Assembly: GCA_048772705.1 (NCBI GenBank)
Contig: JBLWGC010000211.1
Span: 42,795 to 106,794 of the forward strand
Direction of reading: 5' to 3'
Length of the DNA: 64,000 nucleotides
Source of the DNA: Leidyana gryllorum EB-2025a
Taxonomy: Eukaryota > Protista > Apicomplexa
The position numbers and the translations under genes were made by a program. The notes beneath the pieces were generated by a model. The model was not told the origin of the DNA and did not search any database. It saw nothing but the letters and a program-made list of their open reading frames with translations. This document shows, piece by piece, positions 1 through 64,000 of the stretch. The first letter of the stretch is position 1; each line of letters opens with the position of its first letter.

Positions 1-181
1 TGATAGGGGTGTGCAAGGTGGCGAACGTTACCCAAACGTGCGCTCTGGATCCTGACGCCTTTGGAGCCAAAGTGGGGGCAATTGAGGTGGAAGCCTCAGT
101 CACAAAGAAACGACGTCTTCCACTTGAAAACCTAGTAGCTTTTCAATGATGCTTTTGGCCTAGTATTCATCTACACTCTTC

Positions 182-2097
182 GTGAGGATGTGCACAGATG
201 CGCTTACCCTGAATCCCTCCCGAACTTCTCCGCCTCTAGTCCCTTCCTCTCCCCATCCCATCTCGCCTTCTCTATTGGAACAAGCTATCAATATCCATAC
301 TACCCAGACCCTGTCTGCGAGTCTTAACGTATTTATACAGTTGGCTGATAATATTGAGCGTCAGTGGCGGGAACAACCGGCTCGAGTCAACCCTCAGCTG
401 GGTGCCACTCTCGTCAAAAGCGTGTTACAGTTCAAGCAGCCAGGTGCCCTTTCATATTATGAGCTGTTGACGGACCTGACGTGGAAGTTTCAGGAGGTGA
501 GCGTGTAATTCAACACCTTTGACATTGTGTAACTTCAGCTGACCCCTTGCGACTTTCTCCGAAAGGCATACCCGTTGTTACAAGTGACAAGCAGCAATGC
601 CGACGACGATGGCGACAGAGAAATGGTCGCACAGCCGCCCCCAATACAACGGAAAGAGGCTATCAGAGGTTATCGGCGCACCGACTTGTATCGGTTGCGA
701 TTCTTGAGCCATCTCTTCGAGTTATTAGGCATCGAAGTTAACGATAATAAGGCTCCTGCGACCTCGAGAAGTTGTTCCACGACCCGGGAATTCACTAAAC
801 GCTTACAAGAGGTCATAGGCGAGCTTCAATTAGACCTGGAAACTGCACTCGTCGGAAGATGCTGGTCCTTCTCTACGTCACGAGGGAGCTTCAACGGAGC
901 GCAATACCGCTCTCTGACCACATCCTCGTCCCGCCTCCCCAAGAATAAGTCCCATCGAGGTACCGCTCGCCCAGACAAACAACCCCCCACCTGGGCACTC
1001 GAGGACTATTCGTCCCAGAATCCAAGCTTAGAGATACCGTCCGTCAATCAATCAGACTTGGCATCTGTCAGCCACAACCGCTCTGAGCAAACGCCCAGCA
1101 CTGCTGGTTCTTTGGAGCAAACTTGCGACAGTACGACTTATTGCGATTCGAGCCCTCCCGCTCCTGCAGATCCAATATCTCAGCTATTGGAGATGATATC
1201 AGCTCCAAGGGCCCCTCCCAATTATTCGCAAGAGGATATTGGGCGAGAGTCCGGGCACCACTGGTTAGAAGTCCTCCCCGGTCTCTGGTGAGCCTATCTG
1301 TCTGGCCGACCTTACATTTGTGTGCATAGGTTGGTGGCCCACGACGAGTACGTTCTTGACTATGATGTTCAACCTCGCTGTGGCGGCCGATTCATCACGC
1401 ATGGTGAGTCCTATCGCGACGAGCATTCCTCAGCGGCGCGGCAGAGGGACCGAAGCAATGCCGCAACCCCCAACCGAATGCCCCGTGCTGTGCCGCTGGA
1501 GAATGAATGCCCGTCGATTCAGCTTGACAGCAGACTCATTGTGTGTTATTCCTTTGGCAGTCCTCAATTGTACGTATAAGGTTCCCGTGGTCGTGCCTCA
1601 CACAGACAGGGCCAGGCATGATATGGTCATGAAGGAGGGCTGTAGACCCAGGACCGCCGCCGCTAGACTGCTGCGTGGGTGTCTTTTCATCACGCAGTCC
1701 ATGATCTACGGCGGTAATCTTGCCCTTCCGTTCAGACCTAATAGTGCTGATTCTACTCTGTAAGTCTTTGTTCGCCATTTCACCACATATCATGTGTGTG
1801 TTGTGTGTGTGCAGAGTGTATCTCACGCTAGTCAGCTACCTGATGCTGTCTCTCGCCTTGCCTGTAGAACGAGCTCTGGGTTTAGCGGAGGGCTTTCTCA
1901 CTGGTTCGAGAGGAGTGGCCAAAGCCGTGCAGAAGCCAGGTCAGACACACTTGGCTCAGCTGTATGCGCTGGCTAGGCTTCTGAGCCGTGCAGGTGCTTC
2001 CGCTCCTACTTCTTCGGTCCGTGAGGAAGACGAAGAGGACGAGGTAACAACGTGTGCGACGTATCCTTCGGGCGGCCTACTAGAGTCCGGAAAGTGA
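182..2097 (+). CDS. Multi-exon protein with a C-terminal degenerate dual-specificity-phosphatase-like domain (probable pseudophosphatase); start uncertain
   Basis: GT-AG introns at 497-538, 1288-1329, 1570-1609 and 1760-1814 join ORFs 182, 575, 1322, 1320 and 1720 in frame. The spliced product contains WLEVLPGLWL ... CLFITQSMIYGGNLALP ... LVSYLMLSLALPVERAL ... HLAQL, matching the DSP scaffold, but it has no HCxxGxxR motif. Confidence 0.5.
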
Positions 2098-2296
2098 CTC
2101 GAAGGATCAGATCTCGCCCAGTCCGAGCGTTTTGGAGGATGCTCCGCAGCTGCGCGTTCGCTGAGGGCTCCTGCAATCGGATGTAGCGCGAGAAGGCAAA
2201 CACGGCGTCCTGCTGGACGGAGCTGAACGTGTCCCATTTATACGTTTCCGGGGCTACATGAATAATAAAGATTATCCACCAAGAAAGGTTCTCCCC

Positions 2297-3896
2297 TCAA
2301 TGCTGCTTACCATCACTCAAGTCGTCCCTCACAATGCTCAGGCTGACCCCCGAATGGCCAATATACGGTGCCGTTCCGAGTGTGTTCAAATCCACGCAGC
2401 GTAGGTAGACTGCGACGAAGTCGCCCCCGTTGTTAATTCTTTTTGCGGCTTCCCCCCCGACCCTCATCGCTTCAATCCTTTTGGCGGGTTCGCACTCCAG
2501 TTGGAACTTCAACTCCAAGCCCGTTCCATCCCAGATCTCGTATACAGAACCGAACTGTGGACTGACAATGGCCGTAGGTCGGCGGCCCGGAATGCCTGTT
2601 TAGGAGTTAGTGCTCACGACGATCATTTCCCGCTTTACCTTTATTCTTGGCCAAAGCCCTCAAATACTCAAATTCAAAGATCCTCCATCTGACCGTCAAA
2701 CTCAGCATGTACGCTCCGGGTTCCATGAACTTTAGCTCGGACGACTCGGCGATGAGTACCCTCTTATCCTGCCCCAAAGTGGGTTCTGGGCACCCCACTG
2801 GACCCGTTTGGCACGGCGGTTGTGACAGGAAACAAGAATTCAGTGATTGAGAAGGCGAACACATTCCTACAAGTTTGTCAGGATTCTGCTGCTGCTGCTG
2901 TTGCTGTTGCTGCTGTTGCTGCGGTAATCTCGGTGGTGGGGGTGGTGGTAACTGAGCCCTCTCGAGCGTTGGCAGAGCTCTCGTAGTCTCAACTACTGCT
3001 GTTCTCTGAACGGCTTCAGGCTGGGGAGGGTCTGCAGGAGGGTCAGCTGCCTTGTGCGCCACATCTATCGAAGTTTGGGTGCTCGCATCGGCCAACTCCA
3101 TCAGCGCACCCCCCCCTCTGTTGTCCTCTGGACTGGCTGGCCGCGCCGTGGGGGGCAGCTGGAAGGAGAAGAGCTGTTCACTGTCTGGGAACAGAGTGCC
3201 AACACTCAACGGGCAGTTGTCAGCCTTGTTGGGCGGGGGCGGCTGCGACATAGAACGTTGTCCGCCCAGAACTCGTCGGCCACCCAGAACTCCGCCGCCT
3301 CCTCTCCGCTTGTTCGAGCCGAGAGGGGGATAATTCGATGCCATCGGATTGAATTTGTTCACCAATCTCCACAGTGTGTCAGTGAGGGAGCGCGTAGCCC
3401 GAGTTTCCCGTCCCTCTTGAGCGGTCGCCCTCCTTCCTCTTTCCCTCAGTTTCCGCGTGTTATTTTGGACCAACACACTGTAATCACTGCTGCTCCTGGA
3501 ACGCAATGAGGAGGAGGTGCTGGATGACCGCCGATGTAGTCGCCGTGAGTCCCGTTTGTCTTGTCGGGCTTGCCGCCGTCGTGGTTGTCGTGCATATCGG
3601 GGGGCTCGAGGGGCCGGAGTAGTGTAATTGGGGCCGGGCCACGCCGCACACAAAGCGGCTGCAGACGGAGAGAAGGGTGCCGTCTGCTGTGGCACGAGGG
3701 GCACTGGCGTACCCCAGTTGGGCCATCTGGGACTGGGAAGCTGTGACGGCGAGGAGCAGCAGGAGCAGGAACACGAGCAGTCGTCGCTACCACTGAGTGA
3801 CGAGGACGAAGGTGGTGAGCCCGATGACATTGGCCGCAGCTGTGAGGGGGGCGGAGACATTCCCCGATAGAATGTGCGAGGAATTGGGCCCTGCAT
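2297..3896 (-). CDS. Low-complexity (Ser/Pro/polyQ) protein with a C-terminal MATH/TRAF-like segment; 3' end uncertain
   Basis: Intron 2596-2638 joins ORF 2607-3896 to ORF 2297-2518, giving VRWRIFEF...IVSPQF...FVAVYLRC, a MATH-like pattern. ORF 2006-2203 may supply further exon sequence. Confidence 0.45.
2886..2921 (-). repeat. CAG/CAA tract encoding 12 Gln
   Basis: Seen directly as a ctg/ttg run on the + strand. Confidence 0.9.
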
Positions 3897-3960
3897 CGCC
3901 TTAGTGCTCTCAAAGGTGCACCTTCCCGAGATGAGATTTGGCTATTGGGTGCCACACCTC

Positions 3961-6900
3961 TCACTCGAGTCGTAATCGACGGCGTTTGCGCGCTTCGTCT
4001 TTACCTTTTTTAGCGTATGACCGTTTCCTCTCCAACTTGGTGGCCGCAGCTTTGATCTTGTCCACCCGCTCCTGCTCCTTGGCTTTCTTTTGCGCGACCG
4101 CTTTGCTCTTCTCCTTCATTAGTGCCAACTTTTCACGTTTCTGAACAGCAGCTCGTTTCACTAATGCTGCCACGTGTTCTTCCTGAGCCGTTAGAGTGGG
4201 TGCTAACAGCCGGTGCTCTTCGCGTTGGTCGGCAGTGGCCTTGGGCAATAACTTCGGAATCGACTTGAAGGGCAACGCTTTGACCAAAGAGGCGGGCAAC
4301 CGCATCGGCTTTGTCTTGACCTCCGGATGTTCCGGTTTGGCGCCATATTCACCCATCTTTGACGATGGCGGTGGGAGTTGAAGATCTGAGAGCAGTATGA
4401 CACATAAAAAAAGTGCGCGACACACATACCTTTGCGAACTTCCATGAATGTTCGGAGACGGTCCCACGACTTGATGTCCAGCATTGGATTACAGAACGGC
4501 TCTAAGGGTACTTTATACCACGTCTTGCAGATAATGACGTCACTGCGACGAATAGGAGCCTCGAAAGCAGCTCGGAATTCCCCCTCGTAACCGCGGGCCT
4601 TCTTGATGATACCGCGAATACCAGATTGGGTCTGGATAGAGACGCCTTGAACTTTGCTGACTTCAAGATCGGATGTGAACATATTCTTGACGAACGCTGT
4701 GTTCTTCTTCACCTCACTGACTTGGCCAACGAACTTCAGTTTCTTCATAATCTTCGGGTTCGGGGTGTTCTCCAAAACCGTTCCGGTCAAGGAGATCCTA
4801 AAGTCTGCCAGCTTTTTGTTGCCGTGTTTTATGGCCAACACGCCAGCACCCGGAGGAGTGTTGAACCCGTGAATGAAGGTCAAGCAATGCATGTGTTCCG
4901 GTGTATACTTCAGATAGCGGATTCGTACATCGTTACGATCTTCCATTGCAAAGTAGGGTAACGACTGATACCGCCGCCATCCAATACTGAAAGTCAACGG
5001 TTCCGTACTTTTGAGAACACGCTGATTGTACCGATGCTTCTTCACACGACAGTTCAGATAAGTCAGTGTCCGTTCACCTGCCAAGACGCCACCCAAGACC
5101 ACAGGACGGCTTCCGTCGAACTTGGTGACTTCTTCAACCCATTCCTCCGGCAGTCCTCTGATAACGATACGGACGAACGTCCCTATGGGAATATCGCTCG
5201 ATCCCGAAAACTGTCCCATTACTCCCTCAACATCTTCTTTGCGTAACTTGGCTTCCGCCTGTTCTTTCTTCCGTTGCTCAAACATTTGCTTTTGGTATTC
5301 CTCAATACTGTCCGGTAACTCCAATACCTCCTTCTCCTCCGTCGTCATACCTGCGTCCCAACCTCCGGTGATGAAGAAGATGGATCGGAGCGTTCGCAAC
5401 CGCTTTATCGGGAACATTCGAAGACGCTCTTTGTCACGTATAACATCGGTTCTGCCTTCGTCGTTATCATCTGACGGCGCCGGCAGACCTTTGACCAAAG
5501 AGTAACGGAACGCATTGGATGGTTTAGTGAGGTCCGGGAGATCGGCATCGAGCCGATCGGAGACACCAGGAGTGTCGTCTTCCTCGTCAAAGAGATCCTC
5601 AGCTTTGGCTGTGGCACCCATCAAACTCTTTCCTGATGACATTATCTCATTGAATATCATCAGATCAATCGTTTTCAGACGTTTCGGGGTATAGATGGCC
5701 TCTTGCCAATTCAACCTCCATTCCCTCGGGAGCTCCTCTTCGGCGGCCTCGGCAGCAGCAGCAGCCCGGCGTGAGACCCGATCGAGGGTCTTTGAGATCC
5801 GACTCACAGATCCCGACATTTTTTCGCTGTCTGTTGTGCGCCGCCCCCTCCTCGATGACGTCTCGTCTTCCCCATCCGAAGAAGCTGTCGTCTCGGGCTC
5901 TTCATCACTGGAGGAGGAGTTATTATCCTCCAGGGCGATTTTCCGCCCGGCTGCTCCATGATCTTCTTGATCAAAGTCTGTCACGGCCAGTCGCGCCCAG
6001 TCATCGTCCGAGAGCTCATCGTCCTGATCCAACAGAGCCTCGCGCTCTTTGGTTGCGTCCTGAGAGGCTCCTTTCCATATTCTCACAGTGGTCTTCTGCA
6101 CCTGTTGCTCCAGCGCGTCTTCGGCTCGGTGTAAAACCCGCATTTTACGCACAGCGTCAGTCATACTGTCCTCACCCTCAGCCTCAGGTGTCTCCCCACC
6201 GTCGTCAGAATCATTGTCATCAGAGTCCTCCCCGGCTGGGGGAGCCTCACTCTCCTCGTCAGAGGTGTCCCAATCCGTGTCTGAGCCTGAGGCCTCCGCC
6301 GCCTCGACAGCACCGGCGTCGTCCTCGGCCGGTTCCGCGTCAGAGGCACCGTCGTTCCCGTCGCGGTTTTCGAGGGCGGCGGCCGGAGTGAAGGCAGCCC
6401 GGTTGGACGGCAGCTTGATATATATGCTCGCCCCCTCCACTTGCAGATTGCCCACGTCACACAGAGGCGCGTATAGAACGCGCTCGTTCTGCTTGAGGCG
6501 TTTGGGGCCGGGTTCCACCAATTTGCGACTCCCAGACTCGGGTAAGGGACACGGGTCGGGAATGACGTCCACAGTCTCAATCTCAAAGTCTCCAGCACCT
6601 GGGATGTGAATTCTCTGGTTTCCGTGTAAGCGAGTGCCGCGCACATAGCCCGAAAAGGCCATAGCGCGAGTGCCCTCCATGTCTTTATCTCCATTGTAAG
6701 CTTCAAGCTCGATAGCCAGAGGCAGGAGATAGGGATGCTGAGACCGCCAAACGAGCGGTTGGTAGCGTTGGACAGCAATGAAGCGACTCAGATTGAGAAC
6801 TTCGCGCTTAAGATACCTCTTCCCTTTCAACCCGGTAAGGAAGAAGAGTTTGGCTCCGTCATAAACTTCAGTCCAGAAGCGATGTTTGAGAGTCTTCTTG

Positions 6901-7515
6901 AGCTTTTTGCACGCCTTGTTGTCTTTGAAAGCGTCGAGCTTCGACAGTACGCCCAGAACGCGTGGAAACCCGTGGGTTTGCATAATATTGAGAAACTCAA
7001 ACGTATCCATCTCGAGCCCTTTGGTGGCATCAACCATCAGGATGGCCAAATCAGCAATCTTGGCCAAGTCAAGGAGGGCCCCAATGTCATTGGGCGCCTC
7101 CACAAAGGTCAATCGACGACTTTTTGATACCACTGTGGTCACAGGACCCGCCAAACTCGTTATCGTCTGTTTGGTATAATGCTTAATCAACGATTTGATT
7201 AGCGTCGATTTTCCGACCCCTGGGGGACCTTGGACCACAACAATATACGGGGGAGCGTCTACTAAGGGCGTTTTATCCACAACGCGCTCATATTTCTCTC
7301 GCTTCTCAGCAATCTCAGCCGCCCGCTGGTTCTTCTTTTGCGCCGAACGCCAACCTCCCGAGAACGTGAAAGCCTAGAAAACTGTAATATGGTCCAGACC
7401 GCAACCCACCTACCTTGTGATTGGGCTTTGAGACATTCTGCTTAGCCTTCTTCTTATTAACCTTGGCTCCTGACTTCTGCGCCCGGTGAGCCTTCTGGCG
7501 AGGCTGGCCTTCCAT
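3961..7515 (-). CDS. BMS1: Ribosome biogenesis GTPase BMS1
   Basis: P-loop GPPGVGKS, LKHRFWTEVYDGAKLFFL, LKYTPEHMHC and C-terminal LPF-containing exon. Introns at 7374-7413 and 4386-4429. Confidence 0.96.
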
Positions 7516-7550
7516 CAGCACAGCCCGTAAATTTTTCAACCACCTGACAA

Positions 7551-8507
7551 ATGGCCGCCCCCGCCGCGCGTGACTAGTGAGTGAACCGATGCCGTTCCGA
7601 GTGTTCGATGCCTTCTCAGCAATCATTTGCTGAAGCTAGTCCTGATTGGAGACACTGGAGTGGGGAAGTCATGTTTGCTGCTCCGTTTCGCAGTAAGATC
7701 TCCCACGTTGTCGCCCACTCCCATCTTTCCTATCAGGACGACACTTTCACTGACAGCTATATAAGCACTATCGGTGTTGACTTCGTAAGAACACTTTCAC
7801 TTTCAATGATTCTGGTGACTTTACAGAGATTCCGTACCATAGATATTGATGGAGAGATTATCAAGCTGCAAATCGTGAGTCGCTCGCTACAGCACACACA
7901 TTACTGCACACACGCAAACTACATCGCAGTGGGATACAGCCGGTCAAGAACGATTCCGAACTATCACTTCAGCGTACTACCGCGGGGCTCATGGAATTGT
8001 TATAGTGTATGACTGTACCAATGAGGTAAATTTCATTGAGCACTGTTTGGCAGTGAGGCGCGCGTCGTTGTCCAACGCCCCCCTGCCCTGCCCTGTTTCG
8101 TGGCTGAAAATGGAATTTCACTCGTCGCAGGAGAGCTTCAACAATGTGGATGCTTGGGTTGCGGAGGTGCAGAACCACGCTGATGAAGCTACCCCGAAGA
8201 TTTTGGTTGGCTGCAAGTCTGATTTGGCTGATGCGCGAGATGTTACAACGGCTGATGCTGAACGGAAAGCCAAGGAACTCGGAGTAGAGTTCGTGGAAAC
8301 ATCAGCTAAGGATGCAACCAATATTCAGGAGCCGTTTGTCCGAATCGCTCAAACGATCTTGAAGCGTTTGTAAGTTGGCATGAATATACATCTACCATTG
8401 GATTGATTATTAATAGGGAGGAACAAGCACCTCAAGCACCGAGCAATCGGCTAAATATTGATGATCAAGCGTCCGACTGGAGCAGTATATTCGGCGGCTG
8501 CTGTTAG
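7551..8507 (+). CDS. RAB1A: Rab1 GTPase (alveolate Rab1A-like), 6 introns
   Basis: Spliced product reads [26 protein letters not shown]...[14 protein letters not shown]...[20 protein letters not shown]...ETSAK. The last exon after intron 8370-8416 ends GGCC*, a prenylation motif. Confidence 0.92.
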
Positions 8508-8529
8508 TTTGAGCTAGCTAAATCTTGTG

Positions 8530-11160
8530 TCACGTTGGAACTTTGTTGTCGTCTTTGTCTTCTTCACAACCTCCCACATGCTGCTGCTGCTTATTATTGT
8601 TATCTTCAGCATCGCCGTGTTGCAGATGAACAATTTGCGCACTGTCTTCGCAAGGATCATTTTCCTGATGATCGTTAGGCCCCCCGTCACCCCAAAGGCT
8701 TTCTTGCGGCGTTTCTCCGAAGTCCCAGTCATCTGAACCGCTGTCATCGGCCGCTTTGGGTGTCTCCACCGCACCCTTCTTTGCTGCGTCGTTGCCCTCC
8801 TCACCAAATTCTCCTTTATCCAGATCCGGGCTCTTGGGCGGCCACTCCTCGTCCCCTGTTTGAAATGCAGGCGCAGTTGTTGCACCAGGGGCGAAGGTCT
8901 CTGGGTCCCGGAATTGGTCCGCAGTGTCTGTTGGCCAACTCTCCCGCCTTTCACTGGTGATTGAAGGAGCTGCGGCCTCCTCCGGAGGCGGCGGGTCAGG
9001 TTTATATCGCGCGGCGCGCAGCTCCTCGGGGATTTCCACCCCGGAGGCTGTCAGCACTCTTTCGAGCGCGTCCAGACGAGATACAAACTCTTCCCCAGCG
9101 ACCAAAAGGGTCAGAGCAATACCTGTGGGACGCTTTAAAAGCAGCCAACTCGTGTGTGTGTGTCACCTACCATTGGCTCCAGCACGGCCCGTGCGGCCAC
9201 ATTGATTGACATAATCTGACATTTCGCGAGGTACTCCATAGTTCACCACCGCATACACCCGCTTGAAGTCGATACCACGACCCAGCAGATTGGTTGATAT
9301 AAGTATATTTATTAGTCCCTTTTCGAACTTCCTCATGACCTGACAGATAATGTCAAGAAGGCTCGACAGCGGCGGCGGCTGCCTACTCACCTGCTCTCTC
9401 TCGTCTTGACGCTGCTCACCGTGGATGAGTGCGCAAAGGTGGTTCGGTAACTCTCTCTTGAGAGCCTCTTCGACGACAAAGAGGTCTAAGGGTGAGTGAG
9501 TCTCTCGTCCCTGGACGAAAGTAAGATTGGGTGCTCACCTGCTCGAAATGTTGTGAAGACAATGACGCGGTACTCGGGAATCGGTCTCAGGAAGTCGATG
9601 AGTGCTGTGAGTCTGTCCTCTTTTCTGTTGACAGTGATGAAACGATGTTCAATGGTCTCGATAGTGTGCGCTTCTTCGGTCCCAATCGTCATTCGAATCG
9701 GAGGAGTGTCGAAGAGGTGGTGCGAGAGGCTGTTGACCTCCGGATTCCAGGTGGCCGTCCACAGAAGTGTTTGACGATCGGGCCGAATATGTCTGCCAAT
9801 GCGCAATAGATCTCTGTGGAATCCGCGGTCCAGCAGTCGATCAGCTTCATCGATTACAAAGTATGTCACATCGCACAGCTCGACCTTTCCCTTCTGCAAG
9901 ACTGGATGGGAGAGGAATTGGCAAAAATGACTCACCGAGACAAAGTCCAATAGCCGGCCTGGTGCGGCGATAAGAACGTGACACTTGGCTTGATTGAATG
10001 CATCTTCGACCACCATACGGTTCCCCTGTCCTCCGATGAGAAGAATTGATTTGTAGCCGAGAAGGTCTAAGAACTCATTGGCTTCAGTCTGAATTTGAGT
10101 ACATAATTCTCGAGTGGGAGCGAGTATTAGTGCTCGAGGCCTCTTCGGCTTAATTGGCAACAATTCTTCGTTGGCCTCCAAGTGGGACAAGAGAGGCACG
10201 ACATAAGTCAAAGTCTTTCCCGTGCCGGTTTCCCCGACGGCTATCAGGTTGTGACCTGAACAGACTATAGGCCATCCTTGCGCCTGGATACTCGTGGGAG
10301 CTCCGAACTTTCCCTGTAGTTTCTCGGTGACATCGGTTCTGAACCCCGCGACATCGAACACCACACACGGGTTCGGGGGGTCAACTGCGGACAGAGTATA
10401 CAATCAACAGCAGTTTCCTACGAGTGAACTCACCCGCAAATGGGCCGTCCAACTTGACTTTATAGCGTTCGCGCATCGCCTCTGCCTCCGCAGGAGCCAT
10501 TGCAGCCACTGCTGGTGCTGGACGGTGAGTGTCCCTCACAAAGGGGGCGAACTGAGAACTATCCAATACGGGCATTGCTGCGAGAGCCCAGGGTTTGGGT
10601 GACCGGTTTCTGCGGGTCGCGTTGGCATCATAGGGCTTCTCTCCATAGCGAACCCGCGGCTCTGGCAGATGATATACGGGGCGGGGCGGGGCCGCCAGGC
10701 CGTAGTGCATTGGCATTTGAGGTGGGCCTGGAGGCCCATGATAATGAGAGTAGCGCCCGCCTGGTTGCGGGAAGGCGGACACTGGGGCTGCTGAGTAGTA
10801 GGCGGAGGAGGGACGGTGCAGATAAGGACTCATCGACCGTGAGTGGACCCAGTGTTCGGGTGGAACGCGACCATGCTGCTGCTGTTGCGGCGGCGGATAC
10901 ATACTACGATAATGAGGGGGCGGCAAATACGGAGGGGGAGGATACTCAGTTGCTGGGGGGTGGTAGGAGGGCCGTCCCCCCCAGCCTTCATGATACTCGT
11001 CTGGTCCCCACCCAGGTTCTGCTCGCCTGGAAGGCCTCTCGCGTGGTTGCGAACGAGAGCGGCGGGTGCGTCTCCGTCTCCTTTCCGGATAGGGGGAGCT
11101 ACTGGAGTCGGAAGAACTTTCGTAGTCGTGGGAACTCCGGCCCCGCACCCTCCTAGCCAT
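8530..11160 (-). CDS. DEAD-box RNA helicase with an RS/Pro-Tyr-rich N-terminus and acidic C-terminus
   Basis: Q motif PTSIQAQGWP, GETGTGKT, PTREL, DEAD, TAT, RGID and GRTGRAG, spread over ORFs 10381-11208, 9486-10403, 9163-9390 and 8530-9105, which are joined by short introns. Confidence 0.85.
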
Positions 11161-11201
11161 CGTGTTGTTGTTCTTCTTGGGGAAGAGCGCCCGAAAAAGG
11201 C

Positions 11202-12518
11202 ATGACACTTATTGTCGGACGGATTGCAACTACGCTGCTCTTCCTGAATCTCGGGTTTGCGGTCGGGGTGTGGGTTAGCTCAATACCCGACTTGAAGGAA
11301 GCCTTCAATTTGAATGGCAGTCAGCTCGGGTTCATGATTTTCCTCTCCGGAATCGGAGCAGGCGGAATGGCCTTTCCGTTCGGATGGGCTATCGACAAGT
11401 TTGGTCCCCAAGCGATCGTCTATTGCAGTTTCGTAGTTAGCCAACTGCTCTATATGTGGCTACCGAAGATAGCAGCGGCTGGTTTCAGACCCTACGCGTA
11501 CTTGTTTCTACTCAGTGTTACATCGGCGGGCGGCGGTATAGCCATGAATACGCGGGCCAGCGAAGTCGAGGTTCTCTGGGGTTCGCCCGTGATGTCCAGC
11601 TTCCACGCCGCGTTCAGTCTGGGGGGTGTCCTTGGGTCTGCGCTGTATGCGGGTCTATTGAAACTCGGGCTAACATGGCCCGCTGCATATCCTATGCTGT
11701 GCCTATTTACTGCTTGCACAACCTTCACTGCCGCCTCCTTCATGAATAGCGGCGTAGATAGATCCCTAATCCTCCGCGAGCCCTGCACTCCCATCTCGCC
11801 CACCTCCTGGCGCAGCTACGTGGATATCGTTGTGCTGTGTCTGGGCTGTATCAATTTTCTCGCCATGATGACTGAGGGCGCTATTGGCGACTGGACGTCC
11901 CTATATTTTCAAGAGGTGGCTCACACGCCGCCCTACATGGCCCCCTTGGGCTACACCAGCTACGCATGTGCTATGGCGTCCCTTCGATTCATGGGCGACC
12001 TCATTATTGGCCGATTCGGACGCCGGAACGTCTTTAGAGCGGGCGGCGCGTTGGCCTTCTGTGGCTTGGCCACCATGCTGACCTTTCCCTACTTCAAGCC
12101 GGACCTAGTTGCTCTCGTCCTAGTGGGCTGTGGAATGTCCAACATGGTGCCTATCGTCATGTCAAGTGCAGCAGCTCGAGGAGGCCGAGACGGGCCCGGC
12201 TTGGCCATTGCTACTGCCTCAGTCATGGGCCAAGTGGGACTCCTCGCTGGCCCCTGCATCATTGGCTTCCTCGCTGACTACGCCGGAACCTTGCGGATAG
12301 CTCTCTGCACCTTGCTCGGGACTACTCTCTTGATCATGGCTGGGGCAGGGCTGGTGGTGGAGGTGAAGCCTCTCCCCACCTCAGATACGCAGAACATTGA
12401 GATTCTCATTGACCCAGCTGAATGCATGAGCTCTTCGAACGTTGCTTATGCTGCCTACGAAGACATGGGAGGAGAAGCGAGTACGCGAGCACCCAGCTTC
12501 GCAGCCCTTCAAAAGTGA
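11202..12518 (+). CDS. Major facilitator superfamily transporter, YbjJ-like, intronless
   Basis: About 12 hydrophobic segments, a loop motif GWAIDKFG repeated as GDLIIGRFGRR, and the motifs MSSFHAAFSLGG and EGAIGDWTSLY typical of bacterial YbjJ-type MFS proteins. Confidence 0.88.
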   Translation: MTLIVGRIATTLLFLNLGFAVGVWVSSIPDLKEAFNLNGSQLGFMIFLSGIGAGGMAFPFGWAIDKFGPQAIVYCSFVVSQLLYMWLPKIAAAGFRPYAYLFLLSVTSAGGGIAMNTRASEVEVLWGSPVMSSFHAAFSLGGVLGSALYAGLLKLGLTWPAAYPMLCLFTACTTFTAASFMNSGVDRSLILREPCTPISPTSWRSYVDIVVLCLGCINFLAMMTEGAIGDWTSLYFQEVAHTPPYMAPLGYTSYACAMASLRFMGDLIIGRFGRRNVFRAGGALAFCGLATMLTFPYFKPDLVALVLVGCGMSNMVPIVMSSAAARGGRDGPGLAIATASVMGQVGLLAGPCIIGFLADYAGTLRIALCTLLGTTLLIMAGAGLVVEVKPLPTSDTQNIEILIDPAECMSSSNVAYAAYEDMGGEASTRAPSFAALQK

Positions 12519-12528
12519 ATTTTTCGCC

Positions 12529-13917
12529 ATGTCAGTATTGGTAGAGACCTCAGTTGGTGACTTGACCATTGATTTGTTCGTCGATGACGCTCCACTCATC
12601 GTTACAAACTTCCTAAAGCTCTGCAAGATCAAATACTACAACAACTGCATATTCCATCACATCGAACAAGACTTTGTTGCCATCTGTGGTACCGAAAAAG
12701 GCGCTGGCTTAGTCGCTCCACGCAATAAGGATGACAATGTATCGGGACCCACAGTCTGGGGCCTCCTCGACCAACGATTTGCGGGCCTCTTCGATGACAA
12801 ACCTGAGGAACAGTACGTAAAGTACCTCCCAGACTCAATTTCGGACAAGTATAAGCATGACCGCGTCGGGATAGTCGCCACTGCCAATGAGCGCCACCAT
12901 CAAAACGGAGCCACCTTCTACATCACGCTGGCCAAAAATCTGAGCTCCCTCAACGGCAAACACACCATCTTTGGCATCGTCGTCGAAGGCATTGATGATG
13001 TGCTCCGCACCATCAACAAAATACCCGTTGACGAGCGTCACAGACCCCTCCAACCCGTCCGAATCCGCCACACACTCGTCCTTGAAGACCCTCTACCGGA
13101 TCCACCACATCTCAAAAGACTGGTGCCCTCCCGATCACCCACTCCTGTCCGTGATGCCAAGCTTTCAACCCTCCGTACCAAGGACGACGAATTGAGAGTG
13201 CTGGAACGCATCAGTGAAGGAGAAGCGCGCTCCCGCGCGATCGCCCTGGAGATCTTGGGCGACATACCCGATGCTGACATGAAACCCCCCGATAATGTGC
13301 TCTTCTTGTGCAAGTTGAATTCCTACACGGAAGAGGAGGACCTCAAAACTATATTCAGCCAGTACGTCATCGCTGTGTTCGTTCGTAAACATACACACTA
13401 TCTTTCAGGTTCGGCAAAATACTGTCATGCAACATCATTCGCGACTGGAAGACAGGCGACTCCCTTCAATACGGATTTATCGAATTTGAAGACGTCAAAT
13501 CATGTGAAACAGCGTACTTCAAGATGCAAGACGTGCTCATTGATGATCGCAGGTAACCATTCCTTTCTCTGTGGCCTTCTCCATACGTTTCCCAGGATCC
13601 ACGTCGACTTCTGTCAATCAGTCTCTCGGCAATGGTTCCAGAGTCAGCGTGCGGGTAATCGGGGGACCAGACAGGACTTTATGGACATCCAACAATTGGT
13701 GGATGGACATGCTGCCAACGGGCCCCCGGCCAAACGGCCAATCACCGAGCGACCCCGCATCGACAAAGGCCCTTACCATTCGGGTCGAAACCATCGAGAC
13801 GCTGGGTCTCGCGATCGGGGTCGGGACAGAGAACGCGATCGTGATAGGGACCGCGACCGCCACCGCCATTCCAGATCTCACGACCGATATCGGGATCGCA
13901 GAGACTATCCCGCATAA
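12529..13917 (+). CDS. PPIL4: Cyclophilin-RRM protein (PPIL4/CYP59/Rct1)
   Basis: [17 protein letters not shown]...[37 protein letters not shown], an RRM split by two short introns, and an RD-rich tail. Confidence 0.93.
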
Positions 13918-13929
13918 TAGTCTGAGCCC

Positions 13930-15072
13930 TCAACGACGTTTGGCCTCCTTACGCACCGCAAAAGAGTCCCCCGTGGCCCACTGGTCCTGCGAAACCACCA
14001 TATGAGCATAAGGGGTACTCCCACTTGACGGACTTACAAATGCATAAGCTTCCCGCTCCTTCCGCATGACATTCTCGCGATGTCGTGCCTCACGATCACG
14101 ACCACCCATCCATTGCATGTCCTCTGTATATAGGACGCTCTTGTCCTTCAATAACGTAACATTGAGTAGAAGATAGTATGAAAATAGTACCTGATGCTTC
14201 CCGCCCTTGGGAATCGCTTGCTTGAAGATAGTTCCACGCAGACGTGGCTGCCCTTTGCTGATGTATACTGTGCGCTTTCCATTGTGATCTGTGAAAACGG
14301 GAACTCGACGCATTGTCTGGTGCCCACAAGAAGCGCAAAACTTGTTGTCACCCCGCTCTGACAACTTCTTGCAACTCCTGATTGTGACAAACAAATGTGG
14401 TCTTACAATCTGTTATGGTACTTACGTGCAAACTTGCGTCCATTGCTTCAGACGAGTGATACGCTTCCCAGTAGGTGTCGTGATAGCAATCCCAGACAAG
14501 AGTAATACGTTTTGAATTGCAAAGTCTCCAGTTATGCATGAGACCGCAGCAGGAGCGTCTTCAACTTGTTTCGTTCTGCTCTTGCTGAATTGGAAATTCT
14601 CAGCCGTCATCCATTCCCCGTTACCATCATCTTCATCGTAGCCTGGAGCAATACCACTTTCAACCGCAATTGGACTGCTGTCCATTTGCGCGTCAATCGA
14701 ATCACGCTCCTGACGTTTCCGAGCTGGAGGCTGAGTCACCGTCAGTGCTTCTCGCACGTCTTGCTCGGACCGTAAAGGCTCTCCTATCAACTTCTGATGA
14801 TACACTGCCAATGCAGCAACCAGTTTGTCAACCGTCGATAGAGCCCCCAGGTCTCCGCTCAGCTGTGCTATCTGCTCCACATATTTGATAGCTGCTTCAT
14901 CTGGCTGTTCCACATGCAAAAAGGAACCCATCACTTCCAGATGCTCTCTCCCGCGCCCATCCTTGACTTCTTGAAGTACCTGGCCAGGGCATACGTATTT
15001 GACCGTCGGATCGAAGAAATTCCCGTGACGCACAATGGCGCCAGTATCTACGACTACCACCCTTTCTGCCAT
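13930..15072 (-). CDS. NOB1: 20S pre-rRNA endonuclease NOB1
   Basis: PIN domain VVDTGA...EVKD...GDLGALSTVD, then GEWMTAEN, TGDFAIQNVLL and the Zn ribbon FCASCGHQTM; three short introns. Confidence 0.93.
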
Positions 15073-15138
15073 CCGTGTTCAGCAATTTTTAGGGATTTTC
15101 GCAACCATATTCAACCAATCATTGACTAGATAGCCGAG

Positions 15139-15148
15139 CACACGTGTG
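15139..15148. promoter_or_regulatory. Palindrome CACACGTGTG upstream of the subtilisin ATG (other non-coding copies at 19397-19406 and 26948-26957)
   Basis: Exact 10-mer recurring 16-48 nt upstream of three start codons. Confidence 0.45.
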
Positions 15149-15174
15149 TTTGCCGTTAACTGATCAGTCAGTTA

Positions 15175-17474
15175 ATGATGCTAGTGCATTTTTCACTTCT
15201 TATATCTATCGCTATTGCATCAGCACATCAACAGGCGACTACTCGACGATTATCAGCTGAAACTGAAGCTTTAGTCAATTCACGGTTGATCTTTGTCTAC
15301 GACGATGGTGAATGCCGCGAATTAGAGGGCCTTCAGGAATATGGACCAAACTTCGAAGTGCCAGGCGATATGCCCTATCACCGGATGCGCGCACTGGGTG
15401 AACTGGAGCGTCGTATCACGGAACAGTGGAAAGAACGTGCGGACTACCGGGATCGCACTCGGTCCCTCGAACAGATATCCCACCCGCCTGCCGTGCGCAC
15501 TGTTTATCTTGAAGCTTTACAAATGGAGATAGCCAATGTACCTGAGGGTATGTCCCTCCGAGATCTTGAACAGATAGCACATGACTTGCCGTGTGTGAAA
15601 TTCGTATCCCGAGACGATGTGAAATTCGCTGAACCAGAACCAGTAGAAAATGTTGACGCAGACCTCCTATTGAAGAATCAAGACGAAGATCGGAGCACAG
15701 AGAGCTACCAAAGCGGTCCTCCATCGGATCCCCTCTGGCGATATCAATGGGGCTTACAAAAGGGTGACGAGGACAGTTATGGGATCAATGCAGAAGCTGT
15801 ATGGAATGATTATGATTGGAGGGGATCTCCGAATATGGTGATAGCCATCATTGATTCCGGATGCAACCTCAATCATCCAGATATGACCGGGAAGTTCTGG
15901 CGGAACCCTGGCGAAACGGATTGCAATGATGGAATTGATAATGATGGCAACGGCTTCATCGATGATTGCTGGGGCTGGGATTTCGTGGAGGAGGACAACG
16001 AACCTCAGGCAAAAGGAACTTCCCATGGAACTGCAGCCGCAGGAATCATAGCTGCTCGATCCAATAATACCGAAGGAGTTGTTGGCGTTTGTTGGGAATG
16101 CCAGCTGATGTGCTTGAGATTCATATCGAACACTGAAGGCACTGTGGCTAACGAGGTCCGGGCCATCGACTACGCTGTCCGCATGGGAGCAAAGATATCG
16201 AACAATTCTTACGGAGGATATGCTCACTCGTAAGTATACCTGATCTACAGATCGCATTCTCCCTTAGGGGTAGCCGAGTTGAACAAGAAGCCATAGAGCG
16301 GGCCAATAAGAAAGGACACCTATTCGTCACCTCTGCGGGCAATAATAATATCGGCACAGATGCTTCGGAGTGAGTTGGGATGATTTGCTGGCACATCACT
16401 CCTTGCAGGTACATCCATACACCCTCAGGGTACCCTGTTGCAAACATTCTTGCTGTTGGGGCATCTACCGAGAGCGGTCGCAAGACCTCTTTTTCCAATT
16501 GGGGAGCCCAAACCGTACACATGTTCGCGCCTGGTCGAAATGTCATTTCGACTGGTCGTGATGGTTATCTCATCAATCAAGGAACTAGCTTCGCTGCTCC
16601 ACATGTGGCCGGGGTTGCTGGATTGATATGGTCGAAATTCCCTCAATTGTCGTCTGACGACATTGTCAGTGTGTTGATGGACTCCTGTCGAACAGCTGTC
16701 AATTTGAGTGAGTTAAGAACGGGTGATCTTGGAACACATAGACTTGTCAGAGGGTTTGGCCAAGTGTGGCGGAGTTGTCAATGCTGAGCTGGCGTTCCGA
16801 AGGGCAGAGCAGTTGGCAATGGAGAAGGACGAACAGACGGCAAGAAACGGTGCTTCCGTTCCGTCGGTTACATACTCCACGATTCAGGATACACTACGTA
16901 AGCTACCTTCCATACTACGACCTGTTATTACTGCTATCTCTCGAATGCCCCCTCTGGGCCCTCCTATAACTTTTCCGGGGGAGGCGGCGCTGAAAGATGC
17001 TTTCGACCAAGGCTTACTGCCTCCCAGTCGTCGTCGTCCCCTGGCTGCTCTACCAATGCCAGTCTTTCCACCAATCACCGCTCCAACCTTTCCACCACTC
17101 TCCGCATCATCTTTCCAATTGCCAAGTTGGCCTACCTTGACGCCATTGAATCCCGTCGCTGTACCGCCTTTGCCAGTTCTTGGAGTTCAGGAAAGCAATG
17201 ACGACATCACCGGTTTTGATTCGACTGCGGCGGGCAAGGAACACTCAGGAGACTACGACTGGCAGCGGCTATTCGACTGCAAATTGTTTGCTGGTCGTGA
17301 GCACTGCCGCTACATCGGAGATCGTAAGTCGGAGGGTGTCCGGGTAGCCCGGGCGGAACGAATGCTGAAGCTAAAAGGCAGCTGAACAAGGAGACCAAGG
17401 AGCGGTGCGGGTGGAACTGGACTATACATACGTGTGACTTCGCTCTACTCTTTTACCTACTGTCTGCCTTTTGA
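15175..17474 (+). CDS. Secreted subtilisin-like serine protease (S8); 3' end uncertain
   Basis: Signal peptide and catalytic triad IIDSG / HGTAAAG / GTSFAAPHVAG, plus DNDGNGFIDD and SAGNN; several short introns; Pro-rich C-terminal extension. Confidence 0.9.
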
Positions 17475-17482
17475 GATGAGTA

Positions 17483-18538
17483 TTGCTTACAGAAGATGGA
17501 GATGGGTTGGAGGTTGCCCCACCTGCGGTGGTTGCATTCTCCCCTCTCCCTATTACGTCTGAGCCTGATCTGCAGGCACACGTCACTGGAGCCGCCCCTC
17601 CTCCGCCCCCAGTGGTGTTGGGCGGTGGAAGAATTTCAGCGTCCGCGAATCCAAATACGTTGGCAGGGTGGTTCTCCAATCTGGTACTCAGCCCCACCCC
17701 CCCTAGCGGAGTCACGAACGTCTTGAATAGCTTGAGAGCTGGTGGATGGGGGATGAGCGCGCCACTATCCGAGAGTCATGGCCACCATAATGTGCGAGTC
17801 GCGGGCGTTGGTCAGGTGCGTTTCTTACAGCTTTGTCTCCCCACTTGCCACTAGGTACCCACCGAGGGCCATACTTCGTTGGCTGTGGATTTGTTGAACA
17901 GCACTGGTATTAGCGTCAATCCGAGTGAATTGGCTCTTGATCCGTATGCGGCTTACGCTGGAGGTGTCACAGCTTCGCTGCCAGCTACTTACGGGGATCT
18001 CTGGGCACCAGGTATTAGAGCCTCCACCTTGGCGCATGGCGGCGCTCTCACTGACTGGCTCCCAGTTGCACGACGGATTGCCCGTGCTCCCTTCAATGGC
18101 GTTCTCGACTTTGTGTCGGCGGGAATGCAGCGCTTCCCTCATCACGCAGTATCGAGGCACATGGATACCAGCGGAGGACTGTATTCCTTTGTTCCACCCC
18201 ACTACATGATCGGCAATAATGGCCTATCGGCCTTATATCCATTCACGTCCCCTTTTCTGAGTGGATTCGCAGTTGGCGACAACGAGAATCTGCTAGAAAC
18301 AGTGCTACGGGAGACCGAAGGTGACGATGAGAAGCGAATACAGTGGAACGACGACGACCTGACTGCATTCGTGGATTTCGAGAAGTATCTAAGCCTCGGG
18401 GCACGACAGAGTCGAGGAATTGAGAACTACGTTGTCGCAAGTGAGGACTGTGTAGATGCCGCGTTCGAGGAGTCTGGACCAGAGCTCCCGATCTTAGAGA
18501 CCTCGGCAACTTTCTTCTTAAAGTTGTTGAGGAAGTGA
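17483..18538 (+). CDS. Hypothetical protein exons, either a separate gene or a distal part of the subtilisin
   Basis: ORFs 17483-17854 and 17879-18538 join via intron 17816-17854. There is no clear ATG, but a phase-1 donor at 17324 could splice in frame to the acceptor at 17492. Confidence 0.45.
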
Positions 18539-18570
18539 AGGTGTTGCTAGTTAGTTATTTTTCATGAACT

Positions 18571-19380
18571 TCACTTAAGAGAAGGTGGTAGAGAAACGTT
18601 CGATGCTGCTGGTCCCGAGGAAGCTGGTACCCGACTGCCTGTTTGGGTTGTCGATTGAGGACTTGACGGTCGTTGTACTGGGACGATCTGCTGCGCAGGA
18701 CTGGGAGTCGGATGTGTTGGGGTGGACACTGGCACTCGTTGAGTAGTTTCAGCGATAAGTGGGCGTTTTTGAGACGTAGTCGCAATGGGAGCAGGACGGG
18801 GACGTGATTCTGCGACAACGGTCTGAGACGTTGCAAGACCGGCTGGCCTTGTTTCAGCAAGAACAGGTCGGGGAGGTGAGAGGGGAGTCGACGCTGGTCC
18901 GGGCAACCGGTATGCTGGTGTCGCTACAGGTGATGAAACTGGTGCTTGGTAGGCCGGTTGGGCTGGAGGCACAACCGGCGTAGATTGGGGAGCGTCAAAT
19001 GGCAGGGTGGGAGCTATTGCAGGCGTGGTGAGCGCCAGCGAATTTGTTTCGCCAGGCGGCAGGAGGAAGGGGTACTGCCATGCTCGCTTCAGTGGCTCTA
19101 AGAAATTGAATGCCGGTCCTGTGTTGATGGGAGACAGAGGGGGAAACCAGTCAGGCAGCGGTCGGGGGGGCGGTGGAGGGATCGGAGGGGCAAAGTGTGT
19201 GTCTTGGCCGAATGTGGTCGGATAGAAGTAGGCTACCCTCAAATGCGGAGGCGGTAGCCTCAACGGAGCCAAATTCCAGTTCTTCGGCCTGAGCATTCTC
19301 AAAGGTGATGGTGCTTCCTCATTGGTGGCGATCTGTGCTGCGGAAATAGCGATAAGGCAGGAAGATGTGTACCTGAACAT
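18571..19380 (-). CDS. Pro/Thr-rich protein with a putative signal peptide
   Basis: MFRYTSSCLIAISAAQIA followed by a long Pro-rich ORF. Confidence 0.6.
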   Translation of the reverse strand: MFRYTSSCLIAISAAQIATNEEAPSPLRMLRPKNWNLAPLRLPPPHLRVAYFYPTTFGQDTHFAPPIPPPPPRPLPDWFPPLSPINTGPAFNFLEPLKRAWQYPFLLPPGETNSLALTTPAIAPTLPFDAPQSTPVVPPAQPAYQAPVSSPVATPAYRLPGPASTPLSPPRPVLAETRPAGLATSQTVVAESRPRPAPIATTSQKRPLIAETTQRVPVSTPTHPTPSPAQQIVPVQRPSSPQSTTQTGSRVPASSGPAASNVSLPPSLK

Positions 19381-19406
19381 TGGGTATATGTGGACACACA
19401 CGTGTG

Positions 19407-20018
19407 CTATCCTTGAACTATTCGTTTGACGATGGCATCGATGGATAGTTGACTGTCGGGGGTGAGTGGAGCAGAGCGTCCAGCAGAGTCCGAATGTATC
19501 AGGCCGGCAAATGCCAAGATCTGTTGATGGGTCGGTTTGAAGATTTGGCCTGCTCTTATCATGTAGTGGACAAACTCCTTGAGGGATATGTTGGGCCTCT
19601 TATTGGTTATGTACAACAAGGCGTTTCTAACTTCTGCAGCAACAGTGACATCGTTATATTTGGCAGCAGCAGCCAAGTATTGGACGTCATCTAGGGGAAA
19701 TCCTCCCCTGACCTCAAAATCATAAGCCAGGGCTTTCTGTTCAAGTGGGGACACGCGTCGGCCAATCGCGCTCATGAGGAGGCACAGTTCAGTGTAGGTA
19801 ATTTCCTCGTTCCGGTTGCCTTTGAGGCGGCTCAGTTCACTTAGTATGGGTGATGATTTAGTAGGGTAGGGTGGCTTCTGTCGGTTGGCCTTCAGAAGGC
19901 GTTGCCGGCGTTCAAGGGTAGCTTTGAACGCATCGGCGACGTCTTTTTGCTAGTTAGATCATGGTTCAGACAATGTTTGGAGTGAACTTACGCGTGCTTT
20001 GGAATTGCCTGGAAGCAT
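19407..20018 (-). CDS. Hypothetical protein, possibly degenerate EF-hand (calmodulin/MLC-like)
   Basis: MLPGNSKAR is spliced (gtaagt...ctag) to an open frame containing EITYTELCLLMSAIG and ISLKEFVHYM. Confidence 0.45.
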
Positions 20019-20074
20019 TGGAGCACTGTTTGAAGGTGCATGACAGTGTCAAGCTGGAGGGAAAAAAAAAGTAG

Positions 20075-20807
20075 ATGAGTCGGCTGTTGGGGGGTGCATT
20101 GCCCGAAATCAGTCCTTTGTATGAGCGAAACCAGGAAGCTACATTATATGTAGGTAATCTGGATGCTCGTGTGGACGAGGATATTCTTTGGGAGCTATTC
20201 ACTCAATGCGGGCCTGTCAAGAATGTTCATGTGCCACGTGATAAAATCACCGGGATGCATCAAGGTGGGGTGCTGTGGCGGTTCAGCGTGTAATTGGGCT
20301 CTGACTTATGGCAGGTTACGGATTTGTGGAGTTTCAGTACGAGTTGGATGCTGAGTATGCAATGAAAGTGATGGCGCCTGTAAAGCTATTTCAAAAGCTG
20401 CTGAGAATAAATAAAGCCGCCCAGGACAAGCGGCAATTTGAGGTGAGTCCGGCGGCGGGAAGTAGGTTATGGCGCATTCTGAATGTCAGGTGGGGGCGAA
20501 CCTGTTTGTGGGCAACTTGGATCCGGACGTTGATGAGAAGAAGTTATATGATACATTTTCGTCCTTTGGTACCATATTGACGACAAAGATAATGCGGGAT
20601 GCGGACACGGGTGAAAGTCGTGGGTTCGGTTTCGTGAGTTTCGATACGTTCGAGGCGTCCGATTTGGCATTATATTCGATGAATGGGCAGTTCCTGTGGA
20701 ACCGACCTGTTCATGTATCATATGCCTACAAGAAGGATACGAAGGGCGAGCGTCATGGGTCAGCGGCTGAACGGCTGATTGCAGCAAATCGTGTTGGAGT
20801 TGAGTAG
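20075..20807 (+). CDS. SF3B4: Splicing factor 3B subunit 4 (SAP49/HSH49)
   Basis: [14 protein letters not shown], two RRMs, [19 protein letters not shown]; two introns. Confidence 0.96.
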
Positions 20808-20966
20808 CAACGGAGTCGTAATCCAATCGGGCAGCAGCTAATTGTAGTTAGGCAATGCAGCAATGTCGAGGATCTAATAAAGTTGGTCTTTTAGCATTTT
20901 TGGTGCCAAGCTGGTTCGCCCGGGCAGGCGGGCAATTCTTCCTACTCTATACCAAACGACTAAACT

Positions 20967-23900
20967 ATGCGTTCTCGGGACCCCTCCCCGTCGAGGGGAC
21001 AGATGACAATCACTCTCAAGACGGCGGCAACTGCCGCTGGTGAACCTGATGAAACAGTGAGTGCTGCCTATATTTGTATGGATGTACTGTGTGCCCCAGG
21101 CGCGCGTGCGCATAGAAGTGAACAACCCTGAGCTGGTTGCTGAGCGCGTTGTAAATCAGTTGGCTAAAAGGTTCCCACCGGAGAGTGTAGTCACTCTGGC
21201 CGCTGGCGGCGGCGGAGGAACGACTACAGAGGACGATGACACACTTCCTGGTGGAACCGAAGATGGAGACACCGTATCATGTGGGGAGCGTTTGGCTTCG
21301 AACGGCAGTTGGAAGCCTCGAAAGGTTACAGGACGACTGCTACCGTCAGACTGCGGGTCGACAGAGTGTATCAAAGACTTATGGCAGGCGCAGTTCTATC
21401 TCGTCAGTAGTGATTTGGACATGGCTGTGCCAGTCTGCGAGAATCAGGAACGCGTGCGTCTATGTGACCGCTCTTCAATCCCTGTCAACCCTAATGATGT
21501 TATGACGGTTTGGCACGATGAAACGGGTCACGCGACCGTTGCGGCTCGCGGCTATGCTCGATACCCCCCCACACTGAGCGCCGAGCTGCCGGTACCGGTC
21601 GAGAACCGAGGAGTCAGCCGCTTCTGCCAAGACTTCCTCATCTCTGACGAACTGGAACGAGCTGTACCATTATGTCCAGGACAAACTCAATTGCATCTCA
21701 TTGACGACAATGTAGTTCCTGTCAATCCTTCTGAAGTCTGCACCGTGCACTACGGTGACAGAGGCATTGCCCTCTTTCATCGCAAACACGATGGCACAGT
21801 TCTGCCCGGCCTACCTATCAAACCCGGCCTCGCCTACTGCGCTGTCCCCCACAGAGTTCGATCCACTCAAGCCACTCCACTCAGCGCTGCACGCGTACCT
21901 ATCAATCGCGACGGACGACCCGATATCCACGTGGTCCTCTACGACGATAGTGGTCTCCCTATATGTGTTCGAGGACCCACTGGAGGCTTGGTGCCCGATG
22001 GGCTGAAGCAGAAGGGGTCCGCGTGCTCCGTCGAGTATTATTGGACGACCCCCAATGGAAACAAAGGCTCTTCCACCCGCATATCCGTTATGGGACCCGA
22101 CAATCGCGCAACTCTCATCAATGGTGACACCGTCACGGTCGCACCTGCTGACCTTTCGGTTGTATTAAGACACCGCGAAAGCAATGCAGACGACAAATCG
22201 GCCACAGCCGCAATCTCCTCTCGGATCAATGACGGCTTGCGATCCTCGCCACTCTCCAACAGCACTCCCAACCGTAGGCTCAGACCTCCAATAGACTCAG
22301 ACGAGGACGACCTCGACGACGACGACGACGACCTCCTCGATGACAATGACGACGCTATGATGATGGACCAAGTCGACGATAGAAGGCCCTATCGAAGCAG
22401 TAGGCGCCCTCGCCGAGGGGATAGAGATCACGATGGACGCATTCCCCATGCTGTCCGTGAACGCGATGTCAAAGCCTCGGCCCGTGCTGCTGATCTCCGG
22501 CGCGGCCGTGATCACCGTTCGAGTCCTCTCCGCTCTCACCGACCGCCTCCATCATCAGCCGACGAACTCAGTGAAGACGATCTGCCGACAACTCGGCGGA
22601 GGCGCGCATCTCCTCTACGGAAAATGGTCAGCGAAGCCTATGACGACCGCACACGGACGAGCAAACAAAGACGGCCACCAACTAGTCCCACTCGTCGCCG
22701 AGAATCCGACAGCATCGAAATGGATACTTACGCGTCATCATATGAGGCTCCTAGAAGACGGAGACAAGACTCCCCCACATGGATTACACAAACAGCCTCA
22801 ACAACAGATTCTGTCTTCGACGAAGATGATGAGGATTTGGCCGTCAAAATCAATCGACGGGACCCGTCCGCAGAAACTTACGCCCGCTCCCAAACATACT
22901 TTCTCCCAGCCAAGCTGGACTTCGCCATACCCGTCCAAGCAGACCAGTCACATGTCAAACTCGCCAACGGCGATAAACTCGTAATTCAAGTAGGTCTCAA
23001 TGCCGTCGGTGCCGATACGTGTTTGCTGTCCTCGACGGACGCTAATATCTCGTCCTTTGGTGCCTGTAGTGTGTTTTTGTCAACGATGTCTTCTCACAGA
23101 GTGTGTGTTCATAGTGTGTGTTGGCGCTCGATTTTGTTGATTGAACTCCATTTTCATGCACATTGCAGCCTTCACAAACGTTCACGGTGGAATATGACCG
23201 CCGTGGATTCCCAATGAAGACGGTGTACTCTGATGGCTCGACGACCTCATGGATGCCGAGTCGTCAGGGTGTAGCTGCCAAGTTTCAGGACTATTTTGTG
23301 CACAAAGATCTGTTGCAAGCAGTTCCAATTCGACCGGGACAGACCGAAGTGGTGTTGAATGATGGCACCACGGTGTCGGTACCCGATAGCAACGTCATGT
23401 CTGTATTCTATGACGGTTCGGGTCGGGCAGCTTTCACGATCAGCGGTTCGAAGAAGCGGATTCGGCCGGGTCTGGTTACGAAGAGCGGGATTGCGCACTC
23501 AGTACAATATCTGAATATGGTTGATGCTGGTGACGGTTCGGGGGAGCAGTTCGTGGTCCCCTTCAAGGCTCACCAGAAGGAGGTGCCTGATCCGCGCAAG
23601 CCATCCCGAAAAATGACAGTGAATCGCAAGGCCATAACGGTGGCCTTTTTCGATAAATCTAAGAAGCCGCTTTACACGCAGCTGCCTGACGGCACAATCA
23701 TTGGCGGCGGGCTGGCTGGTTCGCGTTTGACGACGAGCGAAGAGGCATCAACGTTTGATAACTCAAGTCTTCTGAGTGACTCATCCAGTCCCGGCCTCAG
23801 ACCCCTTCAATACTCGGAGCGCCCTCGCCGCATATCCTTAGGCAGGGTGGCACAAGGGCACAAGTCTTCTCGCGTGCGCAAGAACAGCCAGTCGGTGAGT

Positions 23901-24996
23901 GACCCCAGTGGCATATTTCATGTGTCTGATCAGCATCTACCGCACGAACAACAACAACACATTGCTGAGGAATCTCATCAAAGTGCTCGTTCTCGAACTG
24001 ATTCTGCGTTGCGATCAAAGAGACAAGAGATCATTGAAATTCGCATTCCCGTTCAGCAAGTCGAATACATTGACAAGATTGTGGAGGTGCCGGAGATTCA
24101 TTATGTGGACAAGCACGTAGAGGTAAGCGTGGTTTGTTTGTTCGTCGGCTGGACTTAGTGAGGGGCCCGGCCGCCCTTGTGCACCCAACTACCCCTCCAA
24201 GACCACTCGCGCAACTTGCAGCCACAGCTTCATTTTTTCAGGTGGAGCAAGTTGAGTGGCAGACGAAAATAGTTAAGAAGAAGGAGGTGATTGAGCGCCC
24301 TGTGGAGCACATCAAATACGTTCCCAAGGTGGAAACTAAGATAGTGGAACACATTCTCGAGAAACAAGAGGTAAGGCGCTGACGCCGGCGGCCCCAGTAT
24401 ACATTGTGTGTCTGTAGTTTATCGAGGTTCCTGTGCCGAAGATCATCGAACAGAAGAAAAAGGTTGACCGTTTTGTGGATACCAAGAAGAACATCACCGT
24501 ACAGCAAACCATTCGGCCAGTGATCAAAGATACTCTGGAGATATACGAGGATGTGGAATGTCTGACCTTGGAGCCTGAGTTGATCCCAGTGGACGTTTTT
24601 GTGCCACGCTTGGTCAAGAGTCGGTTGATCGCGGTGGGTACGACTAAAGAGGAGCACAAAGAAGTGGACGTGCCGCTCGCTCACTACAATTCCTTGCTGC
24701 TCAAGATGAATCCGACATTTGCCAACAATTACGAGAAATTGCCAATGATCAAGAATGCCGGAGGATCGTTCCCTCTGCTTCCCAGCGATCAGCAAGTGAC
24801 GGTTCTTGCGCCAACCGCAGAAGAAATCACTCAGGTTCTCAAGACGGCAGGTGTAGTGTCTCGCAACGCTACTCAAGCCGAAGCCACACGCATAGCCAAC
24901 CGCGCTCGTCGACGATCTTTAACAGACGAGGAGTCTGTGGGTCAGTTCGCTCCTCGCACCTGTGTCATCGATCCACATTCGTTCTCTCATCACTGA
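20967..24996 (+). CDS. Large alveolin/IMC-repeat protein with N-terminal uncharacterised repeats
   Basis: Introns at 21057-21099, 22990-23168, 24123-24241 and about 24371-24417 join the ORFs in frame. The C-terminus has Val/Glu/Lys/Pro repeats EYIDKIVEVPEIHYVDKHVE and IEVPVPKIIE, typical of alveolins. Confidence 0.75.
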
Positions 24997-25546
24997 AAAT
25001 ATACAACAAATCAATGCCCCCTTTTTTTCTCTTTCTTTGTGTCTTGATTGTGATTGAATAGCTCCTCCTCACTCTCTTCAACAAAAATCTCCAAACCCCT
25101 CAACAAAGATTATGCTCACGGCTGTGTGCATTCGAAGCAAGGAAGGAATGAAGGAGTCAGAGACTCACACACACACGCCCGCTCCGGTGCACTTAGCCAA
25201 CATATCAATTAGGTTGCTACCAGTCCGGCACACAGACAAACAAGCACACAGCCAGCCTGGGAGGGATTTGGGAGACAAACAGGCGGTAGCAGAATCATTG
25301 GTCGATTGAGATACATGCGACTGGATAGATGGACAAATTGGTGTGAGTGCGCTGGTGAGAACAGACAGACAGTCAGATGGATGGATAGATCGATCGACCG
25401 ACCATCCACCGATCGATTGATCGTATATGCGTGGCAGTCAGAACGTGACTTTCACAGCCAAGTATTCTACTACTTGACCTGCGAGCACTATGAAGGTATA
25501 TCTGGAAATGATGAATGAAGGTAAGTATTGTGTGAATCTATTGGCA

Positions 25547-26899
25547 TCACGGAATGATGGCTTGAGTGGTGACCAGTTGTTCAATTGTTCGCGCCACCAG
25601 CCTGCCCAAATCGGTACGACTGAATATACCCGTGAGCAGACCGCGGTCGTCCACCAGGAATATACGCTGGATGTCGGCAGCCAACATCCGTTGTACCACG
25701 AAACGCAACGGCGTCTTCTCATTGACACTAATCGATGGAAACTTCGACTTCAGGTCCAGCTGACGCACACGACTGACGTAATTGAGCGTCGGAGCCATCA
25801 ACAAACGTTCCCGTGGCGCTTGCAGATCTCCAGGCCGCAACAAAAATGGTCGAATGTCTCGCACCGAGATAACGCCAAGACTTCGACGCGGAGCTTCCTG
25901 GTCAACAACCGGCATCGCGGTGTAACCGGTCAACACCAAACGCTGCAAGGTGTCCAAAAGACAGTCAGTCTCCAGTGCTACCCGTAGTCGACCGCATCGC
26001 CATGATTCGCTCACATTCAACATCTCCGCGTCCGCCCCACTGGCACGCGAACTAGCGGACCCTGCCGGTGCTGCCAAGGCAACGTCAAAGGCCGACGAGC
26101 TCTTCCCGTCTAATCTTGAGAAAAAGTCAGCTTTGTGAAGGAGGGAGAACAAGTCGGAAGCACTGAAAATCCGTTGAAGGCTCAGTTGGCCCGTCGAATG
26201 GTCAAAAGAGAATACAGGAACACGCGGACTAATTTCAAAAGCGCGCACCAACACCTGAAACGGATCGTCCTCCCAACATGGAACAAACGTATTGCGCCCA
26301 GAAGCATTGGCAAGTTCACCACAAGGTTGAGCAAGCAAGTTCTCAACTGCCACGTCGATCGCGGAATGTGCTGTATATCGGCGGCGATCTTCTATTTCGT
26401 TCTCGTCATTCGACGATGTTGTGTCCGAGGCTCGGGAAAGCAATGGAAGGAGACTTTGCATTTCGGCGATCTCATTCGCTGCACTGTCGATAAAGTATTT
26501 GAGCACATCGCGCATGTCAATCATGCGGAAGTATTGCCGGATCACTTCAGCGGAAGGGCGATTCTTGGATGGTGGCAATCTGACTGAGTGGCTGGGGGAA
26601 TCGCACACCATGGCGGTTCGCACATGATGTTTGTCCATAGTTCGGAGAGCTTCAGCCATGCTGGTTTCTGACGCAAAACACAACGTTTGTTGAGGCGGCA
26701 AAAAAGAACTGGCCGCGTCCATGAACGGACGAGCCAAGATGCCCTGCATTTTGCGGATCGGACTGGGGGAGGCAGGAGTGAAGACCAGGTTCGGCATCGA
26801 TACGCCGCGGCCTACTTGCCGGCTCTGGAAAACCGAAGGCAGACATTTTAAAGCGGGCACTAAGGCCGCCCGCTTAACCACCAGCGCGGGACGCAGCAT
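25547..26899 (-). CDS. CBS-domain protein (about 4 CBS motifs, AMPK-gamma/SDS23-like), intronless
   Basis: SMAEALRTMDKHHVRTAMV, YTAMPVVD..SLGVISVRDI and IQRIFLVDDRGLLTGIFSRTDL; basic N-terminal extension. Confidence 0.8.
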   Translation of the reverse strand: MLRPALVVKRAALVPALKCLPSVFQSRQVGRGVSMPNLVFTPASPSPIRKMQGILARPFMDAASSFLPPQQTLCFASETSMAEALRTMDKHHVRTAMVCDSPSHSVRLPPSKNRPSAEVIRQYFRMIDMRDVLKYFIDSAANEIAEMQSLLPLLSRASDTTSSNDENEIEDRRRYTAHSAIDVAVENLLAQPCGELANASGRNTFVPCWEDDPFQVLVRAFEISPRVPVFSFDHSTGQLSLQRIFSASDLFSLLHKADFFSRLDGKSSSAFDVALAAPAGSASSRASGADAEMLNVSESWRCGRLRVALETDCLLDTLQRLVLTGYTAMPVVDQEAPRRSLGVISVRDIRPFLLRPGDLQAPRERLLMAPTLNYVSRVRQLDLKSKFPSISVNEKTPLRFVVQRMLAADIQRIFLVDDRGLLTGIFSRTDLGRLVARTIEQLVTTQAIIP

Positions 26900-27161
26900 T
26901 TGTTCACCTTTTCCCCTCAAAGTTGAGGGCAAGCAAAAAAAACATGACACACGTGTGTGCCGCCGAGCTCTTATCGCGCTGTTGTCGCTCTTGGGAATCA
27001 ATCAATCGTAACATTGGATGTCAACAATGTGTTGAGTTCAGAGGTGGAGAGGATATTTCCCGGAACGAGATATCCGTAAATAAGACAGTCGCAATGGACC
27101 TGCCAGCACTCCAGTCAGCCAGCTCCCGAATAGTTCCTTCCACAGAGCATCGATTTCTGCC

Positions 27162-28286
27162 CTACGGAAGTGCTGCAAGGCCGGCAATATGACGGGTAAC
27201 ACGTTTTGTAAGGCGACAAGTCAAAATCTCTGGGGGGCAATCGAGTTTGGTGGCGACAACATGGAGCGGTAACTTGCCACCCCAGAGAATCACATCATCT
27301 CCAACGCGATCCAGAGAGTCTATTCCAAGATCAACTAAGGTGGTATCCATACTAGGTTGATCCACAATCTCACAATAACGCCCATTAACATAGACAGGCA
27401 TCCCACGAGGAACCGCTGAGGGGTATCCGTCACCATAGCCCACTGAGACGACACCCAGACGAGTGTCTGCCGAGCACCGTCGTTTCTGGTCAAAGCCGAC
27501 AGCTTCTCCTTGGCGACATTCACGTATCGAGATAATCTTCGCTTTCAACGTCATGACTGGGCGCAAATCGATATGCGGTAGTCCACGGGGTTCACGTTCA
27601 CCGACATAACGATGCGACAACGGCCAGATCCCATACAGCATTCGGCCAAGCCGCACTGTCTCCGCAGCAATCTCGTTAGGGTAGAGTAGCAGACTGCCTC
27701 CGTCAGTGAGGCACTTTAAGCCCGCACGTCCTTTTGTGAACTGCTCAAAATCACTGACTTCTGAACTCGTGATGAGCTTCCCTTCGGGAGCATTTGACGC
27801 ACTCAAACGGGATACAAAGTTGGGTGGCTGCTTGACATTGACACACGTCGAGAGTCTTTGAAGTGCCCACACACGCGCACTCGCTTCACGAAATCCAGTT
27901 GTATGCAAGCCCAAGTCCAGCTCCAACCAAACAGCACAAGGTCGTTCTAGTTTGACGGTTTCCAGTAGAGTTAACTGAATTTCGGAGTGACAAACGATAT
28001 CGCAGGCTTCTCGGGCCAGACGGCGTAAGTCCGCAGGAGTCCACACGCCAGAGAGTACGATAATAGGTCTAAGGATGCCACTCAGTCTTAGTTCAAAGGC
28101 TTCACTGGGCCGAGCCACGGCGAAGCCGTCAACCTCATTTTCAAGGGCTCGGGCTATCGGTATGGCTCCATGGCCGTAGGCGTCGGCTGATAAGACAGCA
28201 TATACTCGGCTTCCAGCCGGAACTAGCGTCTTGGCTTGATGCAGATTATGCAGTACATTACCGAGTTCGACGATTGCAGTGGCCAT
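27162..28286 (-). CDS. alr: Alanine racemase homolog (gammaproteobacterial Alr-like), catalytically degenerate
   Basis: AVLSADAYGHG, FAVARPSEA, LRPVMTLKAKII, GYGDGYP, SMD and GDDVILWG are collinear with bacterial Alr. The PLP-binding Lys is Ser and the catalytic Tyr is Phe. Confidence 0.92.
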   Translation of the reverse strand: MATAIVELGNVLHNLHQAKTLVPAGSRVYAVLSADAYGHGAIPIARALENEVDGFAVARPSEAFELRLSGILRPIIVLSGVWTPADLRRLAREACDIVCHSEIQLTLLETVKLERPCAVWLELDLGLHTTGFREASARVWALQRLSTCVNVKQPPNFVSRLSASNAPEGKLITSSEVSDFEQFTKGRAGLKCLTDGGSLLLYPNEIAAETVRLGRMLYGIWPLSHRYVGEREPRGLPHIDLRPVMTLKAKIISIRECRQGEAVGFDQKRRCSADTRLGVVSVGYGDGYPSAVPRGMPVYVNGRYCEIVDQPSMDTTLVDLGIDSLDRVGDDVILWGGKLPLHVVATKLDCPPEILTCRLTKRVTRHIAGLAALP

Positions 28287-28339
28287 TACAGTCTGTTTGA
28301 CGAGAGGTGTCCCATCCGGGACCAACGGCTAACAACAAC

Positions 28340-29188
28340 TCAGAAACAGCATCCGCACCACACTGGACTGCGTTGCTTTCGCACATTATCGGACTCGCTG
28401 AACGATCCAATGCGCTTGAGCACCTTTCGGTCGCGATCACAACATCCGCAACAATTCAGGAAGCCACAACAACCTTCTGAACGGTCAAAAGCGCCACAAC
28501 AACAGATATTGTTGCAGCCGCCCAGACACCCTTTGTCACGCTTGGAAATGTAATACTTGCGATGGGGTCGATTGCTCATCACATGGGCACGCGGATCCAT
28601 TCCGCCACCCACGTTCTCGTAAGCATGTATTGAAGCTTGACGTTGACGAACAGCAAAACTCTCCGGAGCACCGTATACTGCAACACGTGTCTCTTCACAA
28701 AAGCCGAGGATGCGCGCACACACAAACAACAAACCACCTCACGAAGCAGAGCGAGTAGACATGCCACTGAAAGGAAGGAAAGGAAGAGAGAACGCACGAG
28801 AGGCACGAATTCTATAAGACTTACAAGGAGGGGCTGCGGCTGCTACTGCTGGATGATGATATTCAGGAGGGGGCATCATTGGAGGAACTCGATGATGATA
28901 GGGCGCAGCGTCAGCAGCTAAGCGGTAAGCATCAGGCTGATGATGCATGGTGGCGTAAGAAGCGATTTGATTTGTGGCTAGTGCTAAACTGTTTCTGGTC
29001 ATATCGTCCTCTAAAGATCGTCTATGACGGATTTCTGCCCGCGGGGGAGTGCTACGATGTCGGTGGCGAGCTACGCCATCATGCTGGCGTCCGCTGGCCT
29101 CAGCCGTCCGTCCCGTACGCCGGTCGTCCGGCGAGTGGTGCCGCCGGCTGGGGCTTTTGGAATGGTGGTGGTGGCGATGTTTGGGCAT
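28340..29188 (-). CDS. His/Arg-rich and Cys-cluster hypothetical exons, possibly the 5' part of the Alr-like gene
   Basis: The MPKHRHHHH... exon can splice (donor at 28824) in frame to the exon encoding GCLGGCNNICCCGAFDRSEGCCGFLNCCGCCD. Confidence 0.5.
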
Positions 29189-29363
29189 CGTGAAAAAAAC
29201 GCGCTTTTTTAGGTGTGTGCCGGGTGGCAACGCCAGTGAGAGATAGCTGTAGTACACCAGAGTTGGTGGGACATTAGGATTACTCGAAACCTTCACAGGT
29301 GGTGCTACGAAAAAATAATAGTGGGTGCTGGGGCCACACACCAACTGCACAACCGTAAAAACG

Positions 29364-31980
29364 ATGGAGCTGGTTCCCGGAAAGCTGCGGGAATTCCGTC
29401 AAAGGAGCTTCTGGACGCGCTTCTATGCTGAAAGGGCGCCCGAAGAGGTGATGGAATGGTAGGTGGCTTTTGGTTGTCAATACAGTACATCCCTTTGGTA
29501 CTGTAGGTATGGGACCATCGCGGATGTCAAGCCACTGTTTCAAACGGAACTCAATGACACCGAGAAGACTGCGGAAGGGCCTAGGACGCGTGGCACAAAC
29601 TCCCCGCCTCAGCGCAAACCCACACGTAATGTTTCGGTCCTGAACTGTGGTTTCGGTTCTTTGGAGCTTGCTGAAAGGCTGCACGACGATTTGGCGTAAG
29701 TGAAGGTGTGCTATGAGCTGCTACGTTGTCCCTTACAGCATCCGCGACATATGCACTCTGCATGGTTCCGCGCAACTTGTGTCGGGAATGGAACAGCGTA
29801 ACGCTGCTAAAAGGCCTGACCTCAAGTTTGTGGCGTTGACCACGAAGCTCACGGACACGTTTGGCGCAGCATCATATGACTGGGTGATCGATCGGGGCAG
29901 TTTCGACCACGTTTTGATGAGCTGTGCTGAAAACGAAACCGCAACGGTGGCAGCCCGTCATCTAGAGAACGCGCTCGAAGTGCTGCGTCCCAACGGCAAG
30001 TTGATCCTAATCACGTTGGGCCAGGGGGCTGTGCTCAAGGCCTTAGTTACCTTCTTGAAGGACAAGAAGATGGTTATGCGTCTGTATCCGATCGGGTTGA
30101 AGGAGAATGGAATGAACGCCAATGTATTTGATCCCGTCTGCTTCGTTATTCAGAACCGATCGGACCCAGAAGAACCAGACCATCCGATGGTTACGGTTGA
30201 TTACCGTTTTACCACCATGGAAGCACGGAACGCTTCCAATCGTGTTAGTATCTATCAAATCTTCAAGGTGGTCAAAGACGAAAGGAAGCGAGCCTATGCT
30301 CAAGCGAATATCATGGACTACCATCCAGGAAACTTGATTTTCTTCGATCTCCTGGGCTCTGACAGCAAGGGGGGTGAAATGTCTTACTCTCTCAGTGCTT
30401 ACGACAGGACCTATCCTCGTTTTGCTTCGGCCGACAAGCGAAGCAAATTCTTGAGGACTCTGAGACCTACCATTGCCATATTGGCACCCCAAGCTGATCA
30501 ACACCATTGGCTTTACAAAACGGTGCATGGCCACCAACGGCTATGTGAACGTGCAGGTTGTCGTCGCGTCATCTGCGTCTTCCTACCTGACTTCGGTCCT
30601 CTATCTGAGAGAGCGCTGAACCCAACTGACACCGTCAACAAGATCAAAGAAGACCTCACCCGGTCACTGATCGAGCTGGCTGTGGACAAGCGCAACCCTG
30701 TCCTCCTCATGACGCAACAGGAAAATTTCTGTGACGAACGTATCCCTGTGCACAAGTGCGAATCCGGCCACGCTGGCAAGATCCTCGTCTTTGATGCTAT
30801 CGTCGACGAAGACGATGAGGAATTCAAGGAGGTTCCCGAAGATGATCTGGCAGCAGCCAACGAACACAAGCCCGCACGACCATCGAAGTACAAGCGAAGG
30901 ACTATGATCTTTGAATGTAACCCTCGTATGGCCCAGACTGAAGTCTGGTACACCACCAATAACGATAAGGTATGGCTTCACGTCTTACTTCCCTCAACTT
31001 CTGCAGATTGAATTCGACTACCAACACATTTGCCACGCATATCACCTCCTCTTGCTTGCTGGCCTGCACTCACTGAATCTAGTACCTCTGGAGAAGCCAT
31101 ACACGGCGGCGCTTTTGGGACTGGGTGAGTTGGCCTCTCCTCTCACCGGCATTCACTCATTAATGCAGGCGGTGGCATGCTTGCCTCGACACTCAAGAGC
31201 ATTTTCGGCACACATCTCGACCTCACTTCCGTCGAACTGGATCCGGCAGTGGCTGAGATTGCGCAAAAGGTACGTTTCGGAACGTACATAACCCTGATAT
31301 TGAGTTGCGACAGCATTTTGGCTTCACTGTCGGCCCCGGAAACCAATTGGCTATTGCGGATGGGTGCCAGTGGGTGATTGACAACAAGGCTACTAAACTC
31401 AACTTCCTGATCCTGGATATCAATGCGTCTCAAGGAGAGATTGGAGCCGGCTACGAAGGCGTGTCTTGCCCCCCTGCTGTCTTTCTGGGCGATCAATTCT
31501 TGCAGGCAGTCCATGAACAGCTAAAAACAGAAGGTGAGTTGTGTGCTCTGTCCACCAAAATCACGGTGACTTCAGGTGTTATGCTGATCAATTCCGTCTG
31601 CCATCAAGCCCGTGGACGCGACCGACTCATTCAAAAGCTCAAGGAGGTCTTCCCTGAGGTTTGCACGCTCAAGTATTCTGAGGTAGGTCCATCTCCGGCA
31701 CCTTTGTGTAATCCTTCTACAGGATCTGAATGAAGCAATAATCTGCTACAAGACACGCCGGCAACCTGTCAAAGCTGAGGGATTGGAAGATCTGATCCCG
31801 ACTACGACTCAGGATATCCGCGTGATCTTGAATGAAATGGTATGCACCATGTGTTTTTTCACAACATTCCGATTCTACCTACAGAAGGGCTCCTGGCCGG
31901 TTATACAGAAGGTTATGGAGAAGACACCGATGTATCTTAGCAAATATGCGCGCTTCAACGCAGTTATGGAGCAGTTCTAA
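29364..31980 (+). CDS. METTL13: eEF1A lysine/N-terminal methyltransferase (METTL13-like, two MTase domains)
   Basis: MELVPGKLREFRQRSFWTRFY...EWYG, DWVIDRGSFD, LLGLGGG, VELDPAVAEIA and SCPPAVF; multiple short introns. Confidence 0.82.
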
Positions 31981-32120
31981 GTCAGATCGTGTTCGAGCAC
32001 TTTTTGGGACATTGGAAGACTTCGTCACCCGGTTCCGGAGACGCGCCCTATACAAACACGAAGTGGCACCCTTGCCTCAGCACTTTCGGAAGTCAAGCTT
32101 GAAGTGTTAAATCGCTAACA

Positions 32121-33275
32121 ATGAAGTCAATCACCTTCGCAACCATCGTTACTATCTCTGCTGCCCAGCACTTCGCTGCGGATCTTGGCAAGAACCCCCC
32201 AGCAGTCACCTGCCCTGCCGGATACACCTTGATGGGCAAGAAATGTGAGCAGATCATCACTGGCGCTCCCCAATCCGTCTGCGCCACCGGTGTCCTTGTT
32301 GGCGATATGTGCACAAACTACGCCGGTACCATCAAACAATGCCCCATCGGCACATCCCAGGTTGGACCTGATCAATGTGCTGTCAACAGATTCCAACCGG
32401 CCGCTTCAAGCTGCCCGGAGGGATTCAGCGATGGTGGCCAAGCCGGCTGTGTCCAGGCTAAGCCTCTTCCTCTCGTCGCCGTTTGCGAGGTTGGTGCTAT
32501 GGATGCTTCTGGCGAATGTCTGTTGGTTGAAACTGCTCCGAAGATTGTGAAGAGTTTTTGCCCTGCTGGATTCCAGGATCTCGGCAAAGGATGTGAACAA
32601 TCTGTGGAGTACGATTGCAGTCCGCCAGTTGTGGATGGCAAAGCTCTGCCTCCTCCTCCTCCTCCTCTCTTGCCCATCTTCCCGTATCAGAAACACAACA
32701 AACACCGCATGCTTGGTTCCCGAAAGTTCTCGGTTTACGCCCCGCGCATAGTTCCTGCTCTTCCAGTGCCTCCTCCGTCCAAAGCTGCTATCCCCCCTCC
32801 CCCTCCGCCTCCTCCTGCTCCCAAAGTTGCCGTTGTGAGACAGACCTGTGTTCGCAAGGACTTCGCGCCCCCCATCTCCGAGGCCTACTGCCCTCCTGGC
32901 TTCACTGAAGTCGGCAAGAAGTGTGTGGCCAAGAAGAGCTATCCTCCCGTCCAGAGATGCAGCAACGGCCTGGCTGTCCAGGATTGCGTGGAGCACCTCA
33001 ATGCTCCCAGAAAGTGGTTCTGCAATGAGGGAACTCTCATCGGCGAGCAGTGCCAGACCCAGGTCTTTGTTCCCATCGAGATTGTTTGCCCTGCTGGCAC
33101 TCACCTTATTGGCGACCAATGCGCCTCGTACACCAAGCCCACTTTCGTCTGCCCTCCCACCATGGTCCAGGAAGCTGGCATGTGCATTGGAAAGAACACT
33201 GCCGAGCCCACTGGCGTCGTTACCGTTCAGTGCACCGGCAAGAACTGCTGGCAGGGTCACAACAAGTACTATTGA
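32121..33275 (+). CDS. Oocyst wall protein (COWP/OWP family)
   Basis: Signal peptide and regularly spaced Cys repeats of type CPAGY/CPEGF/CPPGF...C with a central polyproline insert; intronless. Confidence 0.85.
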   Translation: MKSITFATIVTISAAQHFAADLGKNPPAVTCPAGYTLMGKKCEQIITGAPQSVCATGVLVGDMCTNYAGTIKQCPIGTSQVGPDQCAVNRFQPAASSCPEGFSDGGQAGCVQAKPLPLVAVCEVGAMDASGECLLVETAPKIVKSFCPAGFQDLGKGCEQSVEYDCSPPVVDGKALPPPPPPLLPIFPYQKHNKHRMLGSRKFSVYAPRIVPALPVPPPSKAAIPPPPPPPPAPKVAVVRQTCVRKDFAPPISEAYCPPGFTEVGKKCVAKKSYPPVQRCSNGLAVQDCVEHLNAPRKWFCNEGTLIGEQCQTQVFVPIEIVCPAGTHLIGDQCASYTKPTFVCPPTMVQEAGMCIGKNTAEPTGVVTVQCTGKNCWQGHNKYY

Positions 33276-33536
33276 ACGAAGTACTCAAAGTAGTACTTGG
33301 AAGACAGTGACAACAAGAAATGCGTGCTAGGCGCTGAAACTTCGACATCGAATATCGGACTGGAGTACTACCCTCCTTCTTCTCTCTTTTGACTTCTTCG
33401 CTATATTCGCAACAAAGTCTTGTGCTTATTGCTAGGAATTTAATTCGCAGTCGTCGCCTTGAGAGTAAATCCATATCACATGGGCAGTGTGTCTTCACTT
33501 ATATAGTAAATAGATCAGTGGCTTGTGCAGCACGTC

Positions 33537-34326
33537 TCACATAAGGACGATCAGCCACGCGATAATGATGTAGAAAAGCCAGACAGGGTAGACTGCCAGA
33601 ACCTTTTTCTCATCGGAGGTGAGCGCGGAGATGAAACTTGTGGATGCTGTGTGAAAAGGGAGTGTCCAGTGAACTTCGGAGATTCTTACCGCCGCAAGCC
33701 CAATATACACCAGCTCCAACCGCTACGAGCTTCATGAAGTTCAGAGCATGGGGAATGAATAGGCAGATGACAGAGGCGACGTTTAGAGGGAAGAGGCAAT
33801 ATCCCAGGACGCACACCGATTGGAAGAATGAACTAACATGGAGATTGATTAGGCAGCAGGATTACGCTCCGACTTACACGTTGTGACCGAGGAGGGACAC
33901 ATTTAGGGTGACAATCCCGGCTCCGAGCCAAGTAACGAGGAAAACGAGGGCAAATACAGCCCTTTTCTGATCTGCTTCAGCCTGCGTCCACAAAACTCTA
34001 CGGTATGGGGATTATGCGATTGTAGGCGGTGCGATCGAGCTTACATTGACAATGCAAGGCAGAGTAGAAGAGGGCCCCAAAGGTCCCACTGTTTCAAGAT
34101 GCCTCCGTCCTCCTGTCGTGAAGCAGGCAGCATGACATATTCCAGCTTCTGCCAGACATTCTTGAGATCTCTCATCTGATTGGCATAATGAGTATCCGTG
34201 GATGCTCAGTGAACGTACGACAGTATCTCTGATAGGCTCAGAGAGGAGGTCATGTTTGGCAGCATCGGTCGAGCCGATAAATTCGCCACCTAAGATAGTT
34301 CGCGCGGAGTTGGTAGTGGGCAGCAT
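33537..34326 (-). CDS. Yip1-domain Golgi protein (YIPF6-like)
   Basis: LSEPIRDT, WDLWGPL, SVCVLGYCLFPL and LAVYPVWLFY; multi-exon. Confidence 0.88.
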
Positions 34327-34391
34327 TTTTTTGGTTTGTGGTAAGAAACCTGAGGTTTGGGGGAACCAAAGGACAAAAAAGAATGTATCTA

Positions 34392-37300
34392 CTAGACAGC
34401 TTCCTCTAACTTAAGCTTCGGGCACACATTCATTGCGAGTAGTTCTTGGAAAAGGAGCTTGCAGGCATAGGGGATTGTTAGTTGAGCTACACCCTGACGA
34501 CTTTTGCAGTACGGACAGTATCCATTATAACCGAGGAGTCCACATTCTGAGAGTGTTGGAGTGTTTGGAGGTAATTGAGAGGTAACTTACTGGAACAAAC
34601 ATATGCCTTGAATGCGTCTGATGAGAGCATCAATCTTTCGAGAATTAGATTACTCGAGCCATAAGCGACGAGACAATCCCTTTCCATTTCTCCGAGTCGT
34701 AATCCACCCATTTTGGCTCGTCCTTCTGTAGGTTGGCGGGTGAGCAGTTGTTTGGGTCCTATGCCTCTCGCGTGAATTTTGTCCTGCACCATATGCTTGA
34801 GCTTTTGGTAGAAGATGGGGCCGTTGAAGACATAAGTTTCGAGAGCTTCGCCCGTGATGCCGCTGGTCAAGTAGTCTTTTCCGCTGTAATGGAACCCATT
34901 GCCCATAAGCACCTTGGCGATGTCTTTGACTTTGGTGCCACCAAAAGCCGTCCCGTACTTCAGTTTCCCATCGAAGAGAGCAGACTTTCCGGCGATCAGT
35001 TCAATCATCTTTCCGACCGTCATACGACTTGGGAACCCGTGAGGATTCATAATCATGTCAGGAGTCCACCCCTTCTCGCTGAATGGGAAATCTTCTGGTG
35101 AAACTATGGAACCGACCACACCCTTCTGCCCGTGACGACTACTGAACTTATCACCAAATTCTGGTGGACGAGTTTGTCTGAAGATAAACTTGTATATGAT
35201 ATTCTCCTGCTCATTCTCTGTCACAAGGATTCGATCAATGTAACTAGGAACCGGCGTCTTGTACTTGACTGGAGCACGACGGTAATCTCGGCGGGCACCT
35301 CGTTGCGGATTTTCTGCGTCTATAGGGATGTGCTTGTTGGCATAGACCTGGTCTGCGGACAAAAGCGATCCCACTGCTGCCACACCGTCACTCTCTATGA
35401 GCTCGAGCTCCTTTCGCATCCGTTGCGGCTGACCTCGCGGATTCTTGGGATCTTCGGGAGGCGGTGGTAAACAGACGTCCATGCAGTCGGCTCCATCGTA
35501 CTTTTTCAGCTCCACTGCGTACCTTTTGATCACGTAACAACGGCCATAGCCTCGGTCTATGGCTCCTCGGTTCATAATAATTGCATCTTCAATATCATAG
35601 CCACTGTAACTCATAACAGCCACAGAAGCTGCATGACCGGCTGGTAACTTGTCCAGTCCAGCCAACTCTATCGTCTTGGTCTTGCAGAGCTGTCGCTGTG
35701 GATATACCAGGAGATACAGTACGTTGTCCACGCGATTCCATTGATTATAAGCCATGACTCCCATTGCTTGTTTACCCATAGCGCATTGATAAGTGTTTCT
35801 GGGAGACTGATTGTGATGGGGATACGGGACCAGTCCGCTTATAACCCCCATTATGGTCAATGGATCAATTTCAAGGTGAGTGGTGTCTCTGCACGAAATC
35901 AAAGCAAACGTGTGTGGAGCCGATATCAGAAACAGGCTGCTTACGCATATATATTCTCCTCTCGCATGGCGATGATGATATTGTTCTCCTCATTGACATC
36001 AATCCATTCCAGAACACCCTGCGAGCATTGACGCGAAGCAGTGAAGGAATAGAACTTACATTTCGAAGAAAGTCGAAGAATTGCAATTGCCCGCGTTTGA
36101 CCATTCTGACATGTTCTTCATTAAGTCTTGGTTTCATGTTGTCCACAATGATGAGTGGTCTGCACAGTCTGCCGCCGTCAGATGCAATATATATGGCTTG
36201 ATGTGACTGATTGTCAAAGATGGAAACAAAACCTCCGATATCGCCACTGCGTCGGAGGGCGCGCCAGTTCTGCATGAACTGTCGCGGCCGTTTGTGGACT
36301 CCGAGTAGACTTCCGTTCAAGAAGACGAGGTAAGCCCCCTGGTCGTGTAGTTCCTCGCCACTGAGAGAGCTGACGTCTTCGACGCCCAGCATGTAAGCAA
36401 GACGTTTAAGTGGAGCATCATCCTCATCGGTTGTGATTTGAGTCATGAGTGAGAGATTCTTTACGATACCAATGCCTTCTCCTTCGGGTGTATCACAGGG
36501 ACACAGCATTCCCCATTGACTGGGCTGCAGCCAACGAGGAGTGGCCAGTTTCATTCCCTTTTCGACACCCGCGACCATTCTAGTCATGATACCGAGGGCG
36601 GCAACATAACTGAAGCGGCTGACCACCTGGGCAACACCACTTTTCTCCATTCTGAAGCGTTTGATATTCCAGTTGCCCGTACTGAGAGCACTCTGAATGC
36701 CACGTGTGATGATGTCACCGGGCAGATCTCGACAGGCATCCGGATAAAAGTCTTTCATGCCAGCTGCGGCCTTGGAAGCGGCGCTGGTGCGTTTGGTCAT
36801 CATATCTTTGAGTTGTGTGTCAATCATTTTCTTGAACTCGTCTCTCCAGGTTTTAAACTTATCTTCGAATTGCAGTCCCAGCAACTGGCCGCTCAACTCA
36901 ATACGTTTGTTGCCAAAGTAGTCTTTGTCATCAATGAGGGTTTTGTCGAGAATAGCGTCGAAGACCCTTCGGATCATCAGACAGAGGAAGCGTGATTTGG
37001 GCCGGAAATCATTGCCACTTGTGGGAATGTGCGAGAGGATGACTCTGTGGAGCGCATCAACGGCCTCGTCCACCAGCGTTTCTTCGCTCTTTTTCGTCTG
37101 ATCTTCTTTGATCCAAGATTTTTGACGAATTCGGGCTCCAACATAGCTCAAAGCTTGGCGCTGACTTAAGATTTCAGCCTCAATTGCCTCCTGCATACTC
37201 AAGTGAATACACTCCGCGTGGTGTTTGCTCGTTCCAATCATTTGAAGGATCTCTTGATCTGTCTCGATACCCATTGCTTTCAGAACGATCACTGCTGGCA

Positions 37301-38247
37301 GATCGTCTGTGAATGTATTGTGGCGCACATACACCTTGTTATTCCGCCAAACGGTTTGCGTCCGACTCTTCGTCTCAGTCGACACACTGCTCACGGTAGA
37401 GCACAAACACTTCTTGAAGTCGTACTCAGTGATGATACGATTTTTGCTCAGGTTCTCCTGCATCAAGATCACCTTCTCCTGCCCCTTGACAACAAAGTAT
37501 CCACCCGGATCCATAGGACATTCACCCAAACGAGTGATCTCTTTTTCACTTTTCTGCCACATCCAGCAACAGCACGACCGCAACATTACTGGGAACCGCC
37601 CGATACACAGGTTATTCTTCCTGATGATTGCTCCTCCCCGGTAGTACTCCACGTCCACCAGAATTGGTGCCGAATAGGTCGTATCACTCTGCCGACAACC
37701 CATTGGAGTCAATCGCCGAGCATCGTGACTCGCGCTCATCGGCTCTCCAACTCTGCAGTCCAAGAACTCCAGAAAAAAGTTGGGATCTACATCCGAACGA
37801 ATTATCCGATTCACTTCCGCCCGCACCAATTGGCCCATTTCCACCTTGACAAAGTGATTATACGAGTCAATATGTTGCTTTATGAACCCTTTGGCCCTGA
37901 GAAAGGCGGGTAATAGTTCCCATTTATCCTGCGAAAACACAGATGATCCCAGCTTCGGTCATAAAAATCAGAGCACACATGTGTGTGTCGATACATATTC
38001 AAAGGTACAAGCGCTCGTGTGATAACTTAAACTTTCGGTTCCGACTCAGATCCACACAAGACATAGCCATTTATATACGTAAGGATCCGCAATACGCATA
38101 ACCACAGACATGATTGGATACCTTTATTTCAGGGACAGGACTCGAATATACAGCGGCAGCATTAAGAATAGCCTCTTCTTCGGCTTGATCGATCTTAAGA
38201 GGTCCCTCCTCATCGAATCGCACTTTCTTAATCGCCGGTTCGCCCAT
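34392..38247 (-). CDS. RPC2: RNA polymerase III second-largest subunit
   Basis: [53 protein letters not shown] and [11 protein letters not shown]. First exon MGEPAIKK... is followed by a 193-nt intron (37929-38121). Confidence 0.95.
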
Positions 38248-38356
38248 CTTGAACTCGAAGTCCGTCAGGGCTCGATGCCAGTCAGTCCCAGCAACCCCAA
38301 AATTTTGCCCTTTCTGGCTAAGTCAGGAAGAGATGAGTCACCATTCCCTCAGTGGA

Positions 38357-41300
38357 TTAGCCACACCATGCTACTACCATGGAGCCAACCAATGCCGATG
38401 TCAGCAAAGCGAAAGCAACTCGAGGAGCCCACTCCGAATCCAGCCGCTCACGATGTAGAGCTTTACATTGACGGCTGAGGTTTGGCAAGCCGTTGTCAAG
38501 ATTGAATCCATCAAACTTTGTACTTACTTCAAAATCTTCGCGGTACGGCTGTAGTATACAGCGTACGACAGCGATATGCAGACGACGCATACCGCAGCCA
38601 GGAAGACTCCTAGACCCTTCAATAGGGCACCTCGCCCCAGCTCAATGAGCACCATGGCCAAGGCGGCAAGGTATAGGCACTTCTTGATGTAGTGTAGGAG
38701 TGTACTGCACAGCGCCTCATATATGTACAGGAAGAGAGAGAGAGGGTGAAGGGCGATTGTCAGTGTGGGAAATGAGTGTTGATGCACGAGCTCAAAGGGT
38801 CCGGAGCCTCTTTTTCCCCCCGAAAGGGGCGGGCCGGCCGAGCTTCGCGCGTGTGGGAGAGGCATTCAATCTTACCGTTCAGACGCTAGTACACTTTTCG
38901 GGTCTAGTTTAGTCACGGTTTGGGCTCGTGCATGGATTTGTTCCATGTAGCGACCCTGCAGGGCCTGCTGTTCCTCTTCGTCCATGTACTCGTCGCGTTT
39001 CTGCGCCAGAATGTGGCCGCGCATTCGAGTGAGCCCTACGAAGCTGGGATCCACTCGTCCTGGGCGTCGACGTGCTCCGGGGTAGAACGAAGCGAGAAGC
39101 AAGGAGCTGCGTACGGGAGGCTTTGACTTGCAAATCGTCTTTGACTTACCGACGCTCTCCTGTCAACAGTGCATTGTAGCGACTTAATTGGGAGCTTCTC
39201 CCGAAGGGGGAAGCGTAGAGGGGCGAAGAGGAGGATGGGTTCTCAGCAGTTCCGGGGTCTTGTTGTTGGGCGTTTGCGTTTCGCGGTAGGATAGCATTAG
39301 AGTGCAAATTGTGGGTTGTTCCGGTGATGTACGAGTCTTCCAGTACTCCTGTCAAACCTGCATGATGGGCGGCAGAAGAGCTAGTTGGTAAGCTGAACCC
39401 TGGGGTAAATCCTCTGTTTTCGAAATCCGGAATCCAATGAGGAACTCCATAGGGTGCCACCCGCTCTCGATGCAAAAAGGCCATGCCGTGCTGAAACTTG
39501 GAGAACTTGTACACCATCTTGGCATTAGATTCACTGCGACGCGCCGTTGCAGACAGACACACAGACCTCACCAAAGCATCTGAGATACCCACGAAGGTTG
39601 CTGACACTGCAGCTTGACCTCCAATACAGCGTACGGAAATCGTACAACCTCATCTTTCCCTAGAATCTCCTCAGAAACTCGACACCACGGAGGTTGTGGG
39701 TGGAAGTTCGGCTGATACTCATTCACCATACACAGGTTCACGTCGAGCGAGAATCTAACATCATTGTCTACGGAACAGAAAAGAATCTTAGCCAAACGCC
39801 CGCAAAGCACAACACGTCGTAGATATACCATCCATACCACCACAATTAAAACGATCTGAATCAGAGATCACACAATCACTCGGTACATCGCCAATCATCC
39901 CTCCCACTCTCGCTCTCACGAACACACACACACACACACATTTCGAGTGCCCTCTTACTGTCGGATGCCTGGAACGCAGATCGTAAATAAGAGGTCCTGA
40001 CCATCGGTTGCAACCTATGTGTCTGGATGGTGGAGGATATCTCGCGCCCCAAACGCAGCAGATTGGTGATCTTTTTGTGCTGCTTTGATACCTACGATTA
40101 TTAAGACAGAGATCTCCACGAACGACTCTTTTCCACGCCGTGGATCTCACGTTGGTGGCACGGGCCAGATACGTTGCCCATTCATCAATGTCAACTTTCC
40201 CCTTCAGGAAATCGAAAACTCTTTTTTGCGGGAGAGCGAATCGTTCCTTGGTGGACGACTCCCCGCTCCAGCCTTCATGATGCGTCTTACGCTCCACAAA
40301 GACTTCCTTGTAAGGATCACCGTCGTTTTCACCGTACCAGCGACATCGGATCAGCTCTGCTCCTTCAAAGCGATTCAACCGCTGGTGGTAACAGTGAGAG
40401 TCTTCCGAGTCCAAGTACACGCTCGACACCAACTGACCCTCCTTAACCGGCGCGTTCTCTTGGGGCCTCTGACATCCCAACTCAAAAGGATCTATCAGGA
40501 ATTCCTTGAGTTGACAAAAATGCCAATATCAATAAACCTCCGGCTCAAGCCGACTCACCAGCTGAGATGAAGTGTACCCAAATATCAGGTAAGGTACATA
40601 TCGAACCATAAAGGCTTTTGCTCCTGGTACCTGATCCGGCCTCAACCAATACTTTGTTGTGTTACGAACAAAGCTCTCAGGAGGCTTCCATGCATCGTTG
40701 TTCCCCTGACCCCGCGTTAGACCATTTAGGGTCGCTGTGGCCTCGCGGTACTTCTCCCATAACAAACTCAACGTTATCAAGAGCCGTTCCAGATCCAGAC
40801 TAGCGAAAGGCTCCCGAATCAATTGAGCAACAAACCAGGCCGACGAAGATCGACCAAAGAGCTGAAAGCAAACGCGTCAGTACGACGAAACTAGATACGC
40901 CCTGGCCAGCGGCCCCAAGATCAACAATCCGTGACCCATTGCAGCCCGCGGTTTTGAACGCGTTCGCACACCCGCTGCCGCCGACCGGCCAGTACTTACT
41001 TCATCAAAAGCGATTGACGACCTGACGAAGGCTGTGAAGTTAGCTCGAACAAATTTGTGTAAGTGTACAATTTCCTTAGATATCTCCAGTATGGTTCCTT
41101 CGGAATCATGTAATACCGCTTGCCTCTCGCTCTCGGTTAAGGCAGCGCCGCCCCGAGAACCCAAAGCGTTACCACCCTGTGTTCCACCATTTAGACTACT
41201 CCATTTTCGTGGTGACGTCTTTGAGTACGGCTGGGGTCCGGCAGAAGATACAGGGCTACTTTCTTTCTCCATTAGACGTCTGAAGGCTTTCAGATCTCGG

Positions 41301-41524
41301 GCACAAACTTGCATTTCCATTGTCAATTCCTGTTGCTTAAGGACAGCAAACTGATTCACTTTATGCAACTCATCGCTCATTAAGTCGGTGAATTGCGAAT
41401 CGGGGCTCCGCATACCGCCATTTCCTTGCTGTCGTTCCACATTCTGCTTGATCGTCACCAGCGCTTTACGGATCGCCCGTGTGTCGATGTAGAATGGCTT
41501 GTAAACATGCTCCATAGCCTCCAT
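38357..41524 (-). CDS. VTC4: Vacuolar transporter chaperone / polyphosphate polymerase (SPX + VTC + TM), VTC4-like
   Basis: RNTTKYW, SVYLD, RCRWYG, FVERKTH, FPYAVLEVKLQ and KFSKF (catalytic-type Lys retained); C-terminal ASERTLLHY followed by three TM helices. Confidence 0.85.
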
Positions 41525-41540
41525 TTTTTTTCGTGTGGTG

Positions 41541-42342
41541 ATGTTGTCCACCTACACTATATTGTTCTTACTCTTCACCATAGACTATGCTAACTGCGAT
41601 GGTAAGCGGAATGCTCAAAATATCACATGTCTCCGCAGGATTTGCGTCAGCTAACTCTGCCAATTACCTTGTACGTCGACCAATAGGGCACACACACATG
41701 GACATAGATCATTCCACACGCTGAGTACATCTGCGAGGGCACTGAACTCCTGAATAGCACCACTGATGGCATGGCTTTACCAGAGGCTCAGCAGCTCTGC
41801 AATCAGACCCCTGGGTGCAGTTTTATTAGTATGCATCGTGCTAACCCCCCAGTACCTTCGTTCGGATGGATATGCCAGGGAGATGGCTGGCTCAAACGAT
41901 TGAGCAGCATAACTACATCTGATGATAGTGTCCCCCCAGATAATGATGCACAGGAGTACATTGCAGTCAATCCAGCTGTCGGTAGGGTTCCAGAGCCATG
42001 TAAAATGATTCATACGTCCTTTCAGTTGCTCCTCCGACCTACAAACTACAAGTCAATACCAAAATGGCCTGCAGCAACGTCATCGACCAAGCTGCAGGCC
42101 TTTTTGACTTCAAACATCTGACAAATGCGTGCGATATGGACCCCCAATGCGATGCATTCGCGCTCAACGCACGCGCGGACCACCATTTGCCCCCCACAGT
42201 GAGCTTCTGTAGAGGTAAGATTGTACACCAGACACCAGTCCTTATAATTGAGCGGCATGGCTTTGTTTCATCAGGGAGTGGGGGAAAGAGTCAGGCAGCC
42301 TACGGCCATGGTGAGGGCAGCAATGCAGACCACTTGTCATGA
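41541..42342 (+). CDS. Small secreted Cys-rich protein with PAN/apple-like modules
   Basis: Signal peptide MLSTYTILFLLFTIDYANC; introns 41602-41638 and 41671-41707 keep frame; motifs QQLCNQTPGCSFI and NACDMDPQCDAF. Confidence 0.55.
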
Positions 42343-42692
42343 AACGATTCATAGTCTTTGCTATCCGCGTTCCAGGGACTCCGCGTACGGCAGGGAACCT
42401 TGGATCATCAGCAGACCTTTCTTCGTCAACCTCACAGCTGACTTCAAGTACTGGCGGAGGAAAGGGAGTTCTGGCTGCCTCGAACGACGACACTCCTAAT
42501 ATAAAATCAATTGCACAGCGCAAGGCAGCAGGAACCTCTGGAGGGGTTCTTCCACCCTCCACCAGTCTTTCAGAAAGATACGTTTCTTCGTCCGAGAGCG
42601 GCGCTTCTTCTGGTAGCAGAAATGGAGCAGTGGTCAGCGATGACTACCATCCACTTTTGCGCGCAGGCCAGATAGCGGCGATCTCGTAGCAT
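42242..42692 (-). CDS. Small hypothetical protein; 3' end uncertain
   Basis: MLRDRRYLACAKV splices via a short intron into the frame of ORF 42242-42562. Confidence 0.35.
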
Positions 42693-42756
42693 TCAGAAGG
42701 TTATTAAGAGAGAACAGTGAAGAGGAGGGAAGAAAGAATTTAGCGTATCAACAGCA

Positions 42757-45700
42757 TCAAGCATACTCTGTCTCGACCACAGCCACGAAACTCTCACGTT
42801 CCAGAGGAGCGTCGGGCAGGTCGACAGAGACGTTGATGGGTGGATCAATAGGCCCACGACGCCAGAAACGGCCACCAGCGAATATCATCGCGCCTACGAC
42901 AGCCGCCGCGCCTCCTACAGCCGCTCCGATGGTGACGTAACTGTTGTCGTCAATTCCTGGAGGCATTGGGGGCGGTGGCACTGGGATGACGCCTCCCCCT
43001 TGATCAGTGGAGGAAGAGGTGTCGGTGGCCGTCGAGTGGTGGCTGGTGCTCCAAACATTATCTGTGTTGCAAGATTTATATTCTGTGTGGAACAATAGAC
43101 TTACCAGTGGTGAGATGTGAAGGTTGTTGCCCACCATCCGTGGCAATCGATGTTGTTTCCGATTTGTGGGTGGTAAGAGCAGCTTCGCTTCTCGATCGAG
43201 TACTGCTTTCCAGACCAGGATCGGTGGTCGTGGTAGAGTCGCGATTATTAGAGTCTGGAGAAGAAGTGGTATAATAAAGGTCATCGGTCATCGTCGAATC
43301 CGAATCCCCGACATTAGTTGTAGAAGCCAACAAATTGGTGTTTGTTGGCTGATACCTGGTCGTCTCAGAGCTTTCCTGATCGTCGTTGGTACTAAGCATA
43401 GTGGTGGCGTGTTGCGCTGAGGTGCTCCAATTACTTCCGTGTCCGTTCGTGGTCAAGCCGAGCTCTGGTGTAGTGCTCGTGGTGGAAGGAAGGGGCACTG
43501 GAGTGTTGTTGGTGGTGCTATCTAGGTACTCATCATCGGTCCTAAAGGTGGACAAGAAACTGTCGAATTCAGTGGTGGTCGATGAGTCATAGCCACCCTC
43601 AGAAGTCGTGTAAGAGTCATCAACCAGTGCCGTCGTGGTCGCAAGCAGGTCCTCAGTTTTGATATACGAGGACGACTCGATCTGATCATCGGAGGAGATG
43701 TTGGCTGTGGAGGCACTCGTACAGTCCTCAGTGTCGGAGCAGGTTGCGTCGAGCAGAGTAGACTCCTCGTCCGGCATCGTTTGTGTTGTGGACGGGAAGT
43801 CTTTCTCGTTCTCTGTTGACCAAGTGTTGCCCGACAAGCCGCCTTCATCTTCCGTAGTCAAGAATGTATCATCGCTGCCAGTGTGATTCTCTTCAGTACT
43901 CACTAACGTGGACGACATGTCAGCGTCCTGAGTTGAAGCAAAAGCGGCAGTTGTACTGAATAACTGGCCAGTTATCGTCAATTCATCGGGTGGACTAACG
44001 ACACTCAAACTCAATGTAGTTTCGACTGGGTCGCTGCTGGACTCGTCGTCTTGTTCTTCTTCAACGGTGGAGGCGATAAGTTCCCCGCTGCTATCCTCTT
44101 CGTCCGTTATGGAGTCGAATTCCTCATCGGTGCTCACCCCATTAGTGTCATCATCGGTGGCGTCAGTTAGGTTACTGACCTCAGGCGAGCTCTCGCCTGA
44201 AAAATTGTCGTCTGTTGTGCACTCAAAATCATCCGAAACTGTCATATACGGAGTCACAAGTTCCGTACTCTCATCGTCTAAGTCCAAAGTCGGGGTTGAC
44301 CACTCGCCGCCCACCAAAGTCGAACTTATGCCATCAGAACTGTCCCCGGGGGGTGCGATTGTCGTCGTTGAGCCAACACTCTTCTCGGTGCTCTCCCCTG
44401 CCCCGTCAGTTGAACCCACCTCAGACCCCTCGAATGTAGCGGACACCCAACCATCTGTGGTGGAATCCTCCCACTCATCTGTCGACATCCACTCATCAGA
44501 GCCGATTGTCGCTTCCTCACTTGTAGCCTCTCCGGTCATCAACGTGGGTTTGATTCGTTCTTCGGTGGATTCGGCCGAGTCGGCAGTGGAGGACGGCTCG
44601 TCACACGTGCTCTCATCTGTACATCCCTGGCTGACCTGTGTCAATGTCTGCAGCTCGGGTGCACTCCACGTCGTCACCAAAGTGACAACTTCAGTCGTAC
44701 TCCACACATCGTCAGTCTCCACTTCGCTCGTTGCCTCGTCAATCGTCATATCGTCCGCAGTGCAAACCTCATAACCGCTGGAACTCTCACTCATCCTTCC
44801 GGTCTCCGTACCGGTCGGTTCCACCTCATCGTAAGTATAAAGCCCGCTACTGACTGTCGCCTCCGTGGTAGCTGCACTTGTACTGACTTCATCCGTGATA
44901 CTCGCAAACTCAGTGATGGTTGCCGTAGGACGGATAGTGCTTGTCACACTGTTAGCCACTTCAGTGTCGGTTCGCTCCTCTGTGTAGATGTGCTCCTCCG
45001 TACTCGGCCCAACCTCAGTGGGCTCTGCTGTGATCACACCTTCCGAGCTGGAGTCCATGCGTGTTTCATCTGTGCCAGTGGCATCCTCAGTGATGCGGTC
45101 TCCAGTAGCGACCGGATCGTCCGCAGTGGTCGACTCCTCTATTGTGGGCTCCTCCCGGGGGGTCGCAATGTCCGTAGATGGCTTCTCTGTAGACGTCGGA
45201 GCCTCTGAGGTGGTCGCAGCCTCTGTCGTGGGCTCTTCTGTGGTGGTCACAGCCTCTGTAGTTGTCACAGCCTCTGTGGTGGTCGTAAGCTCCGTGGTGG
45301 TCGTAGGCTCCGTCGTGGGCTCTTCTGTGGTGGTCACAGCCTCTGTGGTTGGCTCTTCTGTGGTGGTCGTAAGTTCCGTAGTGGGCTCCTCCGTGGTGGT
45401 CAGAGCCTCTGTGGTGGCCGTAAGCTCCGTAGTGCGCTCCTCCGTGGTGGTCACAGCCTCTGTGGTGGTCACAGCCTCTGTAGTGGTCAGAGCCTCTGTG
45501 GTGGTCGTAAGCTCCGTGGTGGTCGTAGGCTCCGTCGTGGGCTCTTCTGTGGTGGTCACAGCCTCTGTGGTGGTCGTAAGCTCCGTCGTGGGCTCTTCTG
45601 TGGTGGTCACAGCCTCCGTGGTGGTCACAGCCTCTGTGGTGGTCACAGCCTCTGTGGTGGTCACAGCCTCTGTAGTGGTCGTAAGCTCCGTCGTGGGCTC

Positions 45701-48625
45701 TTCTGTGGTGGTCACAGCCTCTGTGGTGGTCACAGCCTCTGTAGTTGTCACAGCCTCTGTGGTGGTCAGAGCCTCTGTGGTGGTCAGAGCCTCTGTGGTG
45801 GTCGTAAGCTCCGTGGTGGTCGTAAGCTCCGTCGTGGGCTCTTCTGTGGTGGTCACAGCCTCTGTAGTTGTCACAGCCTCTGTGGTGGTCAGAGCCTCTG
45901 TGGTGGTCGTAAGCTCCGTCGTGGGCTCTTCTGTGGTGGTCAGAGCCTCTGTGGTGGTCGTAAGCTCCGTGGTGGTCGTAGGCTCCGTCGTGGGCTCTTC
46001 TGTGGTGGTCACAGCCTCTGTGGTTGGCTCTTCTGTGGTGGTCAGAGTCTCTGTGGTGGTCGTAAGTTCCGTAGTGGGCTCCTCCGTGGTGGTCAGAGCC
46101 TCTGTAGTGGTCAGAGCCTCTGTGGTGGTCGTAAGCTCCGTGGTGGTCGTAGGCTCCGTCGTGGGCTCTTCTGTGGTGGTCACAGCCTCTGTGGTGGTCG
46201 TAAGCTCCGTCGTGGGCTCTTCTGTGGTGGTCACAGCCTCCGTGGTGGTCACAGCCTCTGTGGTGGTCACAGCCTCTGTAGTGGTCGTAAGCTCCGTCGT
46301 GGGCTCTTCTGTGGTGGTCACAGCCTCTGTAGTTGTCACAGCCTCTGTGGTGGTCAGAGCCTCTGTGGTGGTCGTAAGCTCCGTCGTGGGCTCTTCTGTG
46401 GTGGTCACAGCCTCTGTAGTTGTCACAGCCTCTGTGGTGGTCACAGCCTCTGTGGTGGTCAGAGCCTCTGTGGTGGTCGTAAGCTCCGTCGTGGGCTCTT
46501 CTGTGGTGGTCACAGCCTCTGTAGTTGTCACAGCCTCTGTGGTGGTCAGAGCCTCTGTGGTGGTCAGAGCCTCTGTGGTGGTCAGAGCCTCTGTGGTGGT
46601 CAGAGCCTCTGTGGTGGTCAGAGCCTCTGTGGTGGTCGTAAGCTCCGTGGTGGTCGTAAGCTCCGTCGTGGGCTCTTCTGTGGTGGTCAGAGCCTCTGTG
46701 GTGGTCGTAAGCTCCGTGGTGGTCGTAGGCTCCGTCGTGGGCTCTTCTGTGGTGGTCACAGCCTCTGTGGTTGGCTCTTCTGTGGTGGTCAGAGTCTCTG
46801 TGGTGGTCGTAAGTTCCGTAGTGGGCTCCTCCGTGGTGGTCAGAGCCTCTGTGGTGGCCGTAAGCTCCGTCGTGGGCTCTTCTGTGGTGGTCACAGCCTC
46901 TGTGGTGGTCAGAGCCTCTGTAGTTGTCACAGCCTCTGTGGTGGTCGTAAGCTCCGTGGTGGTCGTAGGCTCCGTCGTGGGCTCTTCTGTGGTGGTCACA
47001 GCCTCTGTGGTTGGCTCTTCTGTGGTGGTCAGAGTCTCTGTGGTGGTCGTAAGTTCCGTAGTGGGCTCCTCCGTGGTGGTCAGAGCCTCTGTGGTGGCCG
47101 TAAGCTCCGTAGTGGGCTCCTCCGTGGTGGTCAGAGCCTCTGTGGTTGGCTCTTCTGTGGTGGTCAGAGCCTCTGTGGTGGTCGTAAGCTCCGTAGTGGG
47201 CTCCTCTGTGGTGGTCGTGGGCTCCTCTGTGGTAGTCGCGGGCTCAGTGGATGAAGGCTCCGTGGAAGAGTAGTGAAGGTCGGCGGTAGTGACTGTTGGA
47301 AGAACGGAAGAAATTGGCGGGACAATGGTTGTCTCGTCTTCGTGAGTGGTGGTGACAAGAGTAGTGGTAGGGATGGGAGTTGTGGTTTCTGGAGGGCTGG
47401 GGCATGAAATGGGTACGAATGATTCGAAGGAATCGAGAAAGCGGTCCAAGAAAGAGTGCGCATTGGAAGGAGTCAATATGAGTAGATCGGATGCATCGTG
47501 ATCGCCCATTGCATTGGAGGCGGTGAGAATCCATTGCCAGATACCACTGCCGCGGTTGCTGAGCGCGCTGGTTGCAGCAGTGGAGTTACTGTCGGCGACT
47601 GTCTGCTGGAACGCAGCTGGAAGAACTATATGGTCGGGGTGAGCTGCTTTGGTGTTGCGGGGGAAGTCTTCGATACTGACGACTATAAGGTTGGTTTGGG
47701 CCTGGATGAGCGTTTGAGTAACATCCCGATAACTTGGATATTCATGACGTCGACAGTGTTCTTCAGGGTCGGAAATTAGCGTTTCGAGGTTGTAAGGCCG
47801 AACGGGTTCGACGGTGGTGGGATACACCAAAGCTTGAAGACGTAAAAACTCTGCTAACTCCTCGCCCTCCAGAGCACGGCCGCCACAGATTTCCTCCGCC
47901 AATAGATCGGCATAACGCACATACACATCATCATCTGGAGTCCAATAACCCCACCCCGTCACAGCGCTTGGGCGAGTCTGTGCCCCGAAGCCTCCGACGG
48001 TTCGTTTAGTCGAAGAGTTGCAAGTTACTGGAGAGTTGAACTGATCCACATAAGGTTTGAGGGGATAAAAGATATCGCCCTCGTGTCCAACGTAGTCGGT
48101 GAGTAAGATGATTGTCCGCGACATCTCTTTTTCCCCGCGGCTATTGGTCGGTGTCCATCCCACAGCCTTGTCAGTGACGGCCCGCACCAAAGCCTCCATA
48201 TGTCCCTCGTAGAGGTCCTGCCCGGACCCCCAAGGTAGTTCCCAGATAGATTCCCCCAAAGTTCGATTATGCACTTCTTCGTAGTGGAGTATTGGAGTCA
48301 GTGGTTCCTCAAGTTCGTAACACCAATCCTCTATGTAGCCGCCAGGATATCCACCATACTCACCGATGCCCGTCTGTACATTCGGCTTGTCGGTGAAGTG
48401 AGCGACCCCGACCTTCACATTTGGATAAGAAGTCGCGAGCGTGTCTACAAACTTATCCATCTCATTAGCTACCGTATCACGATAAAACTGCCATCCGTAC
48501 GTCACGTCCACGAGGAATAATATCTCCATATCATATTCTATGCAGTCATTGTCAGTTGTCGTGGGCCGAATCCACCCAGCAGCACAAACCAGTAATTGTA
48601 CCAAAGTCAGTACATATAGCTTCAT
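42757..48625 (-). CDS. Type I membrane adhesin: signal peptide + integrin-beta-like vWA domain + Thr/Glu mucin stalk + TM + short acidic tail
   Basis: The 1849-aa ORF is joined by intron 43062-43104 to a TM exon (TIGAAVGGAAAVVGAMIFAGG RFWRR...ETEYA). vWA-like motifs are FLVDVT, VGVAHFTDKP, GQDLYEG..EAL, IILLTD..GH and EYPS. Confidence 0.85.
45208..47240 (-). repeat. Coding minisatellite (12-18 nt units with higher-order blocks) encoding TTTEA(L/V), TTTEEP and TTEL
   Basis: About 2 kb of near-identical ggtcacagcctctgtggt / ggtcgtaagctccgt units, seen directly. Confidence 0.97.
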
Positions 48626-48642
48626 TGTCTTACTGTCAAAAA

Positions 48643-49524
48643 ATGCAAATCACCTTCAACAGCTCGCACGCCAAACCAAAACCCAAACTCAAACCTTCCC
48701 GCCCTCCGGCGTTCAAGTTGCAGACCGAAGAGGATTCCACTACCGCTACCAAACCCGTCCGAGCATATGCTGCCGGACCTGCAAGTCTTTTCTCGAATGA
48801 CACGTATAGACTGGCTGACGAGGACGTAGAAGCTCTGGTAGCCGAACACAAAGTGCCGAAACAACCAGAGAATACCGAAGCCTCCGCCTTCAAACCTACC
48901 ACCAACGACTCGGAGGACGAATTAGACCCTCTGGCTCCGAAGAAAGAGGGTCCTTCGGGCCTGATTCATGATCCCAAGAAGCGTTCGGCTCCCGAAGCTC
49001 GCTATGTGTCCAAGATGGTCAAAACTGCGGTCCTCAGAAATGCAGAGAAAGAAATTGTTCATGAGCGAGTCCTTCTCCGTCAACTCCAAGCTGAGGAACC
49101 TCAAGTTGCGCAAAAGCCTTCGTATCTAACACCAGCGTATCGCAAACGCTTGGAGGAGAGAACACAAGCGGCGAGAATGCTGGCGGAGCGGGAGGCAGCC
49201 ACAGGTTCAATCACCGCTGTGCGCCAGAATCTTCTCCTAGGAGAGTTGGCGGCACCCCTACCAGAAGTGAAGCTCAAGGCAGATTTACCCCCTGTTCATG
49301 AATCCTTGGGAGCGTCACCTTCACTGGAAACAGATAGCCCCACACAGGGTGAGGTCAAAGAAGGTATGCTGCCTTCAAAGACGCCGAGTGCCCATGCCCC
49401 TGCCCCGCCCCAAATGCTGCAATCTCCACCTACTGAGGGAGCTGAAGAGTCAGAGCCAGAAGAAGATCGGCAGGCCAAGTTGGCTGCGGCCCGCCAACGC
49501 TACCTCGCACGCAAACAGCAATAA
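48643..49524 (+). CDS. NSRP1: Nuclear speckle splicing regulatory protein 1 (CCDC55/DUF2040)-like
   Basis: RYVSKMVKTAVLRNAEKEIVHER..LQAE, YLTPAYRKRLEE and C-terminal AARQRYLARK. Confidence 0.8.
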   Translation: MQITFNSSHAKPKPKLKPSRPPAFKLQTEEDSTTATKPVRAYAAGPASLFSNDTYRLADEDVEALVAEHKVPKQPENTEASAFKPTTNDSEDELDPLAPKKEGPSGLIHDPKKRSAPEARYVSKMVKTAVLRNAEKEIVHERVLLRQLQAEEPQVAQKPSYLTPAYRKRLEERTQAARMLAEREAATGSITAVRQNLLLGELAAPLPEVKLKADLPPVHESLGASPSLETDSPTQGEVKEGMLPSKTPSAHAPAPPQMLQSPPTEGAEESEPEEDRQAKLAAARQRYLARKQQ

Positions 49525-49571
49525 AGAGGCATTATTTGGTGTTCGATCGCACGCGTGTGCTTCTGAAATTA

Positions 49572-51589
49572 ATGCTACAGGATGAGCGGACAAGCACTGA
49601 ACTACGGTCGTTGCAACGACTGAAAGTGTCAATAGACGGTTTCGCTCCATCGGAAGATGGTTCCACGTTCGTCTACCGTGTCAAAGTTGAGAATGCTGGC
49701 TTCGAGTGGACCTTGTTGAAACGTTTTTCGGAGTTCCACGCATTGCACAAGAAGCTGATGATATCCCACGCAGCTGCACTGCCAAACATACCGTCGAGAT
49801 CGTTCTTTCGACCCAACGATCCGGAAATAGCAACAGTGAGTTAAAGTCCCGCCGCACACTGAGCCTCTATTACCCCTCAATAGGACCGACAACACAAACT
49901 GCACAAGTACTTGATTAAGCTCCTTTTACGACCAGATTTAAGATTGGCTCCAGAAGTGGTCTCTTTCCTTGAAATTGAAGATCGTTCACAAATGACCCCA
50001 ATTGAGTTAGGCCCTAATTGGGTAGCCGCTGTGACAAATCCGCCGATTTCAATGGCCGTCACTGACTTCGTGTTCATGAGCGAAAGAGGTTTATTGTATG
50101 CGACGTACAAGGACACAAGCGCCACGGCCAGTATCGGTAAGGCCTGGGAAATGCTGGACAACGAGGAGGTGAGCTCTTATGGGAGATGTCGGTTGCCAAA
50201 TCTGCTCAGCGCGGCGGGATCGTTGCTATCGATCTGCCGAATAGAAGCGTGATGAAACTGGGCAAGCACGCGATTGAATACACACAGAATGACAATATGA
50301 ATGAAGGACAGACAGTATGCTATGCCTGGCGCGACCCCGCAAACGGTCTTTGGATCATCGTTGGATCCGACAGTGGCAAAGCTCGTATAATGTATATCGG
50401 GAGATGGTTGTCGGACCCCGAGCCTCGACCGGTCGATTGTGGAGTTTTGCCACTGTACATCAAGGCACGAATTCTATCAATGTCGGGAGTCAATGACCGC
50501 TTGCTCACAGTGGGGTGCGATGGTGGAATCAGAATACTCCAGATGCCGCCGTTGGTGGATGATCCAGGCACTGTTATCTGCGGAGGTCGGATAATTCGAC
50601 CATTGGCACCTGAGGAGACTTTGACCTGTGGAGTCCTCCATCCATCGGGCCAATTTGCTTTCCTAGGCACGAACCAAGCAAAGCTGCTCATATACGGCGT
50701 TGATGAGAATCCACCTCGTTATATAGCTACGCTTGATGTGATTGAAGTACTCAAGATTCATGAAAAAGTGGATCCGGACAAGAGTCCTGTCGTACGTCCC
50801 AAGCGCCTGGGAATAGCGAAGCTGCTAGCGAGCAACACATTCGACGCCCTGTTTGTCGCGATCGACGAGACTGTCTTGATTCTGCGCCAGTCTGTCCTTG
50901 CCAGCACCAATGCATCAATCCGCGTTGTGAATCCGGAACGTTTATTCATCGGAGGCGTGAGTGCTCCCGAGCAACCGGCATTACCGGTTTCGGCCATGAC
51001 ACTATGGGAAGGACGGATGAACAACGAGCCTCCGATCCTTCTGGTCGCCCACAATCGTTGCTTGTGCGCTTGGAGTGTCGATATGGATCATTTCGATGAA
51101 ATCATCGCCCGTCTGGACGCTCCAACCGTAGATGGTGCTCAAGACCAAGTTTCCCTCAGCTATCTGCGAGGGCCTCTCCCAGGGAGAACGCATTCGTCTG
51201 CAACGAGCAGTCTTCCCCCAGAGGCCCAAACGGTACCCCGGGACTTGATGGAGCTACTAATCTGCCGGGACGAGTTCACCTGGGGACGCATCAATGTTCT
51301 GAAAGTATACATGGGAGCTGAACAGGACGGTTCACAGGGCGGCGGAATATTGGTGGCTGGAACGTCGTATCGCGACATTCAAATCACCACGCTCGATGAT
51401 GCACCAAACTGGACGACTTGGAGAAATGGGTTGCTGGAGTTGCAGCGACTGAACGCTGAGGCGGCGAAGCAGAGGCCTAGACAGGCAGCAGTGGCAAAGA
51501 GCCCTAATCTTTTGGAGTTTGACGAGGACTCGACTGTCGAAGATGAAGAACTTGAGCTTCTGGGAGCATTCGGTTCGGCCAGATTTTAG
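49572..51589 (+). CDS. PX-domain protein with a downstream beta-propeller-like region
   Basis: FVYRVKV...WTLLKRFSEFHALHKKL...LPNIPSR...R...L.KYL..LL; WD-like segments IVGSDSGKARI and LTVGCDGGIRI; two short introns. Confidence 0.75.
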
Positions 51590-51596
51590 TTAGGTT

Positions 51597-52792
51597 TTAT
51601 TTGAGTGCTGCTTCTTTTCCCAACTTCCCGAGCCTGTGAAATGCATGATGGCTGGTTTGAACATCCGAGGGCGATATATCTGGCGGCGCTATCAGGTCTC
51701 CCGTCGTGACGACTGGGCTTTCTGTCGGTGTCATTGGGTTTGCTGACCCTCTGAAGGCTTCTGCTTGTTCGGCAGACGGTGGATCGGCTGGCACGCCTGG
51801 ACTCATCTGGGTGGTAGGCTGCATGGCTGTGGCAGATTGGGCGGTTCGCAGGTGCAGAGCTGTTGGTGGGGAGACTCCACCTACTAGATTGACTCGCTTG
51901 CTGCTCGTCTTAAAAGACAGCTGAATTTCCGGAGCGGCATCTAGCTTGATTGAGGTGTAAAGTGCACGACAGCTTTGTCGGATACGATGCCATTGGACTC
52001 TGGATGGGAAGCCTGAGATTAGAAGGAGTTGAAGGACCCACACCGCTCGTTCGAGAGGTTTCTCGTGCAATTGTCTCAGAATGTCCTCCGTGACACGGAG
52101 ATTTAGATTGGCTGACCGCCAGCGAGGATGTTCACTAATGTCGATAGTTCTGCCGATGAGATCGCCGTTGGAGTTTTGCTCTGTGGTGACCCGGAACCGT
52201 CTCCGTTCAGCTTGTTCCACATCTGAGTGCTTGCAGCATAGGAACTGCAGGTTTAGGTAGCGCGATGGACGATGTCGGGTATAGGGCAGGTTTAGTGAGC
52301 CCGGAATCCACCGGACTCCTCTGGGTATGGTGTTGAAAATCTTGGCGCCTTGTGGATCGACGACTTTACGCACAATGGTACGGTATACATCGCTTTCTCT
52401 GTGTACAGCAGGATAGACGGAGAGCTGTGTGGGCTGACTCACTTGGAGACTGACAGTTCGACGATTTGTATTTGGTCCTGCGGGTTCCTGGCCGTGGAAA
52501 CTACGACTGAGACTCCAGGTATGGAGGGCGGTATGCGTAACGAGAAAGTGAAGCGGAAATGGCGATCGCCGATACGGAGATAGTGTAGTTTGAGTGCCCA
52601 ATCTGTGCAATCGCCGATGAAAGCTGGTGGTGGAGGGGTTCCATGTCGTGTTAAGGGTGAGCTGGGGTAAAAGAAGCCATGAAGAGACACGCGAAGGCCT
52701 TTGGGCAAGAATCCTCCCTTAGGTGGTTTGACCCGTAAGCGGAAGAGATGTGGATCACTTTGTTCGACTTCGCAGTCGACGAAAGCATTCAT
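51597..52792 (-). CDS. Hypothetical protein (2 exons)
   Basis: ORF 52439-52807 (ATG at 52792) joins ORF 51597-52610 via a gtgagt...acag intron near 52400-52442; no family recognised. Confidence 0.5.
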
Positions 52793-52807
52793 GGCACCAA
52801 TTTGCAC

Positions 52808-53354
52808 CTAGAAGACATGGAACAGATTGTAGGTGAGCGTCCAGCATAGGATGAAGGTCTGCGTGAGTTTTACAGTCCGATGGAGGGGATTGGTCAGCTC
52901 ACCATGGTTCCCGTGGTAATTTGGGTGAGGTAGAGGTGTTGGACATTAGGATAGTATCTGACGATGGTGGAGGCCGGATTGAGCCAGGTAGCCCCAGTAT
53001 ATTGTCTGAACTTCTCAGGGAGTTCTGATGAAAGCGATGATTGTGGTTTGCGATGTGCATTGGCGTACTGGATTTGACAAAGTTGGCATTGTCGTGGAGC
53101 ATCGTGAGGGTATGGAGCGTTGCTCCATAGACTGTTGGCACTAGAATGCAACTCAGAAAGACATAGATAAGGGCTCCTCCGATCCAGGATTCGCATCCAA
53201 TGATGCCGGCGATAGCACCTACAACTATGGCGGCCACATGCCGGCTGCAGCACATTGTGAATGACAGAAAGAGTGTTGCTCACATTGTGGTGATATGGAT
53301 GCTGTTGAGGGCGAGGTAGGCCCGAGTAGCTGGTGCTGCCGGTTGACTATCCAT
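52808..53354 (-). CDS. EMC6: ER membrane protein complex subunit 6 (Rab5ip family)
   Basis: AIVVGAIAGIIG, and a last exon TFILCWTLTYNLFHVF* matching the EMC6 C-terminus; three short introns. Confidence 0.8.
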
Positions 53355-53383
53355 CGTTTTTTCGTCCTTTTCGTCGAGATAAT

Positions 53384-55327
53384 ATGGATGTGGAGGAGGC
53401 TCTGGCCGCAGCGGATGCTGACACACGTGACTATATCAACTCAGTGCAAGGTGTAAAAAGACACTCTAAAGCATTGCAGCGGAAGGTGCTGGAGAACGAG
53501 GAGAAACGTCTAAAGTATCCAAACAATCCTGAGCTCTTTGTGGAATCGGAGGTGGCCTTGGACGAAGAAGTCAAACTGTTTAATGCTTTGGCTGCCCACC
53601 CAGAGCTCTTGGAGCCTTTCCGTGAATGCGGAGGCAGCACTGTACTCGTCAGTCTGCTGGGTCACAGCAATTCGGATATTGCTCTTAGTGCCTTAAGTAT
53701 TCTTCAGGATATATCGGATCCCGAAGTGTTCAATGAAACAAAGTCTGTCAACGCCAAGGACTTTGTCCAACATTTGATGGACGACTTCGACATCACTGAG
53801 CTGCTTTACGCCCTATTGCAGCGCCTCAATGAAGCTGACGATGATCAAGATTTTGAGGGAGTCAGTAATGTGCTCCAGACACTCGACAACTGTCGCGAAG
53901 CGCTTCCTGAACTCGTCATCGCAGAACTTCTGCGGACGGAAAAGCTGCTCCATTGGATTTTGAATCGCCTTCGCGGACCAGGAGGTAAAGCTCCTGATGA
54001 TCCTGCTGAAGATGTTGTAGACTACAATCGACTATATTGTGCCGAAATCCTTTGTTCCGTCCTCCAAATGTCTGCGGAGGCTAGGGAGAAGGTGGGGAAA
54101 CCCATTAGCAAAGGAGGTTTTGACGGCATCGAGAAGTTTCTCCTGGCTTTCGCAAAGTACAAGAAGAAAGACTGGGCATCCCCAGAAGAGAAAGAATACG
54201 TTCTGAATCTGAAGGATTGTCTTTACAGCCTTCTGTTGGATTCGTCCGAGAATCGTCAATACTTTGCAAAGGCGGAGGGAATGCATCTGATGGTCCGTAT
54301 ATTGAAGGAGCACACACGTGTGTGGCCCTATGCATTGGAAGTAATTGACGTGGCATTGATGGATTTACCGAGTCAGGCCGGTGTCTTTGTTAGAGCGGGT
54401 GGCTTGGCTCAACTATTCCCGTTAATGATAAAACTGGGCTTACCAGAAGCTGAGCGCAAACGCAAAAACCTTGAAACAGCACTCAATGTAATGGTTCAAC
54501 TGGCTGAACATTGTACCGGTGACGAACAAGTGCGTTTCCTCAACAAGTTTTTTGAGGAGGATTGCAGCAAGTTGAAAAGGCTGGTGGCCCTGCACACATT
54601 GTTGTATGCTGAGGACTTGGCGACGCAAAAGTCGGTGCATGACGAATACGGATGGAATCCAGCCGCTGACTACAGCGAAAGGTCGGCCATCCCTCAGGTA
54701 GGGAATGATGGTTGTGGATCTGATTTCTGGTGAATCTGGCAGGAACACGATGGTCGAGAGATCAGCGATTTGGAGGAGTACATTTACGAAGAACGAGGCA
54801 ACTTGGGGCTCGTTGCCCTGCAATGTGTCGACAGAATACTGCTGCGGTTGCTCCGGTTGGGTAACGAAATCATGTCCCTCCAAGTACATGTTCTGCTTGA
54901 TGTTCCGTTGGCTGAGAAAGCAGGTTCGCCGAAGATTCTGGCTTCGGTCGCGTATGTGCTGTGTGGTAAGGATATTTGAGTGTGGTATTTGCTGATGTGT
55001 GTCTTTATAGAGTACGCGTGGCATTTGGTCGCTCCGAGTACACAGGAGGCACGGCGAAAGGTTTTGGAGGGTATTGCACAGATGGAGTCTGAGCACGAGG
55101 CGTGCTTGAAGAGAGGCGAAGAATTACGACAGGCGGCTCAGGAAGCTGCGGTAAAGCAGAGGAAGCAGCGCGAGGAAGAGGATCGGATTCGACGGGATGA
55201 GGAAAGGCGGGAGCGTAACCGGAGGACGAAGATCCGATACAAATTGGAGAAAGCGGACCGCGAGTTGGAGCGGCGTATCGAATTGGAGGAGTACCGATGG
55301 AATCGGAAGCACGGGATCCAAATGTGA
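53384..55327 (+). CDS. CTNNBL1: Beta-catenin-like protein 1 (Prp19 complex)
   Basis: NEEKRLKYPNNPELFVESEVALDEE, LLGHSNSDIA, NRLYCAEIL and FAKAEGMHLM; two introns near the 3' end. Confidence 0.92.
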
Positions 55328-55358
55328 AGTGCACCTCAGGGTCGAACGTTTTTTATCA

Positions 55359-58097
55359 ATGAGGTGGTGGCCGTGTTTGTTGGGTTTGGCTCGTCTGGTG
55401 AGGGCTCAGGATGAGGAAGAGCCTCAGAATGTGGTTGTGCCCGCGATGGGTCCGGAGATCGAGCTGGTCCTTCACGCCAGACGTGTACGGTTAGACTGGT
55501 TGATGGAATGTGGCATCAAGAGCCCAGTGGTGGAACAGCCGAAGGCCCGGCGTTATCGTGAGCAGACGGGTTGGAAGATCAACCAGAAGGCCTTTGATTG
55601 GTTTGGAGATAACTACGTGATGAAGGGGTACTGGTATGGTCTGGAGGAAGATGGGGCCGAATCGACCTTGAGAGATTTCTATGCGGCTGGCACCAAGCAT
55701 CTGCAGATTCTTGCAAAGGGGTTATTACTCATCAATCAGCTCGTCTCCCATACAGACGGTTTCGTCAAACAGCATTGGCGCATGATCGTTCCCCACATCC
55801 GGGCAGCCATAGTGTGAGTTGGCGAAAAAGGCCTCTAACGACAAGTTTTGTGTCTTCAGCGAACAGGCAGATGCTGTCGCCTTCCCGCGAGACTTGTTGC
55901 CCAACGAGCTCAACAGAAGGGAGGAACCGCTGGGAGCTGAGGCAGCAGTCCCAATGGATGACGACTTTGTGGTGAACGACTACACCATCAACGGCTTCAT
56001 GGGGGACACTTTAGTCCGCACGATGTTCGCAAACTTTGGTGACGAGTATCGCAATCTTCTGGTCCAGAAGAATATGGACAACACACTCGCCAATATCACA
56101 ACGGTTATGCGCACAGCTGCAAGCTTTGCCAATTTCCTCTTGCGCTTCGAAGGCATGCGCGAAAGATATGTTAAGCCGCCTCATCTTAGATATCTCGCAT
56201 ACGTTGATCTGGAGGTAAGCACAATAATCCCACCTCTTACAGCTTCCGCGCGCGCGCGCCTTCACCTCAGAAACGACTGGAAAGTGTGTCCAGACTCCGA
56301 GACGTGGCTGACGAGGCAAGAGGCTGGCCTCTCGATCGTCTTCTCTCAAGATCGGGCGCGGGTGCCTTCGTGTCTGCCGCCCGAGCCCTCACACTCGCCA
56401 CCCAGTCGCTCGAAGATTACTATTCAAAAATGTTCGCCAAGTATGGCGACGACTATCTCGATCTGCGAAACGCCAAAACCGTCGGGGGGCCCATTGTGGG
56501 CGGCGCATTGGCGCCTTCTTCCATAGACAGACGCTTCTCAAAACGCAAATTCAACGCCACAATGCGATCCATTGCCAGAGCCTTCGGCAGAGTCGGTGCC
56601 GACCGACCGGATGGATTGCCATCCAACTTTGTTGTTCCCTTAACTGTCACACCCTCGGTCTGGGTGCGACTTCGTGCCGATCACGAAACTGTTCACGAAG
56701 TAGAGGTCGGCGAGATCCAAGGCGATGTGGCCCTCAGGGTTGGCCCGGAAAGCAAAAAGCGCTTCTCTGCCTATCGCGACCTCATCAAGACCGTGTTTCA
56801 GGAGAATATTGGCCGATTTGTCTATGATACCAAACCAGAATGGCATAGCGCACTACCAACGCGTGAAGGCGCAACCTTCCAAGTCTTCCTCAAAACCGAA
56901 TTGGTTTGCTACTGGCAAAGAAGGACTCTGCGACCACGCATGCTGGAGCTATTATACATCCATATCCCAGGCACGACAACACCAGTCCAGGAAACAATCA
57001 TAGATCCTGAAGCGGAGGCTTGGCTCTTTGTTGCCATCTCCCACGACACCGAAGAGGAATATCACCCTGAAGACCTGCCTGACCGAAGCTACAGATTGCC
57101 TTCAGTTGCAGATATGGACCTTGTCAAAACATATGCTTTGGACTTAGCCGAATCGGCTGGTGTGCAACACCAAATACCCGGACACTTCAGGGATCTGTCA
57201 GATGAAGCCCAATGTCAAGCCGACGCCATGTTGGCCACAGTTAGTGAAAGAATGTCAGCCACAGAGACGTTGCAGTTCAGCAACAAAAAGAAACGCAAGT
57301 TTGCAAACACGTGCGTTCGGTTCCCACCATGGTTCAATCCAAAGGTGCGATGGATGGTCATCTACCCAGTCTGTTTGAACCTCTATCCTAGCGGTACTGA
57401 GATATTCTTCTCGGGTGAAACCAAAGCCTTGACGCCGCCTGCGCCAAATGTGCAGCTCCCCGAAATGAAGGTCCTCAGCAAGTACGAGACTCGAGGCCGG
57501 TCAGAACTGGACAAGGAGCTCAACAAACGAGCGACCAGGTGGAGGAACCATGAAATGCGGATGTCAAATTTCAATTTCCTGCAGCGCGATTCGCGCACAT
57601 ATCACAACCCATACGAGGCACCACCTGAGCCAACAACGACTACGACGGCGGCACCACCACCGAGAGCGGAGGATCACTACGTGGCCAAGTGGCAGGCGGC
57701 ACGACACCACGACCCGGACCTGGCCGAGTTTCGGATTGAGGATGTCGCGCTACCCATCATGGTGGCCCCCCCTTCGACCACGACGAGAGCACCGGAGGCA
57801 GAAAGCAGCAGTACCACTGAGAGCACGACGACGACCACTTCGACTACCACTCCCCCAACAACACAAGCGCCCGTTGTTACGGAGCCTCCGGAGGAAGACG
57901 ATTCTGATTCGCAGCAGGGCAGACTCGCTCCGCGATTCAAAGCTCCTCAGCTTCGACCTCGGCCCATCACCGTCAAGACCAGTTGCTTAGTAGAGAAAGA
58001 ACGGAGCAGCATTCTGCATTTATATGATTTCAGTCGTCCGACATTGGTGGACGAATCTGAGTATCGTAAATGTCGTGCGGATTCTGGATTGGCTTGA
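55359..58097 (+). CDS. Secreted hypothetical protein with a C-terminal Thr-rich stretch
   Basis: Signal peptide MRWWPCLLGLARLVRA; three ORFs linked by short introns near 55813-55859 and 56215-56269. Confidence 0.65.
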
Positions 58098-58119
58098 TAG
58101 GATTGTGAAGAAGGGTCAG

Positions 58120-58673
58120 TCAGGGACTTCTTTGGTCCTCCTCTGTCTTTTTAGACTTGGGTTGCCGATGTTCATGTTTCTTGGCGACTTGTTCAAGATA
58201 GAAGTGATTTTGAGCGCTGATATTCTCTAGTTCGGCTTTGAGTTTCTGTTTGCGGGCCATTTCGCGCATGAACTTGAAGCCAGTGAGGTCTTCCCATTGG
58301 AATTTGTGGAGATACCGGATGCTCCACAATTGATCTCGCCATCGATTACCACACTTTTTGCCTCCGACTGGTTGTCCATTCATAAGATCTTCTGCGAGTT
58401 TGGCGTGTTTCTTCTTCTTGAACTCAATCCAGCCTTCTACGAATCTGACAGTTTTGCGACCTCCCCGTCGTGCACGTTCGGCCGTTTTGCCTGAAGAAAG
58501 AAATGAGAGGGTAAAAGGGAGCGAGCATTGAGCTCACTTTCGTTCTCTGGTCGGAGGTAAACTCGGCCCAGAGGTCCGACCTCTGCGAATATATCGGTTA
58601 CTTGTGTAATGCCCATATAGAGTGGCAATCGGCTCAGGTAGATAACACCTGGCTTGGATGCTGGTTTCTCCAT
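58120..58673 (-). CDS. ESF2: Pre-rRNA processing protein ESF2/ABT1
   Basis: GVIYLSRLPLYM, GRVYL, EGWIEF, MNGQPVGGKK and WSIRYLHKFQWEDL. Confidence 0.92.
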
Positions 58674-58690
58674 TGTGATTCCCGGGCAGC

Positions 58691-58699
58691 AAAATTTTT
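58691..58699. promoter_or_regulatory. AAAATTTTT element in the ESF2 / POL5-like divergent spacer (similar copies at 7529, 12518, 15084 and 38299)
   Basis: Recurrent AATTTT(T) tract close to start codons in an otherwise GC-balanced sequence. Confidence 0.4.
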
Positions 58700-58703
58700 A
58701 GAA

Positions 58704-61700
58704 ATGGAGGGTAGTGCTGAAAGGCTCAGGTTCAAGGACCTCCTTGGTGCTCTTGACGGACTTTTTCGTGTGAGCAACAACAACGAGTGCGAAAGACATG
58801 TCCAAAGCATAGTCACCTACTTAGAGCAGGTATGAGAGAACCGTCAAAATTTGATACTCAGTTTTCTTATGTTAGAGGCGAAGCGACTCATCACTGTCGA
58901 AGGATACCTCTGATGGTGAGGATGAGGCCAACAAGAAGGAACTGATGACCGATCGGCGCGATATGGTCCAGATCCCAGTGCCCAATGCTCCAGTTGTGCA
59001 GAGAGATATTACATATATCATATGGCGTCTGGTAAGGATGTGCCCACAGAGGCAATGCGTCAATATGGCTACTTCAGGTGAACACGTTGGGCTCGACTAT
59101 GCCGCACCTGCGGGAGCAGGCCGTGTTTGCTATGGGATGCCTTTGCAGCCACTTTCTGGAGTCCAAGTTGATCCAACCGAGTGCCATGAAGGCTATCCAT
59201 GAGGCGTGTTGCTCTTTGCTCAAGTTTACCGATCCAGGCGCAGAAGTTGTCCGGTGCCAACGGATAGGATATCTCTGTGCAGCTCGGATCTTATTGGAAT
59301 TGGAGGTCGAGTATTCAGTCGCCGGGGAATCGTTGGTGGACAACGTCTGGGCTCTCACACATGACGCTCCCAATTTCGCCCTGTACGGTGGTGAACTGGC
59401 TGCAGATGTCATGCACAGAGCCATGATGATGTGGCCCACTAAGGTACAATCTAAGGTCGTACCTCTATTGGAAAAGTCTCTGAAAGAGATCTGCAAAGTT
59501 CAGATGTCTCAAATGAGCGACTCTAGTGTGCTCAGCTTCATTCCGCTGGCTCTTCTCGCACTCAAAATCAAGCAGGGGAATCCCACTGACGGCAAATTGG
59601 CTCAGATTTCGCAGTATCTGACGCTTCATTGGAAAGAATTCCTGCGGGGGACAGTGACCGTTGGTATCACTCAATCGAGCGACAGAGGCGTGACTTTGGT
59701 TTCATTGTGGCCCCATCTCTTCTTGGCCTCCATCATTCCCGGTCAAGGAAAGAAGAACACCACGAAAGCCAATCTGAAGCTCCTTTTGCAATCAATCAAC
59801 GCCGTCTGTTCCACCAAAGCCGTCAAGAACACCCTCAAGTTCAATTTTACCGGAATCAGACTCATGATTATGATGTTGGGCTGGACCCGCGTACTCGACG
59901 CGGAGTGCGACAAACACTCCTGGAGCCACGATGTCTTTTGCGAGATTCTCGCCGGAGAAGCTTTCGCGGACGTGCGACAGTTCTGGCTCACATCTTTGGC
60001 CAACAAGAACCAAGCTGGCTTCACTTTGAGTGCCATCATCCTCAGCCTCTTCGAGAAACTGGTCAAAGGCACCTTCCCTGATCCCAAAGACCACTGGAAA
60101 CAGCTCTTGTCAGAAGCCACCGAACTGGAACCGCTACTGCCCAACGGCAACGGTGCTGCAGCCGCGAAGTCGAAGGGTGGCAAGAAACGTAGAAAGGCCA
60201 AGCCTGCTGCCACCGGTGCAAAACCTTTGATTGAGAGCGTCGATGATGTCACCTTTGACCTAGACCCGCTAGGGTGGCTACATATTCTGGAGCACAGCAA
60301 CATTGTTGCCAACGACGAAGCGGTTTATCGCGACGCCTTCATGAAACCACTGGCTCTGCCCGATAACGTCAAAGGCCCAATCTTCGCGACCCTCAATCGG
60401 GAACTGCATCAGAGACACACAAAGGTGTCCTCTCATATTGCCCGCCCCATCATGATTGAGCTCTTCGGACCTGACGTCATTGGACACGACTTCTTCGCCT
60501 CCTTCGTCCTGAGTCCCCTCAAACCAATCGACCCCGCCGTCGAAGGCGCCAACTACCTGGCCATCGAGGATTGCCTGAGCAGTCTAAGACTGCTCGGCAA
60601 AGTTCTTGGACGCTCTTCTCAGAAATGCTGCGTGGAAGGATTGGTCGCGGCTTTCGTTCTTCCCACTCTGGTGGTCTGTGGTATCCAACAGCCACCCACG
60701 GCCAAGGATAACACAATGCCGTGGATGCTGGAAACACTCAAGTCGTTGCCCACGGACATGAAAAAATGGTTCAACCCGCTGGAGGAGACTGCCAACAAGC
60801 TCATCAAGCTCATCACGGAGCAGAGGGAACAAATTGAGACGGACAGCAAGAGGAACAAGTCCTTATTGGCTCCGGCTGCCACCACCTTTGAAGGAATCAA
60901 GGATGCAGTGTGCGCCAAACTCGTCGATCTGATGAATGATCCTATCGCCAAACTCAAATTCCACCTCCGCAGAAGAGACAATAGCGTGGCCGATTTGAAG
61001 CACGTGCTCACCACTGTATCCGAAACACTATATCGGCTCATACAGAACTTGCCCGGATTCTGTCAAAACAAGAAGAAGCCGCAAGAATGGCTCTTGCGCA
61101 TCTTGTCTGAGGAAACCGACGACGCTGTAGCCAAGAAATTCACAATCAACAGTCTGCTAAAGCTCCCAGTCCCCCAAACGAAAGCCACAACCGACACCCT
61201 AATGCAACAGATGTTGTGTTTGCCGTTCCTGGTATACTTAGTCACTGTGGGTGTTGGTTTGGACAAGGATCAGAAGGCTGCTGATGACGTCGTTGACGAG
61301 CTCTTGGTTCCTTTTCTGGACAACATGCGAAGAATGTTCGATGCTGCGCACACGGAAGCGCACGATGAAAATGCACTGATGAACGTCATCTGGAACTTGA
61401 AGCTCGAAGTTCCGGTCCGGTATACGGAGGAGATGCTCGCAATGGTGTCGCAGGGCACTCGGCGGTCCATCACATTCGTCACCAAACTCAACGCGCCCCT
61501 GTCCTTTGCTCAGTCCATATGCGATACCGTTTGCAATAACGTACTGAGGGCAGTGAGCAAACGTAGCGGCGATGGGGACAAAGTGGAGTGGATTGAAGCT
61601 TTGTGGGCTGTGGTGCTGGAGAAGGAGCGGCAGGAGGAACCCGCAAGCGACGATGAAGATGAAATTGAGAAGGAAGATTTGAACTCGGACGAGGAAGATG

Positions 61701-63034
61701 ACGATAGCATGGAGGAACATGCTGACAGTGGAATGGACAGTGACAACACCGCCGCTTCCAACACGACTCCCAAGTCCTCGAAACGCAAACTTGAGGATGT
61801 GACCGAGAACGATGACGAGGAGGCAGCCGGTGCAGCTGAAGGTCAGAAAGAGAGTGACGATGAGGAAGACGAAATCAACATGGAGTCATTGAACAATGCC
61901 CTGGCACACTTGACAGTTGATGAGATGCCTGACGTAGATGACGCTGTGATCCCGATGACTGGTCCCACAGACTTGATTGCTTTGTTGGGTGCTGAGGAGT
62001 CCAAGGAGGAAGCTCTAAAGCGCGAAGCCTTCTTGAAACAGCGTGCGGCTTTGAGCAAGTCTAAGAAACAGGCCGAGCGTAACAAGCTGAATGAGCTGTC
62101 GAACGCACATTCAAAGCGTATTCGTGCTATCAAGACTCTGGAGAGCTACTATAAATGTCAGCTGGAGACTGTGGGTGCTTCGGCCACTACTATGGAAGAT
62201 GCGATTCAGTCCGCTTACCGACTGATGGAACACGTTTGTGACATTTGGGGCGAATTGGTTCGATTATTCCCCAGCCGAACCAGTTTGGCCAAAGAGTACC
62301 AGCGAGATGTTGAGAACATGACAAAGGCCCATTGTACAAAGCTGATGGGTTTGAGCGGTATGTTGCTCAAGCTTGCGACGAAAGTGTGTGAGAAGCGGTC
62401 AGCCAAGGCGGGAAACCGCATAAAGCAGGAAAGCAGAGACACACTGTACAGTAACCTTTTGGTAACGTACACAGCAGGCGTTGAGAGTACTTTGGCACTG
62501 TTGAAAGTTTCAAAAGCGCTCAAAGGTCAGCTTCCTCCTGCCGTTTGGCGACAAGTGGCTCAGTATCTCGACTTGGTGGACCAAACAATGGTCTCGGTTG
62601 TGCCTTCGATGAAGCCTCAGTTGGTGTCTAAGGCCGTCGAGAGTCTGGTGGGTGACGAGGAAGGAGCTCATGCTGAGAACCTGACTAAGATCCTGAGCCC
62701 AGTGGGTGGTCACTTGACGGGGTTGAAATGCAACCGATGCGGTCCCAAGAAAGACGATACGCGGTGCGGAAAATTGGGTGCAGTGGAGGCGGGTGTGATA
62801 GCGGCATTCCAGCTCGAGACAGCGACTCTCGGGGCGACCAGCATCAATCCGGTCAAGCGGACTCAGATCTGTTCACTCTTGCGCGGGGTGCGAGAGGCAA
62901 CACCAAAGCGACTGACCAAAGTGATTGAGGACTCTCTGATAGTGGGCTTGGCCGTAAACGAGCGCGCAAGCCGCGAAGCCATGGGTATCTTTCAACAGAC
63001 AGATTTAGGTGGTTCCACTATGCACACAGCTTGA
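58704..63034 (+). CDS. Large helical-repeat protein, possibly a divergent POL5/MYBBP1A family member
   Basis: Two short 5' introns then a 1318-aa ORF. YIIWRLVNTLGS resembles the YxLKRLIxGL motif, and there is a central acidic tract; similarity is weak. Confidence 0.45.
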
Positions 63035-63071
63035 CATTTTTCTCTCTTTTGGTGACCGCGGCAATTGAGAT

Positions 63072-63836
63072 ATGAGTGACGAACTTCTCATAGCAGTGTT
63101 CCGCGCCAAATTGGCTGAGACTGCTGAACAATATGACGATATGGTGGAGCATTTAGACGGAGTCCTTAGTGAAATAGGGCGGAAAGGAGCCGATGTCGAG
63201 GAAGCTGAGTTGGTCTACAAGGCCTTCCATCGGGCAATTTCGGAACGACGTCATGCTCTACGAGTCATTGAAGCCATGCGGAATACTGAAAGCTCCTCTA
63301 TCTACCACGATTATCACAAAACCGTCTCGGCTGAACTCTCCAAGTTGGCCCTCAGAGGCATCCGCGCCGCCCACGATCTGGCTGCCACTGCCCAGGAGCC
63401 CGACAGCCGAGTACTTCTCACTAAGATGGAAGCCGACCACAACCGATATCTGATCGAAATAGGGCAAAAAGGGGAGAATGTTCGTATCGCCGAGGACTGC
63501 TATCGAAGAGCCCTCAAGATGGCTGAAGACTTTACGGCCGCTCACCCCATCAGACTACAAACTCAACTTGGCCTAATCGTTCTTCTTCAAGAACACATGG
63601 GCAATGTTATGGACGCCCATAGATTAGCGCGGCAGGTCTTGGACGAAGCTTCGGAAGCCGTAGAAGCTTGCCAGGATCAACCTGCCTTCCGGGAATCGGG
63701 TGTTACCCTCCACATGATACGAGGAAGATATCAACAAATGACCCCCCAAGTCAAGCAGAAGCTTGCCAGTAGCCAACCACCCCCCCACCGACCACCCCCA
63801 AGCAGTTCCACCAGCCACGGCATAGTAGCCTATTAG
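63072..63836 (+). CDS. Divergent 14-3-3-like protein
   Basis: RAKLAETAEQYDDMV, KMEADHNRYLIE, AAHPIRL and LARQVLDEA; intronless. Confidence 0.88.
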   Translation: MSDELLIAVFRAKLAETAEQYDDMVEHLDGVLSEIGRKGADVEEAELVYKAFHRAISERRHALRVIEAMRNTESSSIYHDYHKTVSAELSKLALRGIRAAHDLAATAQEPDSRVLLTKMEADHNRYLIEIGQKGENVRIAEDCYRRALKMAEDFTAAHPIRLQTQLGLIVLLQEHMGNVMDAHRLARQVLDEASEAVEACQDQPAFRESGVTLHMIRGRYQQMTPQVKQKLASSQPPPHRPPPSSSTSHGIVAY

Positions 63837-64000
63837 AAAGAATTAGCACCCAGCGGCGCTACAAGATGCGAAAGAAGGTTACCCTGCTGATGACGGATGA
63901 GCTCGACCCTACGAGGAACACACCCGCAATTTCGCTTTAGCAGCAGCCGTTCTGATGATTGAATCTCTTGTGTAGATGGGACACTTTAATGTTTTCTCGC

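Follow-up and report, generated by a model that had tools for sequence, protein, structure and literature searches.

A gammaproteobacterial alanine racemase homolog retained without its catalytic residues in gregarines

An uninterrupted open reading frame (ORF) resembling bacterial alanine racemase (Alr) lies within an intron-rich locus of the apicomplexan Leidyana gryllorum, and its product lacks the lysine that binds pyridoxal phosphate (PLP). We asked what this gene is, how it came to be there, and what its product could still do. The window that we analyzed is the whole 64,000-nucleotide stretch of DNA around it. The ORF (27162..28286, minus strand) runs from 28286 to 27162 as a single intronless frame of 374 codons followed by TAG and is collinear with Alr, as the initial annotation had stated. 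The protein matched PF01168 at residues 7 to 220 and PF00842 at residues 244 to 366, scored 233.7 bits (cutoff, 168) against TIGR00492, the two-domain Alr architecture of a barrel and a C-terminal beta domain, and aligned with E. coli Alr over residues 2 to 364 (E = 1.6e-73). An AlphaFold monomer model had a pLDDT of 95 and a TM score of 0.91 (rmsd, 1.9) to E. coli Alr. The input alignment for this model was mostly bacterial and its confidence is partly inherited, so we take the model as compatible with the Alr fold and not as independent proof of it; read in this way, the prediction agrees with the intact scaffold proposed earlier. We found no signal peptide in the protein, which is probably cytosolic.

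The surroundings of the gene are eukaryotic and apicomplexan, as first described. Its neighbors in the window are a CBS-domain gene immediately downstream (25547..27001, minus strand), RPB2, BMS1, a subtilisin gene, and an oocyst-wall-like gene; the flanking genes have GT..AG introns, and the GC content is flat across the ORF. A nearby match to an alveolin-like IMCp protein was weak and under the cutoff. The initial annotation had pointed to related gregarines as the place to look for orthologs, and three proteins outscored every bacterial protein as relatives of the window protein: P0001 (Logan ERR10900107, contig L003; 86% identical), P0002 from Blabericola migrator (EukProt; 55% identical), and P0241 (Logan SRR11177099, contig L018; 43% identical). 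B. migrator is a cockroach eugregarine that was sequenced as a transcriptome (PMC8051059). A search of 1.84 billion representatives returned only P0001 and P0241 as further members, a scan of JGI metagenomes gave bacterial-type matches only (25 to 37% identical; L011, the one match taken to translation, is an ordinary Lys-bearing Alr, and another, L013, bears a human-gut metagenome label), and the ESM Atlas yielded bacterial Alr clusters only. In all four orthologs, counting the window protein, the loop that joins the barrel to the beta domain (residues ~222 to 240; 27570-27625, minus strand) contains an insertion whose length varies and which is about 40 amino acids longer in Blabericola; model confidence is lowest in this loop.

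Both Logan contigs are syntenic with the window and, on the basis of this synteny and of the phylogeny below, are taken to be gregarine. Each carries the upstream Cys-rich gene, compared across contigs through its last exon only, and a methyltransferase-like gene; the CBS gene is also found on L003 and the oocyst-wall-like gene on L018. We conclude from this arrangement that the Lys-less alr is a genuine and old component of gregarine genomes. An intronless, bacterial-like gene could be a chimeric assembly, a contaminant, a product of sequencing error, or a decaying pseudogene. However, the frame is open in all four orthologs, the gene sits among eukaryotic neighbors in two independent assemblies, which removes the concern about chimerism raised with the first description, and the selection analysis below departs strongly from neutrality. 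We regard an artifact or neutral relic as vanishingly improbable.

The gene is bacterial in origin. In an IQ-TREE phylogeny (LG+C20), the four gregarine proteins formed one clade (support, 100/100) on a long stem, nested in a clade (97/97) of Enterobacterales, Aeromonadales, and Alteromonadales-type Alr proteins. The gregarine clade had a support of 100 in two further trees, in which its placement was not settled. The motif CxNVxxPxN is present in 4/4 gregarine proteins and is shared by 52 of the 338 homologs, most of which belong to the enterobacterial/Aeromonadales group. As placed by the tree and the motif, the donor is gammaproteobacterial, in line with the initial proposal, and the long branch leaves its genus unplaced. 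Bacterial nesting combined with native neighbors in independent assemblies is the pattern of a bacteria-to-eukaryote transfer.

We compared the residues that define Alr function (roles from PMC3485190, PMC3245724, and PMC4517790; residue states are given in the order window, P0001, P0002, P0241, and a prime is kept as in the literature numbering). At the site of the PLP Schiff-base Lys39, the window encodes Ser33 (TCA, 28188..28190, minus strand), and the orthologs read S, S, S, T; Lys39 is retained by 337 of 338 gammaproteobacterial-type homologs versus 0/4 gregarine orthologs. Sequencing error is excluded as the source of the missing lysine, since turning Lys into Ser takes two or more base changes and the site reads Ser, Ser, and Thr in three independent assemblies. 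We also considered a substitute Schiff-base lysine and rejected it, as no alignment column has Lys in all four orthologs. Within residues 122 to 129 (27900..27923, minus strand), the carbamylated Lys129 is replaced by an invariant Glu122 and Arg136 by Thr129 (T, T, G, I). Arg160 occupies the His166 site (27807..27809, minus strand; R, R, H, T), and DQPSMD replaces GRxxMD (27345..27362, minus strand), where Arg309' is gone (Q, Q, Q, N), Pro311 is new and invariant, and Asp314 (Asp313') is retained. These losses, with that of the lysine, had all been named in the initial annotation. Its further claim, that the catalytic Tyr265' is now Phe265, holds for the codon (TTT, 27492..27494, minus strand) and fails for the family; the site reads F, Y, V, T and is unconstrained, making the Phe incidental.

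Losses extend to the cofactor phosphate and substrate sites. The PLP-phosphate region (27642..27704, minus strand) is remodeled, with Asp195/Gly196 in place of Asn203/Ser204 (ligand table in PMC3485190); the Ser204 site reads G, G, A, S, with Ser in one of four, and the Ile222 site has become basic (R, R, K, K). Glu353 stands at the phosphate-binding, gating Tyr354 site (27228..27230, minus strand; E, E, H, D), and the Arg290' site reads S, S, S, F. Tyr43 and Gly221 are retained 4/4 and Arg219 (Arg212 in the window) 3/4 (R, R, R, L). Roughly 53 columns reach an invariance of at least 90% in bacteria. Of these, 7 are lost in all four orthologs, including K39, R136, R290', and Y354, and 32 are retained in all four, mostly structural Gly, Pro, and Asp and interface residues, among them Glu62, Arg362, and Asp314. 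With Lys39, Arg136, Arg290', and Tyr354 gone, it follows from the known mechanism that the protein would form no aldimine with PLP and would hold no alanine in the Alr manner. Lys39, Tyr265', Arg136, and a complete PLP ligand set are all missing from the window protein, which, judged by its sequence, is an Alr by descent and fold and lies outside EC 5.1.1.1 by its defining residues.

The gene is under strong purifying selection. A codon model of the window gene versus L003 gave a dN of 0.095, a dS of ~2.7, and an omega of 0.035 (likelihood range, ~0.02 to 0.055; 2dlnL of 406 against an omega of 1), while dN/dS versus L018 is uninformative owing to saturated dS. The value is far from 1 and bears out the purifying selection proposed earlier; neighboring native genes have similar omegas, from 0.005 to 0.053. 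A predicted intact fold without essential catalytic residues, kept in four open orthologs under this constraint, is what characterizes a pseudoenzyme.

Evidence for expression, a point raised in the initial annotation, comes from relatives. Two runs whose type is not on record, X1 and X2, gave contigs of a ~93% identical relative; neighboring genes are spliced in these contigs, so the runs are probably RNA. X1 has a gap-free 1,214-nt contig spanning 27086-28297 over the ORF, and the contig coverage in X2 spans 25485-28311, gap-free over the ORF. The Blabericola protein is itself derived from a transcriptome. We conclude that the gene is probably transcribed in these relatives, the runs being apparently RNA derived. 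A raw RNA run, X7, contained no reads from the organism at all and so says nothing about the gene. One X2 contig joins the Lys-less alr and the CBS gene on the same strand, and X1 has them apart; overlapping untranslated regions (UTRs) or read-through would account for the joint contig.

The same contigs bear on whether the ORF is a protein of its own. Upstream lies a His-rich/Cys-rich gene of two exons (28340-29200, minus strand) without a Pfam match, whose last exon (28340..28677, minus strand) is syntenic in L003 and L018. In three species the alr ATG lies only 36 to 58 nt from the upstream stop, and it has a CAG before it, so that the ORF could be the C-terminal portion of a spliced fusion with this gene. 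However, the contigs are unspliced over 28279-28677, the upstream gene is unspliced through its own stop, and the alr contigs start at 28297 and 28311, 11 to 25 nt 5' of the ATG, with the would-be acceptor included. No contig shows a joint, L003 has three consecutive stops, and the Blabericola protein begins at the same Met. The contig starts and the unspliced upstream contig favor a separate transcript, and we rejected fusion through splicing, readthrough, or frameshift, there being no joint and, in two species, an in-frame TAG ahead of the ORF; a fusion is very unlikely.

The interval from the upstream stop to the ATG (28284..28331, minus strand) is a short leader, probably the 5' UTR and start region, that overlaps the 3' end of the upstream gene and is identical at 46 of 48 nt in the 86% ortholog (L003). 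This leader and that of the CBS gene (~26895-26950, minus strand) are both near-identical in L003 despite saturated synonymous sites. Each contains a small hairpin that is not significant versus shuffles, and we rejected regulatory RNA structure, the hairpins being no better than shuffled sequences (z, -0.8 to 0.3). A 9-codon upstream ORF has its ATG at 28315 and a stop overlapping the alr ATG. Regulation by it was also rejected: it is missing in L018, its ATG lies beyond the contig 5' ends, and the CBS leader is conserved alike.

What is conserved in the protein suggests where its function may now lie. The triad of Glu62 (Glu69 of G. stearothermophilus Alr; 28101..28103, minus strand), Arg362 (Arg363; 27201..27203, minus strand), and Asp314 is retained in 4/4 orthologs. 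In the T. tengcongensis structure, this Glu-Arg-Asp triad is an inter-subunit hydrogen-bond chain (PMC4517790), and the gregarine protein may retain the dimer. Residues 86 to 100 (27987..28031, minus strand), which comprise part of a helix (84 to 92) and then a turn and strand, are a candidate new binding surface with invariant R89, R92, E93, A94, and C95. Ten of these 15 residues are invariant in gregarines versus 2.8 ± 1.2 in 3,000 divergence-matched bacterial trios, and in 15-residue windows, residues 81 to 105 are more conserved than in matched trios and residues 206 to 225 and 286 to 300 less conserved; as these helix and pocket counts come from four sequences, two of which are close to each other, we take them as suggestive and do not treat them as a formal test. 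E65, R89, R92, E93, and A94 are invariant in gregarines and highly variable in bacteria, like surface positions. We rejected an overlapping nucleotide constraint on this motif, whose synonymous sites remain variable and thus place the constraint on the protein. E122, L125, L127, E176, and P311 are invariant in 4/4 orthologs and found in 0 to 2% of bacterial homologs. As read from the alignment, conservation has shifted away from the active site and onto a new helix.

These observations give the following history. These insect-gut eugregarines descend from an ancestor that gained a gammaproteobacterial biosynthetic alr, as the tree and synteny show. The PLP lysine, Arg136, carbamyl-lysine, and substrate-entry residues were lost before the split of the sampled lineages, since these losses are common to the four orthologs. 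From the known mechanism, alanine racemization by the Alr route would have ceased with these losses, and the protein has since been kept under strong purifying selection, probably folded and transcribed. It may now be a homodimer without cofactor, in which the Glu62-Arg362-Asp314 inter-subunit triad is retained and the acidic and basic side chains of D195, E353, and R/K215 could plug the phosphate pocket, and a charged patch on barrel helices 3 and 4 (E65, R89, R92, E93, A94, and C95) may engage a gregarine partner protein. We give about even credence to this reading, in which the protein would serve as a scaffold or adaptor that is homodimeric, needs no cofactor, and offers a new surface for binding. 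Among the roles suggested in the initial annotation, a noncatalytic scaffold fits best.

The sensor roles suggested there fare worse. Because the substrate- and cofactor-binding residues (Arg136, Tyr354, Arg290', Arg309', Ser204, and His166) are lost or drifting, a canonical sensor of D-Ala, another amino acid, or PLP is unlikely. A modified version would be a small-molecule sensor or buffer in which the old cleft, now much less basic, accommodates either a B6 vitamer noncovalently or some new ligand, for example a cationic metabolite. The cleft has lost the basic K39, R136, R290', and R309' and gained E122, E176, and often D195, D309, and E353; the invariant E122, L125, L127, E176, and P311 could shape a new ligand site, and Tyr43, Gly221, and mostly Arg219 persist. 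We found no match to Pdx1 (SOR_SNZ) in the genome, so B6 may be salvaged. However, pocket residues 129, 160, 196, 265, 309, 310, and 353 vary between orthologs, the phosphate loop is underconserved, acids now stand at the PLP-phosphate site, and ligands for alanine itself are absent. The genome also has its own intron-split YggS/PLPBP gene (G000:C230:1640334-1641183). We consider such a sensor possible and on the unlikely side.

Lysine-independent catalysis, with noncovalent PLP or PMP or with invariant Glu residues serving in acid/base chemistry or metal binding, could draw on E122, E176, H100, and D124, all invariant near the barrel mouth, and B6 enzymes without Lys occur in other folds. However, the cofactor ligands are eroded, Arg219 is also gone in the most distant ortholog, and position 265 has no conserved candidate base. 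We hold new catalysis to be improbable.

The same genome carries a second, intact alr, which bears on the proposal that the Lys-less protein regulates an active paralog. This intronless gene (G000:C104:644219-645385; L002:1429-2595, plus strand) lies on a 1.27-Mb contig amid DEAD/DEAH helicase, Ku, Tho1, and HECT genes, and its codon usage correlates with that of native genes at an r of 0.59, versus 0.26 to 0.29 for its closest bacterial homologs. Its product retains Lys, Arg136, His166, Tyr265, and Tyr354. It shares 73% identity with Anaerovoracaceae-type proteins, alongside which it falls in the tree, and only 23.5% with the Lys-less copy. By this placement, the intact gene is a separate and probably recent transfer, from Anaerovoracaceae. 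The orthologs of the Lys-less copy have diverged to 43 to 55%, versus the 73% that the intact copy still shares with Anaerovoracaceae proteins, so the transfer of the latter was probably later if rates are comparable, which would make it a poor explanation for retention of the Lys-less copy.

The genome also has a bacterial-type, intronless, fold III ornithine/lysine decarboxylase homolog with an intact PLP lysine motif (L021:1150-2316, minus strand; G000:C213). No D-Ala-D-Ala ligase was found in the genome, and searches there for D-amino-acid oxidase gave no clear match, only weak FAD-fold matches.

An intact Alr with host-like codon usage, amid eukaryotic genes, could have the Lys-less protein as a prozyme-like or dominant-negative partner in a heterodimer; inactive trypanosomatid partners at ~30% identity are known (PMC3663545). 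However, the two copies come from different phyla, the intact one appears younger, the search matches include no gregarine ortholog of it, and Phe265 would be unable to complete a shared active site. The suggestion of a paralog regulator is weakened by this independent, Clostridia-type acquisition (24% identity), and we judge a heterodimeric partnership quite unlikely.

Comparison with known systems sets the protein apart. It shares with bacterial Alr (E. coli 2RJG/3B8U; TIGR00492; PLP fold type III) a two-domain fold at 38 to 43% identity and retains the AYGHG and GYGDG scaffolding, Tyr43, Gly221, the Glu69-Arg363-Asp313 triad, and CxNVxxPxN. Unlike bacterial Alr, it lacks Lys39, Arg136, carbamyl-Lys129, Tyr354, Arg290', and Arg309', leaves Tyr265' and His166 unconstrained, has a new invariant helix motif, and resides in a eukaryotic host. 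PLPBP/YggS is likewise a noncatalytic member of the Alr-like barrel family, but YggS consists of a single barrel and uses a lysine to bind PLP, whereas the gregarine protein has two domains and no such lysine, and TIGR00044 matches a locus other than this gene. Pseudoenzymes are usually duplicates of a host enzyme which they then regulate.

The trypanosomatid AdoMetDC prozyme and DHSp (PMC3663545) are also protist-parasite enzyme homologs without a catalytic lysine, but they are duplicates that activate their partner, whereas the intact gregarine Alr is unrelated in origin and probably a later acquisition. As the intact Alr (Anaerovoracaceae) and the Lys-less copy (Gammaproteobacteria) stem from separate transfers, the latter is not a duplication-type prozyme. 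Antizyme inhibitor and inactive ODC homologs (cited in PMC3663545) are fold type III pseudoenzymes kept for a regulatory, protein-binding role; they are duplicates of the host ODC and bind antizyme, whereas the gregarine protein is of the Alr type and arrived by transfer. Bacterial-type alr genes transferred to Schizosaccharomyces pombe and Adineta vaga are described as racemases (PMC5169069), in a survey text with no mention of Apicomplexa or Gregarina; the gregarine copy is likewise a bacterial-type alr in a eukaryote but is inactive by sequence and conserved across lineages.

We are aware of no Lys-less Alr family described to date, and full-text literature searches, which excluded subscription journals, returned no description of a gregarine Alr or an Alr pseudoenzyme. 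A foreign cell-wall enzyme without a paralog in the host has lost its catalytic residues and yet been kept across deep gregarine divergence, unlike the usual duplication origin of pseudoenzymes, and it probably has a new, so far undescribed nonenzymatic job. More speculatively, and with considerable doubt, this may be the first Alr pseudoenzyme family, in which a cleft rebuilt for a new metabolite and a new partner-binding helix together would form a lineage-specific metabolite-sensing regulator of eugregarines. The protein is directly testable, being a soluble 374-amino-acid protein with solved close relatives and the intact Alr of the same genome as a built-in positive control. The literature that we searched holds no description of D-alanine metabolism in Apicomplexa. 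Two independent alr transfers have reached one genome, and the second suggests an importance of D-alanine metabolism for gut gregarines.
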